A DNA stretch of 64,000 nt, taken from sequence record PZ445536.1; one strand, 5' to 3'. Position 1 is the stretch's first letter; the number at the start of each line of letters is the position of its first letter. Positions 1-64,000 of the stretch are shown here, one piece after another. A model generated the notes under the pieces. The model did no database searches and was not told where the DNA came from. It saw only the letters and a list, made by a program, of their open reading frames with translations. The DNA is from a phage. Made by a program: the position numbers and the translations under genes.

Positions 1-32
1 AATATATTAAAGCATATTAAAGAGGATTAAAA

Positions 33-2012
33 ATGACTTTATTATCTCCGGGCATTGAGCTCAAAGAAACTACGGTTCAAAGCACCGTGGTTAATAACTC
101 TACTGGTACAGCAGCTTTGGCCGGTAAATTCCAGTGGGGTCCTGCTTTTCAGATTAAACAGGTTACAAATGAAGTAGATTTAGTTAATACTTTTGGTCAA
201 CCAACAGCTGAAACTGCTGATTATTTTATGTCTGCGATGAATTTCTTGCAGTACGGAAATGACTTACGAGTAGTTCGTGCTGTTGATAGAGATACCGCTA
301 AAAACTCATCTCCGATTGCTGGTAATATTGAATACACAATTTCTACCCCAGGTAGTAACTATGCAGTTGGAGATAAAATCACGGTCAAATATGTTTCAGA
401 TGATATTGAAACTGAAGGTAAAATTACTGAAGTAGACGCAGATGGAAAAATTAAGAAAATTAATATTCCTACTGCAAAAATTATCGCTAAAGCGAAAGAA
501 GTCGGTGAATACCCAACATTAGGTTCTAACTGGACTGCAGAAATTTCTTCGTCTTCCTCTGGTTTAGCCGCAGTAATAACTCTTGGAAAAATTATTACTG
601 ATTCTGGTATTTTATTAGCTGAAATTGAAAATGCTGAAGCTGCTATGACAGCGGTTGACTTTCAAGCAAATCTCGAAAAATACGGAATTCCAGGAGTAGT
701 AGCTCTTTATCCAGGCGAATTAGGCGATAAAATTGAAATTGAAATTGTATCTAAAGCTGACTATGCAAAAGGAGCTTCTGCATTACTCCCAATTTATCCA
801 GGTGGTGGTACTCGTGCATCTACTGCTAAAGCAGTGTTTGGATATGGACCACAAACTGATTCACAGTACGCTATTATAGTTCGTCGTAATGATGCTATTG
901 TTCAGAGTGTTGTTCTTTCAACTAAGCGTGGTGAAAAAGATATTTACGATAGTAACATCTATATCGATGACTTTTTCGCAAAAGGTGGTTCAGAATATAT
1001 TTTTGCAACTGCACAAAACTGGCCAGAAGGCTTCTCTGGAATTTTAACTCTTTCTGGTGGATTATCATCAAATGCTGAAGTTACAGCAGGAGATTTGATG
1101 GAAGCTTGGGACTTCTTTGCTGACCGTGAATCCGTTGATGTTCAACTGTTTATTGCGGGTTCTTGTGCCGGTGAATCTTTAGAAACAGCATCTACTGTTC
1201 AAAAACACGTCGTTTCAATTGGGGATGCTCGCCAAGATTGCTTAGTATTGTGCTCACCACCGCGTGAAACTGTAGTTGGAATTCCTGTAACTCGTGCAGT
1301 AGATAATTTAGTTAACTGGAGAACTGCAGCAGGTTCATACACTGATAATAACTTTAATATCAGTTCAACCTATGCAGCAATCGATGGCAACTACAAATAT
1401 CAGTATGACAAATATAATGATGTGAATCGTTGGGTTCCATTAGCAGCTGATATTGCTGGTTTATGCGCAAGAACTGATAACGTATCTCAGACTTGGATGT
1501 CTCCAGCTGGTTATAATCGTGGCCAGATTCTTAACGTTATTAAACTTGCTATTGAAACTCGCCAGGCTCAGCGCGACCGTTTATACCAAGAAGCTATCAA
1601 CCCGGTAACTGGTACAGGTGGTGATGGTTACGTATTGTATGGTGATAAAACAGCTACTTCTGTTCCTTCTCCGTTTGATCGTATTAACGTTCGTCGTCTG
1701 TTTAATATGTTGAAAACGAATATCGGACGTAGTTCAAAATATCGTTTGTTCGAATTAAACAACGCGTTTACTCGTTCATCATTCCGCACAGAAACTGCCC
1801 AGTACTTGCAGGGAATTAAAGCTCTCGGTGGAATTTATGAATATCGTGTAGTTTGCGATACAACAAATAACACTCCGTCAGTAATTGATAGAAATGAGTT
1901 TGTTGCAACATTCTACATCCAACCGGCTCGTAGTATAAATTATATCCAACTTAATTTCGTCGCAACTGCTACTGGTGCAGATTTTGATGAGTTAACTGGT
2001 CTTGCAGGTTAA
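33..2012 (+). CDS. 18: tail sheath protein (gp18-like), 659 aa
   Basis: ATG at 33 with AGAGGA RBS upstream; length and N-terminus MTLLSPGIELKETTVQ match the T4-type contractile sheath protein. Confidence 0.93.
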   Translation: MTLLSPGIELKETTVQSTVVNNSTGTAALAGKFQWGPAFQIKQVTNEVDLVNTFGQPTAETADYFMSAMNFLQYGNDLRVVRAVDRDTAKNSSPIAGNIEYTISTPGSNYAVGDKITVKYVSDDIETEGKITEVDADGKIKKINIPTAKIIAKAKEVGEYPTLGSNWTAEISSSSSGLAAVITLGKIITDSGILLAEIENAEAAMTAVDFQANLEKYGIPGVVALYPGELGDKIEIEIVSKADYAKGASALLPIYPGGGTRASTAKAVFGYGPQTDSQYAIIVRRNDAIVQSVVLSTKRGEKDIYDSNIYIDDFFAKGGSEYIFATAQNWPEGFSGILTLSGGLSSNAEVTAGDLMEAWDFFADRESVDVQLFIAGSCAGESLETASTVQKHVVSIGDARQDCLVLCSPPRETVVGIPVTRAVDNLVNWRTAAGSYTDNNFNISSTYAAIDGNYKYQYDKYNDVNRWVPLAADIAGLCARTDNVSQTWMSPAGYNRGQILNVIKLAIETRQAQRDRLYQEAINPVTGTGGDGYVLYGDKTATSVPSPFDRINVRRLFNMLKTNIGRSSKYRLFELNNAFTRSSFRTETAQYLQGIKALGGIYEYRVVCDTTNNTPSVIDRNEFVATFYIQPARSINYIQLNFVATATGADFDELTGLAG

Positions 2013-2020
2013 TTGATTAT

Positions 2021-2036
2021 GGGGCTTCGGCCCCTA
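2021..2036 (+). terminator. GC hairpin GGGGC-UUCG-GCCCC immediately after gene 18 stop
   Basis: perfect 5-bp GC stem with UUCG tetraloop directly after TAA of gene 18; overlaps first ATG of the next ORF. Confidence 0.6.
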
Positions 2037-2051
2037 TTCTCGAGGAAACAA

Positions 2052-2657
2052 GTGATTATTTCTAAGTTTGTTACAATAAAACCAAGAAATCATTCAAAAA
2101 TGTGGTCGACAATTCTGGGATATAAAGTATCATATCATGATACACTATCTGTTCCAATAGAATTAATGCCAAAGAATAGTAATAAAATAGTTGACGCTAA
2201 ATGTGATTTGTGTGGTATTAAATTTAGTAGAAGCATTCAGCTTTTAAATAGAACACCCACGCATGCATGTAGAAAATGTAGCATTAAACAAGTTGCTATT
2301 AAAAATTCGGAAGTTCAATCTGGAATAAGTAGACCATGGCAAAGAGGTGATAAACATCCTCGATGGACTGGTAAAAGAAAAGAGTTTGCATTATATGCTA
2401 GTAGAGTTCATTCTATAACTAAGTCAGCTAAAATAAGAAAAATCTGGTCAAAATGGCCAAATGCTGATAAAATAGGAGTGTGTGGCGTAGAAGGTGCTTA
2501 CCAACTCGATCATAAAGTATCTATCAAATATGGATTTGATAATTTAATTCCGCCGGAAATTATAGCAAGCGTAAAAAATTTAGAAATAATCACTTGGGAA
2601 TCTAACCGAGAAAAGTCAAAAAGAAATAGCGTAGATCTTTGGGATTTACTAGAATGA
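2052..2657 (+). CDS. HNH-family homing-endonuclease-like protein (free-standing, mob-like)
   Basis: ORF track 2013..2657; two CxxC pairs (CDLCG, CRKCS) followed by an HNH-like motif (LDHKVSIKYGFDN...NLEIITWESNREKSKRN); start uncertain: GTG at 2052 has a GAGGA RBS, alternative ATG at 2019 or 2100. Confidence 0.6.
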   Translation: MIISKFVTIKPRNHSKMWSTILGYKVSYHDTLSVPIELMPKNSNKIVDAKCDLCGIKFSRSIQLLNRTPTHACRKCSIKQVAIKNSEVQSGISRPWQRGDKHPRWTGKRKEFALYASRVHSITKSAKIRKIWSKWPNADKIGVCGVEGAYQLDHKVSIKYGFDNLIPPEIIASVKNLEIITWESNREKSKRNSVDLWDLLE

Positions 2658-2664
2658 TTCTAAA

Positions 2665-2682
2665 GGCCTGTTTCGGCAGGCC
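2665..2682 (+). terminator. hairpin GGCCTG-loop-CAGGCC after the HNH ORF
   Basis: 6-bp inverted repeat directly after the TGA at 2655..2657; no clear U-tract. Confidence 0.4.
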
Positions 2683-2683
2683 A

Positions 2684-2691
2684 TATAAATA
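2684..2691 (+). promoter_or_regulatory. late promoter motif TATAAATA (distal copy upstream of gene 19)
   Basis: exact TATAAATA match on + strand. Confidence 0.5.
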
Positions 2692-2742
2692 CACTATATC
2701 CTTAATTCTTTAATTCTATATGCCCTAGGTTAAACATAGGGA

Positions 2743-2750
2743 TATAAATA
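2743..2750 (+). promoter_or_regulatory. late promoter TATAAATA for gene 19
   Basis: exact TATAAATA 15 nt upstream of the gene 19 ATG. Confidence 0.7.
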
Positions 2751-2764
2751 CTACAGAGGCTAAT

Positions 2765-3256
2765 ATGTTTGTAGATGATGTAACACGAGCGTTTGAATCT
2801 GGTGATTTTGCTCGACCTAACTTATTCCAAGTAGAAATTTCTTATCTTGGACAAAATTTTACGTTCCAATGTAAAGCCACTGCTTTACCAGCTGGTATTG
2901 TAGAAAAAATTCCAGTCGGATTTATGAACCGTAAAATTAACGTGGCAGGCGATCGTACATTCGATGACTGGACTGTTACAGTAATGAACGATGAGGCACA
3001 TGATGCTCGCCAGAAGTTCGTTGATTGGCAAAGCATTGCTGCTGGTCAAGGAAACGAAATTACTGGTGGAAAACCTGCAGAGTATAAAAAGAGCGCTATC
3101 GTTCGTCAATATGCTCGTGACGCTAAAACAGTAACAAAAGAAATTGAAATTAAAGGTCTGTGGCCTACTAACGTGGGTGAACTTCAATTAGATTGGGATT
3201 CAAACAATGAAATCCAAACCTTTGAAGTAACTCTTGCTCTCGATTATTGGGAATAA
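2765..3256 (+). CDS. 19: tail tube protein (gp19-like), 163 aa
   Basis: ATG with AGAGG RBS; 163-aa product, position after the sheath gene. Confidence 0.92.
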   Translation: MFVDDVTRAFESGDFARPNLFQVEISYLGQNFTFQCKATALPAGIVEKIPVGFMNRKINVAGDRTFDDWTVTVMNDEAHDARQKFVDWQSIAAGQGNEITGGKPAEYKKSAIVRQYARDAKTVTKEIEIKGLWPTNVGELQLDWDSNNEIQTFEVTLALDYWE

Positions 3257-3262
3257 AATGAA

Positions 3263-3278
3263 TGGGGAGAAATCCCCA
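3263..3278 (+). terminator. hairpin UGGGGA-GAAA-UCCCCA after gene 19
   Basis: 6-bp stem with GNRA-type loop just after the gene 19 stop. Confidence 0.5.
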
Positions 3279-3288
3279 TCCTGCTTAA

Positions 3289-4913
<1,625 letters not shown>

Positions 4914-4914
<1 letters not shown>

Positions 4915-5153
4915 TGGAAGGTTTAATTGAAGCTATTAAATCAAACGACCTCGTAGCCGCTCGTAAATTATTTGCTGAAGCCATGGCTGCAAGAACGACT
5001 GATTTAATTAAAGAAGAAAAAATCGCTATCGCTCGTAATTTCTTAATCGAAGGTGAAGAACCTGATGACGAGGATGATGACGAAGACGAAGATAGTGATG
5101 ATAAAGACGACAAAAAAGACAAAGACTCTGACGAAGACGAGGATGATGAATAA
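4914..5153 (+). CDS. 67: prohead core protein (gp67-like) with poly-acidic C-terminus
   Basis: TAATG overlap with gene 20; 79 aa ending in a D/E-rich tail. Confidence 0.85.
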
Positions 5154-5578
5154 TGCTTCTGATCCCTGAAACTCATGAATTAGTTCTCGAGAATGTCGAA
5201 GCACTTATTCCTGAAGCACAGGGTCGCTTTGACGAATTGTCTTCTGCTTTAAATAAAGACGATATAAATACAATTGTCGAGAATATGCTTGATGATGAAA
5301 CTGATTTAGCGGTTGCATTAGCTTCTATTAATGAAAATATGCCGTTAAATGAATTTATCGTTAAACATGTTTCTGCCCGTGGTGAAATTACTCGCACTAA
5401 AGATCGCAAAACCCGCGAACGTAATGCATTTCAAACTACCGGGTTGTCTAAAGCAAAACGTAGACAAATTGCTCGTAAAGCTACCAAAACGAAGATTGCC
5501 AATCCAGCAGGTCAATCTCGTGCTCAGCGTAAGCGTAAAAAAGCTCTTAAACGCCGTAAAGCATTAGGATTAAGCTAA
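5153..5578 (+). CDS. 68: prohead core protein (gp68-like), basic C-terminus
   Basis: TAATG overlap with gene 67; 141 aa; K/R-rich C-terminal 40 residues. Confidence 0.85.
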
Positions 5579-6216
5579 TGAATGAACCCCAATTACTAAT
5601 TGAAACTTGGGGTCAACCTGGCGAAATTATTGATGGCGTACCAATGCTTGAATCTCATGATGGAAAAGACTTAGGCTTAAAACCTGGTTTATACATCGAA
5701 GGAATATTCATGCAAGCGGAAGTCGTCAATAGAAATAAACGTCTTTATCCAAAACGTATATTAGAAAAAGCGGTAAAAGACTATATTAATGAGCAAGTTT
5801 TAACTAAACAAGCTCTCGGAGAATTAAATCATCCTCCACGCGCTAATGTTGACCCGATGCAAGCCGCTATCATTATAGAAGATATGTGGTGGAAAGGAAA
5901 TGACGTATACGGACGAGCTCGTGTTATTGAAGGTGACCATGGTCCTGGAGATAAATTAGCAGCTAATATTCGTGCCGGATGGATTCCAGGAGTTTCTTCT
6001 CGTGGATTAGGTTCATTGACTGACACAAATAAAGGTTATCGTATCGTAAACGAAGGATTCAAATTAACTGTAGGTGTTGATGCAGTATGGGGTCCAAGTG
6101 CTCCAGATGCATGGGTAACTCCTAAGGAAATTACCGAATCACAGACGGCGGAAGCCGATACAAGTGCCGATGACGCCTATATGGCTCTCGCAGAGGCCAT
6201 GAAAAAAGCGTTATAA
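5578..6216 (+). CDS. 21: prohead core scaffold protease (gp21-like), 212 aa
   Basis: TAATG overlap with gene 68; length and position match T4 gp21. Confidence 0.9.
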   Translation: MNEPQLLIETWGQPGEIIDGVPMLESHDGKDLGLKPGLYIEGIFMQAEVVNRNKRLYPKRILEKAVKDYINEQVLTKQALGELNHPPRANVDPMQAAIIIEDMWWKGNDVYGRARVIEGDHGPGDKLAANIRAGWIPGVSSRGLGSLTDTNKGYRIVNEGFKLTVGVDAVWGPSAPDAWVTPKEITESQTAEADTSADDAYMALAEAMKKAL

Positions 6217-6219
6217 ATA
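6212..6219 (+). promoter_or_regulatory. late promoter TATAAATA for gene 22
   Basis: exact motif overlapping the end of gene 21, about 28 nt before the gene 22 ATG. Confidence 0.65.
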
Positions 6220-6246
6220 TTATTATCTAAACAACAGGACTACAAA

Positions 6247-7056
6247 ATGCTTAAAGAACAACTGATTGCCGAAGCGCAGAAAATTGATGCTTCCGTTGCT
6301 CTTGATAGTATTTTCGAATCAGTTAATATTTCTCCGGAAGCAAAAGAAACTTTCGGCACTGTATTCGAAGCTACCGTCAAGCAGCACGCCGTTAAATTAG
6401 CTGAATCTCATATCGCTAAAATTGCTGAAAAAGCAGAAGAAGAAGTAGAAAAAAATAAAGAAGAAGCAGAAGAAAAAGCTGAGAAGAAAATCGCTGAGCA
6501 AGCTTCTAAATTCCTTGACCATCTTGCAAAAGAATGGCTCACTGAAAATAAATTAGCAGTAGATAAAGGCATTAAAGCCGAACTGTTTGAATCCATGCTT
6601 GGTGGATTGAAAGAGCTCTTCGTTGAACACAACGTTGTTGTTCCAGAAGAATCAGTTGATGTTGTAGCTGAAATGGAAGAAGAACTGCAAGAACATAAAG
6701 AAGAATCAGCTCGTCTGTTCGAAGAACTCAATAAGCGTGACGCATATATCAATTATGTGCAGCGTGAAGTGGCATTGAGCGAAAGTACTAAAGATCTGAC
6801 TGAGTCTCAAAAAGAAAAAGTCTCTGCTCTGGTCGAAGGTATGGATTATTCAGATGCATTCTCAAGTAAATTGAGTGCAATCGTAGAAATGGTGAAGAAA
6901 TCTAATAAAGATGAAAGCACTATTACTGAGAGTATAAATACTCCTGATACTGAAGCAGCCGGACTGAATTTCGTCACTGAAGCTGTAGAAGATAAATCTG
7001 CACAAGGTGCAGAAGATATTGTAAGTGTATATGCGAAAGTCGCATCTCGTTTCTAA
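6247..7056 (+). CDS. 22: prohead scaffolding core protein (gp22-like), 269 aa
   Basis: acidic coiled-coil-like 269-aa protein between the protease and major capsid genes. Confidence 0.9.
   Translation: MLKEQLIAEAQKIDASVALDSIFESVNISPEAKETFGTVFEATVKQHAVKLAESHIAKIAEKAEEEVEKNKEEAEEKAEKKIAEQASKFLDHLAKEWLTENKLAVDKGIKAELFESMLGGLKELFVEHNVVVPEESVDVVAEMEEELQEHKEESARLFEELNKRDAYINYVQREVALSESTKDLTESQKEKVSALVEGMDYSDAFSSKLSAIVEMVKKSNKDESTITESINTPDTEAAGLNFVTEAVEDKSAQGAEDIVSVYAKVASRF
6933..6940 (+). promoter_or_regulatory. late promoter TATAAATA inside the 3-prime end of gene 22 (P23)
   Basis: exact motif about 135 nt upstream of the gene 23 ATG. Confidence 0.6.
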
Positions 7057-7074
7057 TTTTAAAGGTTAACACAA

Positions 7075-8640
7075 ATGACTATCAAAACTAAAGCTGAACT
7101 TTTGAACAAATGGAAGCCATTACTGGAAGGTGAAGGTTTACCGGAAATTGCTAATAGCAAACAAGCGATTATCGCTAAAATCTTTGAAAACCAGGAAAAA
7201 GATTTCCAGACAGCTCCGGAATATAAAGACGAAAAAATTGCTCAGGCATTCGGTTCTTTCTTAACAGAAGCTGAAATTGGTGGTGACCACGGTTACAATG
7301 CTACCAACATCGCTGCAGGTCAGACTTCTGGCGCAGTAACCCAGATTGGCCCGGCTGTTATGGGTATGGTACGTCGTGCTATTCCTAACCTGATTGCTTT
7401 CGATATTTGCGGTGTTCAGCCGATGAACAGCCCGACTGGTCAGGTATTCGCACTGCGCGCAGTATATGGTAAAGACCCAATCGCTTCCGGCGCTAAAGAA
7501 GCATTCCACCCAATGTATGGTCCAGATGCAATGTTCTCTGGTCAGGGTGCTGCTAAGAAATTCGCTGCTTTGAAAGCAAGTGATACTCTTAAAGTCGGAA
7601 CTATTTACACTCACTTCTTCCAGGAAACTGGTACAGTATATCTGCAAGCTACAGAAGTTAAACAAATTGATTCAGGCGCATCTGACGCAGACAAATTAGA
7701 TGCTGAAATTAAGAAACAAATGGAAGCAGGTGTACTGGTAGAAATCGCTGAAGGTATGGCTACTTCTATCGCTGAACTTCAGGAAGGTTTTAACGGTTCT
7801 ACCGATAACCCATGGAATGAAATGGGCTTCCGTATCGATAAGCAAGTTATCGAAGCTAAATCTCGTCAGCTGAAAGCTGCTTACTCTATTGAATTAGCAC
7901 AAGACCTTCGCGCTGTTCATGGTATGGATGCTGATGCTGAACTGTCTGGTATTCTGGCTACCGAAATTATGCTGGAAATCAACCGTGAAGTTGTTGATTG
8001 GATTAACTACTCTGCTCAGGTTGGTAAATCTGGTATGACCCTGACTCCGGGTTCTAAAGCTGGTGTATTTGACTTCCAGGACCCAATCGATATTCGTGGT
8101 GCTCGCTGGGCGGGTGAATCCTTTAAAGCTCTGTTGTTCCAGATTGACAAAGAAGCAGTTGAAATTGCTCGTCAGACCGGTCGTGGTGAAGGTAACTTCA
8201 TTATCGCTTCCCGTAACGTAGTTAACGTTCTGGCTTCAGTTGATACCGGCATTTCTTATGCTGCACAAGGTCTGGCTACCGGCTTTAACACTGATACTAC
8301 CAAGTCAGTATTTGCTGGTGTTCTGGGTGGTAAATACCGTGTATATATCGACCAGTATGCTAAACAGGATTATTTCACTGTAGGTTATAAAGGTCCGAAC
8401 GAAATGGATGCTGGTATTTACTACGCTCCATATGTAGCTCTGACTCCACTGCGTGGTTCTGATCCGAAGAACTTCCAACCGGTAATGGGGTTCAAAACTC
8501 GTTACGGTATCGGTATCAACCCATTTGCAGAATCCGCTGCTCAGGCTCCGGATTCTCGCATTCAGAGTGGTATGCCTTCTATCCTGAACAGCCTTGGTAA
8601 GAACGCTTACTTTAGACGTGTATATGTTAAAGGTATCTAA
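7075..8640 (+). CDS. 23: major capsid protein (gp23-like), 521 aa
   Basis: 521-aa ORF, N-terminus MTIKTKAELLNKW; codon usage visibly richer in GC-ending codons, as expected for a highly expressed gene. Confidence 0.95.
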   Translation: MTIKTKAELLNKWKPLLEGEGLPEIANSKQAIIAKIFENQEKDFQTAPEYKDEKIAQAFGSFLTEAEIGGDHGYNATNIAAGQTSGAVTQIGPAVMGMVRRAIPNLIAFDICGVQPMNSPTGQVFALRAVYGKDPIASGAKEAFHPMYGPDAMFSGQGAAKKFAALKASDTLKVGTIYTHFFQETGTVYLQATEVKQIDSGASDADKLDAEIKKQMEAGVLVEIAEGMATSIAELQEGFNGSTDNPWNEMGFRIDKQVIEAKSRQLKAAYSIELAQDLRAVHGMDADAELSGILATEIMLEINREVVDWINYSAQVGKSGMTLTPGSKAGVFDFQDPIDIRGARWAGESFKALLFQIDKEAVEIARQTGRGEGNFIIASRNVVNVLASVDTGISYAAQGLATGFNTDTTKSVFAGVLGGKYRVYIDQYAKQDYFTVGYKGPNEMDAGIYYAPYVALTPLRGSDPKNFQPVMGFKTRYGIGINPFAESAAQAPDSRIQSGMPSILNSLGKNAYFRRVYVKGI

Positions 8641-8653
8641 TCTTTGACGATTT

Positions 8654-8686
8654 AAGGGACCTTCGGGTCCCTTTAGTTGTTTTTAT
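8654..8686 (+). terminator. intrinsic terminator after gene 23
   Basis: GGGACC-UUCG-GGUCCC hairpin followed by a T-rich tract. Confidence 0.75.
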
Positions 8687-8688
8687 GG

Positions 8689-8696
8689 TATAAATA
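8689..8696 (+). promoter_or_regulatory. late promoter TATAAATA for gene 24
   Basis: exact motif 28 nt upstream of the gene 24 ATG. Confidence 0.7.
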
Positions 8697-8723
8697 AATC
8701 ATATAAACCAAAAGGAAAGCGCA

Positions 8724-10007
8724 ATGGCTAAAATCAACGAACTTCTGCGCGAATCAACCACAACGAATAGCAACTCAATCGGTCGCCCAAATCTCGTTGC
8801 TTTGACTCGCGCTACCACTAAATTAATATATTCTGACATTGTAGCAACGCAAAGAACTAATCAACCTGTTGCTGCTTTTTATGGTATCAAATACCTTAAC
8901 CCAGACAATGAATTTACATTTAAAACTGGTGCTACTTATGCTGGCGAAGCTGGATATGTAGACCGAGAACAAATCACAGAATTAACAGAAGAGTCTAAAT
9001 TAACTCTCAATAAAGGCGATTTATTCAAATATAATAATATCGTTTATAAAGTATTAGAAGATACTCCATTTGCTGATATTGAAGAAAGCGATTTAGAATT
9101 AGCTCTTCAGATTGCAATCGTTCTTTTAAAGGTTCGTCTATTTTCTGATGCAGCGTCAACAAGCAAATTTGAAAGCTCTGATAGTGAAATTGCGGATGCT
9201 AGATTCCAGATTAATAAATGGCAAACCGCAGTTAAATCTCGCAAACTTAAAACTGGTATCACAGTTGAATTAGCACAAGATTTAGAAGCAAACGGATTCG
9301 ATGCTCCTAATTTCTTGGAAGATTTGCTTGCAACTGAAATGGCAGATGAAATCAATAAAGATATTCTGCAGTCTTTGATTACAGTATCAAAACGTTATAA
9401 AGTTACAGGAATTACTGATACTGGATTCATTGATTTGAGTTATGCATCTGCACCTGAAGCTGGTCGTTCATTATATCGAATGGTATGTGAAATGGTTTCA
9501 CATATCCAAAAAGAATCAACTTATACAGCAACGTTCTGTGTTGCTTCAGCTCGTGCTGCTGCGATTCTTGCTGCATCAGGTTGGTTAAAACATAAACCAG
9601 AAGATGATAAATATCTTTCACAAAATGCCTATGGGTTTTTAGCTAATGGTTTACCACTTTATTGCGATACTAACAGCCCATTAGATTATGTAATCGTTGG
9701 CGTAGTAGAAAATATCGGTGAAAAAGAAATTGTTGGATCAATTTTCTATGCTCCGTATACAGAAGGTCTCGACTTAGATGACCCTGAACATGTAGGTGCA
9801 TTTAAAGTTGTTGTTGATCCAGAAAGCTTACAGCCGTCTATCGGTTTATTAGTTAGATATGCTTTATCAGCAAATCCTTATACCGTAGCAAAAGATGAAA
9901 AAGAAGCAAGAATAATTGATGGTGGAGACATGGATAAAATGGCGGGTCGTTCAGATTTGTCTGTTTTATTAGGTGTTAAATTACCAAAAATTATCATTGA
10001 TGAATAA
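8724..10007 (+). CDS. 24: capsid vertex protein (gp24-like), 427 aa
   Basis: 427-aa ORF with sequence similarity to the gp23 fold region; AAGGAAA RBS. Confidence 0.9.
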   Translation: MAKINELLRESTTTNSNSIGRPNLVALTRATTKLIYSDIVATQRTNQPVAAFYGIKYLNPDNEFTFKTGATYAGEAGYVDREQITELTEESKLTLNKGDLFKYNNIVYKVLEDTPFADIEESDLELALQIAIVLLKVRLFSDAASTSKFESSDSEIADARFQINKWQTAVKSRKLKTGITVELAQDLEANGFDAPNFLEDLLATEMADEINKDILQSLITVSKRYKVTGITDTGFIDLSYASAPEAGRSLYRMVCEMVSHIQKESTYTATFCVASARAAAILAASGWLKHKPEDDKYLSQNAYGFLANGLPLYCDTNSPLDYVIVGVVENIGEKEIVGSIFYAPYTEGLDLDDPEHVGAFKVVVDPESLQPSIGLLVRYALSANPYTVAKDEKEARIIDGGDMDKMAGRSDLSVLLGVKLPKIIIDE

Positions 10008-10010
10008 AAC

Positions 10011-10037
10011 AAAGGGACCTTTCGGTCCCTTTTTATT
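10011..10037. terminator. bidirectional terminator between convergent gene 24 and rnlB
   Basis: AAAGGGACC-UUUC-GGUCCCUUU hairpin flanked by A/T tracts on both sides. Confidence 0.7.
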
Positions 10038-11041
10038 TAACTTACCAATTCAATCCAAGCCGGACGAAGTACATCTTGTACCATTTTAACTAATTCCTTT
10101 TTAATCAAAGAAGGATTATCCGCTTGAGTTAGAGTAATACCTTCACGAGAAGTTTCTTCCAAAATATCTTGAACAGTTAGCCCCATCACCTTTCCAAAAT
10201 CCTTTGGACCAATTTCGCCAATTTTAGAAATAACGTTATTTACTCGGTTTAGTGTAACGTAACAAGCTAAAATCCCCACCAATTTGTTATCAGCTTCTGA
10301 CAGTTCAACTTTAGCTTTAATAGGCTTATCAGACTTTTTCTTTTCACTAAATTTAGAATTCTTGCATTTGATGGCTACACGATTGCGATTAGGCAGCCAA
10401 GAAGGATAACAAGGTTTCAATACATATCCTTCAGCGGTAAATACTTCGCCTTTGGCTTCAGCTTTCCAAACACATTTGTTAGCGTCAATTAAACCTGCAT
10501 TATCTACGGTAAAATTATAAGACGGAACAACAGAATCCAAATCATTTGGAAGTTTAATAAGATCTTCAAATTTACCACGACCCAAAAGTGGAGCGATTTT
10601 AAACCCAAATGAATTACAAAACGATTCCATCATGTAATCATCAACATAAGTTACATCACCACTTTCGGTAGTGACAATAATGTCAAATACATAAAAATCT
10701 TTATCGCCATAATCAACATTCTTCTGAATGCCAGGTCCAGCGAATTCGCCAAAAACTTGATAAGTCACAACAGCTGAAGTTTCCATAATATCTTGTACTG
10801 CTTTAATGGAATCTTCGTAATTCTTTAAAATAATTTCATAACCGAAGAAATCTTCAGCAGGAAGAATCGGTCCAGTACGTTTAGCGCAAGTTACTTTATC
10901 ACGCTCAATAATCAATGAGAAATTTGTGCCGTGAATCTTTTCACGAGCTACCCATTCGCCGCCAGTCAATCCTAAGCTATAAAGTTTTTCAATAAATTTA
11001 GAGTTGTAATGATTTTCAAGACTGCTATACTTTTTAAACAT
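10037..11041 (-). CDS. rnlB: RNA ligase 2 (Rnl2-like), 334 aa
   Basis: 334 aa; nucleotidyltransferase motif I KIHGTN (lysine adenylylation site). Confidence 0.88.
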
Positions 11042-11050
11042 AATTAATCC

Positions 11051-11329
11051 TCAAAATGTAATTTCTAACCAATCACCATCACGCTGATCACTATTAACTT
11101 TAAAGATGAATCCTTCTTTTCTCAGCCAATCACCAATTTCTTCAGTAATCAATTTATCACGAGCAGTACAATAATAACTAAAATATGTTTTACCTTGTTC
11201 AGCTGCTTTATTAGCAAGTTCCGAAAAATCTTTAATAAAACACTCTAGTTTAAACTGTTTGCTTTTAAGTGCTTTTTCGCGTAATCGATTAGCAAAAGAT
11301 TCATTTTCATAAAGATCATACTGTTCCAT
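11051..11329 (-). CDS. hypothetical protein (92 aa)
   Basis: minus-strand ORF in tight array between rnlB and hoc. Confidence 0.6.
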   Translation of the reverse strand: MEQYDLYENESFANRLREKALKSKQFKLECFIKDFSELANKAAEQGKTYFSYYCTARDKLITEEIGDWLRKEGFIFKVNSDQRDGDWLEITF

Positions 11330-11531
11330 TTTTCACCTTTTTATTGATATGTCTTTTTCTATAGACAACTTTTTCTCGAGTTTCAAATTTATTCTTAGCA
11401 GTCATAGCTCGAGCCCATAATACAGCCACTTCTTTTGCCTGTAAGTTTAATTCACGAGCAATTTCAATGAATGACTTTCCAGACTCATGAAGAGTAAACA
11501 CCACAACCTCAGTTCTCATAATCAATCTCAT
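11316..11531 (-). CDS. hypothetical small protein with helix-turn-helix-like segment (71 aa)
   Basis: ATG start; segment SGKSFIEIARELNLQAKEVAVLWARA resembles an HTH. Confidence 0.5.
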   Translation of the reverse strand: MRLIMRTEVVVFTLHESGKSFIEIARELNLQAKEVAVLWARAMTAKNKFETREKVVYRKRHINKKVKNGTV

Positions 11532-11584
11532 GTTATCGAGTTGGTGCCATTATATACATCATTTTCTGATTGTGTTTTGTGTGC

Positions 11585-11616
11585 TTTCAAAATGAAGAAA
11601 GGGGCCGAAGCCCCTT
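11585..11616 (-). terminator. intrinsic terminator downstream of hoc
   Basis: on the - strand, GGGGC-UUCG-GCCCC hairpin followed by UUUCUUCAUUUUG. Confidence 0.7.
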
Positions 11617-11620
11617 ATGA

Positions 11621-12751
11621 TTATGGATAGGTATAGATGATACCAGTTTCTAAAGCAGTTTTATGAATGATGTATCCATTACGCGATTCTTGGACATCAA
11701 CTTCTGGATAGTCTTTCATCATCTTCTGAAGAGTGTAACGATGCAGGTAGTATTTACTATCTGGATCGTCAGTTTTCCAATCTTTACCTTCTTCGGTCAT
11801 TTTTTGGATTTCATCCATAACCCACCAACCGCACCAGATGTAAGCTGAAGTGCGATGTGGAAGAGGATGAACATAAGGCAATTCACCTTCTGGTTCTGGA
11901 GCAACTTTATCAGTTACCTGAACTTGACCTTCTGCTGTGATAGTTTTGCTATCATAATCAGTAGCAGTAACAGTTGCAGTAACTTCAATAGTTTGACTTC
12001 CAATAGATGATGTATCAACAGTGTATACATTAGTTGACCCTTCTACTGGAGAAGAATCTTTCTTCCATGAATATTCGATTTGTGCTTCTTCTGGAGCATC
12101 CGTAACATTAGCAGTAAATGTAGCCGAAGCATCTTGCTGAACGTTAATAGAAGGAGGAGTCAATGTAACCCGTGGATTCATTGTTTTCTTATTAACAGTC
12201 AGTGATACTTCATTAGAAGTAACTTCCTTTTCATTGTAATTTTCAGCAGTTACTTGAGCTACACACTTGATTTTTTTAACTCCGCTTGTGTCAGGAGTGT
12301 AATTGAATGTAGCGTCAGTTGCTTCGTCTACAGGAGAACCGTCAACGTGCCATTGATACGTAGCGTTTGCACCTGATGGCTGCGAAGCTAAGGCAGCAGT
12401 AAATTGAACTGGGGTTCCAATCACTCCAGCATCAGGGCTACCAGGAGTTACTGCCAAAGTAGTCGTCTGTGTCTTATTTTGAACTGTGATAGTTGTAGTA
12501 GCTTCTGCTGTTTCAGCTTCAGCTTCTGGAACTGTATTTGTTGCAACTACTTTAATAGTCTTTTGACCGGCAGGTCCTTTTAATACATAATTAAAAGTTG
12601 CTTCAGCTCCATCTTGTGGAAAATCATCTACAGTCCAAGCATATGTAATAGGTCCATCTCCAGTTTGACCACTGGGTGTAGCAGTAAACTGCTGAGTCTG
12701 ATCTATAACTCCAGTAGGTGTTTTAGGAGTTATATCAACTGTAAAAGTCAT
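11621..12751 (-). CDS. hoc: highly immunogenic outer capsid protein Hoc, 376 aa
   Basis: 376 aa; three tandem Ig-like repeat units plus a conserved C-terminal capsid-binding region (LPYVHPLPHR...WCGWWVMDE). Confidence 0.9.
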   Translation of the reverse strand: MTFTVDITPKTPTGVIDQTQQFTATPSGQTGDGPITYAWTVDDFPQDGAEATFNYVLKGPAGQKTIKVVATNTVPEAEAETAEATTTITVQNKTQTTTLAVTPGSPDAGVIGTPVQFTAALASQPSGANATYQWHVDGSPVDEATDATFNYTPDTSGVKKIKCVAQVTAENYNEKEVTSNEVSLTVNKKTMNPRVTLTPPSINVQQDASATFTANVTDAPEEAQIEYSWKKDSSPVEGSTNVYTVDTSSIGSQTIEVTATVTATDYDSKTITAEGQVQVTDKVAPEPEGELPYVHPLPHRTSAYIWCGWWVMDEIQKMTEEGKDWKTDDPDSKYYLHRYTLQKMMKDYPEVDVQESRNGYIIHKTALETGIIYTYP

Positions 12752-12760
12752 AAGTTATCC

Positions 12761-13441
12761 TTATTTTAATGTTACGAAAGAAGAATTGCGTGTTTCACGA
12801 ATTAAAACTGATCCGTCACGGTTAATGTAATAAATTAAGCTAAATAAAGTTTGGTGTGCTGACGCATGCTCAAAACTAGTTGGGTGAGATTTCCAATCCG
12901 GAGTTTCAGCAATCCACTGGTAAATCCACCAAGGAACGGTGCAGAATCCTGGATTTTTTCCAATCAGCTGAAGATTCGGACTAAAGTTTTCCGGAAGAGT
13001 AAATACAGACAGCTTTTCAGATTCAATAATCTCAGCTACAGCCTGCTCGAATTTTTCTTCAACAAAAGGAGTATCTTCAATCAAAACATCGGTATTTTCA
13101 GGAATTTTATCCGTTTCTACTACTTCAATTTTAATGTCAGATTTAACCGGAGAATCAATCAGAAGTGCTGCCTCTGGATTGACTTCTTCATCGTCATATT
13201 TTAACCCCTCTGCAGCATCAGCAGCATCAATTAAGTCTTTAATAGATAACCCATCAGTCTCTGGCATAGGTTCACTAGCGAGCTTCTGGAGGGCTTCTTC
13301 AATATCAACAACGATATTATCAAAAGATTTATTCTTTTTGACCTTTATACCAAACTGCTCAGCATATTCAGCTAATTTAGCTTTAGCTTCTTTGTTATCA
13401 TCAAGAGCCTTCAGCTCTGCAATATAATCTTTATCTATCAT
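12761..13441 (-). CDS. inh: Inh-like protein (inhibitor of prohead protease), 226 aa
   Basis: 226-aa ORF immediately upstream of hoc on the - strand, as in T4. Confidence 0.8.
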   Translation of the reverse strand: MIDKDYIAELKALDDNKEAKAKLAEYAEQFGIKVKKNKSFDNIVVDIEEALQKLASEPMPETDGLSIKDLIDAADAAEGLKYDDEEVNPEAALLIDSPVKSDIKIEVVETDKIPENTDVLIEDTPFVEEKFEQAVAEIIESEKLSVFTLPENFSPNLQLIGKNPGFCTVPWWIYQWIAETPDWKSHPTSFEHASAHQTLFSLIYYINRDGSVLIRETRNSSFVTLK

Positions 13442-13454
13442 AATATTTCCTCAG

Positions 13455-13462
13455 TATAAATA
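13455..13462 (+). promoter_or_regulatory. late promoter TATAAATA for uvsW
   Basis: exact motif 30 nt upstream of the uvsW ATG in the divergent inh/uvsW intergenic region. Confidence 0.65.
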
Positions 13463-13491
13463 TAGATATATTTATTACATGGTATTTAGAC

Positions 13492-15003
13492 ATGACTGAC
13501 ATTAAAGTACATTTTTATGATTTTAGTCACGTGAGAATTGATTGTGAAGAAAGTACATTTCATGAACTCCGTGATTTCTTTAGCTTTGAAGCTGATGGGT
13601 ATCGTTTTAATCCGAAGTACAGATATGGCCACTGGGATGGACGAATCCGTCTTTTAGATTATAATCGCCTTCTTCCATTCGGCTTGGTCGGGCAAATTAA
13701 AAAGTTCTGTGATAACTTTGGCTATAAAGCCTGGATTGACCCGCAAATTAACGAAAAAGAAGAATTATCAAGAAAAGATTTTGATGAATGGCTTTCTAAA
13801 TTAGAAATCTATTCAGGAAATAAAAGAATTGAACCGCACTGGTATCAAAAAGATGCAGTGTTCGAAGGATTAGTTAATCGTCGTAGAATTCTTAATCTTC
13901 CAACATCTGCAGGTAAATCGTTAATTCAAGCTCTGCTTGCTCGGTATTATTTGGAAAATTATGAAGGTAAAATTCTTATCATTGTTCCAACAACTGCTCT
14001 GACAACTCAGATGGCTGATGACTTCGTTGACTATCGTTTATTCAGTCATGCAATGATAAAGAAAATTGGTGGCGGAGCATCAAAAGATGATAAATATAAA
14101 AATGATGCACCAGTCGTTGTTGGTACATGGCAAACTGTAGTAAAACAACCGAAAGAATGGTTCTCACAGTTTGGAATGATGATGAATGATGAATGCCATC
14201 TTGCTACAGGAAAAAGTATTTCATCTATCATATCAGGTTTAAATAACTGCATGTTTAAATTTGGTCTATCAGGTTCATTACGTGACGGCAAAGCCAATAT
14301 CATGCAGTATGTTGGAATGTTTGGTGAAATATTTAAGCCAGTAACGACCTCTAAATTAATGGAAGATGGACAAGTAACTGAGTTAAAAATTAATAGTATT
14401 TTTCTTCGCTATCCCGATGAGTTCACTACTAAATTAAAGGGAAAAACTTACCAAGAAGAAATAAAAATTATTACTGGGCTCAGTAAAAGAAATAAATGGA
14501 TCGCTAAATTAGCTATTAAGCTTGCACAAAAAGATGAAAACGCTTTTGTCATGTTTAAACACGTATCGCACGGTAAAGCTATTTTCGATTTAATTAAAAA
14601 TGAATACGATAAAGTTTATTACGTATCAGGGGAAGTTGATACCGAAACCCGCAATATAATGAAAACCTTAGCTGAAAATGGTAAAGGAATAATTATAGTA
14701 GCGAGTTATGGTGTATTTTCTACTGGTATTTCAGTTAAAAATCTGCATCATGTTGTTTTAGCGCACGGCGTTAAATCAAAAATCATTGTATTACAAACAA
14801 TCGGTCGTGTATTACGTAAGCATGGTTCTAAGACAATAGCAACAGTCTGGGACCTCATCGATGATTGTGGTGTTAAGCCAAAATCTGCTAATACGAAAAA
14901 GAAATACGTTCATTTGAACTATCTTTTAAAACACGGCATTGATCGTATTCAGCGCTACGCAGATGAAAAATTTAATTACGTAATGAAAACAGTTAATTTA
15001 TAA
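13492..15003 (+). CDS. uvsW: UvsW RNA-DNA and DNA-DNA helicase, 503 aa
   Basis: Walker A LPTSAGKS and DECH box (NDECHLATG); 503 aa. Confidence 0.9.
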   Translation: MTDIKVHFYDFSHVRIDCEESTFHELRDFFSFEADGYRFNPKYRYGHWDGRIRLLDYNRLLPFGLVGQIKKFCDNFGYKAWIDPQINEKEELSRKDFDEWLSKLEIYSGNKRIEPHWYQKDAVFEGLVNRRRILNLPTSAGKSLIQALLARYYLENYEGKILIIVPTTALTTQMADDFVDYRLFSHAMIKKIGGGASKDDKYKNDAPVVVGTWQTVVKQPKEWFSQFGMMMNDECHLATGKSISSIISGLNNCMFKFGLSGSLRDGKANIMQYVGMFGEIFKPVTTSKLMEDGQVTELKINSIFLRYPDEFTTKLKGKTYQEEIKIITGLSKRNKWIAKLAIKLAQKDENAFVMFKHVSHGKAIFDLIKNEYDKVYYVSGEVDTETRNIMKTLAENGKGIIIVASYGVFSTGISVKNLHHVVLAHGVKSKIIVLQTIGRVLRKHGSKTIATVWDLIDDCGVKPKSANTKKKYVHLNYLLKHGIDRIQRYADEKFNYVMKTVNL

Positions 15004-15018
15004 GGGCTTCGGCCCTTT
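15004..15018 (+). terminator. hairpin GGGC-UUCG-GCCC after uvsW
   Basis: 4-bp GC stem with UUCG loop directly after the uvsW stop, followed by TTT. Confidence 0.45.
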
Positions 15019-15028
15019 GGAGAAAAAG

Positions 15029-15259
15029 ATGTTACTAGGATTTAAACAATTTCTTTATGAAGCTTCTATTGATGAATTTATGGGTAAAATTGCCTCTTGT
15101 CAAACATTAGAAGGTTTAGAAGAACTTGAAGCTTATTATAAGAAAAGAGTTAAAGAAACTGAATTAAAAGATACTGATGACATCTCTGTGAGAGATGCTT
15201 TGGCAGGAAAAAGAGCTGAATTAGAAGATTCAGACGATGAAGTAGAAGAAAGCTTTTAA
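15029..15259 (+). CDS. UvsW.1-like small acidic protein (76 aa)
   Basis: ORF track begins at a TTG (15017); ATG at 15029 with GGAG RBS gives 76 aa. Confidence 0.7.
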   Translation: MLLGFKQFLYEASIDEFMGKIASCQTLEGLEELEAYYKKRVKETELKDTDDISVRDALAGKRAELEDSDDEVEESF

Positions 15260-15314
15260 ATTAAAAAAGGCCCAACCGAAAAGGAAGGGCCAAAACTATA
15301 GACTAAAGGTCACA

Positions 15315-15482
15315 CTATAGCAAAAGTTGTGTTTCATTTAATTGTTCTTCCGAACTTTCTGAAACTGGTAGTTCTTTAATGTAATTATAGCAAGGCCCAG
15401 GATGTACAGGACCTTTGTCTGTTTCAACAACCAATGCAGAATCGATTGGAGTTTTACAGACAACACAAATCTTATCTGACAT
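15315..15482 (-). CDS. small Cys-rich protein (55 aa; uvsY.-2-like), not in the ORF track
   Basis: hand translation of the - strand: MSDKICVVCKTPIDSALVVETDKGPVHPGPCYNYIKELPVSESSEEQLNETQLLL; GAGGAG RBS 6 nt upstream of the ATG; below the 60-aa track cutoff. Confidence 0.6.
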   Translation of the reverse strand: MSDKICVVCKTPIDSALVVETDKGPVHPGPCYNYIKELPVSESSEEQLNETQLLL

Positions 15483-15510
15483 GATTGTCTCCTCTGAATT
15501 ATATATCTAT

Positions 15511-15735
15511 TTATACAACTCTCATATGCATATCAATGCCCATATCTTTAGAATAAAAATATTCATCAAGATATCCGGCAAATTTTCCTTTAATATAAAG
15601 GACATCTTCACCGCACGGGTGGTCGGCCAGGATACGAATATCCTGACGCTTAAGATTATGCTTTTTCATTAAGAATTGAATTTCCGTTTCAAATTCTTCT
15701 TCATAATTAAAAGCATCATCAATGCTATATCTCAT
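15511..15735 (-). CDS. hypothetical protein (74 aa; uvsY.-1-like)
   Basis: minus-strand ORF abutting the uvsY stop. Confidence 0.65.
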   Translation of the reverse strand: MRYSIDDAFNYEEEFETEIQFLMKKHNLKRQDIRILADHPCGEDVLYIKGKFAGYLDEYFYSKDMGIDMHMRVV

Positions 15736-16148
15736 TATTTTCCAGCCTCAAATGCCCGCATGTCTTGAATATGCTTAATAGCAAATCCACGTGATTTGAT
15801 AGCATCAAGAGCTCCGCTACAGAAATCTAATAAAATTCCCCAATATTGTAATGAAGTATCAACCTTTAAAACATCCTTATCAGCTGATAAAACTGTCTTC
15901 ATTTCTGATTTCTCGTAACGATCCATACTAAATTCATCACCATCTCCTCGTCCCGAGTAGTAGTCTAATTTAGCTTTAAGAGCAACTTTTTTCTGTGCAT
16001 CAATTCTAAGCATTTCCTTTTTAATACTTGAATGCTTATTAAGCCATTTACTATATAACATCACATTATTAGCTGCTTCATACTGTAATTTAGTCGAATC
16101 TATAAACACATCTTTCTTCAATTCTTCTTGAAGATCTTCTAATCTCAT
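15735..16148 (-). CDS. uvsY: UvsY recombination mediator, 137 aa
   Basis: 137 aa, N-terminus MRLEDLQEELKKDVFIDSTKLQYEAANN. Confidence 0.9.
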   Translation of the reverse strand: MRLEDLQEELKKDVFIDSTKLQYEAANNVMLYSKWLNKHSSIKKEMLRIDAQKKVALKAKLDYYSGRGDGDEFSMDRYEKSEMKTVLSADKDVLKVDTSLQYWGILLDFCSGALDAIKSRGFAIKHIQDMRAFEAGK

Positions 16149-16214
16149 ATTGTTCTCTATTCAATTGTTATTGGATGGACTTAGATTCATTATACCACGT
16201 TTATACGTGAAGCA

Positions 16215-16613
16215 TTATACTCTATTACTGGAAGCCAGTTGTAGTTTTATCTGCTCAATATCATCAGGGTTATCGATGACTGAAAAGCGTATTTCTACTA
16301 TCAAAGTATAATCATCATAAACCGGTATTACATTAACTGCTAATTTATCAATACGTGGCTCATAGTTTCTTACTGCGCTTTCGATATTACGCTCAACCGT
16401 GTCAGCAGTAAGAGGAGTCATATTCTCAAAAAGTTGGTCAGATAAATCACATCCAAATTCAGGGTCAAACGGTCTTGAACCTTTTCTTGTTGTAATAATT
16501 CCTAAAAGACTATTTTTAATTGACCTTAATCCAAGTGATCTTGAAACGTCTTTGTTCCAATCCATTTTCATCTCTGGGTCAATATCAGAATAAAGCTTAT
16601 TAATATTTGCCAT
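16215..16613 (-). CDS. 25: baseplate wedge protein gp25-like, 132 aa
   Basis: 132 aa; TAATG overlap with upstream gene 26. Confidence 0.88.
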   Translation of the reverse strand: MANINKLYSDIDPEMKMDWNKDVSRSLGLRSIKNSLLGIITTRKGSRPFDPEFGCDLSDQLFENMTPLTADTVERNIESAVRNYEPRIDKLAVNVIPVYDDYTLIVEIRFSVIDNPDDIEQIKLQLASSNRV

Positions 16614-17239
16614 TACAATAGCTCAAAGAATTCTTTGAGTCCTCTTATTACATGAGCGTGAGTTTTTCCACACTCTGGACACTTAATTGGAACAGCCAAA
16701 TAAACGGTAGGCTTTAAAAGCATATCTTTTATAGCTACAATATCTGACTCTGTGATGATAGAATATAAATCTTCCAGTTCTTTTTCATTTAAGTCTTCAA
16801 CTGGAATGCTTTCCCCGTTAGCATGAATCGTTTCTATACATGATACTATCATGTGGGCTATATTTTTATCATCAAAAATTTTAGGGTAATGGAATTTAAT
16901 TTTAATGTCACCCAGTGTATACCAGAGGTCTTCTGGTGCATCTATTTGTGTATGTAATAGATTTATATGGGTTGGTATTTCAGTTCCACAGGTGCACTTC
17001 CAGGAGTTTTCGTGATTAACTTCACCAAGAGAATGTGCCCATAAATGAATCAACAATAGTTCTGATTCTTGGCGGTTTAAATCTTTTGCATTTGTGCAGT
17101 CTTTGATTAGCTTTTTAACAATTACTTCTACGGAACCATTATTTTTGGCAGTAATAAGTTCTAGATATTCTTTAAGCGTGAATGCGCGACAATTGATTAT
17201 TTTAGAACCAACTCTCACATTAAATTTGTATTCATACAT
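16613..17239 (-). CDS. 26: baseplate hub protein gp26-like, 208 aa
   Basis: 208 aa, Cys/His-containing; divergent from gene 51. Confidence 0.85.
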
Positions 17240-17260
17240 ATTTAGCTCCTTTATTTATCA

Positions 17261-17272
17261 TATTTATAAATA
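17261..17272. promoter_or_regulatory. palindromic TATTTATAAATA carrying TATAAATA late promoter motifs on both strands (gene 26 leftward, gene 51 rightward)
   Basis: the 12-mer is its own reverse complement; TATAAATA lies 17 nt before the gene 51 ATG and 21 nt before the gene 26 ATG. Confidence 0.65.
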
Positions 17273-17289
17273 GAATAAAAGGAGCATCT

Positions 17290-18039
17290 ATGGCAAACAT
17301 TATTCGTTGTAAATTACCAGATGGTGTTCATCGTTTTAAACCATTTACGGTAGAAGATTATCGAGATTTTTTGTTAGTTCGAAACGATATAGAACATCGG
17401 TCACCACAAGAACAAAAAGAAATAATTGCTGATTTAATTGCCGATTATTTTGGAGACTATCCGAAGACTTGGCAACCATTTATATTTTTGCAGGTATTTG
17501 TAGGGTCAATAGGTAAAACTAAAGTACCGGTCACATTTGTATGTCCAAAATGTAAAAAAGAAAAGACAGTTCCATTTGAAATATATCAAAAAGAATTAAA
17601 GGAACCTGTTTTTGATGTAGCTAATGTTAAAATTAAATTAAAGTTTCCTTCTGAGTTTTATGAAAATAAAGCAAAGATGATTACTGAAAATATTCATTCC
17701 GTTCAAGTAGATGAAATGTGGTATGATTGGAATGAAATTAGCGAATCAAGTCAAATAGAACTTGTTGATGCCATCGAGATAGAAACATTAGAAAAAATTC
17801 TCGATGCAATGAATCCTATTAATTTAACATTGCATATGTCATGTTGTAATAAGTATGTAAAAAAATACACTGATATAGTAGATGTGTTTAAGCTATTAGT
17901 TAACCCAGATGAGATATTTACTTTTTATCAAATTAATCACACACTCGTAAAAAGTAATTATAGCTTAAATTCAATAATGAAAATGATTCCTGCCGAGCGC
18001 GGATTCGTATTAAAACTGATTGAGAAGGATAAACAATAA
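17290..18039 (+). CDS. 51: baseplate hub assembly catalyst gp51-like, 249 aa
   Basis: 249 aa; AAAGGAG RBS. Confidence 0.88.
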
Positions 18040-19214
18040 TGAGTATGTTGCAACGCCCAGGATATCCAAATCTCAGCGTTAAATTATTTGATAGCTACGA
18101 CGCTTGGAGTAATAATAGATTTGTTGAATTAGCTGCTACTATTACCACATTAACTATGCGGGATTCTCTTTATGGCCGAAATGAAGGAATGCTGCAGTTT
18201 TATGATTCTAAAAATATCCATACAAAAATGGATGGAAATGAAATAATTCAGATTTCTGTAGCTAATGCAAACGATATTAATAATGTTAAAACACGAATTT
18301 ATGGATGTAAGCATTTTTCTGTATCTGTAGATTCAAAGGGTGATAACATCATTGCTATTGAATTGGGAACTATTCATTCTATAGAAAATCTTAAATTTGG
18401 CAGACCGTTTTTCTCTGATGCAGGTGAATCTATAAAGGAAATGCTTGGTGTCATTTATCAGGATCGCACGTTATTAACTCCAGCAATAAATGCTATAAAT
18501 GCTTATGTTCCTGATATTCCGTGGACTAGTACATTTGAAAACTATTTGTCATATGTCAGAGAAGTTGCTCTAGCTGTAGGAAGTGACAAATTTGTATTTG
18601 TGTGGCAAGACATCATGGGAGTTAACATGATGGACTATGATATGATGATAAATCAAGAACCATATCCAATGATTGTCGGTGAGCCATCTTTAATAGGTCA
18701 ATTCATCCAAGAATTAAAATATCCATTGGCATATGATTTCGTTTGGTTGACTAAATCGAATCCTCACAAACGTGACCCAATGAAAAACGCTACTATCTAT
18801 GCGCATTCGTTTTTGGATTCTTCATTGCCAATGATTACTACAGGAAAAGGCGAAAACTCTATTGTAGTGTCAAGGTCAGGTGCTTATTCTGAAATGACTT
18901 ATAGGAATGGATATGAAGAAGCTATTCGTCTTCAAACTATGGCACAATATGATGGCTATGCTAAATGTTCTACTGTCGGTAATTTTAACTTGACTCCTGG
19001 CGTTAAAATTATTTTTAATGATAGTAAAAACCAATTTAAAACAGAATTTTACGTTGATGAAGTTATTCATGAATTATCCAATAATAATTCAGTAACTCAT
19101 CTATATATGTTCACTAATGCAACGAAACTGGAAACAATAGACCCAGTTAAGGTTAAAAATGAATTTAAATCTGATACTACCACTGAAGAAAGTAGTTCTT
19201 CCAATAAGCAATAA
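18039..19214 (+). CDS. 27: baseplate hub protein gp27-like, 391 aa
   Basis: 391 aa; TAATG overlap with gene 51. Confidence 0.9.
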
Positions 19215-19692
19215 AGAAGTTTCTATTCCTAAAATGGGTCTTAAACATTATAACATTTTAAAAGATGTTAAAGGCCCTGATGAAAATTTAAAACTTCTTA
19301 TTGATTCTATTTGTCCGAATTTATCACCGGCAGAAGTTGATTTCGTTTCTATTCATCTATTGGAATTTAATGGAAAGATTAAATCTCGTAAAGAAATAGA
19401 TGGTTATACTTATGACATTAATGATGTTTATGTATGCCAAAGATTGGAATTTCAATACCAAGGAAATACATTTTATTTTAGACCTCCTGGAAAATTTGAA
19501 CAATTTTTAACGGTGAGCGATATGTTATCTAAATGCTTGCTTAAGGTCAATGATGAAGTTAAAGAAATTAATTTTCTTGAGATGCCAGCATTCGTTTTAA
19601 AATGGGCAAATGATATTTTTACAACTTTAGCAATTCCTGGCCCTAATGGTCCAATAACCGGAATTGGCAATATTATTGGATTATTTGAATGA
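19159..19692 (+). CDS. 28: baseplate hub distal protein gp28-like, 177 aa
   Basis: 177 aa; start lies inside the 3-prime end of gene 27 in another frame. Confidence 0.85.
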
Positions 19693-21461
19693 AAAAGCCA
19701 CAAGAAATGCAAACGATGCGTAGAAAAGTTATTTCAGATAATAAACCAACACAGGAAGCGGCTAAATCCGCTTCCAACACTTTATCTGGACTTAACGATA
19801 TATCTACGAAATTGGATGATGCTCAAGCTGCCTCTGAATTAATAGCTCAAACTGTCGAAGAAAAATCGAATGAAATAATTGGAGCAATTGATAACGTAGA
19901 AAGCGCAGTGAGTGATACTACTGCCGGTTCTGAGTTAATTGCTGAAACTGTCGAAATTGGCAACAATATTAATAAAGAAATTGGTGAATCACTCGGAAGC
20001 AAATTAGATAAATTAACGAGTTTATTAGAACAAAAAATTCAGACAGCTGGAATTCAACAAACAGGAACCAGTTTAGCCACGGTTGAAAGCGCTATTCCTG
20101 TTAAAGTTGTTGAGGATGATACAGCTGAATCTGTGGGTCCTTTATTACCGGCCCCTGAAGCAGTTAATAATGATCCTGACGCTGATTTTTTCCCTACCCC
20201 TCAGCCAGTTGAACCCAAACAAGAATCGCCAGAAGAAAAACAGAAAAAAGACGCATTTAACTTAAAATTATCTCAAGCTTTAGATAAATTAACAAAGACT
20301 GTTGATTTCGGATTTAAGAAATCCATTTCAATTACTGATAAAATATCAAGCATGCTATTTAAGTACACCGTCAGTGCTGCTATTGAAGCTGCTAAAATGA
20401 CTGCAATGATATTGGCTGTTGTTGTTGGAATAGACCTGTTGATGGTTCATTTTAAATACTGGTCAGATAAATTTTCAAAAGCCTGGGATTTATTTAATAC
20501 TGACTTTACTAAATTCTCTAGCGAAACCGGAACATGGGGTCCTTTATTACAGAGCATCTTTGATTCTATTGATAAAATTAAACAACTTTGGGAAGCGGGA
20601 GATTGGGGTGGATTGACAGCAGCTATTGTTGAAGGACTCGGAAGTGTTCTTTTTAATTTAGGTGAACTTATTCAATTAGGTATGGCTAAATTATCTGCAG
20701 CAATTCTTCGAGTCATTCCTGGTATGAAGGATACTGCTGATGAAGTAGAAGGAAGAGCATTAGAAAATTTCCAAAATTCTACTGGAGCATCTCTCAATAA
20801 AGAAGACCAGGAAAAAGTTGCAAATTATCAAGATAAACGAATGAACGGAGACCTTGGTCCGATAGCAAAAGGATTAGATAAAATTGCTAATTGGAAAACT
20901 CGTGCATCTAATTGGATTCGTGGGGTTGATAATAAAGAAGCACTAACTACCGACGAAGAACGTGCAGCAGAAGAAGAAAAATTAAAGCAACTTTCACCTG
21001 AAGAAAGAAAAAATGCTTTAATGAAGGCTAATGAAGCCCGTGCCGCAATGATTCGCTTTGAAAAATATGCTGATTCAGCTGATATGAGTAAAGACTCAAC
21101 GGTTAAATCTGTTGAATCTGCCTATGAAGACCTTAAAAAACGGATGGATGACCCGGATTTAAATAATTCACCGGCAGTTAAAAAAGAACTTGCTGCTAGA
21201 TTTTCTAAAATTGATGCTACTTATCAAGAGCTCAAGAAAAATCAGCCTAATGCCAAACCTGAAACTTCTGCTAAATCGCCAGAAGCAAAACAAGTCCAGG
21301 TAATAGAAAAGAACAAAGCACAGCAAGCTCCTGTTCAACAAGCATCTCCTTCAATCAACAATACTAATAATGTTATTAAGAAAAATACTGTCGTTCATAA
21401 TATGACACCTGTCACAAGCACAACTGCTCCTGGTGTATTTGATGCGACTGGGGTTAATTAA
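19689..21461 (+). CDS. 29: baseplate hub / tail length determinator gp29-like, 590 aa
   Basis: 590 aa; ATGA overlap with gene 28. Confidence 0.9.
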   Translation: MKKPQEMQTMRRKVISDNKPTQEAAKSASNTLSGLNDISTKLDDAQAASELIAQTVEEKSNEIIGAIDNVESAVSDTTAGSELIAETVEIGNNINKEIGESLGSKLDKLTSLLEQKIQTAGIQQTGTSLATVESAIPVKVVEDDTAESVGPLLPAPEAVNNDPDADFFPTPQPVEPKQESPEEKQKKDAFNLKLSQALDKLTKTVDFGFKKSISITDKISSMLFKYTVSAAIEAAKMTAMILAVVVGIDLLMVHFKYWSDKFSKAWDLFNTDFTKFSSETGTWGPLLQSIFDSIDKIKQLWEAGDWGGLTAAIVEGLGSVLFNLGELIQLGMAKLSAAILRVIPGMKDTADEVEGRALENFQNSTGASLNKEDQEKVANYQDKRMNGDLGPIAKGLDKIANWKTRASNWIRGVDNKEALTTDEERAAEEEKLKQLSPEERKNALMKANEARAAMIRFEKYADSADMSKDSTVKSVESAYEDLKKRMDDPDLNNSPAVKKELAARFSKIDATYQELKKNQPNAKPETSAKSPEAKQVQVIEKNKAQQAPVQQASPSINNTNNVIKKNTVVHNMTPVTSTTAPGVFDATGVN

Positions 21462-21469
21462 GGAATAAT

Positions 21470-22564
21470 ATGGCAATTGTTAAAGAAATAACTGCTGATT
21501 TAATTAAAAAGTCCGGTGAGAAAATTTCAGCCGGACAGAGTACTAAATCAGAAGTAGGAACTAAAACATACACTGCCCAGTTTCCAACTGGGCGTGCTAG
21601 TGGTAATGACACTACAGGGGACTTCCAGGTAACAGATCTATATAAGAATGGATTATTATTTACTGCATACAATATGTCATCTAGGGATTCTGGAAGTCTT
21701 AGATCGATGAGATCTAACTACTCTTCTTCATCTTCGAGTATTTTAAGTACAGCTAGAAACACTATTAGTAGTACAGTATCAAAACTATCAAATGGATTAA
21801 TATCAAACAATAATTCAGGAACAATAAGTAAAGCTCCTGTCGCAAACATTCTTTTACCGAGATCTAAATCTGACGTTGATACATCATCACATAGATTTAA
21901 CGATGTCCAAGAAAGCCTTATCAGCAGAGGCGGAGGTACTGCTACTGGTGTGTTAAGTAATATTGCTTCAACTGCAGTATTTGGGGCACTGGAAAGTATA
22001 ACGCAAGGTATAATGGCTGATAATAATGAACAGATTTATACGACAGCCAGAAGTATGTATGGCGGTGCTGAGAATAGAACTAAAGTGTTTACATGGGATT
22101 TGACACCACGTTCAACAGAAGATTTGATGGCTATTATTAATATCTATCAGTATTTTAACTATTTTTCTTATGGTGAAACGGGCAAATCTCAATATGCTGC
22201 TGAAATAAAGGGGTATTTAGATGATTGGTATCGTTCTACTTTAATTGAACCTTTATCTCCGGAAGACGCAGCTAAAAATAAAACACTATTTGAGAAAATG
22301 ACATCGAGTTTAACTAACGTTCTAGTAGTTTCAAACCCGACAATTTGGATGGTGAAAAACTTTGGCGCAACATCTAAGTTTGATGGAAAAACGGAAATAT
22401 TTGGCCCATGCCAAATACAGAGCATCAGATTTGATAAAACACCTAATGGTAACTTTAACGGATTAGCTATTGCTCCAAACCTCCCTAGTACATTTACTCT
22501 TGAGATTACTATGAGAGAAATTATCACGTTAAACCGTGCTTCTTTATATGCGGGGACTTTTTAA
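21470..22564 (+). CDS. 48: baseplate tail tube cap / initiator gp48-like, 364 aa
   Basis: 364 aa; Ser-rich low-complexity segment (SNYSSSSSSILST). Confidence 0.88.
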   Translation: MAIVKEITADLIKKSGEKISAGQSTKSEVGTKTYTAQFPTGRASGNDTTGDFQVTDLYKNGLLFTAYNMSSRDSGSLRSMRSNYSSSSSSILSTARNTISSTVSKLSNGLISNNNSGTISKAPVANILLPRSKSDVDTSSHRFNDVQESLISRGGGTATGVLSNIASTAVFGALESITQGIMADNNEQIYTTARSMYGGAENRTKVFTWDLTPRSTEDLMAIINIYQYFNYFSYGETGKSQYAAEIKGYLDDWYRSTLIEPLSPEDAAKNKTLFEKMTSSLTNVLVVSNPTIWMVKNFGATSKFDGKTEIFGPCQIQSIRFDKTPNGNFNGLAIAPNLPSTFTLEITMREIITLNRASLYAGTF

Positions 22565-23529
22565 TGTATTCTTTAGAGGAATTTAATAATCAAGCAATAA
22601 ACGCAGATTTCCAACGTAATAATATGTTTAGCTGCGTTTTTGCGACAACTCCATCAACTAAAAGCTCTTCGTTGATAAGTTCAATTAGCAACTTTTCTTA
22701 TAATAACTTGGGTCTAAATTCAGATTGGTTAGGATTGACTCAAGGCGATATTAATCAGGGAATTACCACGCTAATTACTGCTGGCACACAAAAACTGATA
22801 AGAAAATCAGGGGTTAGTAAATATCTTATTGGTGCCATGAGTCAACGCACAGTTCAAAGTTTATTGGGCTCATTTACAGTTGGTACATATTTAATTGACT
22901 TCTTTAACATGGCATATAACTCATCTGGATTGATGATATATTCCGTAAAAATGCCAGAGAATAGATTATCCTATGAAACTGACTGGAACTATAATTCTCC
23001 TAATATTCGTATAACTGGGAGAGAATTAGACCCTTTGGTTATTTCATTTAGAATGGATTCAGAAGCTTGTAACTATCGTGCAATGCAAGACTGGGTTAAC
23101 TCTGTTCAGGACCCAGTAACTGGATTACGTGCTTTGCCACAAGATGTCGAGGCAGATATTCAGGTTAATCTTCATTCTCGTAATGGATTGCCTCATACTG
23201 CGGTGATGTTCACCGGATGCATTCCAATATCAGTGAGCGCTCCTGAGTTATCATATGATGGAGATAACCAAATAACTACATTTGATGTTACTTTTGCGTA
23301 CAGAGTGATGCAGGCTGGAGCGGTTGATAGGCAAGCTGCGCTTGAATGGCTTGAATCTGCTGCTATAAATGGTATTCAAAGCGTTCTCGGAAATAGTGGA
23401 GGTGTTACTGGACTATCTAATTCGCTTTCACGACTTAGTAGATTAGGAGGGACTGCTGGAAGCATTTCAAACATTAATACTATGACAGGAATTGTTAATT
23501 CGCAGAGTAAAATATTAGGAGCAATATAA
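22564..23529 (+). CDS. 54: baseplate tail tube initiator gp54-like, 321 aa
   Basis: 321 aa; TAATG overlap with gene 48; sequence related to gp48 and the tube protein. Confidence 0.88.
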   Translation: MYSLEEFNNQAINADFQRNNMFSCVFATTPSTKSSSLISSISNFSYNNLGLNSDWLGLTQGDINQGITTLITAGTQKLIRKSGVSKYLIGAMSQRTVQSLLGSFTVGTYLIDFFNMAYNSSGLMIYSVKMPENRLSYETDWNYNSPNIRITGRELDPLVISFRMDSEACNYRAMQDWVNSVQDPVTGLRALPQDVEADIQVNLHSRNGLPHTAVMFTGCIPISVSAPELSYDGDNQITTFDVTFAYRVMQAGAVDRQAALEWLESAAINGIQSVLGNSGGVTGLSNSLSRLSRLGGTAGSISNINTMTGIVNSQSKILGAI

Positions 23530-23533
23530 CAAT

Positions 23534-23560
23534 GGGGACCTTTCGGTCCCCATATTTTTA
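23534..23560. terminator. terminator between convergent gene 54 and the alt cluster
   Basis: GGGGACC-UUUC-GGUCCCC hairpin followed by AUAUUUUUA. Confidence 0.7.
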
Positions 23561-23848
23561 TTTACGGAATGAAATGAAAGCAGAAACTGAAGCAACTAAA
23601 CTGTCTTCAATATAAACTTCAATTTTTACCGGAGCTTCTGACTCAAATTTACCTGTTACTACACCCTGAAAAATACTTTCAGTCTGTTCTGGCTTTGAAA
23701 AATTTTCAGAAGGAAAAATTCCGAACTTTTTATCTGTTCCAAAAATTTTAATAAATTCATCGTAAACTGCTTCATTAAAAGCATTATCAACAGGAATAAC
23801 GCCTTCAACTACAAGTTCTTGACCTAAAAAGCGTAAAGAAGATTTCAT
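23558..23848 (-). CDS. hypothetical protein (96 aa; alt.-3-like)
   Basis: ATG at 23846..23848 with GAGGAA RBS 8 nt upstream. Confidence 0.65.
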   Translation of the reverse strand: MKSSLRFLGQELVVEGVIPVDNAFNEAVYDEFIKIFGTDKKFGIFPSENFSKPEQTESIFQGVVTGKFESEAPVKIEVYIEDSLVASVSAFISFRK

Positions 23849-23856
23849 TTTGTGTT

Positions 23857-23908
23857 CCTCATGTTATGTCAGTAAGACTACTATAACACAACACGAGGGA
23901 CTTGTAAA
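23857..23908 (-). promoter_or_regulatory. PeSL-like early promoter / stem-loop cassette upstream of the alt.-3-like ORF
   Basis: on the - strand: GTTTAC (-35), 17-nt spacer, TATAGT (-10); imperfect inverted repeat CCTCATG/CACGAGG brackets the -10 and includes the RBS; near-identical to 39084..39136. Confidence 0.55.
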
Positions 23909-25885
23909 CTACATTTTGAACTTTTTAGACATTCCGTTGATGTTAACCAAAGAAGCCAAGATTTGAGAAACTTCGTTTTCCTCTTCTTTTGATTCTTCTA
24001 CAAGGAATTGATTAAATCCAGCCATTGGACGAACTTCACCAGTTTCCATTAAATGGTCGCCATCATATACTGATTCTTCTAATTGTTCAGAAGGAGGAAC
24101 GATTGTACCTTCGATTAGATACTTGTTATAAGCAGTTTCTTTCATAAAGTACGTACTTACTTTATTAATCTTCAGTAAAATTCCACGCGGTAGAATAACT
24201 TCAGCTTCTGATGGAAATCCTGATAAATGACCTGGAACGATAACTTTGATTCGCTCAGCTCCTTTAATTACCATACCCACGCTAGTTTCAGCATCTTCAT
24301 TGGCATATGTAGAATGACTACCCATATGCATCAAATCTTCTGCATCAACAGAACCTTCTCCTTCGCCAGAAAATACTGCGCCGGAATCATCTAGAGCCAT
24401 ATAGTTTTTACCATGCTCACCGAAGATATTTGGTTTAAGCGATGTAGATACGAAGTTCTTGAAATAGAACATTTTGTTTTCAATGTTATGACGCAAAGTT
24501 TTAAAGGTAACTTCTTGTCCACGATAAAGCGTAGTTCCTGGAGGAAGAACTGAACCTTTAGCGAATGCAGAATCTAACGTCTCGATGTGCTTAATAGCTC
24601 GTTCCATATATTCTTCACGGGTAGAATCTGGTTTACCCAAAAGGAACGAGTTCATTTCAACATATGAATCTGCACAATAATCTTCAATTACATCAGATTC
24701 AGCTTGGGTTAATCCTTTTGGAGTTACTTCGGTGCTTGTGTATTCATATGCCTGAGCAGCAGATTCATTAATCAATTTATAAATGCCATTCATTACAAAT
24801 TGAATAATAGCTGTCTTTTCATCTGATGTAGCTTTAGAACCTTTAACTAAATCATTGATAATTTTCTTAATAACATCAAAGCTATTAGAAATATTAATGT
24901 CAGCAAGATCGCTTAAAATTTTATCAGTTTTATAATCAAAGAATTCTTTATTCTTTAAATATTCTTGAGAACCTTGATATGTTATATCGCTCTGCAGCTT
25001 GATAGATGGATCGCGTAAACGTGCATGGGCTAATGCAATATGATTTCGGAAGTTTTCTAGTTCATAATCATTAGATTTAAAACGAGAAGCACTTCTCATA
25101 CCACCGATAGCTCCTTTGCTGAAGTTTGAACCAATCTGGATAACGCCAGAGTTCATTGGTCCTTCTGCTTTATATACCGGAACTTTAGATTCAAACTCTT
25201 GATATTTCTTGGCAGCGAAGCTATCACCCTGAAGTGAAGCATCAACAGTAGAATATTGAGCTTGTGCTGCTAATCGACGACTAATTTTAGTTTTCTGAAT
25301 AACAGCTTGATCAGTGCGCTTATCATTTTCTAAAGCAATAGAAGCAGCAACAGCGACAGCTTTAGGAACAGCATTACCTGTTTTAACGTCTACATAAACA
25401 TCACCAACCTTTGATTCAACTTTTGTGAATAACTCAGTTGAAATAGGAGGTACACCTGGAATGTCTTCTAAATTGGCATTTTTACGGTAAACCATAATAT
25501 ATGCATACTTTTTATCATAGTCCCAGATTTCCTTTAAAAGAACATATCGACCTGCTCCTTTAGTACGTACTAAACGGTCAGCAATAACTTGTATTTGACG
25601 AGCAGCGCCATTTGTTTTACTTTTTAGTACGCGGAATAGGCATGCGTCAATTTTATACTGTTTCATTGTTTGAAGAGCAGTATCAAAAACAGCATTAATG
25701 ACGCCAATTGGATTTCCACCCAAGTTTCTAAGCTTAACTAGTGATAATTTCTCGTTGACACCTATCATTACGATATGCATCATTTTATCGCCCGGCTTAA
25801 CGTTTTTATTCGTATCACCGCCAGAGGTGTATGTACAAAAATCTAAATCCAGGAAGCACGCTTTCTTCACCGGCTTGAATAGCAA
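23909..25885 (-). CDS. Alt-like ADP-ribosyltransferase paralog, main ORF (N-terminal 50 codons lie in another frame); possibly frameshifted or a pseudogene
   Basis: 658-aa ORF begins at a TTG with no RBS; shares the conserved N-terminal domain and ART motifs (YRGQ, FVSTSL, EAEVILPRG) with the adjacent alt gene. Confidence 0.7.
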   Translation of the reverse strand: MLFKPVKKACFLDLDFCTYTSGGDTNKNVKPGDKMMHIVMIGVNEKLSLVKLRNLGGNPIGVINAVFDTALQTMKQYKIDACLFRVLKSKTNGAARQIQVIADRLVRTKGAGRYVLLKEIWDYDKKYAYIMVYRKNANLEDIPGVPPISTELFTKVESKVGDVYVDVKTGNAVPKAVAVAASIALENDKRTDQAVIQKTKISRRLAAQAQYSTVDASLQGDSFAAKKYQEFESKVPVYKAEGPMNSGVIQIGSNFSKGAIGGMRSASRFKSNDYELENFRNHIALAHARLRDPSIKLQSDITYQGSQEYLKNKEFFDYKTDKILSDLADINISNSFDVIKKIINDLVKGSKATSDEKTAIIQFVMNGIYKLINESAAQAYEYTSTEVTPKGLTQAESDVIEDYCADSYVEMNSFLLGKPDSTREEYMERAIKHIETLDSAFAKGSVLPPGTTLYRGQEVTFKTLRHNIENKMFYFKNFVSTSLKPNIFGEHGKNYMALDDSGAVFSGEGEGSVDAEDLMHMGSHSTYANEDAETSVGMVIKGAERIKVIVPGHLSGFPSEAEVILPRGILLKINKVSTYFMKETAYNKYLIEGTIVPPSEQLEESVYDGDHLMETGEVRPMAGFNQFLVEESKEEENEVSQILASLVNINGMSKKFKM

Positions 25886-25967
25886 AAATTTGTGGTATTT
25901 TATGCTTAGGATTTAAGTTAACAACCGGCGCCGAAGCGCCGTCAAATAATTCTGTAATAAGTTCCAT
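25815..25967 (-). CDS. N-terminal fragment ORF of the Alt-like paralog (50 codons, alt.-1-like)
   Basis: ATG with AGGA RBS; hand translation MELITELFDGASAPVVNLNPKHKIPQIFAIQAGEESVLPGFRFLYIHLWR*, collinear with the Alt N-terminus up to PGFRF, then out of frame. Confidence 0.6.
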   Translation of the reverse strand: MELITELFDGASAPVVNLNPKHKIPQIFAIQAGEESVLPGFRFLYIHLWR

Positions 25968-25970
25968 GAT

Positions 25971-28061
25971 TTATCCTTGAACGAACTTGTAAGGCATGTT
26001 TGCAATATCTATGCAAGACACAATAATTCCAAGAGATGATTCTACTTTCTGTTTAACATTTGATGAAACAAATGATGCAAAGTCAACTCTATCTTCTATA
26101 TCACCTGTCATTGCAACTACTTCGCCGGTTTCCATTAAACGGTCTCCGTCATAGATTACCGATTCGGTGAGTTCTTCGGTGGTCATAACTTCAGCTTGAA
26201 TGAGTTTTGTATTATTAGACGTGGTTCCGTCATTATTAGAAGCATCAGTTATTTTATTAACTTTGACCATCAATCCACGCGGTAGAATAACTTCAGCTTC
26301 TGTTGCTATTCCTAGACTTCCTGGATATACAACATTAACTTTATGAGCTCCATCAATTGCCCATCCTATTTGAACTTTAACGTATTCAGGATTTTCTTTA
26401 TACGCTCTTATTTCGTTTGGATTAATAGTTATTCCTTCTTCATTTTTATCAACTGTCAATTCATTACGAGCTTCTGGTTCTAAAAGACCAATACCAGCAT
26501 GTGTAATTCCAAAACGCCCAAAAATGATAGGAGTTAAAGAAGTAGATACAAAATTTCTGAAATAGAACACTTTATTTTTAACTAGTGCTTCGTATATAGG
26601 AGCAGTCATACTTTGTGCACGATAAACTGTAATGCCTTCCGGTATACGGTCACCATTTTCAAAAGCTGAATCTAAGTTATTTATAGCAGATTCAATTTCT
26701 TTTTCACTCATTACATCATATCGTTCTGGATTGTAGCGTCCTAAAAGAAGATTATTGATGTCAGTATATCCTGAACCACAATACTCTCTAATGCCGCGCT
26801 TTTGTGATGGAGTATATTTAGAACCATCACGGGCAATAGTAATATCAATCATTGGACCTGCACCAATTCCAGAAAAGCTATAAATCATTCGTTTGAGGAA
26901 TTTAGTTTTTGCTGCGTTCCAGGAATTTTTAGTTATTTCTTCCCAGACTTCATCTGGCTGTCCTTTACGGGTTTTATTATGTTTATCAAGCCAAGTATCT
27001 TTATATTCTTCAAAGAATTTATTAATAGCTGCTGCATACTTCTCTAAACATTTTATTGAAGTAGTTGGTTCATTTTTGATCGCATTAAGAATTACATCTT
27101 TAATTTTTTCAGAAACTTCATTAACCTCACTTTTTGAAAAGAATTTATAATCATAGTGAAGTTCATCTGCAGTTCCTTCGGCAATAATTTTTGCTGCCTT
27201 AGTTTTAGAAGCCAATGAATTAATTCCAAGTTTCATTTCTTCTGCTTCGGGAATTAAAGGAGCGGTAGCAGGTTTATTGAAATTAGCTGCGGTAGATTCA
27301 TACTTCTGGAATAATTCACTTTCAAATCTAGAAGATTCCAATGATTGACTTTGCGCAATTGCTCTACGGGAAATTTTAACTTTAACGATTACAGCTTGGT
27401 CAGAACGTTTATCATTTTCTTGTGCAATAGATGCTGCAATTGCCTCATTTTTAGTTACTTGAGCTCCAGTATCTTTATTGATATAAACATCGCCGACTTT
27501 CGATTCAACTTTAGTAAAGAGCTCGGTACTAATTTCCGGAACTCCTGGAATGTCTTCTAGTGATACATTTTTGCGATGTATAAGAATATATGCATACTTT
27601 TTATCATAATCCCAGAGTTCCTTAAGAAGGACGTATCTGCCACCTGAACGACTACGGATAAGTCTATCAGCAATAACTTGAATTTGTCGAGCTTGACCAG
27701 CGGTTTTAGACTTAAGAATACGAAGCATACAAGCATCAATTTTATACTGACGCATTGTTTGCATTGCAACAGTAAAAACTGAATTGATATAATTAATTGG
27801 GCTTGGACCAAGACCTTTTAATTTAGCAATTGAACCTTTAGCAGTTAATGTAAAAGGAACAATATGCATCATTTTATCGCCCATCTTTAAATCGCGATTA
27901 GTATCACCTCCAGATGTATAGGTGCATAAACGAAAGCCTGGTTGTTCAATTGCATCATCAACACGAACTGAAAAAATTTGTGGTATTTTCTTCTTTGGAT
28001 TTAAGTTTGTAATCGGAAGAGTAGTATCTTCGTCAAATAATTCTGTAATAAGTTCCATCAT
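25971..28061 (-). CDS. alt: Alt, capsid-packaged RNA polymerase ADP-ribosyltransferase
   Basis: N-terminus (M)MELITELFDEDTTLPITNL; ART triad R (VYRAQ), S-T-S (FVSTSL), E-x-E (EAEVILPRG); true start may be the second Met. Confidence 0.88.
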   Translation of the reverse strand: MMELITELFDEDTTLPITNLNPKKKIPQIFSVRVDDAIEQPGFRLCTYTSGGDTNRDLKMGDKMMHIVPFTLTAKGSIAKLKGLGPSPINYINSVFTVAMQTMRQYKIDACMLRILKSKTAGQARQIQVIADRLIRSRSGGRYVLLKELWDYDKKYAYILIHRKNVSLEDIPGVPEISTELFTKVESKVGDVYINKDTGAQVTKNEAIAASIAQENDKRSDQAVIVKVKISRRAIAQSQSLESSRFESELFQKYESTAANFNKPATAPLIPEAEEMKLGINSLASKTKAAKIIAEGTADELHYDYKFFSKSEVNEVSEKIKDVILNAIKNEPTTSIKCLEKYAAAINKFFEEYKDTWLDKHNKTRKGQPDEVWEEITKNSWNAAKTKFLKRMIYSFSGIGAGPMIDITIARDGSKYTPSQKRGIREYCGSGYTDINNLLLGRYNPERYDVMSEKEIESAINNLDSAFENGDRIPEGITVYRAQSMTAPIYEALVKNKVFYFRNFVSTSLTPIIFGRFGITHAGIGLLEPEARNELTVDKNEEGITINPNEIRAYKENPEYVKVQIGWAIDGAHKVNVVYPGSLGIATEAEVILPRGLMVKVNKITDASNNDGTTSNNTKLIQAEVMTTEELTESVIYDGDRLMETGEVVAMTGDIEDRVDFASFVSSNVKQKVESSLGIIVSCIDIANMPYKFVQG

Positions 28062-28081
28062 AGCCTCTCTAGTGTTTATTC

Positions 28082-28089
28082 TATTTATA
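28082..28089 (-). promoter_or_regulatory. late promoter TATAAATA (minus strand) upstream of alt
   Basis: + strand TATTTATA, i.e. TATAAATA on the - strand, about 20 nt upstream of the alt ATG with GAGAGG RBS in between. Confidence 0.6.
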
Positions 28090-28094
28090 AAATT

Positions 28095-28112
28095 AAAGGC
28101 CCGAAGGCCTTT
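28095..28112 (-). terminator. hairpin AAAGGCC-CGAA-GGCCUUU between the 62-aa ORF and alt
   Basis: 7-bp stem with 4-nt loop. Confidence 0.5.
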
Positions 28113-28299
28113 AATAATCTAGTGGTAAGAGAGTACGATATATTTCAAACTTTGGTCCTTTTTCATAGGCATCAAATGTTTCTGTAAATTTATTATAAGC
28201 GTATGCATCTACAAATTCGAGAATGACTTGTGATACAGAAGTAGAAACATCTCCACCTTCTTTTTGAGCAATGACAATTGTTTCTAAGTAAGCTTTCAT
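28111..28299 (-). CDS. hypothetical protein (62 aa)
   Basis: ATGA start/stop overlap with the ligase gene. Confidence 0.6.
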   Translation of the reverse strand: MKAYLETIVIAQKEGGDVSTSVSQVILEFVDAYAYNKFTETFDAYEKGPKFEIYRTLLPLDY

Positions 28300-29759
28300 A
28301 GACCAGTTACCTCATGAAAATCACCAAATACATCCTCGAATGTATTAGCTTTAGTTTTATCTTCACGTAAACGAATCGCAATCGGAAGAAATAATTTAAC
28401 GTAATCAGTGCGGCCATCAGATTTTAACCAACCGTTGCATTCGCACTCTAGAATTTTTCCAATATAATAATTTTGGTTTTCCATAATGCGAGTACGGTCA
28501 AGTTCATGCGATTTTACACCGGCTTTATCTTTTAAGCCTGAACCAGCATTTACCTTAATTTTTCCACACTCTGACTCAAGAATAAATCCACCTGCTTTAG
28601 TAGGGTCTTTACGGTGAGGATAAATTCCTACAATTTTTAAATCAACATCAATTACTTCTTTAAATTTATAAAGATTTTTTGAACGAGCATTTTCCCATAA
28701 TCCATCGATATTTTTGAGAATAATACCTTCAAGACCTTGGTCAATATATTTTTTATAAATTACCTTAGCTTCATTTAGGTTATTTACTACCTGGTTTTCA
28801 ATTAAAATTACTTTATCATAGCCTGATGTCATTTGTTCTAGTTTAGAAAAACGTACATCATATTTCAAACGAAATGCAGGAAGACCGTATATTTCTACCA
28901 ACGGAACATAATCCCAGACCTGAAACTTCATGCATTGTGCTTCTTTTTCTGAAATAGTTCCCTTTAAAGATTTATTAGCGATTCCATTAGAAGTAGTACG
29001 TGATTCAGCTACTTCAGCAAACTCTTTAGCTTTACTAATTTCAGGATAAGCATCAAAAAGAAAATCTAGGCCTTCTGGCTCCTTTTTAACTTGCTCATGG
29101 TATACCAATTCGCCATCAATTAACACACCTTCTGGATGAATCTGGCGGGCTTCAGCGGTCATTTTGATTAACTCTTCCTTAAGAAGATCTAATCCTAGAT
29201 ATTCATTACCAGCTCGTGATAAAAGACGGACATCATCTAATTCATCACCTCTAACTTCAGCAAAACACCGAGCTCCATCTGCTTTTAATTGTGCAAAGGC
29301 TGGAAATTTGATATTCTTACTAATGCCTTTTTCATCATAAGAACTTGCGAGCATTTGAGGTTGTTCAGGAATTAAACCTGGCCAAACTTTGTTTGCAATA
29401 GATACTGAAGCACCACATTCAAGGTCTCGCATCATCACTCGACGCAAAACTTCAACATCATCTTTTTTACCGTCAGTAATATAACCTACTAATTCCTCAA
29501 TTGCCGCATTTCCAGTCAATTTCCGAGTAGCTAATGTAAATTCAATGAAGTCAAGCATATCGGTAAGAGTCAACATTCCAAAACTCTGGGTAGCAATACC
29601 AGGTTTAGGCCATTTCTTGATATAATACTGCAACCCACGAGAATAAGTCAGACGATATACTCGTTTAAGCAATTCATTATCTTTATTCTTTTCAAGAATT
29701 GCTTGCTTCTGCTTAGTTGAACCAATAGATGCTATTTCGTTCAGAATTTTAAGAATCAT
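28296..29759 (-). CDS. 30: ATP-dependent DNA ligase (gp30-like), 487 aa
   Basis: 487 aa; N-terminus MILKILNEIASIGSTKQKQAILEKNKDNELLKRVY; adenylylation motif KADGAR. Confidence 0.93.
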   Translation of the reverse strand: MILKILNEIASIGSTKQKQAILEKNKDNELLKRVYRLTYSRGLQYYIKKWPKPGIATQSFGMLTLTDMLDFIEFTLATRKLTGNAAIEELVGYITDGKKDDVEVLRRVMMRDLECGASVSIANKVWPGLIPEQPQMLASSYDEKGISKNIKFPAFAQLKADGARCFAEVRGDELDDVRLLSRAGNEYLGLDLLKEELIKMTAEARQIHPEGVLIDGELVYHEQVKKEPEGLDFLFDAYPEISKAKEFAEVAESRTTSNGIANKSLKGTISEKEAQCMKFQVWDYVPLVEIYGLPAFRLKYDVRFSKLEQMTSGYDKVILIENQVVNNLNEAKVIYKKYIDQGLEGIILKNIDGLWENARSKNLYKFKEVIDVDLKIVGIYPHRKDPTKAGGFILESECGKIKVNAGSGLKDKAGVKSHELDRTRIMENQNYYIGKILECECNGWLKSDGRTDYVKLFLPIAIRLREDKTKANTFEDVFGDFHEVTGL

Positions 29760-30025
29760 TGTTCATCCTTTAGAGTTTGGTTTACAGCTCTATTATAAAT
29801 CAATTCATCATTAAGCTCAGTCAAAGACCTATGATATGTGGTTCTAACTTTATTTCCTTGCATCCAGTGCTTGACGTAAATGAAACCTTGCTCTACACAT
29901 TTTTTAAAAATTCGTTCGTCTTTTTGAGCTCGGAATTCTGGATTGCATCTAAAAAATTGATTTACGTGACCGTAATCACGTGTAGTATTACCTTCATTTT
30001 CATAAATAGTATGAACGACAAACAT
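29756..30025 (-). CDS. hypothetical protein (89 aa; 30.1-like)
   Basis: tight operon array, 4-nt overlap with gene 30. Confidence 0.65.
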   Translation of the reverse strand: MFVVHTIYENEGNTTRDYGHVNQFFRCNPEFRAQKDERIFKKCVEQGFIYVKHWMQGNKVRTTYHRSLTELNDELIYNRAVNQTLKDEQ

Positions 30026-30861
30026 TAGAATGCTCCTTGGAAAATATTATCACCACTAGTAGGTCTATTATACAAATACTCTATGCCACCGGGTTTAATA
30101 TAATTCCATGTCTGAAACGGATGTGTATAATATGGATGATATGGATTATAAGGATTAAATCCAGGAGTTCTCCAGGTAGTATTCCAACGAAAAGAATCGT
30201 TTTTAATCATCTTCTCGATTGCATCTTTTATAGCTTTTTCACGATCAAAACTTTCTTTATTTTCCTTCGGTGGAAAAAGCTTATTCTCTACATCATTCCA
30301 TGTATAAACTCGCTGTGCAGTTTTTGGAATACTGTCACGCTCTCCTCGAGCCATCCAATAAACTGGAACATTTAATATTTCACTCGCATGATCGCAGTGG
30401 TGAGCGAGATCGTCAATATAACAAATTACATTATATTTCTCTTTTGCCTTTTTGAACAACTCTTCTTTTGAAGAATCATGACCACACATCATTACTTCTG
30501 AGAAGGCACCAGGAAAAAGAGCATTCAAATTAAATTGACGATTCAGCAGAGCGTCAATAGAATCACCCAATGCTGTAACAGCTACAAAATTATAATCTTC
30601 TTTTAATTTGTTAATTACGCACAGAGCATCTTTATATGGAGACAAGTAACGAATAAAATCTGAACGATTGTATTTTTCAATTAACTTGACGCCAAGTTCT
30701 TCATCACAATTAAAGAGTTTACCTGGAGAAATAAATTTCTCATCTTGGATCATTTTTAAAATATGTTCCAACGGAAGATTATATTTCTGAGCAAAATAAG
30801 GAAGACCTGATTGCCAGCTTAAACATACTCCATCAATATCAGTTAAAATAGTAGGCTTCAT
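30025..30861 (-). CDS. HAD-superfamily phosphatase-like protein (278 aa; 30.2-like)
   Basis: N-terminal HAD motif I ILTDIDGV. Confidence 0.65.
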   Translation of the reverse strand: MKPTILTDIDGVCLSWQSGLPYFAQKYNLPLEHILKMIQDEKFISPGKLFNCDEELGVKLIEKYNRSDFIRYLSPYKDALCVINKLKEDYNFVAVTALGDSIDALLNRQFNLNALFPGAFSEVMMCGHDSSKEELFKKAKEKYNVICYIDDLAHHCDHASEILNVPVYWMARGERDSIPKTAQRVYTWNDVENKLFPPKENKESFDREKAIKDAIEKMIKNDSFRWNTTWRTPGFNPYNPYHPYYTHPFQTWNYIKPGGIEYLYNRPTSGDNIFQGAF

Positions 30862-31322
30862 AAAGAGTCTCTTAATAAGTTTAACACATCAATAAATTCA
30901 GCTTCGGTTAGTATTGTATCATCTTTTGTTAGACCACTAGCCATGCTGTGCTTCAAAACTTTTCCTTTCGAGGCTTGTAATGCATCACGAAAGCCCTTGT
31001 TTTGGATCGCTGCTTCAAAATATGCATTTGTGTATAATTCTTTCCACGCCGGGGAGTATCTTGAAAACGGAACTCCAATCCAGAAGAGGGTCCCACGGTC
31101 CTGAGCTCTAGCATAAGACCTTCCAGCTTGTTGGGCGGCAAGCCCGGATAACCCAAATATACGACGTTGTTGTTCAACATTTTTCACCTTACACCCTTGG
31201 AGGAATCCTTCAAGACCTCCAAATTGAATACCATCCATAACGAAAGGCCATTGGGCGAAATTACTTAATGCACATGATGGCCACCTAAAATTGCTTCTAA
31301 TCTCTAACTCAGACATTTTCAA
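30858..31322 (-). CDS. NADAR (YbiA-like) domain protein (154 aa; 30.3-like)
   Basis: NADAR-type signature SNFRWPSCALSNFAQWPFVMDGIQFGGLEGFLQGCKVK. Confidence 0.65.
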   Translation of the reverse strand: MKMSELEIRSNFRWPSCALSNFAQWPFVMDGIQFGGLEGFLQGCKVKNVEQQRRIFGLSGLAAQQAGRSYARAQDRGTLFWIGVPFSRYSPAWKELYTNAYFEAAIQNKGFRDALQASKGKVLKHSMASGLTKDDTILTEAEFIDVLNLLRDSL

Positions 31323-31515
31323 TGCTTATAATTTCAACATCAGCCCAATGACCATAGCAAGGAAGACGAAATTCAACTGGCCAGTTAGGGTCCTTTTCTA
31401 ATATAATAGACTTAACTTGTGGTTCTTCATGTTCATCAGTATATGGATTTTTATCTGTTACTTTATATGTGACCTTAATGTACTGAATTCCAAAAATCTT
31501 ATTAATTATATTCAT
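31309..31515 (-). CDS. hypothetical protein (68 aa)
   Basis: minus-strand ORF in 30.x array. Confidence 0.55.
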   Translation of the reverse strand: MNIINKIFGIQYIKVTYKVTDKNPYTDEHEEPQVKSIILEKDPNWPVEFRLPCYGHWADVEIISIENV

Positions 31516-31709
31516 ACTAGTTCCTTTAATCCGTAAATAGGAGATAATTCATCACCCATACGAAGGTCTTCATTTCCATCTACCCAGGAAACAATATAAG
31601 CCTCTTTTATTTGAACACCACTCCATTTAAATGGAGGTAGAACCTTAGAAATTAATCCAGGTATACCAACTCCCTTTAATTCAACAGTTTGACCTAAAAA
31701 GAATTTCAT
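31512..31709 (-). CDS. hypothetical protein (65 aa)
   Basis: minus-strand ORF in 30.x array. Confidence 0.55.
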   Translation of the reverse strand: MKFFLGQTVELKGVGIPGLISKVLPPFKWSGVQIKEAYIVSWVDGNEDLRMGDELSPIYGLKELV

Positions 31710-31996
31710 TAGAACCTCATCTGAAAACCATGCGATTTAACATTACCACCACCAATATCAGAGATATTAATTTCGCGCGCAATTGAAGGGTCAATGTCAA
31801 TTTCGCGATTGAGTTTAGTGATAGCTAAAGTATCACGCCCATTTACTGTACGGAATTCTAAAGGACAAACCACATCAACGTAATTTTTAATCGATTCACT
31901 GGTAGGCTGCAAATGAGCAGGAAGGTCTTTAGGCGCCTTTGAGAAAACAACTTCACAGAAATTTTTGCGGGTATCAAAATAAGTAGTCATAAACAT
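31709..31996 (-). CDS. hypothetical protein (95 aa)
   Basis: ATG with GAGGAAAA RBS. Confidence 0.6.
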   Translation of the reverse strand: MFMTTYFDTRKNFCEVVFSKAPKDLPAHLQPTSESIKNYVDVVCPLEFRTVNGRDTLAITKLNREIDIDPSIAREINISDIGGGNVKSHGFQMRF

Positions 31997-32013
31997 AATA
32001 TTTTCCTCAGTAA

Positions 32014-32027
32014 GGGGCCGAAGCCCC
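32014..32027 (-). other. intercistronic GC hairpin GGGGC-CGAA-GCCCC
   Basis: stable hairpin between two minus-strand ORFs with no downstream U-tract on the transcribed strand; likely an RNA stability or processing element, not a terminator. Confidence 0.5.
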
Positions 32028-32037
32028 TCATTTTATT

Positions 32038-32403
32038 TTAAATATCAAATTCGTTAAGAACTACATCAAAGATTGCTTCAAGATGCTCAGGTTTAGCTCT
32101 GTTACTCAGAATATGACGAATCCAAGTTTTAACTAAAAGCTTGCGATTAGCACCATTCCAGCAAGGATGAGTCCCTAAATCGCGTTGACGGAAATCATCA
32201 TCTAATGCGATTTTGAAGTTGGAACCTTCCATCGTGATGGAAACTGTAATACCATTTTCAAATCGCATATAAACGTAGTTAGGAGTCATATACTGTTCAA
32301 TTTCGCATACTGATCCATTTTGATGTTTCCAAAGGCAGATGGTATCAATAGAACCTGCAATACCATTAGAAACATATTTACGTTCAAAGTTGATGTAGTT
32401 CAT
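32038..32403 (-). CDS. hypothetical protein (121 aa)
   Basis: minus-strand ORF with GGAGA RBS. Confidence 0.6.
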   Translation of the reverse strand: MNYINFERKYVSNGIAGSIDTICLWKHQNGSVCEIEQYMTPNYVYMRFENGITVSITMEGSNFKIALDDDFRQRDLGTHPCWNGANRKLLVKTWIRHILSNRAKPEHLEAIFDVVLNEFDI

Positions 32404-32429
32404 TTTTATTCTCCGAGATGTTTAATTGT

Positions 32430-32469
32430 GGTACAGGTATATAATATCATGTCCTGTACCAAAGTAAAC
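32430..32469 (-). promoter_or_regulatory. PeSL-like early promoter / stem-loop cassette
   Basis: - strand GTTTAC, 17 nt, TATTAT; perfect 8-bp inverted repeat GGTACAGG/CCTGTACC brackets the -10. Confidence 0.55.
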
Positions 32470-32471
32470 AA

Positions 32472-32804
32472 TTATTTTACTACTTTCCAATGCTTCATGT
32501 CAAGTTTACCAACTTTTTTCATCTTCTCAATTAAGCGTTCGGCACGTTGGCGAGCTGTAACATAATGCCATTCGCCTAATTCATTTTGTTCAATTTTTCC
32601 AACGATTACTGTATTCAATTCATAAATCCAACCAGTAAAGAAATTATGAACTTGAATTGTAAAGGTGAAATCTGTTCCCATACCTTCTGTTGTTTCTACT
32701 TCAATAATATCACCTTCAACTGCCATTAAGAACCACATAGTTTCATCATATTTACCATTGAAGCATTTAGTTTTAACTGCAGCGTTCAGATTAATCGTTT
32801 TCAT
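32472..32804 (-). CDS. hypothetical protein (110 aa)
   Basis: minus-strand ORF. Confidence 0.6.
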   Translation of the reverse strand: MKTINLNAAVKTKCFNGKYDETMWFLMAVEGDIIEVETTEGMGTDFTFTIQVHNFFTGWIYELNTVIVGKIEQNELGEWHYVTARQRAERLIEKMKKVGKLDMKHWKVVK

Positions 32805-32877
32805 TTTATTCTCCTTTGTTTGTGTAAGATAATACTATCACAAAGGAACTATACTGTAAACAACTTTATGCAATCTT

Positions 32878-32910
32878 TGGAAAATAAAAAAGGACTCCCG
32901 AAGGAGTCCT
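32878..32910 (-). terminator. intrinsic terminator (AGGACUCC-CGAA-GGAGUCCU then U-tract on - strand)
   Basis: 8-bp stem; - strand continues UUUUUAUUUU. Confidence 0.7.
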
Positions 32911-32914
32911 CAAC

Positions 32915-33091
32915 TTATGCTTTCTGCTTACCAAAACGAGAAGCATCATCTCGAAGAACCGCACGTGCTCGACGCATGATCTTCTCAACAGTTTGATTGA
33001 TACGAGAGTTCGACACACGCTTGTAGCCAGCGCGTTTAGAATCACCAACTTTCTTTTCAACTGCTTTCTTTGCTTTAACTTGTTTTGCCAT
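32915..33091 (-). CDS. small basic protein (58 aa)
   Basis: ATG at 33089..33091 (ORF track extends to an upstream alternative start); MAKQVKAKKAVEKKVGDSKRAGYKRVSNSR..., Lys/Arg-rich. Confidence 0.55.
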   Translation of the reverse strand: MAKQVKAKKAVEKKVGDSKRAGYKRVSNSRINQTVEKIMRRARAVLRDDASRFGKQKA

Positions 33092-33287
33092 TATAAATTC
33101 TCTTTTAAATGAAAATGCAGGACTTATTGACATTGCCTGCGCAAGCCCTCAAGGGGAACATAGGTTTTTGGATATTTAACGACCAGGATAACCATAAACC
33201 TCGTCAACATTCAAGAGGTACACCGTAAAACAAAGTTCGACGGCTCCTCGTTTTAACTTCACACTAAGGCAGTGACTCTCCAATAAA

Positions 33288-33536
33288 TTATTTCAGTGTT
33301 ACCACAAAGTGACGAACTGCTTTTCGTGCAGCAGAAGCCAGAGGCTTAGCATACTTAAGTTCATCTTTTTCCTGAAGCTCAGCAGCTAATGCAGTTTGAG
33401 CAGGATTCAGATGTTTGAAATAACGCAGGATTTCAAGAGCTTCGGCTTCAACATCAATAGATGCGCCATAGTTTTCGTGACCATTATTCCATGCGTTTCG
33501 TTGCAGTTCAAGAGCGTGTTGTAATTGTTTAATCAT
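33288..33536 (-). CDS. rIII: rIII lysis inhibition accessory protein, 82 aa
   Basis: 82 aa, MIKQLQHALELQRNAWNNGHENY, position next to gene 31. Confidence 0.8.
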   Translation of the reverse strand: MIKQLQHALELQRNAWNNGHENYGASIDVEAEALEILRYFKHLNPAQTALAAELQEKDELKYAKPLASAARKAVRHFVVTLK

Positions 33537-33683
33537 TTAAAAATTCTCGTTAGAGATTAAAACTCGGTAGTCACGTTCTTCTGAATTTCATCTTCTTTCG
33601 ACAGATCTCTCAGTTGTAGACTACCACATAGAATTGTTCGGTTAACTTATTATTCCGACACCCAATTCATATTATTATTTATA

Positions 33684-34019
33684 TCACTTATAAAGACACG
33701 GAATAGCTTTATAGTGACAGGTAACGAATTTTTGTTTAATTTCTTTTGGCTTCTTAAGACCCAGAGCTACAAAAGGATGCGGAACATTTCGAATTTGACC
33801 AACTGGAAGAGAAGTCAAATCACCAACTTCGCAGAAACCTTCAGGAACATCAGGACCAACAGAGTGAACTACACACAGTTCAGGAACTTCACCTTGAACA
33901 CGTTTACCGATAATAAGTCCTGATTCTGTAACTTCTTCATCACCGGCTTGTGCAGGTTCAGAAACTAAAATAACATATTCACCGACAGCACGAATTGGTA
34001 GCTGTTGTACTTCAGACAT
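33684..34019 (-). CDS. 31: co-chaperonin for GroEL (gp31-like), 111 aa
   Basis: 111 aa, [30 protein letters not shown]. Confidence 0.88.
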
Positions 34020-34075
34020 CGTTTTTCCTTTTTGTTAACAGATGAGTTAATAATAACAAATAATTCTTAAAGCAT

Positions 34076-34384
34076 TTATTTACCAATAAATTGAAGCAAA
34101 TGCTCAACTTTCATACCATTAACGGAAATCAATTTGTCAATAGAAAAGCCTCGCCATGCACCAAGCTCAACATCAAATACTGGAATCATATCAATAGATT
34201 CTTTCCGAGTAGATTCAGTCAATTTACCGGTTTGCATAGTTGGCATAAAGTCAGCATCACGAGTGCCTTTCATAGTACGAATAGTACCATCAGACTTTTC
34301 AAAAACCACGTTTGAAATACCCATGGACAATTTAGTTTTCAAAATTTCACGAATTGCTTGCTTCTGCTTAGTTGTCAGTTTCAT
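34076..34384 (-). CDS. hypothetical protein (102 aa; 31.1-like)
   Basis: minus-strand ORF. Confidence 0.6.
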   Translation of the reverse strand: MKLTTKQKQAIREILKTKLSMGISNVVFEKSDGTIRTMKGTRDADFMPTMQTGKLTESTRKESIDMIPVFDVELGAWRGFSIDKLISVNGMKVEHLLQFIGK

Positions 34385-34621
34385 TTATTTACCTATTACA
34401 GTTTTAATATGGGTTGTTCCACGTTCTTTAAGAGTGGAAAGCAATTTTTGGCATTTTTCTAAATCAGATTTCCAACTATATGGTCTATCAATACAAACCC
34501 ATTCTGACTTATAATACTGCTTCCATTTAGAGAAAAAATATTTCTTATACTCTACAGCAAATGAAATGTTCTCATTAGAATAAGAACTAATTGCTGTGAG
34601 TTGTACCAAACGAAATTTCAT
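34385..34621 (-). CDS. hypothetical protein (78 aa; 31.2-like)
   Basis: minus-strand ORF abutting cd. Confidence 0.6.
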   Translation of the reverse strand: MKFRLVQLTAISSYSNENISFAVEYKKYFFSKWKQYYKSEWVCIDRPYSWKSDLEKCQKLLSTLKERGTTHIKTVIGK

Positions 34622-35202
34622 TATTCACCACAGAATTCGTTGATATTTTCCCAATTTAACTTATTCAAGTTTTTCTTAGGAACATTAAACACTTCAATAC
34701 CTGCATTTCGCAGAATATCATCCCAGCCAGGTTTATTCTTATCGTATGTTTCGCAATAAACCAGCTTTTTAATTCCAGATTGAGCTATCGCTTTTGCACA
34801 ATCTGGGCAAGGAGAAAGTGTTACATACATAGTAGCACCTTCAATTGAAGAACCGTTTCGCGCAGCAAACAAAATTGCATTTAGCTCAGCATGAATTTCA
34901 TTTTTAGACGACCATTCAGAGTGAGCGCCGCGATGTTCTTTCGCCAAAACAAAACGATCAGTTGAACCAAACGATACACATTCGGGCTTATGACCTTGAA
35001 TGATAGTATGTTTAGGTTTATTCAGCAACCAACCTTGCTCAGCAGCATAATCACAACAGTTCACACCGCCTGCGGGCGAACCATTATACCCAGTAGAAAT
35101 AATACGTCCATTCTTTTCAATTACTGCTCCTACCTTCCAGGAGCAACATTTGGATTCTTGTGATACTAAATATGCAATTTGAAGTACTGTACTCGCTTTC
35201 AT
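34621..35202 (-). CDS. cd: dCMP deaminase, 193 aa
   Basis: cytidine/deoxycytidylate deaminase zinc motifs HAELNAI and PCPDCAKAI. Confidence 0.9.
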   Translation of the reverse strand: MKASTVLQIAYLVSQESKCCSWKVGAVIEKNGRIISTGYNGSPAGGVNCCDYAAEQGWLLNKPKHTIIQGHKPECVSFGSTDRFVLAKEHRGAHSEWSSKNEIHAELNAILFAARNGSSIEGATMYVTLSPCPDCAKAIAQSGIKKLVYCETYDKNKPGWDDILRNAGIEVFNVPKKNLNKLNWENINEFCGE

Positions 35203-35537
35203 TTCATAATCACCAGATAAGCAGATTTAGCAGTTTCAACACGATAAATTTCATGACGAAGTTTAGTTATACTTTTAATAACAGAACTAATTATATTCTG
35301 CCCATCTTTAAAGCGGTTTTTCTTATCAATGAAAATTGCACCAGCCATCTTTTTGTGAAGCTCAACTGGATACTTCGTCACAATAATAGCATCATACACA
35401 GAAGGATGAATACTATTCACTAGAGTATCGTTCATTAAAGTTATTCTAATGAACTGTGCTGTTTCAGAATCAAGCGCTCTATGATCGCCAGTATCATTTT
35501 CAAGACAATTATCAATTATATCAGTTAAATTCATCAT
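35199..35537 (-). CDS. hypothetical protein (112 aa; cd.1-like)
   Basis: ATGA overlap with cd. Confidence 0.6.
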   Translation of the reverse strand: MMNLTDIIDNCLENDTGDHRALDSETAQFIRITLMNDTLVNSIHPSVYDAIIVTKYPVELHKKMAGAIFIDKKNRFKDGQNIISSVIKSITKLRHEIYRVETAKSAYLVIMK

Positions 35538-35770
35538 AGTACGCCATACACCCTTTGTGCTTCAACTAATCCATCAAAATCCAATTTGAGATGTGTTATT
35601 TGGTCACCATCGCCTGGATTCACAATTACTAATACTGAACGAGGAGTTTCGGTAATAACACGAACCGATGTTTCAGGAAATCGTTCAGAAACCTTATTTA
35701 CCAATTCCTGAGCAAATAGTTTAACTTTTTCTTGGAATTCTTTAACAGTAATTGGTTTTTCACTTAGCAT
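35534..35770 (-). CDS. hypothetical protein (78 aa; cd.2-like)
   Basis: ATG with GAGGAA RBS. Confidence 0.6.
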   Translation of the reverse strand: MLSEKPITVKEFQEKVKLFAQELVNKVSERFPETSVRVITETPRSVLVIVNPGDGDQITHLKLDFDGLVEAQRVYGVL

Positions 35771-35791
35771 TTCAATTTCCTCATTTATTTT

Positions 35792-35830
35792 GGTAGAGCT
35801 ATAATATCACAACTCTACCGTAAAGTAAAC
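35792..35830 (-). promoter_or_regulatory. PeSL-like early promoter / stem-loop cassette
   Basis: - strand GTTTAC, 18 nt, TATTAT; 7-bp inverted repeat GGTAGAG/CTCTACC brackets the -10. Confidence 0.55.
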
Positions 35831-35832
35831 TA

Positions 35833-36108
35833 TTAAATTGCTTTGAATTCTGATGTCTGCGATTCAAAACGAATATCGCCTTTAATGACTAGCTCAGCAT
35901 CAAGACCGAATACGACAATGATATGCGCGGAACCTGGATACAGCGTAATGGCGATAGAATCAACCTGGTCTGGAAGCAAAGTGTTCAATACATGAGTCAC
36001 TTGAGCATGAATTCGAAGCTCAGCTGCGTTATCAAGCTTTTCAAACATATTATTAGCGATAATTTGGCTAAACACTACTTCTACGATTTTAGAATAAGTC
36101 GGAAACAT
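35833..36108 (-). CDS. hypothetical protein (91 aa)
   Basis: minus-strand ORF. Confidence 0.6.
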   Translation of the reverse strand: MFPTYSKIVEVVFSQIIANNMFEKLDNAAELRIHAQVTHVLNTLLPDQVDSIAITLYPGSAHIIVVFGLDAELVIKGDIRFESQTSEFKAI

Positions 36109-36110
36109 AT

Positions 36111-36311
36111 TTACCTCACATAATTTTCTTCAAGCCAATCAATAACATCCAACGCATTATCAAAAGTTGAACCATCTACTTTGTCTTCTGTTTCATAATC
36201 AAGAACATCTAAGCCTACTCTTCCATCAACAATAGGCCATAAACAAAATAGATATTTCTTTTCTTTTTCAATCTTATCGCAAAGACGATAAATCTTTTCT
36301 AAGTTATTCAT
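36111..36311 (-). CDS. hypothetical protein (66 aa)
   Basis: minus-strand ORF. Confidence 0.55.
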   Translation of the reverse strand: MNNLEKIYRLCDKIEKEKKYLFCLWPIVDGRVGLDVLDYETEDKVDGSTFDNALDVIDWLEENYVR

Positions 36312-36500
36312 AAGTTTTCCATGGTAAAGGCAGTTTAGTTTTCTTTACTGTTAGTTCAACATCGGGATTCTTTTCTCTTAATTTAAGACATTCCTCCCAA
36401 GCTCTGATTTCACTAGTGAAAACACAAAATTGACCATTACTAGTACCGACTAAACCACTATTTACAATAATAATAGCCCAAGTTTCATGATGCCACGCCA

Positions 36501-36501
<1 letters not shown>
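36304..36501 (-). CDS. hypothetical protein (65 aa)
   Basis: minus-strand ORF abutting pseT. Confidence 0.55.
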
Positions 36502-37704
<1,203 letters not shown>

Positions 37705-37708
<4 letters not shown>

Positions 37709-37935
37709 TTATTTTTCTCAACCAATGATTGAATATAATCATGCAGGTCTTTAGATGCTTTACCCCACTTATTTTGGTATTCATTTTTAAGATTAGCACG
37801 TGATTGAGCTAATAAAACATCATTAGTTGGAGGTAAAGATTCTAATCGTTGAATCTGACGTCCATAAATCATTGCTGCCATCTCTGATTCATAAATCAAT
37901 CCTTTGAGATGTTCAAATTGATGCCATGAAATCAT
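37705..37935 (-). CDS. hypothetical protein (76 aa)
   Basis: minus-strand ORF. Confidence 0.55.
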
Positions 37936-38231
37936 TTACATTTATCCTCTTTTAACTCTTGACGATAATAACATATCATAGTTTTCTGGTCATGTACATA
38001 TCGTTTTACATCATTAAGCCAAATACGAAATTCCTGAGAATCTTCAAATGGCATACCGACCCAAGCTTTACCATCGATAACTTTAACTTGCCAAGATAGT
38101 TTAGCTTCGTCATATGACTTTATTTGCACAGGCCAATTAGGATGAACTGTTTCTTTCTTTACTTCTAGAGGCTTTGTCGAACAACCAACTAGAAGACCAA
38201 TAGATAATATTACTGCTGATAGTTTAATCAT
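37932..38231 (-). CDS. putative lipoprotein (99 aa)
   Basis: N-terminal signal peptide with lipobox MIKLSAVILSIGLLVGCSTK. Confidence 0.6.
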   Translation of the reverse strand: MIKLSAVILSIGLLVGCSTKPLEVKKETVHPNWPVQIKSYDEAKLSWQVKVIDGKAWVGMPFEDSQEFRIWLNDVKRYVHDQKTMICYYRQELKEDKCK

Positions 38232-38581
38232 TTAGAAAGGTCCTGGATGTCTTCTGCGAACTTGTTGAAGGAGTTGTTGATTTGTTTTTCAACCAATCCT
38301 GGCTTATGAGCCACCACATCCGCCTTCTTTGCGTCTTTGCGCAGCTTTTCATTTTCACGCTCAATTGCAGCAATTGATTCACGATTTTTATTATTCATTG
38401 CATCAATATAATTATATTGATTTTTTAAATCATTTAATGCTAAGGCGTTTTCATTGGCCGTTTTTGTAATTTCTACAACAGACGTTTCTAATCTTTCAAT
38501 TTTATTTTTTAAAATTAAAGAAGTTCCGCCCAATGCAATTACAATTAATAACAAGCCTGCTGTCGTATTACTTAATTGCAT
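38228..38581 (-). CDS. membrane-anchored coiled-coil protein (117 aa)
   Basis: N-terminal hydrophobic segment AGLLLIVIALGGTSLIL followed by a charged helical region. Confidence 0.55.
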   Translation of the reverse strand: MQLSNTTAGLLLIVIALGGTSLILKNKIERLETSVVEITKTANENALALNDLKNQYNYIDAMNNKNRESIAAIERENEKLRKDAKKADVVAHKPGLVEKQINNSFNKFAEDIQDLSK

Positions 38582-39078
38582 AAAGTTTTAATAACCTCTA
38601 TAATATCGTCTTGAGAAAGACCGTTAATTAAAATATGATGTTCCGCCGGAGATTTAGAAATTTTAAAGCATGCCGCAACATCTTCTGCCATATCTGATGC
38701 GCTACGATTTGGATTACTAATTCCAAGACGATGTTTTCCCGTTAAAGGATTAACGATAATATAGCATTTACAGCTATTGATATGAACATTAGGTTGAGTC
38801 TGATTAATGAACACTTCACAATCATACTTAGCGAGTTGATTTTCTAAAAAGACTTTCATCTCCTCAACCGCATCAGGAAGCATATCACGGGCTTGCTCAA
38901 GACGACGATTTCGATATTCTTTAATGGTCGTTTTCCGCTTGACTTGCTTAGCTAAATCTTTCTTAAGATCGGTGATATATCCAACTCGACGATTTCCTTT
39001 GAATACAGAAATCCCATCTGTAGTATCACCGTATGCTTCAACGACCATTTCAGTAGTAATAAGCTGTAAATCCATCAT
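38572..39078 (-). CDS. alc: Alc-like protein (inhibitor of host transcription on cytosine-containing DNA), 168 aa
   Basis: position between the pseT array and rnlA and length match T4 alc; assignment by synteny, no search done. Confidence 0.6.
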   Translation of the reverse strand: MMDLQLITTEMVVEAYGDTTDGISVFKGNRRVGYITDLKKDLAKQVKRKTTIKEYRNRRLEQARDMLPDAVEEMKVFLENQLAKYDCEVFINQTQPNVHINSCKCYIIVNPLTGKHRLGISNPNRSASDMAEDVAACFKISKSPAEHHILINGLSQDDIIEVIKTLCN

Positions 39079-39083
39079 AAAGT

Positions 39084-39136
39084 CCTCATGTTATGTCAGT
39101 AAGACTACTGTAACACAACATGAGGGACTTGTAAAC
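39084..39136 (-). promoter_or_regulatory. PeSL-like early promoter / stem-loop cassette upstream of alc
   Basis: - strand GTTTAC, spacer, TACAGT; perfect 9-bp inverted repeat CCTCATGTT/AACATGAGG whose downstream arm includes the alc RBS; about 96 percent identical to 23857..23908. Confidence 0.55.
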
Positions 39137-39139
39137 AGC

Positions 39140-40727
<1,588 letters not shown>

Positions 40728-40750
40728 AATAAAATGGGCCTTGCGGCCCA
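40728..40750 (-). terminator. hairpin GGGCC-GCAA-GGCCC plus U-tract between nrdB and denA
   Basis: on the - strand the hairpin follows the nrdB stop and is followed by AUUUUAUU then the denA ATG. Confidence 0.55.
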
Positions 40751-40754
40751 CTCC

Positions 40755-41933
40755 TTAAAAATATTTTTTAAAACTCATCATAACTTTATCATCAACATCA
40801 TTATCAATCTGTGCAACAAGGTAAGATGACAGTTCTACTTCTTGTGGCGCGGATTGAACATTATCAGAATTAAGATATTCACGAATCCAAGGATATGGAT
40901 GTTTAACCGGAGCATCGATAATTGGGCATGGAAGACCACACTGTTTCATACGAGATACAGTTAAGTAATCAATAAAGCTCCACATGCTATTTGTATTTAA
41001 TCCAGGAACATCGCCATCTTTAAATAAATGAACTGCCCAATCTTTTTCTTGGCGGTTAACTTCCATGAAAATATCAACTGCTTCTTGTTCACACTCTTGA
41101 GCAATTTTAACCCATTCATCGCCATCAGTACCAGATTGAAGTTGACGAATAATATATTGTGTACCTTTAAGATGAAGCTGCTCATCACGTGCAATGAACT
41201 TCATAATCTTTGCATTGCCTTCCATAATTTCCATGTTCTTATGGAAGTTAAAGGTACATGCGAAAGATACATAAAAACGAATAGCTTCCAATGCGTTGAT
41301 TACATGCAAACAGAGGTAAAGAGATTTCATTAGCTCACGCTTCCAATATGTCTCATGCTCAATAGCATCTTCAATAACATCTTCGTCTGCATTAATTTCT
41401 TTTTGGTATTCGATATCAGCTTTAGCGTTTTCCCAATAACGAGTTTTAGTCAGAACATCATCATAATAACGTCCAATGGATTCAGCACGTTTCATAATAG
41501 CTTCATCTAATACAATCTCATCAAATACCTTCGATGGATCAGTATAAAGATTTCGCATGATATGTGTATATGAACGAGAGTGAATAGTTTCACTAAAAGT
41601 CCACGTAGCAACCCATGTATCAAGGCTTGGGTCTGAAATTAATGACATAAGTACAGCAGACGGCGCACGACCCTGAATGCTATCCAAAAGTGATTGATAC
41701 TTCAGATTATTAGTAAAAATATTTTGCTGATACTGAGGAAGCTTATTAAACTGTGCAGCATCCATCATTAAGTTTACTTCTTCAGGACGCCAGAAAAATG
41801 ATAATTGCTTTTCGGTTAAATCTTCAAAAACTTTATGGCGTTGAATATCATAACGCGCAATACCAAGACCTGAACCAAAAAACATAGGTTCTTTTAAAAC
41901 ATCAACTGGATTTGTATTAAAAACTGTGCTCAT
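40755..41933 (-). CDS. nrdB: ribonucleotide reductase small subunit NrdB, uninterrupted
   Basis: 392-codon continuous ORF with di-iron/tyrosyl radical family features; no intron-like interruption. Confidence 0.9.
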   Translation of the reverse strand: MSTVFNTNPVDVLKEPMFFGSGLGIARYDIQRHKVFEDLTEKQLSFFWRPEEVNLMMDAAQFNKLPQYQQNIFTNNLKYQSLLDSIQGRAPSAVLMSLISDPSLDTWVATWTFSETIHSRSYTHIMRNLYTDPSKVFDEIVLDEAIMKRAESIGRYYDDVLTKTRYWENAKADIEYQKEINADEDVIEDAIEHETYWKRELMKSLYLCLHVINALEAIRFYVSFACTFNFHKNMEIMEGNAKIMKFIARDEQLHLKGTQYIIRQLQSGTDGDEWVKIAQECEQEAVDIFMEVNRQEKDWAVHLFKDGDVPGLNTNSMWSFIDYLTVSRMKQCGLPCPIIDAPVKHPYPWIREYLNSDNVQSAPQEVELSSYLVAQIDNDVDDKVMMSFKKYF

Positions 41934-41984
41934 AAATTTTCCGCTTAGTTAATAGTTGGTGACTCGTCCGTGAGTCAAATTATA

Positions 41985-44249
41985 TCATAATTTACAGGAT
42001 GAACAATCTTCAGCTTTTGGAGTTTCTATTTCATAATCATCAGTACCAGAACCATCACGGGTATTATGATAATAGAAATTTTTTCCGCCAAAATACCAAA
42101 AATACAAAAGGTCATCAATCATTATTGACATTGGAACCTTTCCTTTTGGAAAAATCTGTGGGTCATAATATGTATTCGCTGAAGCTGATTGACATACCCA
42201 TTTCAGCATAATAGCTACCTGCGTAAGATAAGGTTTATTACCTTTCTTAGCTAATTTCCATGTATAATCATAGAGGTCTATGTTATGCTCAATATTGGGC
42301 ACGACTTGATTAAAGGAGCCCTCTTTTGATTCTTTAACAGAGACTGGTCCACGTGGAGGCTCGATACCGTTTGTACTGTTAGAAACTTGGGAAGATGACT
42401 CACATGGCATAAGTGCTGATAATGTGCTATTACGGATGCCAAAGAGCTTAAGGTCTTCCCGCAGCGACGACCAGTCACAAACGTATTTTGGAGCTGCGAT
42501 TTGGTCAATCTTTTTATTGTACCAGTCGATAGGTAATTCGCCTCGAGACCAACGAGTGTCTGAATAATATTCACAAGGTCCTTTTTCTTTGGCGAGCTTA
42601 ATGGATGCTTTAATGAGTCCATACTGTAATCTCTCAAATAGTTCATGTGTTAAATCGTTAGCATCTTCATAAGAAGCAAAGTTACTTGCCAGCCAAGCTG
42701 CATAGTTAGTAACACCTACACCAAGGTTTCGACGCTTTTTAGCTTTTTCTGCTTCAGGAACTGGATATCCTTGGTAATCCAAAAGATTATCAAGAGCACG
42801 AACTTGAACTTCTGCTAATTCATTAATTTTATCTTGGTCTTGCCAATCGAAGTTATCCAACACAAATGCAGATAACGTGCACAATCCAATTTCAGCATCA
42901 GGGCTATTCACATCATTTGTTGGAATAGCAATTTCACAGCACAAGTTACTCTGACGAATAGGTGCCTTTTCACGAATAAACGGAGTATAGTTATTCGTAT
43001 TATCAATGAACTGCACATAAATCCTTGCTGTTCCTGAGCGTTCAGTCATGAGCAATTCAAATAGTTCACGGGCTTTAATGCGCTTTTTACGAATATTAGG
43101 GTCTTTTTCTGCTGCTTCGTATAATTCACGGAAACGGTCTTGGTCTTTAAAATAAGAATAATAAAGCTCTCCACCCATTTCATGTGGACTGAACAAAGTA
43201 ATGTAATCGTTCTTTCCAAAACGTTCCATCATTAGATCATTCAGTTGAACACCATAATCCATATGACGAATGCGGTTTTCTTCTACACCTTTGTTATTTT
43301 TCAAAACGAGAAGATTTTCAACTTCCAAATGCCAAATAGGATAATAAGCAGTAGCAGCGCCGCCACGAATTCCACCCTGTGAGCATGATTTAACAGCAGT
43401 CTGAAAATGTTTCCAAAAAGGAATAACACCGGTATGGCGTACTTCACCCATGCCAATCTTAGAACCTTCAGCACGAATCATACCAACGTTAATACCAATT
43501 CCAGCGCGTTTAGAGATATATTCAACAATTGAAGCGGAAGCCTTATTGATAGACTTTAATGAATCACCTGCCTCAATAACAACACATGAACTAAACTGTC
43601 GAGTCGGAGTACGGCAACCAGCCATAATAGGAGTTGGCAATGAAATCTGTCGAGTAGATACTGCTTCATAAAAACGGATAACGTGTTTTAATCTATCAAC
43701 AGGTTCATCTTGATGCAATGCCATTCCAATAGTCATAAATGCAAACTGTGGAGTTTCATAAATTTGACCAGTGGTTTTATCTTTAACTAGATATTTTTCT
43801 TTTAATTGCATCGCCCCGGAATAAGTAAATTCCATATCCCGCTCGTGCTTAATTTTTGATTCTAAAAATGTAATTTCTTCTGCTGAATATTTTGACAATA
43901 ATTCAGGGTCGTATTTACCTTCATTTACACAGTAAGAAATATGGTCAATAAATGAACGTGGTTCATACTGCCCATAAACATGCTTACGAAGAGCGAACAT
44001 TAGACAACGTGCAGCTACATATTGATAATCAGGCTCTTCAACCGAAATAGAATTCGCAGCGGCCTTAATGACAATAGTCTGAATATCATCAGTTGTCATT
44101 CCATCACGGAGATAAGATTTAATATTTTCATATAATTCATAAGGATCTACCGATGTTCCTTCAGCTGCCCAAGATAAAACTTTAATAATTTTTTGTGGGT
44201 CAAAGCTCTGAGAAACACCACTACTTTTGATAACATTAATTAATTGCAT
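41985..44249 (-). CDS. nrdA: ribonucleotide reductase large subunit NrdA, 754 aa
   Basis: 754 aa with N-terminal ATP-cone region and C-terminal redox-active Cys pair (CSSCKL). Confidence 0.92.
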   Translation of the reverse strand: MQLINVIKSSGVSQSFDPQKIIKVLSWAAEGTSVDPYELYENIKSYLRDGMTTDDIQTIVIKAAANSISVEEPDYQYVAARCLMFALRKHVYGQYEPRSFIDHISYCVNEGKYDPELLSKYSAEEITFLESKIKHERDMEFTYSGAMQLKEKYLVKDKTTGQIYETPQFAFMTIGMALHQDEPVDRLKHVIRFYEAVSTRQISLPTPIMAGCRTPTRQFSSCVVIEAGDSLKSINKASASIVEYISKRAGIGINVGMIRAEGSKIGMGEVRHTGVIPFWKHFQTAVKSCSQGGIRGGAATAYYPIWHLEVENLLVLKNNKGVEENRIRHMDYGVQLNDLMMERFGKNDYITLFSPHEMGGELYYSYFKDQDRFRELYEAAEKDPNIRKKRIKARELFELLMTERSGTARIYVQFIDNTNNYTPFIREKAPIRQSNLCCEIAIPTNDVNSPDAEIGLCTLSAFVLDNFDWQDQDKINELAEVQVRALDNLLDYQGYPVPEAEKAKKRRNLGVGVTNYAAWLASNFASYEDANDLTHELFERLQYGLIKASIKLAKEKGPCEYYSDTRWSRGELPIDWYNKKIDQIAAPKYVCDWSSLREDLKLFGIRNSTLSALMPCESSSQVSNSTNGIEPPRGPVSVKESKEGSFNQVVPNIEHNIDLYDYTWKLAKKGNKPYLTQVAIMLKWVCQSASANTYYDPQIFPKGKVPMSIMIDDLLYFWYFGGKNFYYHNTRDGSGTDDYEIETPKAEDCSSCKL

Positions 44250-44566
44250 AAGTCCTCAACTTGAAAATCGTCTTTAAACAATCGGTTAACTATATGAGCT
44301 ATTATATCACCATGACACGGCTTTGGTTTACATGTGCATCCTAGCCTCATTCCACGTAAAGGCTCTAAATGTGCTTTAGTTATTTCTCCGGATTTAATTC
44401 GACGTATAAAATCTTTTTTGAATAATTCAATGGCAGCCTCCCGGCTGCCAGCATCTTTACCGACGTAATTTCCCCAAAATGTACCGCGGTGAATATTAAC
44501 ATCAAAGTCGGATTTGTATTTATTCACTACCCGGCATAGACGGCCCGGTTGGTAATAATTCTTCAT
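44240..44566 (-). CDS. hypothetical protein (108 aa; nrdA.1-like)
   Basis: minus-strand ORF overlapping the nrdA start by 10 nt. Confidence 0.6.
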
Positions 44567-44795
44567 ATTGTTTTTCCGTTAAAACAGTAATATCGTAGTA
44601 ACAGTCAGAAGAAGTTTTAACTGTGGAAATTTTATTGTCAAAATACTCACGAGTCATTTTATGAGTATAGTATTTTTTACCATAAATGGTAATAGGCTGT
44701 TCTGGTCCTGGAACTTCTAACTCGCTTGGATTAGGAAGTGTAAAAAGAACGACACCAGAAGTATCTTTAAATCGTAAAATCATATATCCTCTCAA
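44520..44795 (-). CDS. hypothetical protein (91 aa; nrdA.2-like)
   Basis: minus-strand ORF. Confidence 0.55.
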
Positions 44796-44806
44796 TTAAA
44801 TTAAAA

Positions 44807-45667
44807 TTATACCGCCATTTTTCCTTTAATTGGCAGATGAGATACATAGTTGTTAAGAACAAAATTATGAGGCTTTGCAAATTGACTCAACCAAAATACC
44901 TGCGATTCTGTGTCCCATTCATCAAATTCATCTGGAAATTTTAATTGTAATTCGCATAAATCCATAGGTTCACGACGCAAAATTTCTTTACATTGTTCTA
45001 CGTGATTCATATAGATATGAGTATTACCACCAGAAAATATCAAATCTCCCGGAATAAGATTACACATCTTAGCTACAATATGAACTAACGTAGCATATGA
45101 TGCAATATTAAATGGAAGACCGAGGAAAACATCTACCGAACGTTGATACCACTGCAAATCTAAATAGCCATTACGCACATTAAACTGATAGAACATATGA
45201 CAAGGAGGTAATGCCATATATTTAAGTTCAGCTGGATTCCACGCAGAAACAATTTGACGCCTATCATTTGGCAGTTTTTTAATACGATCAACAACTTCTA
45301 TAATTTGGTCTACACCGCCAAAATCACGCCACTGTTTTCCATAAATTGGACCAAGTTCACCGCTATGGTATCCTAAATCTTTTGCCTGATTTTCGTAATT
45401 TTCATCCCAAACTGTTTTGCCTTGGATTAACGAATCGTGTTGAATTAATCGTAAATCATTAACATTTGTGCTTCCTGATAAAAACCATATTAGCTCAGCA
45501 ATGCATGCATTCCAGGCGAGCTTCTTAGTTGTTACTGCAGGAAAACCTTTGGTTAAATCCCAACGCAATTTAGTACCGAACAGAGCAATTGTTCCTGTGC
45601 CCGTTCGGTCATCGGTTTCATAGCCATTTTCAAAAATGTCTTTAATTAAATCTTGGTATTGTTTCAT
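44807..45667 (-). CDS. td: thymidylate synthase, 286 aa, uninterrupted
   Basis: continuous 286-codon ORF; catalytic region LPPCHMFYQF. Confidence 0.92.
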   Translation of the reverse strand: MKQYQDLIKDIFENGYETDDRTGTGTIALFGTKLRWDLTKGFPAVTTKKLAWNACIAELIWFLSGSTNVNDLRLIQHDSLIQGKTVWDENYENQAKDLGYHSGELGPIYGKQWRDFGGVDQIIEVVDRIKKLPNDRRQIVSAWNPAELKYMALPPCHMFYQFNVRNGYLDLQWYQRSVDVFLGLPFNIASYATLVHIVAKMCNLIPGDLIFSGGNTHIYMNHVEQCKEILRREPMDLCELQLKFPDEFDEWDTESQVFWLSQFAKPHNFVLNNYVSHLPIKGKMAV

Positions 45668-45712
45668 TTAGTACCTTATATAAATTATAATACATTTTAT
45701 GAAGCTAAATAA

Positions 45713-46060
45713 TCAATACGGTTTAGCATCAAATTTTCTCTCAATTTCAGGTGTGAAATATAATTCTTTACCGCGTTTGGAAAAACGACCAATAATATGA
45801 TAATTATTCTCATCAAACGTGATATTACCAATATCCATAGCTTTCAACCAAATATCAATATTTCTATCCAGCTTTATGTCAAAATTCCAATACGGAGAAC
45901 TATTACCGAAAATACTGCAAGCGGATTCAGTGAAACAACTACTATAAATCTTGTCTTTAGGAACTACTAATTGATAAACGCCTTTAATAAACTGAGGACC
46001 CTGCCACTTTGGCTGTTTCTCATCTTTTTCTAATAGAATAGGGTAATAATTAAAATTCAT
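45713..46060 (-). CDS. hypothetical protein (115 aa) inserted between frd and td
   Basis: ORF with ATG start occupying a 412-bp interval between frd and td; no motif recognised. Confidence 0.55.
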   Translation of the reverse strand: MNFNYYPILLEKDEKQPKWQGPQFIKGVYQLVVPKDKIYSSCFTESACSIFGNSSPYWNFDIKLDRNIDIWLKAMDIGNITFDENNYHIIGRFSKRGKELYFTPEIERKFDAKPY

Positions 46061-46079
46061 ATTTCCGCCACGCGTTATT

Positions 46080-46906
<827 letters not shown>

Positions 46907-46916
46907 ATTATTTTCC

Positions 46917-47159
46917 TTAAACAGACTTTTTCACAATTTTCCAATCGGCTTTAAACTGCTCGACGTCAGAATGGTAAATCCAAAATCCTGCGCTTTCACC
47001 GTCTTCATAAAGCGGACACCCATCACATTCATCTTCCCATCCCATGCCACGTAAAAGGTGTTCAGCTTTTTCAACAAGTTCAGAATCTTTACCGATGATA
47101 TTAAAATACCATTTACCTCTAACTTCCGAATCTTTGATGCTCTGACGTTGTAATCTCAT
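46917..47159 (-). CDS. hypothetical protein (about 80 aa; frd.2-like)
   Basis: ATG at 47157..47159 with AGGAG RBS (ORF track extends to an upstream alternative start). Confidence 0.55.
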   Translation of the reverse strand: MRLQRQSIKDSEVRGKWYFNIIGKDSELVEKAEHLLRGMGWEDECDGCPLYEDGESAGFWIYHSDVEQFKADWKIVKKSV

Positions 47160-47180
47160 TTTATTCTCCTTAGTTGATAA

Positions 47181-47214
47181 GGCTATAGTATCATTACCAT
47201 AGCCCGTTGTAAAC
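47181..47214 (-). promoter_or_regulatory. PeSL-like early promoter / stem-loop cassette
   Basis: - strand GTTTAC, spacer, TACTAT; inverted repeat GGCTAT/ATAGCC around the -10. Confidence 0.5.
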
Positions 47215-47216
47215 AA

Positions 47217-47519
47217 TTATTTTTGAATTTTATCGAGCCACTTACCAAGCTTAATCATTTCTTTAGTAGCCTTTTCCATACTTCTGAACTTGACCAATAG
47301 AGGATAGGTATCGACACCCATAACTAAACCGGTTACAAGACTGTGTTCACCCACAAGCCATAACGAATACGTTTGAATATCGAGCCCGTAATTTCTGTCT
47401 TTATGGACCCGTACACCCATCACTTCAAATTTCTCACTAGCTTTTTCTACCGCATCCAGGAAATCATCTTTAGTCATATTAGGCCTTAAAAGTTTTTCGC
47501 AAAAGTTCAATGATTTCAT
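47217..47519 (-). CDS. hypothetical protein (100 aa; frd.3-like)
   Basis: minus-strand ORF. Confidence 0.6.
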   Translation of the reverse strand: MKSLNFCEKLLRPNMTKDDFLDAVEKASEKFEVMGVRVHKDRNYGLDIQTYSLWLVGEHSLVTGLVMGVDTYPLLVKFRSMEKATKEMIKLGKWLDKIQK

Positions 47520-47859
47520 CTACATTGTTTTCATCTACAATGCAGTGAATTTTTGTTACGCCAGAAACCTTGTCTTTGACTTCATCTTCTTCAGAAGTCG
47601 GTTCTTTATACTCACGAAAACAATGAAATTCATCTTCGCAAATTTCTAAAAGTCTATCTTTGAGGTAAAAATGCTTTCCATTTGCGCATTCAATGTGTTT
47701 TACTGCTTTATATCCATTAGCGACGGAAACTTCTTTAACTTCAAACCATCCGCCATTATCTCGAATAGCTTTAACGATTGATGAATTAGAACGTGGGCTA
47801 TAATTAATAAATGTATCAATAAGTCTTGGAACAAGTTCATACTTTTTACCGGTATACAT
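47479..47859 (-). CDS. hypothetical protein (126 aa)
   Basis: ATG with GAGGAAAC RBS. Confidence 0.6.
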   Translation of the reverse strand: MYTGKKYELVPRLIDTFINYSPRSNSSIVKAIRDNGGWFEVKEVSVANGYKAVKHIECANGKHFYLKDRLLEICEDEFHCFREYKEPTSEEDEVKDKVSGVTKIHCIVDENNVDEIIELLRKTFKA

Positions 47860-47903
47860 TACGGTTTCCTCATTTTAATAGGGGCTTGATAGCCCCTTGA
47901 TAA

Positions 47904-48131
47904 TTATTGTTCAATCAGTCCCATGTAAAATTCTGCGTCTTCAGAATCCATGCCATCACAATATTCATTAGCCATAAAGCGGGTGAGGTCTTCAAGAGGA
48001 CCTTCAATGACAATAGAAAAATTGCAATAATTGGGATCATCGTGAATACTTGTGATACTAAGTTCAGGATAACGATTACGAATAATTTCTTCGATATATT
48101 CAAAATCAACGATGTCAATATCAACTTTAGC
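47904..48131 (-). CDS. hypothetical acidic protein (about 76 aa)
   Basis: ATG at 48129..48131 with AGAGGAAAA RBS; ORF track extends further upstream. Confidence 0.55.
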
Positions 48132-48230
48132 CATATTATTTTCCTCTTTAATCATCAGCAGTATTGCCGATAGTTGTATAGTACCATGGAAGGACAAGGA
48201 TGTAAACTGTTTTGTGAAAAAAATTTTTGA

Positions 48231-48260
48231 AATAAAAAAAGGGGACCTCTAGGGTCCCCC
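48231..48260 (-). terminator. strong intrinsic terminator downstream of gene 32
   Basis: on the - strand GGGGACC-CUAGA-GGUCCCC followed by UUUUUUU. Confidence 0.8.
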
Positions 48261-48282
48261 AATTAATTAATAATATAATCTA

Positions 48283-49191
48283 TTAAAGGTCATTCAAAAG
48301 GTCATCCAGGTCCGTGTCATCAGCACTAGATGAACTGCCAGAGCTTGAGCTCATAAAATCATCTTCAGTTTTTGTATTGAAGTCATCAACATTGAATGCA
48401 TCCAAATCATCAGCAACTTTATCAGCTTTCTTAGCAGCAGTCGCTGCGGCACCGCCCATCACAGCAGTTCCCATAACTTGACCGAATTTAGTATTCAGTT
48501 CTTCAAATGATTTGAATTTATCTTTAGAAGTCATTTCAGAAAGGTCAACCATTTGTTCGAACAGTTCTTTCTGGAAAGATTCATCATCAATGTTTGGAAT
48601 CGCAGATTGATTCAGGAATTTAGATTCGTCGTAGTTACTAAATCCAGAAACTTGTTTAACTTTCAGTACAAAGTTAGCACCTTCCCACGGACAAGTTACA
48701 TCAACTGGAGTTTCACCCATTTCAACATCAACCGCAATCATTGCATTGATTTTATCCCAGATTTTCTTACCGAAACGGTATTTAAATACTTTACCTTCGT
48801 TTTCTGGAGCAGCTGGGTCTTTTACTACAAGAATGTTAGCCCAGTAAGAAGTTTTACGTTTAACAAGACTGTACTCTTTATTGTCAGTGTTGTACAGATC
48901 ATTTTTACTAATGTATTGACATACTGGGCAAGAATCGTAATCACCGTGGGTAGATGAACAGTTTTCAATATACCATTTACCATTTTTCTTGAAACCGTGA
49001 TTTACAAGAATTGCGAATGGTGCTTGTTCATCATTTTTAGACGGAAGAAAACGAATTACTGCTTGACCGTTACCCGCATTGTCGAGTTTCAGTTTCCACT
49101 CGCCTTTATCTTCAGAAGAAAAACCACCTTTATTTCCAGCCAGTTTAGCCATTTGTGCAGCGAGTTCAGCAGTAGATTTACGTTTAAACAT
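48283..49191 (-). CDS. 32: single-stranded DNA-binding protein gp32
   Basis: [25 protein letters not shown]-terminus, zinc-binding Cys/His cluster, acidic Ser/Asp-rich C-terminus. Confidence 0.93.
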
Positions 49192-49290
49192 TTTTATTTC
49201 CTTTTTAATTTAATTAACAGTTGGTGCTATGACGATGTATGACCTCATAGCTGGTCAGTGAGATAATTATAATCTATTTATAATAAGCAA

Positions 49291-49944
49291 TTAATACTTA
49301 CAAGATTTCACAGTTTCAATGAAAACACTTTTAGCTTTCTGTGAATCAATATTTAAAATTTTTCTATAAGCCTTTAACTTTATAGAATAATTATTCCAGA
49401 CTAAATTATCAGTCTGTTCATCATGTTTATCAATTATATTTAAAAATGAATCAAGCAAGATAAACGTCTCAAACGAAATTATGTTCGACTGAAGCAGTTT
49501 AAAAATATAACTTGATTGAACTTTTGGATTATATTCAAAAATTTCTTTAAAAGCAGAAACTTCAACTTTTTTACTAAAATAATAAATGTTGCGAATATCT
49601 TCTTCAAACTTAAATTTAATTTGCTTTAAGCGTCCGATATATTCACGATAAAACACAAGTGCATCAGCGTCAGAGATGTCACCAATCCAAGCATCTTGGT
49701 TAGCAACCAAATTACTTATAAAGATTAAAGCAAGTTCCTTTAATTTATATTTTTCTGATAACTTCTGGAAAAAATACTTATCCCTTCGCTTTTGATAAGC
49801 GGCATCAGACACCCGCATGCACCAATTATACTTAATTACATCATACTTTCCATTCATATGTTGTTTTATCATTAAGTATAATTTATAAACTGATTTACCA
49901 TCAATGTATCTTTCACCACCAGCAGGCATGCGGAGTTTAATCAT
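49291..49944 (-). CDS. 59: gp59 helicase loader, 217 aa
   Basis: 217 aa, position between genes 32 and 33. Confidence 0.85.
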   Translation of the reverse strand: MIKLRMPAGGERYIDGKSVYKLYLMIKQHMNGKYDVIKYNWCMRVSDAAYQKRRDKYFFQKLSEKYKLKELALIFISNLVANQDAWIGDISDADALVFYREYIGRLKQIKFKFEEDIRNIYYFSKKVEVSAFKEIFEYNPKVQSSYIFKLLQSNIISFETFILLDSFLNIIDKHDEQTDNLVWNNYSIKLKAYRKILNIDSQKAKSVFIETVKSCKY

Positions 49945-50279
49945 AGTAGAAAATCTAATGTATTAGTTTTTTCACAACGAACAACAGAAGGACGTAAAAG
50001 ATTTTCGTCAATAGCTTCTGACTGAATTTTTTCAATTATACCCGAAGGAATAAATTTAGCAAATTGAGTTTCAGGAATAGAATTTTCTTCCAAGAATGCT
50101 GTCGTAGCTTCAAGATAACTCATTCCAAACTCTTCTACCATTTTTTCAATAATAAATCCATTTTCTTGACGATCAAGAAGCTTTGCTATTTCATCCTTTT
50201 CTTTCTTAATTGAAAGTTCTTTTTCTGAAAGACCGGTCTCATCGACCGGACGAATATCATTTAGAGAAAACTGTGTCAT
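49941..50279 (-). CDS. 33: late promoter transcription accessory protein gp33, 112 aa
   Basis: ATG at 50277..50279 gives MTQFSLNDIRPV and 112 aa (ORF track starts 3 codons upstream). Confidence 0.85.
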   Translation of the reverse strand: MTQFSLNDIRPVDETGLSEKELSIKKEKDEIAKLLDRQENGFIIEKMVEEFGMSYLEATTAFLEENSIPETQFAKFIPSGIIEKIQSEAIDENLLRPSVVRCEKTNTLDFLL

Positions 50280-50526
50280 AAAGTTCAACTACCTCTTCAG
50301 TTTCAGCTTCAAACACATCACGGTTATCTTTATGATACAAAGCTAATAGACGATTAAACATCTTACCATCAACGCCAAGTTCATCTTTGGCACGAATTCG
50401 AATATCTTTAATCAGTTCATTATAACCGGAAATTTTCAGTTTATGATCAGATGCTTCTTTAATAAATTTAGCCAAGTCTTCGCCATGGATAGCTTCATCA
50501 AATTCAACCATTTCTTTTTTAGCCAT
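50257..50526 (-). CDS. dsbA: DsbA dsDNA-binding late transcription protein, 89 aa
   Basis: 89 aa, overlaps the start of gene 33 by 23 nt. Confidence 0.8.
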   Translation of the reverse strand: MAKKEMVEFDEAIHGEDLAKFIKEASDHKLKISGYNELIKDIRIRAKDELGVDGKMFNRLLALYHKDNRDVFEAETEEVVELYDTVFSK

Positions 50527-50534
50527 TATTCACC

Positions 50535-51452
50535 TCAAAATTCATTAATGCTATTAGTTAATTTAGAAAGACCCGCTTTTACAAAATATGAATAAATTTT
50601 GCCACGCGGTGGTAATTTATATGAATTATAGTAATTCACAATGTTTGAAGCAATATTATCAGGAATATAATCAAAATCAATTAGAACTAAATTTTCTTTA
50701 TAACGATTATATTCAGATTCTGTGAGAAGCACCTTAGCTTGCTCACGGTCATTAGCAATAGCTTCAACGATTGAAGTTTTCATTGAAGGAGTTCGTTCAC
50801 CTTCAACTCTGGTAAACCAAAAGTCAGATCGTACTTTAACTGAAGCAACGTTATCCTTTTTGTCGCCTTTAAGGATTTTAGTCATGCAATCAATTTCAGC
50901 AGAACCGCTTTTAATTTTAACCCATTTCTTATGCATCGGTGACCATTGCTTAACATTTGGATATTTGTGAAGCTGTGTAAAGTCACCATCCGATGAAATG
51001 ATTAAAATCTTGTGTCCTTCTAAAGAGAACTTTTTAACAAGAACAGCAATGTGGTCATCCGCTTCATACTTATCAATATCCATAACAATGTATGGCATAT
51101 AAGCTTTCAATTCATCTATAACTTTATGGCTGGATTCAAAATAACCTTCCCAGTCCCAAGTAGATTCTTCTCGTGCTTTTCCACGGTTTTTCTTATAATA
51201 ATAAGCGAAATCACGACGCCAGTATCCAGATTTCGCGTTATCAATACACAGTACAATTTTAGTGTATCCAAGCGTTTTTGCTTTTTTGACATTAAACTTA
51301 ATTGAGTTCAATATCAAATGACGAACCATTGATAAATTAATTTTTTCTTTATCTGGGAAGTTTACTAAAGCAGTTGAAAGCGCAATTTGACTAAAGTCAA
51401 TAAAGCAAATTCCTTCTTTGTAATCTTCATCCAACATCATTTCTAAATCCAT
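50535..51452 (-). CDS. rnh: RNase H / 5-prime-3-prime exonuclease (FEN family), 305 aa
   Basis: ATG at 51450..51452 with GAGG RBS gives MDLEMMLDEDYKEGICFIDF and 305 aa; ORF track start is a TTG. Confidence 0.9.
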   Translation of the reverse strand: MDLEMMLDEDYKEGICFIDFSQIALSTALVNFPDKEKINLSMVRHLILNSIKFNVKKAKTLGYTKIVLCIDNAKSGYWRRDFAYYYKKNRGKAREESTWDWEGYFESSHKVIDELKAYMPYIVMDIDKYEADDHIAVLVKKFSLEGHKILIISSDGDFTQLHKYPNVKQWSPMHKKWVKIKSGSAEIDCMTKILKGDKKDNVASVKVRSDFWFTRVEGERTPSMKTSIVEAIANDREQAKVLLTESEYNRYKENLVLIDFDYIPDNIASNIVNYYNSYKLPPRGKIYSYFVKAGLSKLTNSINEF

Positions 51453-51473
51453 ATGAACCTCGTTCAATTAGTG

Positions 51474-51511
51474 AGATTTCTATTATATACCATCCAAATC
51501 TTAAAGTAAAC
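51474..51511 (-). promoter_or_regulatory. early promoter with flanking inverted repeat (PeSL-like) for rnh
   Basis: - strand GTTTAC, 18 nt, TATAAT; inverted repeat AGATTT/AAATCT brackets the -10. Confidence 0.55.
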
Positions 51512-51514
51512 AAG

Positions 51515-51522
51515 TATAAATA
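51515..51522 (+). promoter_or_regulatory. late promoter TATAAATA for gene 34
   Basis: exact motif 35 nt upstream of the gene 34 ATG. Confidence 0.7.
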
Positions 51523-51556
51523 CTTATTATTGAAAACACAATAGGAGCCCGGGAGA

Positions 51557-54500
51557 ATGGCCGAGATTAAAAGAAAGTTCAGAGCAGAAGATGGTCTGGA
51601 CGCAGGTGGCGATAAAATAATCAACGTAGCTTTAGCTGATCGTACCGTAGGAACTGACGGTGTTAACGTTGATTACTTAATTCAAGAAAACACAGTTCAA
51701 CAATACGATCCAACTCGTGGATATTTAAAAGATTTTGTAATCATTTATGATAACCGCTTTTGGGCTGCTATAAATGATATTCCAAAACCGGCAGGAGCTT
51801 TTAATAGCGGACGCTGGAGAGCATTACGTACCGATGCTAACTGGATTACAGTCTCATCTGGTTCATATCAATTAAAATCCGGTGAAGCTATTTCGGTTAA
51901 CACCGCAGCTGGTAATGATATTACATTTACTTTACCATCTTCTCCAATTGATGGTGATACTATCGTTCTCCAAGATATTGGAGGAAAACCTGGAGTTAAC
52001 CAAGTTTTAATTGTAGCTCCGGTGCAAAGTATTGTAAACTTCAGAGGTCAACAAGTACGTTCAGTACTAATGACTCATCCAAAGTCACAGCTAGTTTTAA
52101 TTTTTAGTAATCGTCTGTGGCAAATGTATGTTGCTGATTATAGTAGAGAAGCTGTAGTTATAACACCAGCAAGTCTCTATCAGGCGCAATCTAATGATTT
52201 TATCGTACGTAGATTTACTTCTGCTGCACCAATTAATGTTAAACTTCCAAGATTTGCTAATCATGGCGATATTATTAATTTCGTTGATTTAGATAAACTG
52301 AATCCACTTTATCATACAATTGTTACTACATACGATGAAACGACTTCAGTACAAGAAGTTGGAACTCATTCCATTGAAGGCCGTACATCGATTGACGGTT
52401 TCTTGATGTTTGATGATAATGAGAAATTGTGGAGATTGTTTGACGGTGACAGTAAAGCGCGTTTACGCATTATAACGACTAATTCTAATATTCGTCCAAA
52501 TGAAGAAGTCATGGTATTTGGTGCGAATAACGGAACAACTCAAACAATTGAGCTTCAGCTTCCAACTAATATTTCTGTTGGTGATACTGTTAAAATTTCC
52601 ATGAATTACATGAGAAAAGGACAAACAGTTAAAATCAAAGCTGCCGGTGAAGATAAAATTGCTTCTTCAGTTCAATTGCTGCAATTCCCAAAACGTTCAG
52701 AATATCCGCCTGAAGCTGAATGGGTAACTGTTCAAGAATTAGTTTTTAACGGTGAAACTAATTATGTTCCAGTTTTACAACTTGCTTATATAGAAGATTC
52801 TGATGGAAAATACTGGGTTGTACAACAAAACGTTCCAACCGTAGAAAGAGTAGACTCTTTGAATGATTCTACTAGAGCAAGATTAGGCGTAATTGCTTTA
52901 GCTACACAAGCTCAAGCTAATGTCGATTTAGAAAATTCTCCACAAAAAGAATTAGCAATTACTCCAGAAACATTAGCTAACCGTACTGCTACAGAAACTC
53001 GCAGAGGTATTGCAAGAATAGCAACTACTGCTCAAGTGAATCAGAACACCACATTCTCTTTTGCAGATGACCTTATCATTACTCCTAAAAAGCTGAATGA
53101 AAGAACTGCTACAGAAACTCGCAGAGGTGTTGCTGAAATTGCTACGCAGCAAGAAACTAATGCAGGAACCGATGATACTACAATCATCACTCCTAAAAAG
53201 CTTCAAGCTCGTCAAGGTTCTGAATCATTATCTGGTATTGTAACTTTTGTATCTACCACAGGCGCTACTCCAGCTTCTAGTCGTGAATTAAATGGTACAA
53301 ACGTTTATAATAAAAACACTAATAATTTAGTTGTTTCACCTAAAGCTTTGGATCAGTATAAAGCTACTCCAACGCAGCAAGGTGCAGTAATTTTAGCAGT
53401 TGAAAGTGAAGTAATTGCTGGACAAAGTCAGGAAGGATGGGCAAATGCTGTTGTAACACCAGAAACGTTACATAAAAAGACATCAACTGATGGAAGAATT
53501 GGTTTAATTGAAATTGCTACTCAAAGCGAAGTTAATACAGGAACTGATTATACTCGTGCAGTCACTCCTAAAACTTTAAATGACCGTAGAGCAACTGAAA
53601 GTTTAAGTGGTATAGCTGAAATTGCTACACAAGTTGAATTCGACGCAGGCGTCGACGATACTCGTATCTCTACACCATTAAAAATTAAAACTAGATTTAA
53701 TAGTACTGATCGTACTTCTGTTGTTGCTCTATCTGGATTAGTTGAATCAGGAACTCTCTGGGACCATTATACCCTTAATATTCTTGAAGCAAATGAGACA
53801 CAGCGTGGTACACTTCGTGTAGCTACACAGGTCGAAGCTGCTGCAGGAACATTAGATAATGTTTTAATAACTCCTAAAAAGCTTTTAGGTACTAAATCTA
53901 CCGAATCACAGGAAGGTGTTATTAAAGTTGCAACCCAGTCTGAAACTGTTACTGGAACGTCAGCAAATACTGCTGTATCTCCAAAAAATTTAAAATGGAT
54001 TGTGCAGAGTGAACCTACTTGGGCAGCTACTACTGCGATAAGAGGTTTTGTTAAAACTTCATCTGGTTCAATTACATTCGTTGGTAATGATACAGTTGGT
54101 TCTACACAGAGCTTAGAGCTATACGAGAAAAATAGCTATGCAGTATCACCATATGAATTAAACCGTGTATTAGCAAATTATTTGCCGTTAAAAGCAAAAG
54201 CTGCTGATACAAATTTATTAGATGGTCTAGATTCATCTCAGTTCATTCGTAGGGATATTGCACAGACGGTTAATGGTTCACTAACCTTAACCCAACAAAC
54301 GAATCTGAGTGCCCCTCTTGTATCATCTAGTACTGCTACGTTTGGTGGATCAGTTTCGGCAAATAGTACATTAACTATTTCTAATACTGGAACGGCAACT
54401 CGTCTGATATTTGAGAAAGGACCTCAAACTGGAACGAACCCAGCGCAGACGATGACTATCAGAGTTTGGGGAAATCAGTTTGGTGGTGGATCAGATACAA

Positions 54501-55426
54501 CACGTTCTACTGTATTTGAAGTTGGTGATGAAACATCTAATCACTTTTATTCTCAACGTAATAAAGCTGGTAATATTACGTTTAGCATTAATGGTACTGT
54601 GATGCCAATAAATGTTAACGCTTCCGGTTCATTGAATGCGAATGGCGTTGCAACATTTGGTAGTTCAGTTACTGCTAATGGCGAATTCATCAGCAAGTCT
54701 GCAAATGCTTTTAGAGCAATTAGTGGTGATTACGGATTCTTTATTCGCAATGATGCTGCTACCACATATTTTATGCTCACTGCATCCGGTGATCAGACTG
54801 GCGGATTTAATGGATTACGTCCTTTAGCTATTAATAATGCATCTGGCCAAGTAACGATTGGTGAAAGCTTAATCATTGCCAAAGGTGCTACTATAAATTC
54901 AGATGGTTTGACTGTTAACTCGAGAATTCGTTCTCAGGGTACTAAAACATCTGATTTATATACCCGTGCGCCAACATCTGATACTGTAGGATTCTGGTCA
55001 ATCGATATTAACGATTCAGCCACTTATAACCAGTTCCCGGGTTATTTTAAAATGGTTGAAAAAACTAATGAAGTGACTGGACTTCCATACTTAGAACGTG
55101 GCGAAGAAGTTAAATCTCCTGGTACACTGACACAGTTTGGTAACACACTTGATTCGCTTTACCAAGATTGGATTACTTATCCAACGACACCAGAAGCGCG
55201 TACCACTCGCTGGACACGTACATGGCAGAAAACCAAAAACTCTTGGTCAAGTTTTGTTCAGGTATTTGACGGAGGTAACCCTCCTCAACCATCTGATATC
55301 GGTGCTTTACCATCTGATAATGCTACAATGGGGAATCTTACTATTCGTGATTTCTTACGAATTGGTAATGTTCGCATTATTCCTGACCCAGTGAATAAAA
55401 CGGTTAAATTTGAATGGGTTGAATAA
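51557..55426 (+). CDS. 34: long tail fibre proximal subunit gp34, 1289 aa
   Basis: 1289 aa; internal repeated units of the form ITPKKL..R.ATE...G.AEIAT. Confidence 0.93.
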   Translation: MAEIKRKFRAEDGLDAGGDKIINVALADRTVGTDGVNVDYLIQENTVQQYDPTRGYLKDFVIIYDNRFWAAINDIPKPAGAFNSGRWRALRTDANWITVSSGSYQLKSGEAISVNTAAGNDITFTLPSSPIDGDTIVLQDIGGKPGVNQVLIVAPVQSIVNFRGQQVRSVLMTHPKSQLVLIFSNRLWQMYVADYSREAVVITPASLYQAQSNDFIVRRFTSAAPINVKLPRFANHGDIINFVDLDKLNPLYHTIVTTYDETTSVQEVGTHSIEGRTSIDGFLMFDDNEKLWRLFDGDSKARLRIITTNSNIRPNEEVMVFGANNGTTQTIELQLPTNISVGDTVKISMNYMRKGQTVKIKAAGEDKIASSVQLLQFPKRSEYPPEAEWVTVQELVFNGETNYVPVLQLAYIEDSDGKYWVVQQNVPTVERVDSLNDSTRARLGVIALATQAQANVDLENSPQKELAITPETLANRTATETRRGIARIATTAQVNQNTTFSFADDLIITPKKLNERTATETRRGVAEIATQQETNAGTDDTTIITPKKLQARQGSESLSGIVTFVSTTGATPASSRELNGTNVYNKNTNNLVVSPKALDQYKATPTQQGAVILAVESEVIAGQSQEGWANAVVTPETLHKKTSTDGRIGLIEIATQSEVNTGTDYTRAVTPKTLNDRRATESLSGIAEIATQVEFDAGVDDTRISTPLKIKTRFNSTDRTSVVALSGLVESGTLWDHYTLNILEANETQRGTLRVATQVEAAAGTLDNVLITPKKLLGTKSTESQEGVIKVATQSETVTGTSANTAVSPKNLKWIVQSEPTWAATTAIRGFVKTSSGSITFVGNDTVGSTQSLELYEKNSYAVSPYELNRVLANYLPLKAKAADTNLLDGLDSSQFIRRDIAQTVNGSLTLTQQTNLSAPLVSSSTATFGGSVSANSTLTISNTGTATRLIFEKGPQTGTNPAQTMTIRVWGNQFGGGSDTTRSTVFEVGDETSNHFYSQRNKAGNITFSINGTVMPINVNASGSLNANGVATFGSSVTANGEFISKSANAFRAISGDYGFFIRNDAATTYFMLTASGDQTGGFNGLRPLAINNASGQVTIGESLIIAKGATINSDGLTVNSRIRSQGTKTSDLYTRAPTSDTVGFWSIDINDSATYNQFPGYFKMVEKTNEVTGLPYLERGEEVKSPGTLTQFGNTLDSLYQDWITYPTTPEARTTRWTRTWQKTKNSWSSFVQVFDGGNPPQPSDIGALPSDNATMGNLTIRDFLRIGNVRIIPDPVNKTVKFEWVE

Positions 55427-55434
55427 GAGGTATT

Positions 55435-56550
55435 ATGGAAAAATTTATGGCAGAGTTTGGACAAGGATATGTCCAAACGCCATTTTTATCGGAAAGCAAT
55501 TCAGTAAGATACAAAATAAGTATAGCGGGTTCTTGCCCGCTTTCTACTGCAGGGCCATACGTTAAATTTCAAGATAATCCTGTAGGAAGTCAAACATTTA
55601 GCGCAGGTCTTCATTTAAGAGTTTTTGACCCTTCCACAGGAGCATTAGTTGATAGTAAGTCATATGCTTTTTCGACTTCAAATGATACTACATCAGCTGC
55701 TTTTGTTAGTTTCATGAATTCTTTGACGAATAATCGAATTGTTGCTATATTAACTAGTGGAAAGGTTAATTTTCCTCCTGAAGTAGTATCTTGGTTAAGA
55801 ACCGCCGGAACGTCTGCTTTTCCATCTGATTCTATATTGTCAAGATTCGACGTATCATATGCTGCTTTTTATACTTCTTCTAAAAGAGCTATCGCATTAG
55901 AGCATGTTAAATTAAGTAATAGAAAAAGCACAGATGATTATCAAACTATTTTAGATGTTGTATTTGACAGTTTAGAAGACGTCGGAGCTACCGGGTTTCC
56001 AAGAAGAACGTATGAAAGCGTTGAGCAATTCATGTCAGCGGTTGGTGGAACTAATAACGAAATTGCGCGTCTACCAACTTCAGCTACTATAAGTAAATTA
56101 TCTGATTATAATTTAATTCCTGGCGATGTTCTTTATCTTAAAGCCCAGTTATATGCTGATGCCGATTTACTTGCTCTTGGAACTACGAATATATCCATTC
56201 GATTTTATAATGCATCGAACGGATATATTTCCTCGACACAAGCTGAGTTTACTGGACGGGCTGGGTCTTGGGAATTAAAAGAAGACTATGTAGTTGTTCC
56301 AGAAAACGCTGTAGGATTTACGATATACGCACAAAGAACTGCACAAGCTGGCCAAGGTGGCATGAGGAATTTAAGCTTTTCTGAGGTATCAAGAAATGGC
56401 GGTATTTCAAAACCTGCTGAATTTGGCGTCAATGGTATTCGTGTTAATTATATCTGTGAATCTGCTTCACCTCCGGATATAATGGTACTTCCTACGCAAG
56501 CATCGTCTAAAACTGGTAAAGTGTTTGGGCAAGAATTTAGAGAAGTTTAA
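55435..56550 (+). CDS. 35: long tail fibre hinge (knee) protein gp35, 371 aa
   Basis: 371 aa; GAGG RBS immediately after the gene 34 stop. Confidence 0.88.
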   Translation: MEKFMAEFGQGYVQTPFLSESNSVRYKISIAGSCPLSTAGPYVKFQDNPVGSQTFSAGLHLRVFDPSTGALVDSKSYAFSTSNDTTSAAFVSFMNSLTNNRIVAILTSGKVNFPPEVVSWLRTAGTSAFPSDSILSRFDVSYAAFYTSSKRAIALEHVKLSNRKSTDDYQTILDVVFDSLEDVGATGFPRRTYESVEQFMSAVGGTNNEIARLPTSATISKLSDYNLIPGDVLYLKAQLYADADLLALGTTNISIRFYNASNGYISSTQAEFTGRAGSWELKEDYVVVPENAVGFTIYAQRTAQAGQGGMRNLSFSEVSRNGGISKPAEFGVNGIRVNYICESASPPDIMVLPTQASSKTGKVFGQEFREV

Positions 56551-56553
56551 ATT

Positions 56554-56580
56554 GAGGGAGCCTTCGGGTTCCCTTTTTCT
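56554..56580 (+). terminator. intrinsic terminator after gene 35
   Basis: GGGAGCC-UUCG-GGUUCCC hairpin followed by UUUUUCU. Confidence 0.7.
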
Positions 56581-56581
56581 T

Positions 56582-56589
56582 TATAAATA
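56582..56589 (+). promoter_or_regulatory. late promoter TATAAATA for gene 36
   Basis: exact motif 23 nt upstream of the gene 36 ATG. Confidence 0.7.
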
Positions 56590-56612
56590 CTATTAAAATA
56601 AAGGGGCATACA

Positions 56613-57278
56613 ATGGCTGATTTAAAAGTAGGTTCAACAACTGGAGGCTCTGTCATTTGGCATCAAGGAAATTTTCCATTGAATCCAGCCGGTGACGATG
56701 TACTCTATAAATCATTTAAAATATATTCAGAATATAACAAACCACAAGCTGCAGATAACGATTTCGTTTCTAAAGCTAACGGTGGTACTTATGCATCAAA
56801 GGTAACATTTAATGCTGGTGTTCAAGTACCATATGCTATAAACAATACAAACCAAAGTGGTATTTATCCTGGTAATGGAGATGCAGCTACTTTTGTTACA
56901 GCAAATATTGATATTGTTTCATGGTATGGTATTGGTTTTAAATCATCACAGGGTTCAGCAGCCAGAACTGTAGTAATCAATACACGTAATGGTGATATTA
57001 GTACAAAAGGCGTTGTATCCGCTGCAGGTCAAGTAAGAAGTGATGCAGCTGCTCCTATAGCAGCGAATGACCTTACTAGAAAGGACTATGTTGATGGAGC
57101 AATAAATACTGTTACAGCAAATGCAAACTCTAGAGTGTTACGATCTGGTGACACTATGACGGGAAACTTAACCGCACCAAACTTTTTCTCGCAGAATCCT
57201 GCATCTCAACCTTCACATGTTCCACGATTTGACCAAATCGTAATTAAGGATTCTGTTCAAGATTTCGGCTATTATTAA
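56613..57278 (+). CDS. 36: long tail fibre distal connector gp36, 221 aa
   Basis: 221 aa, position between genes 35 and 37. Confidence 0.88.
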
Positions 57279-57286
57279 GAGGACTT

Positions 57287-60200
57287 ATGGCTACTTTAAA
57301 ACAAATACAATTTAAAAGAAGCAAAACCGCAGGTGCACGTCCTGCTGCTTCAGTATTAGCCGAAGGTGAATTGGCTATAAACTTAAAAGATAGAACAATT
57401 TTTACTAAAGATGATTCAGGAAATATCATTGATTTAAGCATTTCCGCTGGCGGTAATATCAGTGGAAATGTAACTATTGATGGAACTTTACGCGTCAATG
57501 GACCAATAAACAATTTTGGAAATTTTTCCACAAGTGGCCAGATTACCGCTGGTAGTAGTATTTCAGCTCAAGTTTTTAGAGCATTGCAAGGTTCGTTTTA
57601 TACAAGAGCATCAAATGATGTCTCAAATGCCCATTTATGGTTTGAAAATGCCGATGGCACTGAACGAGGTGTTATATATGCTCGTCCTCAAACTACAACT
57701 GACGGTGAAATACGCCTTAGGGTTAGACAAGGAACAGGAAGCACCATTAATAGCGAATTCTATTTCCGTTCTATAAACGGCGGTGAATTTCAAGCCAATC
57801 GTATTTTAGCATCAGATTCGTTAGTAACAAAACGCATTGCAGCTGATACAGTTATTCACGGTGGCAAAGCCTTTGGTGTATATGATACGGATTCATTAGT
57901 TAACTACGTATACCCAGGCACCGGTGAAACTAACGGAGTAAACTATCTTCGTAAAGTTCGCGCTAAATCAGGCGGTACCATATGGCATGAGCTTTGTACT
58001 GCTCAATCAGGCCAAGCTGATGAAATGTCTTGGTGGACCGGTTCTACTCCTATTTCAAAACAATTTGGTATTCGTCATGACGGTCGGATGATTGTCCGCA
58101 ATAGTCTTGCATTAGGCACTATGACTACTGATTTTCCATCGAGCGATTATGGTAATGGTGGCGCATTAGGATTCGGTGCTTATTTGGCTCTAGGTGATAA
58201 CGGAACTGGTTTACGCTATCAAAAAACCGGTGTTTATGATTTAGTTGGTTCCGGATTGTCTGTTGCATCTATTACTCCAGATAGTTTCCGTAGTACTCGT
58301 AAAGCATTATTTGGACGTTCAGAAGACCAAGGCACCACATGGATTATGCCTGGAACGAACGCTGCATTTTTATCAGTTCAAACACAGGCTGATGAAAACA
58401 CTGCTGGAGACGGCCAGACGCATATTGGCTATAACTCAGGCGGAAAAATGAACCACTATTTCCGTGGTAAAGGCAAAACTAATATTAATACTCAGGAAGG
58501 TATGGAAGTTAATCCGGGTATTTTGAAATTGGTAACTGGCTCTAATAATGTAATGTTTTATGCTGATGGCGGTATTACATCTGTTAAGCAGCTTTCAATA
58601 TATAATGGCATATATTTAGCAGCTAATAATTCTACTGCTGGGCTAACATTCGCTCCAACTACTACAGTTGATGGTACTAAGCAAATTTTGTGGGAAGGCG
58701 GTACTCGTGCTGGGCAGAATAAAAGCTATGTAACTGTTAAAGCGTGGGGTAATTCATTTAACGCATCTGGCGATCGTTCCCGTGAAACAGTTTTTGAGGT
58801 AGGTGATGGGCAAGGTTACCATTTTTATTCTCAACGTGTAGCTCCTGCGCCTGGTTCGACTGTCGGGCCTATTCAACTCCGAGTTGATGGTGGTTTATTA
58901 ACTTCAGGTAGTATTGTTGCTTCTGGTTCTATTACAACCGAATCTTCTTTGAGTGTTAATAATGGCATGTCAGTAAACGGACAAGCTAAATTCGGTGGAA
59001 CTGCTGATGCATTAAGAATTTGGAATGCCGAATACGGTGCTATTTTCCGTCGCTCAGAAACAGCATTACATATTATCCCGACTCCCAAAGATGCCGGTGA
59101 AAGTGGTGGAATAAGTAATCTCCGCCCACTTAGTATTAGTCTTAATAATGGTATGGTACAAATGCGCCATTCTGTTACGTTAGGCGATGATGGCGCTGGC
59201 GGTAATATGATTACTGTGGACAACGATACCAAACTTGTTGTTGTTACTAGTAATAGTCGCATTTCTCCTAATTACCGTATGCAGGTAGGACAAGCAGCTT
59301 ATATTGATGCTGAATGTACTGACACAGTTCGCCCGGCTGGTGCAGGGTCTTTTGCTTCACAAAATAATGAAAACGTTCGTGCTCCATTCTATATGAATAT
59401 TAATCGCACAGATACAAGTACTTACGTTCCTATTTTGAAACAGCGATATGTCCAAGGAAACAGTTGTTATTCTCTGGGAACTCTAATTAACGGCGGTAAC
59501 TTCAGAGTTCATTATCATGAAGGCGGCGATGGCGGTTCGACTGGCGCTATTATAAAGGATTTAGGTTGGGAATTTACCAAAAATGGTGATTTTATATCTC
59601 CTAAGCGTGTTTCTGCTGGGGGTTCAGTTTATTTAGGTACAGACGGCAATATTACAGGTGGTTCTGGCAATTTTGCTAATTTAAACAGTACAATTGAATC
59701 ACTTAAAACCGATATTGTATCGAGTTACCCAATCGGTGCTCCTATTCCATGGCCAACGGATACTCCTCCTGACGGTTACGCTATTATGGAAGGCCAGACT
59801 TTTGATAAGTCTGCATACCCAAAATTGGCTATGGCTTACCCATCTGGCGTAATTCCAGATATGCGCGGGCAAACTATTAAAGGTAAACCAAGTGGTCGAG
59901 CTGTATTAAGCGCAGAAGCCGATGGTGTTAAGGCTCATAGCCATAGTGCATCGGCTTCAAGTACTGACTTGGGTACTAAAACTACGTCGAGTTTTGATTA
60001 TGGTACTAAGACGACAAGTAGCTTTGACTATGGCACTAAGACTAGCAATACCACAGGTAACCACTCTCATACTGTAAGCGGTACTACGAGTTCTGCTGGT
60101 GCACACCAACATGCGCGCTCAGGTCCTCAGTTACAAGCCGGCATACCCAATAACATATTCTATGACGGATATAATAGTGTAGGTGCAAACGCCAACGCTA

Positions 60201-60481
60201 AAATCACCGGATCTGTGAGCGGTGCTACTGCAGGGTCGAATATAGCCAAAACTTCTTCAGACGGTGCTCATACCCATACTTGGTCTGGTACTACAAGCAC
60301 TACAGGTAACCATGCTCACACAGTAGGTATTGGTGCTCATACCCATACTGTAGGTATCGGTGCTCATACCCACACGGTAGCAATTGGCTCGCATGGTCAT
60401 ACTATCACTGTAAATAGTACAGGTAATACAGAAAACACGGTTAAAAACATCGCTTTTAACTATATCGTTCGTTTAGCATAA
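57287..60481 (+). CDS. 37: long tail fibre distal subunit gp37 (receptor-binding), 1064 aa
   Basis: C-terminus ends [15 protein letters not shown]; His-box repeats ([31 protein letters not shown]); ORF longer than the roughly 1026 aa recalled for T4 gp37. Confidence 0.9.
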
Positions 60482-60484
60482 GGA

Positions 60485-60503
60485 GAGGGGCTTCGGCCCC
60501 TTC
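60485..60503 (+). terminator. hairpin GGGGC-UUCG-GCCCC after gene 37
   Basis: stable tetraloop hairpin between genes 37 and 38, overlapping the gene 38 RBS region. Confidence 0.55.
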
Positions 60504-60508
60504 TGAAT

Positions 60509-61060
60509 ATGAAAATATATCATTATTATTTTGACACTAAAGAATTTTACAAAGAAGAAAATTACAAACCGGTTAAAGGACTCGGTCTTCCTGCTCATTC
60601 AACAATTAAAAAACCTTTAGAACCTAAAGAAGGATACGCAGTTGTATTTGATGAACGTACTCAAGATTGGATTTATGAAGAAGACCATCGCGGCAAACGA
60701 GCATGGACTTTTAATAAAGAAGAAATTTTTATAAGTGACATTGGAAGCCCGGTTGGTATAACCTTTGATGAGCCCGGCGAATTTGATATATGGACTGATG
60801 ACGGTTGGAAAGAAGACGAAACATATAAACGCGTTTTAATTCGCAATAGAAAAATTGAAGAATTATACAAAGAATTCCAAGTTTTAAATAATATGATTGA
60901 AGCTTCTGTCGCGAATAAAAAGGAAAAATTCTATTATAAAAACCTTAAGCGGTTCTTTGCTCTTTTAGAAAAGCATGAGCATTTAGGTGGTGAATTCCCT
61001 TCATGGCCTGAAAAAGAACGGAAACCTTGGTATAAGCGTTTATTCAAGCATTACGTATAA
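60509..61060 (+). CDS. 38: tail fibre assembly chaperone gp38 (T4-type, 183 aa)
   Basis: 183 aa, MKIYHYYFDTKEFYKEENYKPVKG. Confidence 0.88.
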   Translation: MKIYHYYFDTKEFYKEENYKPVKGLGLPAHSTIKKPLEPKEGYAVVFDERTQDWIYEEDHRGKRAWTFNKEEIFISDIGSPVGITFDEPGEFDIWTDDGWKEDETYKRVLIRNRKIEELYKEFQVLNNMIEASVANKKEKFYYKNLKRFFALLEKHEHLGGEFPSWPEKERKPWYKRLFKHYV

Positions 61061-61064
61061 ATAT
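61057..61064 (+). promoter_or_regulatory. late promoter TATAAATA for gene t
   Basis: exact motif overlapping the gene 38 stop, 17 nt upstream of the t ATG. Confidence 0.65.
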
Positions 61065-61080
61065 CTTAAAAGGAGGGTCT

Positions 61081-61737
61081 ATGGCAGCACCTAGAATATC
61101 ATTTTCGCCCTCTGATATTCTATTTGGTGTTCTAGATCGCTTGTTCAAAGATAACGCTACTGGGAAAGTTCTTGCTTCCCGGGTAGCTGTCGTAATTCTT
61201 TTATTTATGATGGCGATTGTTTGGTATAGGGGAGATAGTTTCTTTGAGTACTATAAGCAATCAAAGTATGAAACATACAGTGAAATTATTGAAAAGGAAA
61301 GAAATGCACGCTTTGAATCTGTCGCCCTGGAACAACTCCAGATAGTTCATATATCATCTGAGGCAGACTTTAGTGCGGTGTATTCTTTCCGCCCTAAAAA
61401 CTTAAACTATTTTGTTGATATTATAGCATACGAAGGAAGATTACCTTCAACAATAACTGAAAAATCACTTGGAGGATATCCTGTTGATAAAACTATGGAT
61501 GAATATATAGTTCATTTAAATGGACGTCATTATTATTCTGACTCAAAATTTGCTTTTTTACCAACTAAAAAGCCTACTCCCGAAATAAACTACATGTACA
61601 GTTGTCCATATTTTAATTTGGATAATATCTATGCTGGAACGATAACCATGTACTGGTATAGAAATGATCATATAAGTAATGACCACCTTGAATCAATATG
61701 CGCTCAGGCGGCCAGAATATTAGGAAGGGCTAAATAA
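61081..61737 (+). CDS. t: holin T, 218 aa
   Basis: 218 aa, single N-terminal TM segment (VAVVILLFMMAIVWY) and large periplasmic domain; AAGGAGGG RBS. Confidence 0.9.
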   Translation: MAAPRISFSPSDILFGVLDRLFKDNATGKVLASRVAVVILLFMMAIVWYRGDSFFEYYKQSKYETYSEIIEKERNARFESVALEQLQIVHISSEADFSAVYSFRPKNLNYFVDIIAYEGRLPSTITEKSLGGYPVDKTMDEYIVHLNGRHYYSDSKFAFLPTKKPTPEINYMYSCPYFNLDNIYAGTITMYWYRNDHISNDHLESICAQAARILGRAK

Positions 61738-62010
61738 TTATTTGTTCGTATACATCTCTAGATATCGATATACACCCTCAAAACCCTCGTTGAATTCGTC
61801 GATGAGGGTTTTCTTATCTTCTTGAGTTAATTCAGAAACAATTTTACGGAATGAATTCTGATTTAATTTTCTACCTTCATGCGTTACTCCAATCTCATTC
61901 AGAAATGCAATAAAATTAGCACGATTCTCAACAATATCTTCTCTGGAAAATTTAATCAAAATAGACGCAACAGTAATAATTTCACGAACTGTATCAATGT
62001 TTTTATTCAT
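61738..62010 (-). CDS. asiA: anti-sigma70 factor AsiA, 90 aa
   Basis: 90 aa, MNKNIDTVREIITVASILIKFSREDIVENRANFIAFLNEIGVTHEGRKL. Confidence 0.9.
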   Translation of the reverse strand: MNKNIDTVREIITVASILIKFSREDIVENRANFIAFLNEIGVTHEGRKLNQNSFRKIVSELTQEDKKTLIDEFNEGFEGVYRYLEMYTNK

Positions 62011-62022
62011 TAACTATACCAC

Positions 62023-62175
62023 TCAATTAGTTGACTTTGTTATAATATCATCAGACGCTTGATTTGTAAACTGGTCTGTGTTATTTTCTTCAAAAATTTT
62101 TTCTACGAATTCCTTGAACGACTTACGTTCCTGAGCTACATTATGCTCGATTACTTTTTCAAGATTATGACTCAT
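62023..62175 (-). CDS. small acidic protein (50 aa), not in the ORF track
   Basis: hand translation MSHNLEKVIEHNVAQERKSFKEFVEKIFEENNTDQFTNQASDDIITKSTN; its ATG overlaps the arn stop as ATGA. Confidence 0.45.
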   Translation of the reverse strand: MSHNLEKVIEHNVAQERKSFKEFVEKIFEENNTDQFTNQASDDIITKSTN

Positions 62176-62450
62176 TCGAAATAATCTTCAATTTCATAAT
62201 CATGGACGTAAATCATTATAGTTTTTAATACATCATCAATACTTTTTCCTGGAGCTGGAATTACGTAGAAATATCCTGCTTTTGAGAGGTCTTTATAAGT
62301 TCCAATCAAGAAATCATTATTCTCAAGATGTAGTTCTTCAACTAATTCATTAACAATTGAATGGTATAGGTTTGGTAGAAACTTATATAGCTTTTCTAGA
62401 ATATCAATTTTGATTGTGTATTGAACCACGGATTGAGAATCAATAATCAT
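62172..62450 (-). CDS. arn: Arn-like anti-restriction protein (McrBC inhibitor), 92 aa
   Basis: 92-aa acidic protein next to asiA; assignment by position and size. Confidence 0.65.
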   Translation of the reverse strand: MIIDSQSVVQYTIKIDILEKLYKFLPNLYHSIVNELVEELHLENNDFLIGTYKDLSKAGYFYVIPAPGKSIDDVLKTIMIYVHDYEIEDYFE

Positions 62451-62533
62451 AGACCTTCCCCTTATGTTTCTGTTTGCGATTAGATTCTTTAAACGCTTTC
62501 TTCTTATCCTTATGAACAGAAGCTTTATTAAAA

Positions 62534-62752
62534 TTATGTTTTGCGACTAAATTGTTCATAGTGCTGAATTACCTCTCTCAAACATTTGCATGTGAATGAA
62601 AACTTTTTAGCTACACCACATTCAAATATATGTTCTCTTAAATCGCGTGTATCGGTATATCCCATCTCAACAATAAAATGCCGTATTAGATTTTTATCTT
62701 TATCATTGAGAGAATTAAAATAGTCAGATTTTGAATTAATTTCCCTGGCCAA
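62534..62752 (-). CDS. hypothetical protein (72 aa)
   Basis: minus-strand ORF; Cys-containing (CGVAKKFSFTCKC). Confidence 0.5.
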   Translation of the reverse strand: MAREINSKSDYFNSLNDKDKNLIRHFIVEMGYTDTRDLREHIFECGVAKKFSFTCKCLREVIQHYEQFSRKT

Positions 62753-63032
62753 ATTGAATCACCTTCAGTTGACGTTTTAACTCTTTTATCATTTCTTCGT
62801 TCATCGCAATATAAAGATCGCGCAAAGCAGGTTTTAGCGTTCCATTTACTGGAGAACTAAATGGACATATATAATCTTTTCCTACAAGCTTTTTAGTGAA
62901 TTCCATATCACAGAACTTAAATCCAGGCTCATTGGTATAAATTCCCCAATTGGTTGACATCATTTTATTGGCATATTCTAGTGCCTGGATTTGATTCATA
63001 ATTCCATCAATTTGAAACTTTTTAATATTCAT
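62736..63032 (-). CDS. hypothetical protein (98 aa)
   Basis: minus-strand ORF. Confidence 0.55.
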   Translation of the reverse strand: MNIKKFQIDGIMNQIQALEYANKMMSTNWGIYTNEPGFKFCDMEFTKKLVGKDYICPFSSPVNGTLKPALRDLYIAMNEEMIKELKRQLKVIQFGQGN

Positions 63033-63493
63033 TAGTAAAGGTCCTCAGAGTAAAGTTCTTTTTCACTACCACCACGTTCAATACGTACTTGTCCAGCGTA
63101 AGTTGCAATAATCATTGCTTCTTCACGTGTCCAATAATTACTATATTGGTCAATAAACCCTTGGTCATCATCACAAACTTGTTGAGTAACTAATTGAGGT
63201 TTAACTACATCTAAAACTTCTGCCATATCTTTAGAATAATGACGAGCACCTGGAATAATAAGAGTTCGTCCATCTTTTAATTTAAAACGGTTGGCTGCAC
63301 AGACAATTCGTCGTTGATACTTTTGGTTTTCATCCCAATACGCAGTCTGCCAACAGATTTCAGGAACTTCTTTCAGAATATCTTCTTCTGTGCATTTATA
63401 ACCATGCGCTTTAAATTTTTCAACAAGACTTTCTGGAGTTTCACGAGATAAAGGAACATTCAGCATTTTTAAACGATTAATAAATGGGTTCAT
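63032..63493 (-). CDS. hypothetical protein (153 aa)
   Basis: minus-strand ORF, TAATG-type junction with neighbours. Confidence 0.6.
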
Positions 63494-63819
63494 TTAAACC
63501 ATCCTTTAATACGTTGCCACAAAGTTTTCTGCTGAGCTTTGTTAACACCAATTGAACGAATAACCGGTTGAGATTCCTGGAATTCTTTATAATCAGCAAG
63601 GTAAATTTCGTAAGCTGCATCTGTAAATGAACTTATTGCTGCCATAAAATTATTGCGAATACCTACTGGAGCATCTTTACTTTCACGAATAATCATGTAT
63701 TTACCAGTCTTAATCTTTACGATAGTTCCAAGATAAGCTCCATGGTACCAAATATCCCAACCCTCTTGAGTAGGTTCTGCGCAACGACGAAGTTCATTAA
63801 CGATTTCTAACTTGTTCAT
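63490..63819 (-). CDS. hypothetical protein (109 aa)
   Basis: ATG with GGA RBS. Confidence 0.6.
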
Positions 63820-63829
63820 TATTTATTCC

Positions 63830-64000
63830 TCACAGTTCAGATGCTACAGTGATTACAGCTTCAATGTTTTCTACCGAGCGTTTAATGTCAAGATACACAT
63901 TACCGTTTTTAGCGATTTTACATGACATTCCGATATCAGTAAATTTCTGAATATGATGTTCCATCATTTTGTATCCAAAAATTCGCATATTTCCATTGTT
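63830..64000 (-). CDS. partial CDS (C-terminal 56 codons; 5-prime end beyond the window)
   Basis: the - strand frame is open from the window edge to a TGA at 63830..63832. Confidence 0.45.
   Translation of the reverse strand, partial: NNGNMRIFGYKMMEHHIQKFTDIGMSCKIAKNGNVYLDIKRSVENIEAVITVASEL

Follow-up and report, generated by a model that had tools for sequence, protein, structure and literature searches.

The distal long tail fiber subunit encoded in the stretch of phage DNA that we analyzed (record PZ445536.1, 64,000 nt; hereafter the window) appears to carry the tip allele of phage TuIb. In this reading gp37 ends in a collar, a long metal-binding needle whose extra rung is contributed jointly by an additional repeat on each arm, and a head of the OmpC type, while the synonymous divergence between its tandem repeats would stem from age and mosaicism. 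We put the probability of this interpretation, which is built from sequence comparison, at roughly 85%. The first-pass annotation had singled out the tip as a variant of interest; by its identity to database records it is instead a known allele, in GenBank since 1990 and common among T-even phages, with a near-identical counterpart in TuIb (X55191) and in more than 20 sequenced T-even genomes.

The gene lies in a fiber locus with the order gp34-35-36-37-38-t, in which gp34, gp35, gp36 and t are 92–99% identical to their T4 counterparts (NC_000866) at the protein level. The features of the locus and of the tip are as follows, in window coordinates.

51557..55426, + strand: gp34, T-even long tail fiber cluster
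55435..56550, + strand: gp35, T-even long tail fiber cluster
56613..57278, + strand: gp36, T-even long tail fiber cluster
57287..60481, + strand: gp37 (gene 37), distal subunit of the long tail fiber, 1064 aa
59735..59878, + strand: collar domain PF07484, residues 817-864 (Pfam E 2e-11; alignment to 2XGF)
59936..59944, + strand: HxH motif 1 (H884-S-H886), first predicted metal site, ascending; DNA 96-100% identical to T4
59972..60001, + strand: decapeptide unit 1, ascending strand
60002..60031, + strand: decapeptide unit 2, without a T4 counterpart
60032..60061, + strand: degenerate or partial third ten-residue unit, leading into HxH motif 2
60062..60112, + strand: HxH motifs 2 (H926-S-H928) and 3 (H940-Q-H942), ascending, 14 residues apart
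60113..60268, + strand: head cassette (predicted to contact the receptor), residues 943-994, essentially identical to TuIb
60269..60277, + strand: HxH motif 4 (H995-T-H997), first on the descending strand
60311..60418, + strand: His-box array with a 27-nt period, HxH motifs 5 to 8, descending strand
60311..60337, + strand: His box HAHTVGIGA
60338..60364, + strand: His box HTHTVGIGA
60365..60391, + strand: His box HTHTVAIGS
60392..60418, + strand: degenerate fourth His box HGHTITVNS
60419..60478, + strand: conserved C-terminal tail of 20 residues; 96-100% DNA identity to T4 in sliding 30-nt windows
60509..61060, + strand: gene 38, T4-type fiber assembly chaperone, 183 aa, 99.5% identical to T4 gp38
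61081..61737, + strand: holin t

With 1064 codons the gp37 frame is, as had been noted, longer than that of T4, whose gp37 has 1026 residues, and it is open through to the conserved C-terminus. The two proteins are 73% identical overall, yet 50-column blocks of their alignment span 28% to 100% identity, and gp37 of the window is by this measure a mosaic relative to that of T4. Over its full length the gene is closest to that of Shigella phage ESh17 (99.6% in DNA), which is listed with a Shigella host. Since the downstream gene encodes a T4-type gp38 chaperone, the adhesin is the gp37 tip and not a separate gp38 adhesin. The Pfam collar domain PF07484 scored 44 bits against a gathering cut-off of 24 and precedes the needle, and the C-terminal query matched the solved T4 tip (PDB 2XGF) at E 2.3e-96 by phmmer (query 37-314, chain 2-242) and at E 2.7e-107 in a profile search. 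Homology to 2XGF, the collar and the gp38 context together bear out the original identification of this region as the receptor-binding tip of gp37. The Phage tail fibre repeat PF03335 stayed below its curated cut-off on gp37 (17.3 bits against 20, residues 921-934); many homologues of the tip do have a precomputed match to this family.

The 3' end of TuIb gene 37 is 99.3% identical in DNA to window positions 59900-60481, with four differences in 582 nt, and 266 of 267 residues of the protein are the same, the sole difference being L to I. By its own description the record comprises a partial gene 37, gene 38 and t of phage TuIb; it contains the two decapeptides in the window's own codons and a matching His-box array, again with gene 38 downstream. 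Upstream of the tip the likeness ends: the fiber shaft is a mosaic different from that of TuIb. The TuIb sequence goes back to Montag, Hashemolhosseini and Henning 1990 (J Mol Biol 216:327), as cited in PMC9659904 and PMC5221442. Searched with the same 582 nt, at least 60 phage records aligned in one piece at 100% coverage and 116 covered at least 80%; the matching records are spread over Tequatrovirus, Mosigvirus and Gaprivervirus. Over this length, more than 20 T-even phages with sequenced genomes reach 98–100% identity, among them ESh17, ESh18, vB_Eco_Some, KMB23, teqhad, teqdroes and Ozark as well as the BASEL phages AdolfPortmann, FelixPlatter and FriedrichZschokke, and many more, including members of Mosigvirus and Gaprivervirus, lie at 84–96%. 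The arrangement of two decapeptides and three His boxes is also found in AndreasVesalius, PhiZZ30, ECO07P1, DCP80, APCEc01, O157 typing phage 3 and NBG1.

In the T4 tip, solved by Bartual et al. 2010 (2XGF), each chain goes up the needle, makes the head and doubles back, yielding a six-stranded needle (PMC6957217, PMC12609058, PMC9659904). Seven axial irons are coordinated there by di-histidine motifs (PMC6957217), each HxH motif, contributed by all three chains, binding one of them, and needle length has been related to the number of HxH motifs (PMC12609058). A sequence search of the PDB returned this seven-site T4 form as the sole member of the gp37-tip family. Against its seven needle HxH motifs, single FDY decapeptide and three descending His boxes, the window has eight, two and four, respectively; the eight motifs lie on both arms around the variable head with gaps of 42, 14, 55, 14, 9, 9 and 9 residues. 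An equal number of repeats in T4 would have spoken against a length variant, but the alignment gives eight motifs against seven, and its gaps relative to 2XGF fall exactly at one decapeptide, the head and one His-box nonapeptide.

Both repeat arrays could be delimited precisely. Units 1 (GGT ACT AAA ACT ACG TCG AGT TTT GAT TAT) and 2 (GGT ACT AAG ACG ACA AGT AGC TTT GAC TAT) encode the same decapeptide. Substitutions at 8 of 30 nt, spread over 6 of 10 codons, separate the two, and every one is synonymous, including a serine switch from TCG to AGT; Tandem Repeats Finder reports a period of 30 nt, 2.7 copies and 74% matches. The tandem duplication with the positions of its two units, its six recoded codons and the partial third unit had all been described correctly in the first-pass annotation. 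For the His boxes, which the same program resolves into 2.4 copies of a 27-nt period with 86% matches and whose units differ at 5 of 27 nt, the description holds only in part: an array of three units (27 residues, followed by the degenerate HGHTITVNS) is indeed present, but the third copy of the proposed H-x-H-T-V-G-I-G-A is inexact and the first base of the array is 60311 instead of 60310. Its content is two units together spanning 18 residues, one of them absent from T4, then HTHTVAIGS and HGHTITVNS. The annotators of teqhad had labeled the corresponding 27-nt array as a repeat_region in GenBank.

We compared HxH spacing among 73 distinct tips, for which 120 proteins from databases and some 90 fetched loci were the source (the matching phage records numbered 514). 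Two patterns dominate: 32, 14, head, 14, 9, 9 with one decapeptide, and 42, 14, head, 14, 9, 9, 9 with two. Of the 73 tips, 40 combine a first gap of 42 with three 9-residue gaps and another 32 combine a gap of 32 with two of them, such that the pairing is kept in 72/73 (Fisher p 6e-20, a value that ignores shared ancestry), over heads that measure 37 to 56 residues from one bordering HxH motif to the other. Rarer forms have either dropped the 14/14 pair on both arms, leaving six HxH motifs, or added a second such pair to reach ten (P0052). The arithmetic of the HxH spacing and the co-occurrence across tips suggest that the extra decapeptide and the extra HTHTVGIGA are probably the two halves of one additional iron-binding rung, an eighth metal site. 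That the needle is extended had been a reasonable guess from the repeats, and the pairing rule sharpens it into a prediction about both arms. An AlphaFold2 monomer of the C-terminal 279 residues, run with a 30-sequence alignment, was of low confidence (mean pLDDT 48.6, pTM 0.20), as expected for a single chain of an intertwined trimer.

The mechanism we propose follows from this geometry. In an intertwined trimer like that of T4, each HxH of the three chains would octahedrally coordinate one axial iron, so that eight motifs would yield one rung more than in T4; unit 2 in the ascending arm and the second HTHTVGIGA in the descending one would be required jointly to keep the arms in register, and the head held between the arms would be a cassette other than that of T4. 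For fiber engineering, the practical consequence may be that chimeric tips should be joined such that the decapeptide and His-box arms stay balanced.

An alternative is that the insertions on the two arms arose separately, by out-of-register recombination at the conserved motifs, as neutral length variants that are structurally uncoupled and leave the number of metal sites unaffected. Both arrays do border the swapped cassette, Tetart et al. 1996 and 1998 reportedly documented recombination at such motifs as well as, in T4 host-range mutants, duplication of a small domain of the gp37 tip, and one metagenomic contig, L003, uncouples the two numbers by combining two decapeptides with three descending His boxes, an exception which implies that the coupling is not absolute. 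Nevertheless, independent events would be expected neither to leave 72 of 73 distinct tips obeying the pairing over many head lengths nor to produce other length variants that alter both arms together, and we regard this explanation as improbable.

The tip shares its collar, needle and C-terminal sequences with T4 and, beyond the extra repeats, differs between its two arrays. In a codon alignment scanned with sliding windows, the DNA is 96–100% identical to T4 on two flanks, one reaching from approximately the first HxH motif as far as unit 1 and the other from the last His box down to the stop codon; between these flanks the two are unalignable or 13–70% identical. The head segment exceeds that of T4 by 18 residues and is 28% identical in its alignment block. 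The comparison with AndreasVesalius gives the reverse picture, with 100% identity from unit 2 onward and 76–93% upstream. As identity to both phages shifts at the arrays, the repeats, on this alignment, border a swapped cassette, and the conserved motifs that flank it would be the likely recombination junctions. This agrees with the published view that T-even adhesins exchange sequence within conserved motifs or near them (Tetart et al. 1996, 1998, as summarized in PMC3157838).

Which receptor this head recognizes can be approached through its relatives. The classical assignment for TuIb is OmpC. PMC9659904 gives OmpC/LamB for the same phage, and for FelixPlatter (Bas40), whose tip region is 98.5% identical in DNA to the window, dependence on OmpC was shown by knockout and complementation (PMC8594841). 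Because the tip is near-identical to those of TuIb and Bas40, the window head probably binds OmpC, which is also the protein receptor of T4 on K-12; T4 additionally uses E. coli B LPS (PMC5221442). The proposal that specificity is altered relative to T4 thus survives in one respect, in that the head does differ (the block at 28% identity), but not in the protein receptor, which is probably the same OmpC; at most, LPS use or OmpC contacts may differ from those of T4. The Shigella host listed for ESh17, the closest full-length relative, tempers the assignment to OmpC. In practical terms, these comparisons would place the phage's long tail fiber in the OmpC-recognizing TuIb/Bas40 tip type.

We then asked how the codon divergence between the two decapeptide units is best explained. 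The first-pass annotation had proposed selection that keeps the repeat peptide while limiting recombinational collapse; in this view the codons of the decapeptide units, and of the His boxes, would have been driven apart so that deletion by homologous recombination or slippage is prevented. Several observations are consistent with such a force: six of ten codons differ under an identical peptide, the longest exact word that the two units have in common in register is only 8 nt, and loss of a repeat from one arm would probably unbalance the needle, given the pairing. Furthermore, the single unit of T4 resembles unit 1 at its 5' end and unit 2 at its 3' end (AAA ... AGC TTT GAC TAT), a hybrid-like form which suggests that collapse between units does seem to happen, although only two or three sites are informative. 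However, the divergence is no greater than that of random synonymous encoding. Two random encodings drawn from the codon usage of the fiber locus are expected to differ at 5.6 codons and 7.0 nt, against the 6 and 8 observed, and the chance of at least the observed divergence is 0.53 for codons and 0.41 for nucleotides; the units are saturated, not over-dispersed.

The codons themselves also point to inheritance. Unit 1 of the window is nearest to unit 1 of other phages, and unit 2 differs from its counterpart in AndreasVesalius by 1 nt and from that in a distant contig, L008, of approximately 64% protein identity, by 2 nt; AGT/AGC or GGC at the sixth codon of unit 2 recurs in contig L004 and the lambda-like L005. 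As units at the same position in distant genes share codons, the differences between units are old and inherited, and such position-specific codons argue against directed recoding. Moreover, an identical peptide is no rule of the family: in 17 distinct two-unit genes the units are 3 to 13 nt apart, often with 1 to 3 amino-acid differences. The arrays also tolerate long exact repeats, of 26 nt in O157 typing phage 3 (at a 30-nt offset) and 17 nt in DCP80, both in the decapeptide array, and 14 nt at a 27-nt offset in the window's own His-box array. Random-level divergence, inherited codons and tolerated exact repeats leave selection-driven recoding unsupported, and we consider it unlikely; it is unnecessary to account for the divergence, which would follow from the age of the duplication and the history of the mosaic cassette. 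A weak effect of survivorship on unit divergence may nonetheless exist. Also unlikely is a scheme in which needle length changes by whole rungs, each requiring an ascending unit of roughly 10 residues and a descending His box of 9, and an unequal crossover in one array alone gives a misregistered, dead fiber, so that drifted codons would be kept partly by second-order selection against collapse. If so, lineages with synonymously drifted units would be more stable, and the divergence would not come from age alone.

Although short tandem repeats are a classic site of assembly errors, an assembly or sequencing duplication can be rejected outright, as many independent records agree: the units differ (8 of 30 and 5 of 27 nt) and hence cannot stem from a single read pattern that was collapsed or expanded, both teqhad and the TuIb record of 1990 have the same arrangement in the same codons, seven more phages and lambda have the layout, sometimes in other codons, and the frame is intact to the conserved C-terminus.

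The tip assigned here to the TuIb allele has parallels both in phage lambda and in laboratory variants of T4. The C-terminus of the lambda side tail fiber Stf (orf-314) carries eight HxH motifs with gaps of 42, 14, 48, 14, 9, 9 and 9, a long needle like that of the window, and a pair of FDY decapeptides that are 8 of 30 nt apart in DNA; by motif number and spacing, the short form is that of T4, and the window has the form of lambda and TuIb. Tail fiber relatives in E. coli prophages and viral contigs are approximately 62–67% identical in protein to the query. Stf differs from the window in head cassette, receptor, N-terminal fiber and assembly-protein family (PMC9659904).

The T4 host-range mutants that Tetart and colleagues reportedly described in 1996 (J Mol Biol 258:726; cited in PMC3157838) offer a second comparison, since they are reported to carry tandem duplications in the gp37 tip. 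The copy number of short units bounded by His-box motifs changes there, as it does in the window, which shows that this region changes by unequal recombination. The mutants are laboratory duplications of a head-proximal segment that were selected for a new host, whereas in the window the additional repeats are old and fixed in an allele that occurs naturally.

Across the 73 distinct tips compared, needle length changes on both arms together: an extra 30-nt decapeptide unit on the ascending arm (the FDY decapeptide) accompanies one extra 27-nt His box, with its HxH motif, on the descending arm in 72 of them. Other lengths occur in the family, from a 10-HxH database protein (P0052), in which a second 14/14 pair is present on both arms, to six loci with 6-HxH forms (L027, L033, L039, L041, L047 and L080), which are without the 14/14 pair on both arms and have short heads of 34-38 residues. 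The only tip to break the pairing rule is the ORF of a metagenomic locus, L003 (IMGVR_UViG_3300030021_000020), which has two FDY decapeptides and only three descending His boxes, with HxH spacings of 42, 14, 55, 14, 9 and 9. This tip could represent a viable unbalanced needle, or a 27-nt repeat could have collapsed in metagenome assembly.

The FDY array of O157 typing phage 3 (L089, KP869101) contains an exact direct repeat of 26 nt, offset by 30 nt (locus positions 486-541). A relative therefore stably carries decapeptide units whose DNA is nearly identical.

Many E. coli database proteins that have this kind of tip go by names such as 'phage terminase large subunit family protein', 'tape measure protein', 'ClpP-related protease' or 'short-chain fatty acid transporter' (examples of oddly named homologues are P0034, P0044, P0055, P0094, P0099 and P0106), and there are unrelated Pfam domains at the N-terminus of some. 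Both oddities probably arose in prophage regions as artefacts of annotation or gene fusion. The 1990 record of the near-identical TuIb tip (L001, X55191.1) is described as bacteriophage TuIb, but its organism field reads 'Tequatrovirus T4', and a query by organism would not turn it up.

Protein alignment of gp37 (57287-60481) with T4 gp37 revealed strong mosaicism. Identity is 94-98% in columns 1-50, 101-150 and 851-900, 34% in columns 51-100 and 43% in columns 501-550, and each protein has an 11-residue indel relative to the other near columns 501-650.

In the junction of genes 37 and 38 (60480-60511), two elements lie between the stop codon of the first gene and the ATG of the second (60509):

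60480-60485, Shine-Dalgarno-like AAGGAG, 23 nt upstream of the ATG
60484-60504, GC-rich UUCG-loop hairpin, between AAGGAG and the ATG

When folded, a 51-nt stretch containing the hairpin gave a minimum free energy of -15.8 kcal/mol (z -2.6). In T4, a hairpin brings the Shine-Dalgarno sequence of gene 38 near its start codon, and the junction described here looks like that arrangement. T4 has the same junction element with one C fewer, and in phage NBG1 a terminator is annotated at the corresponding position.
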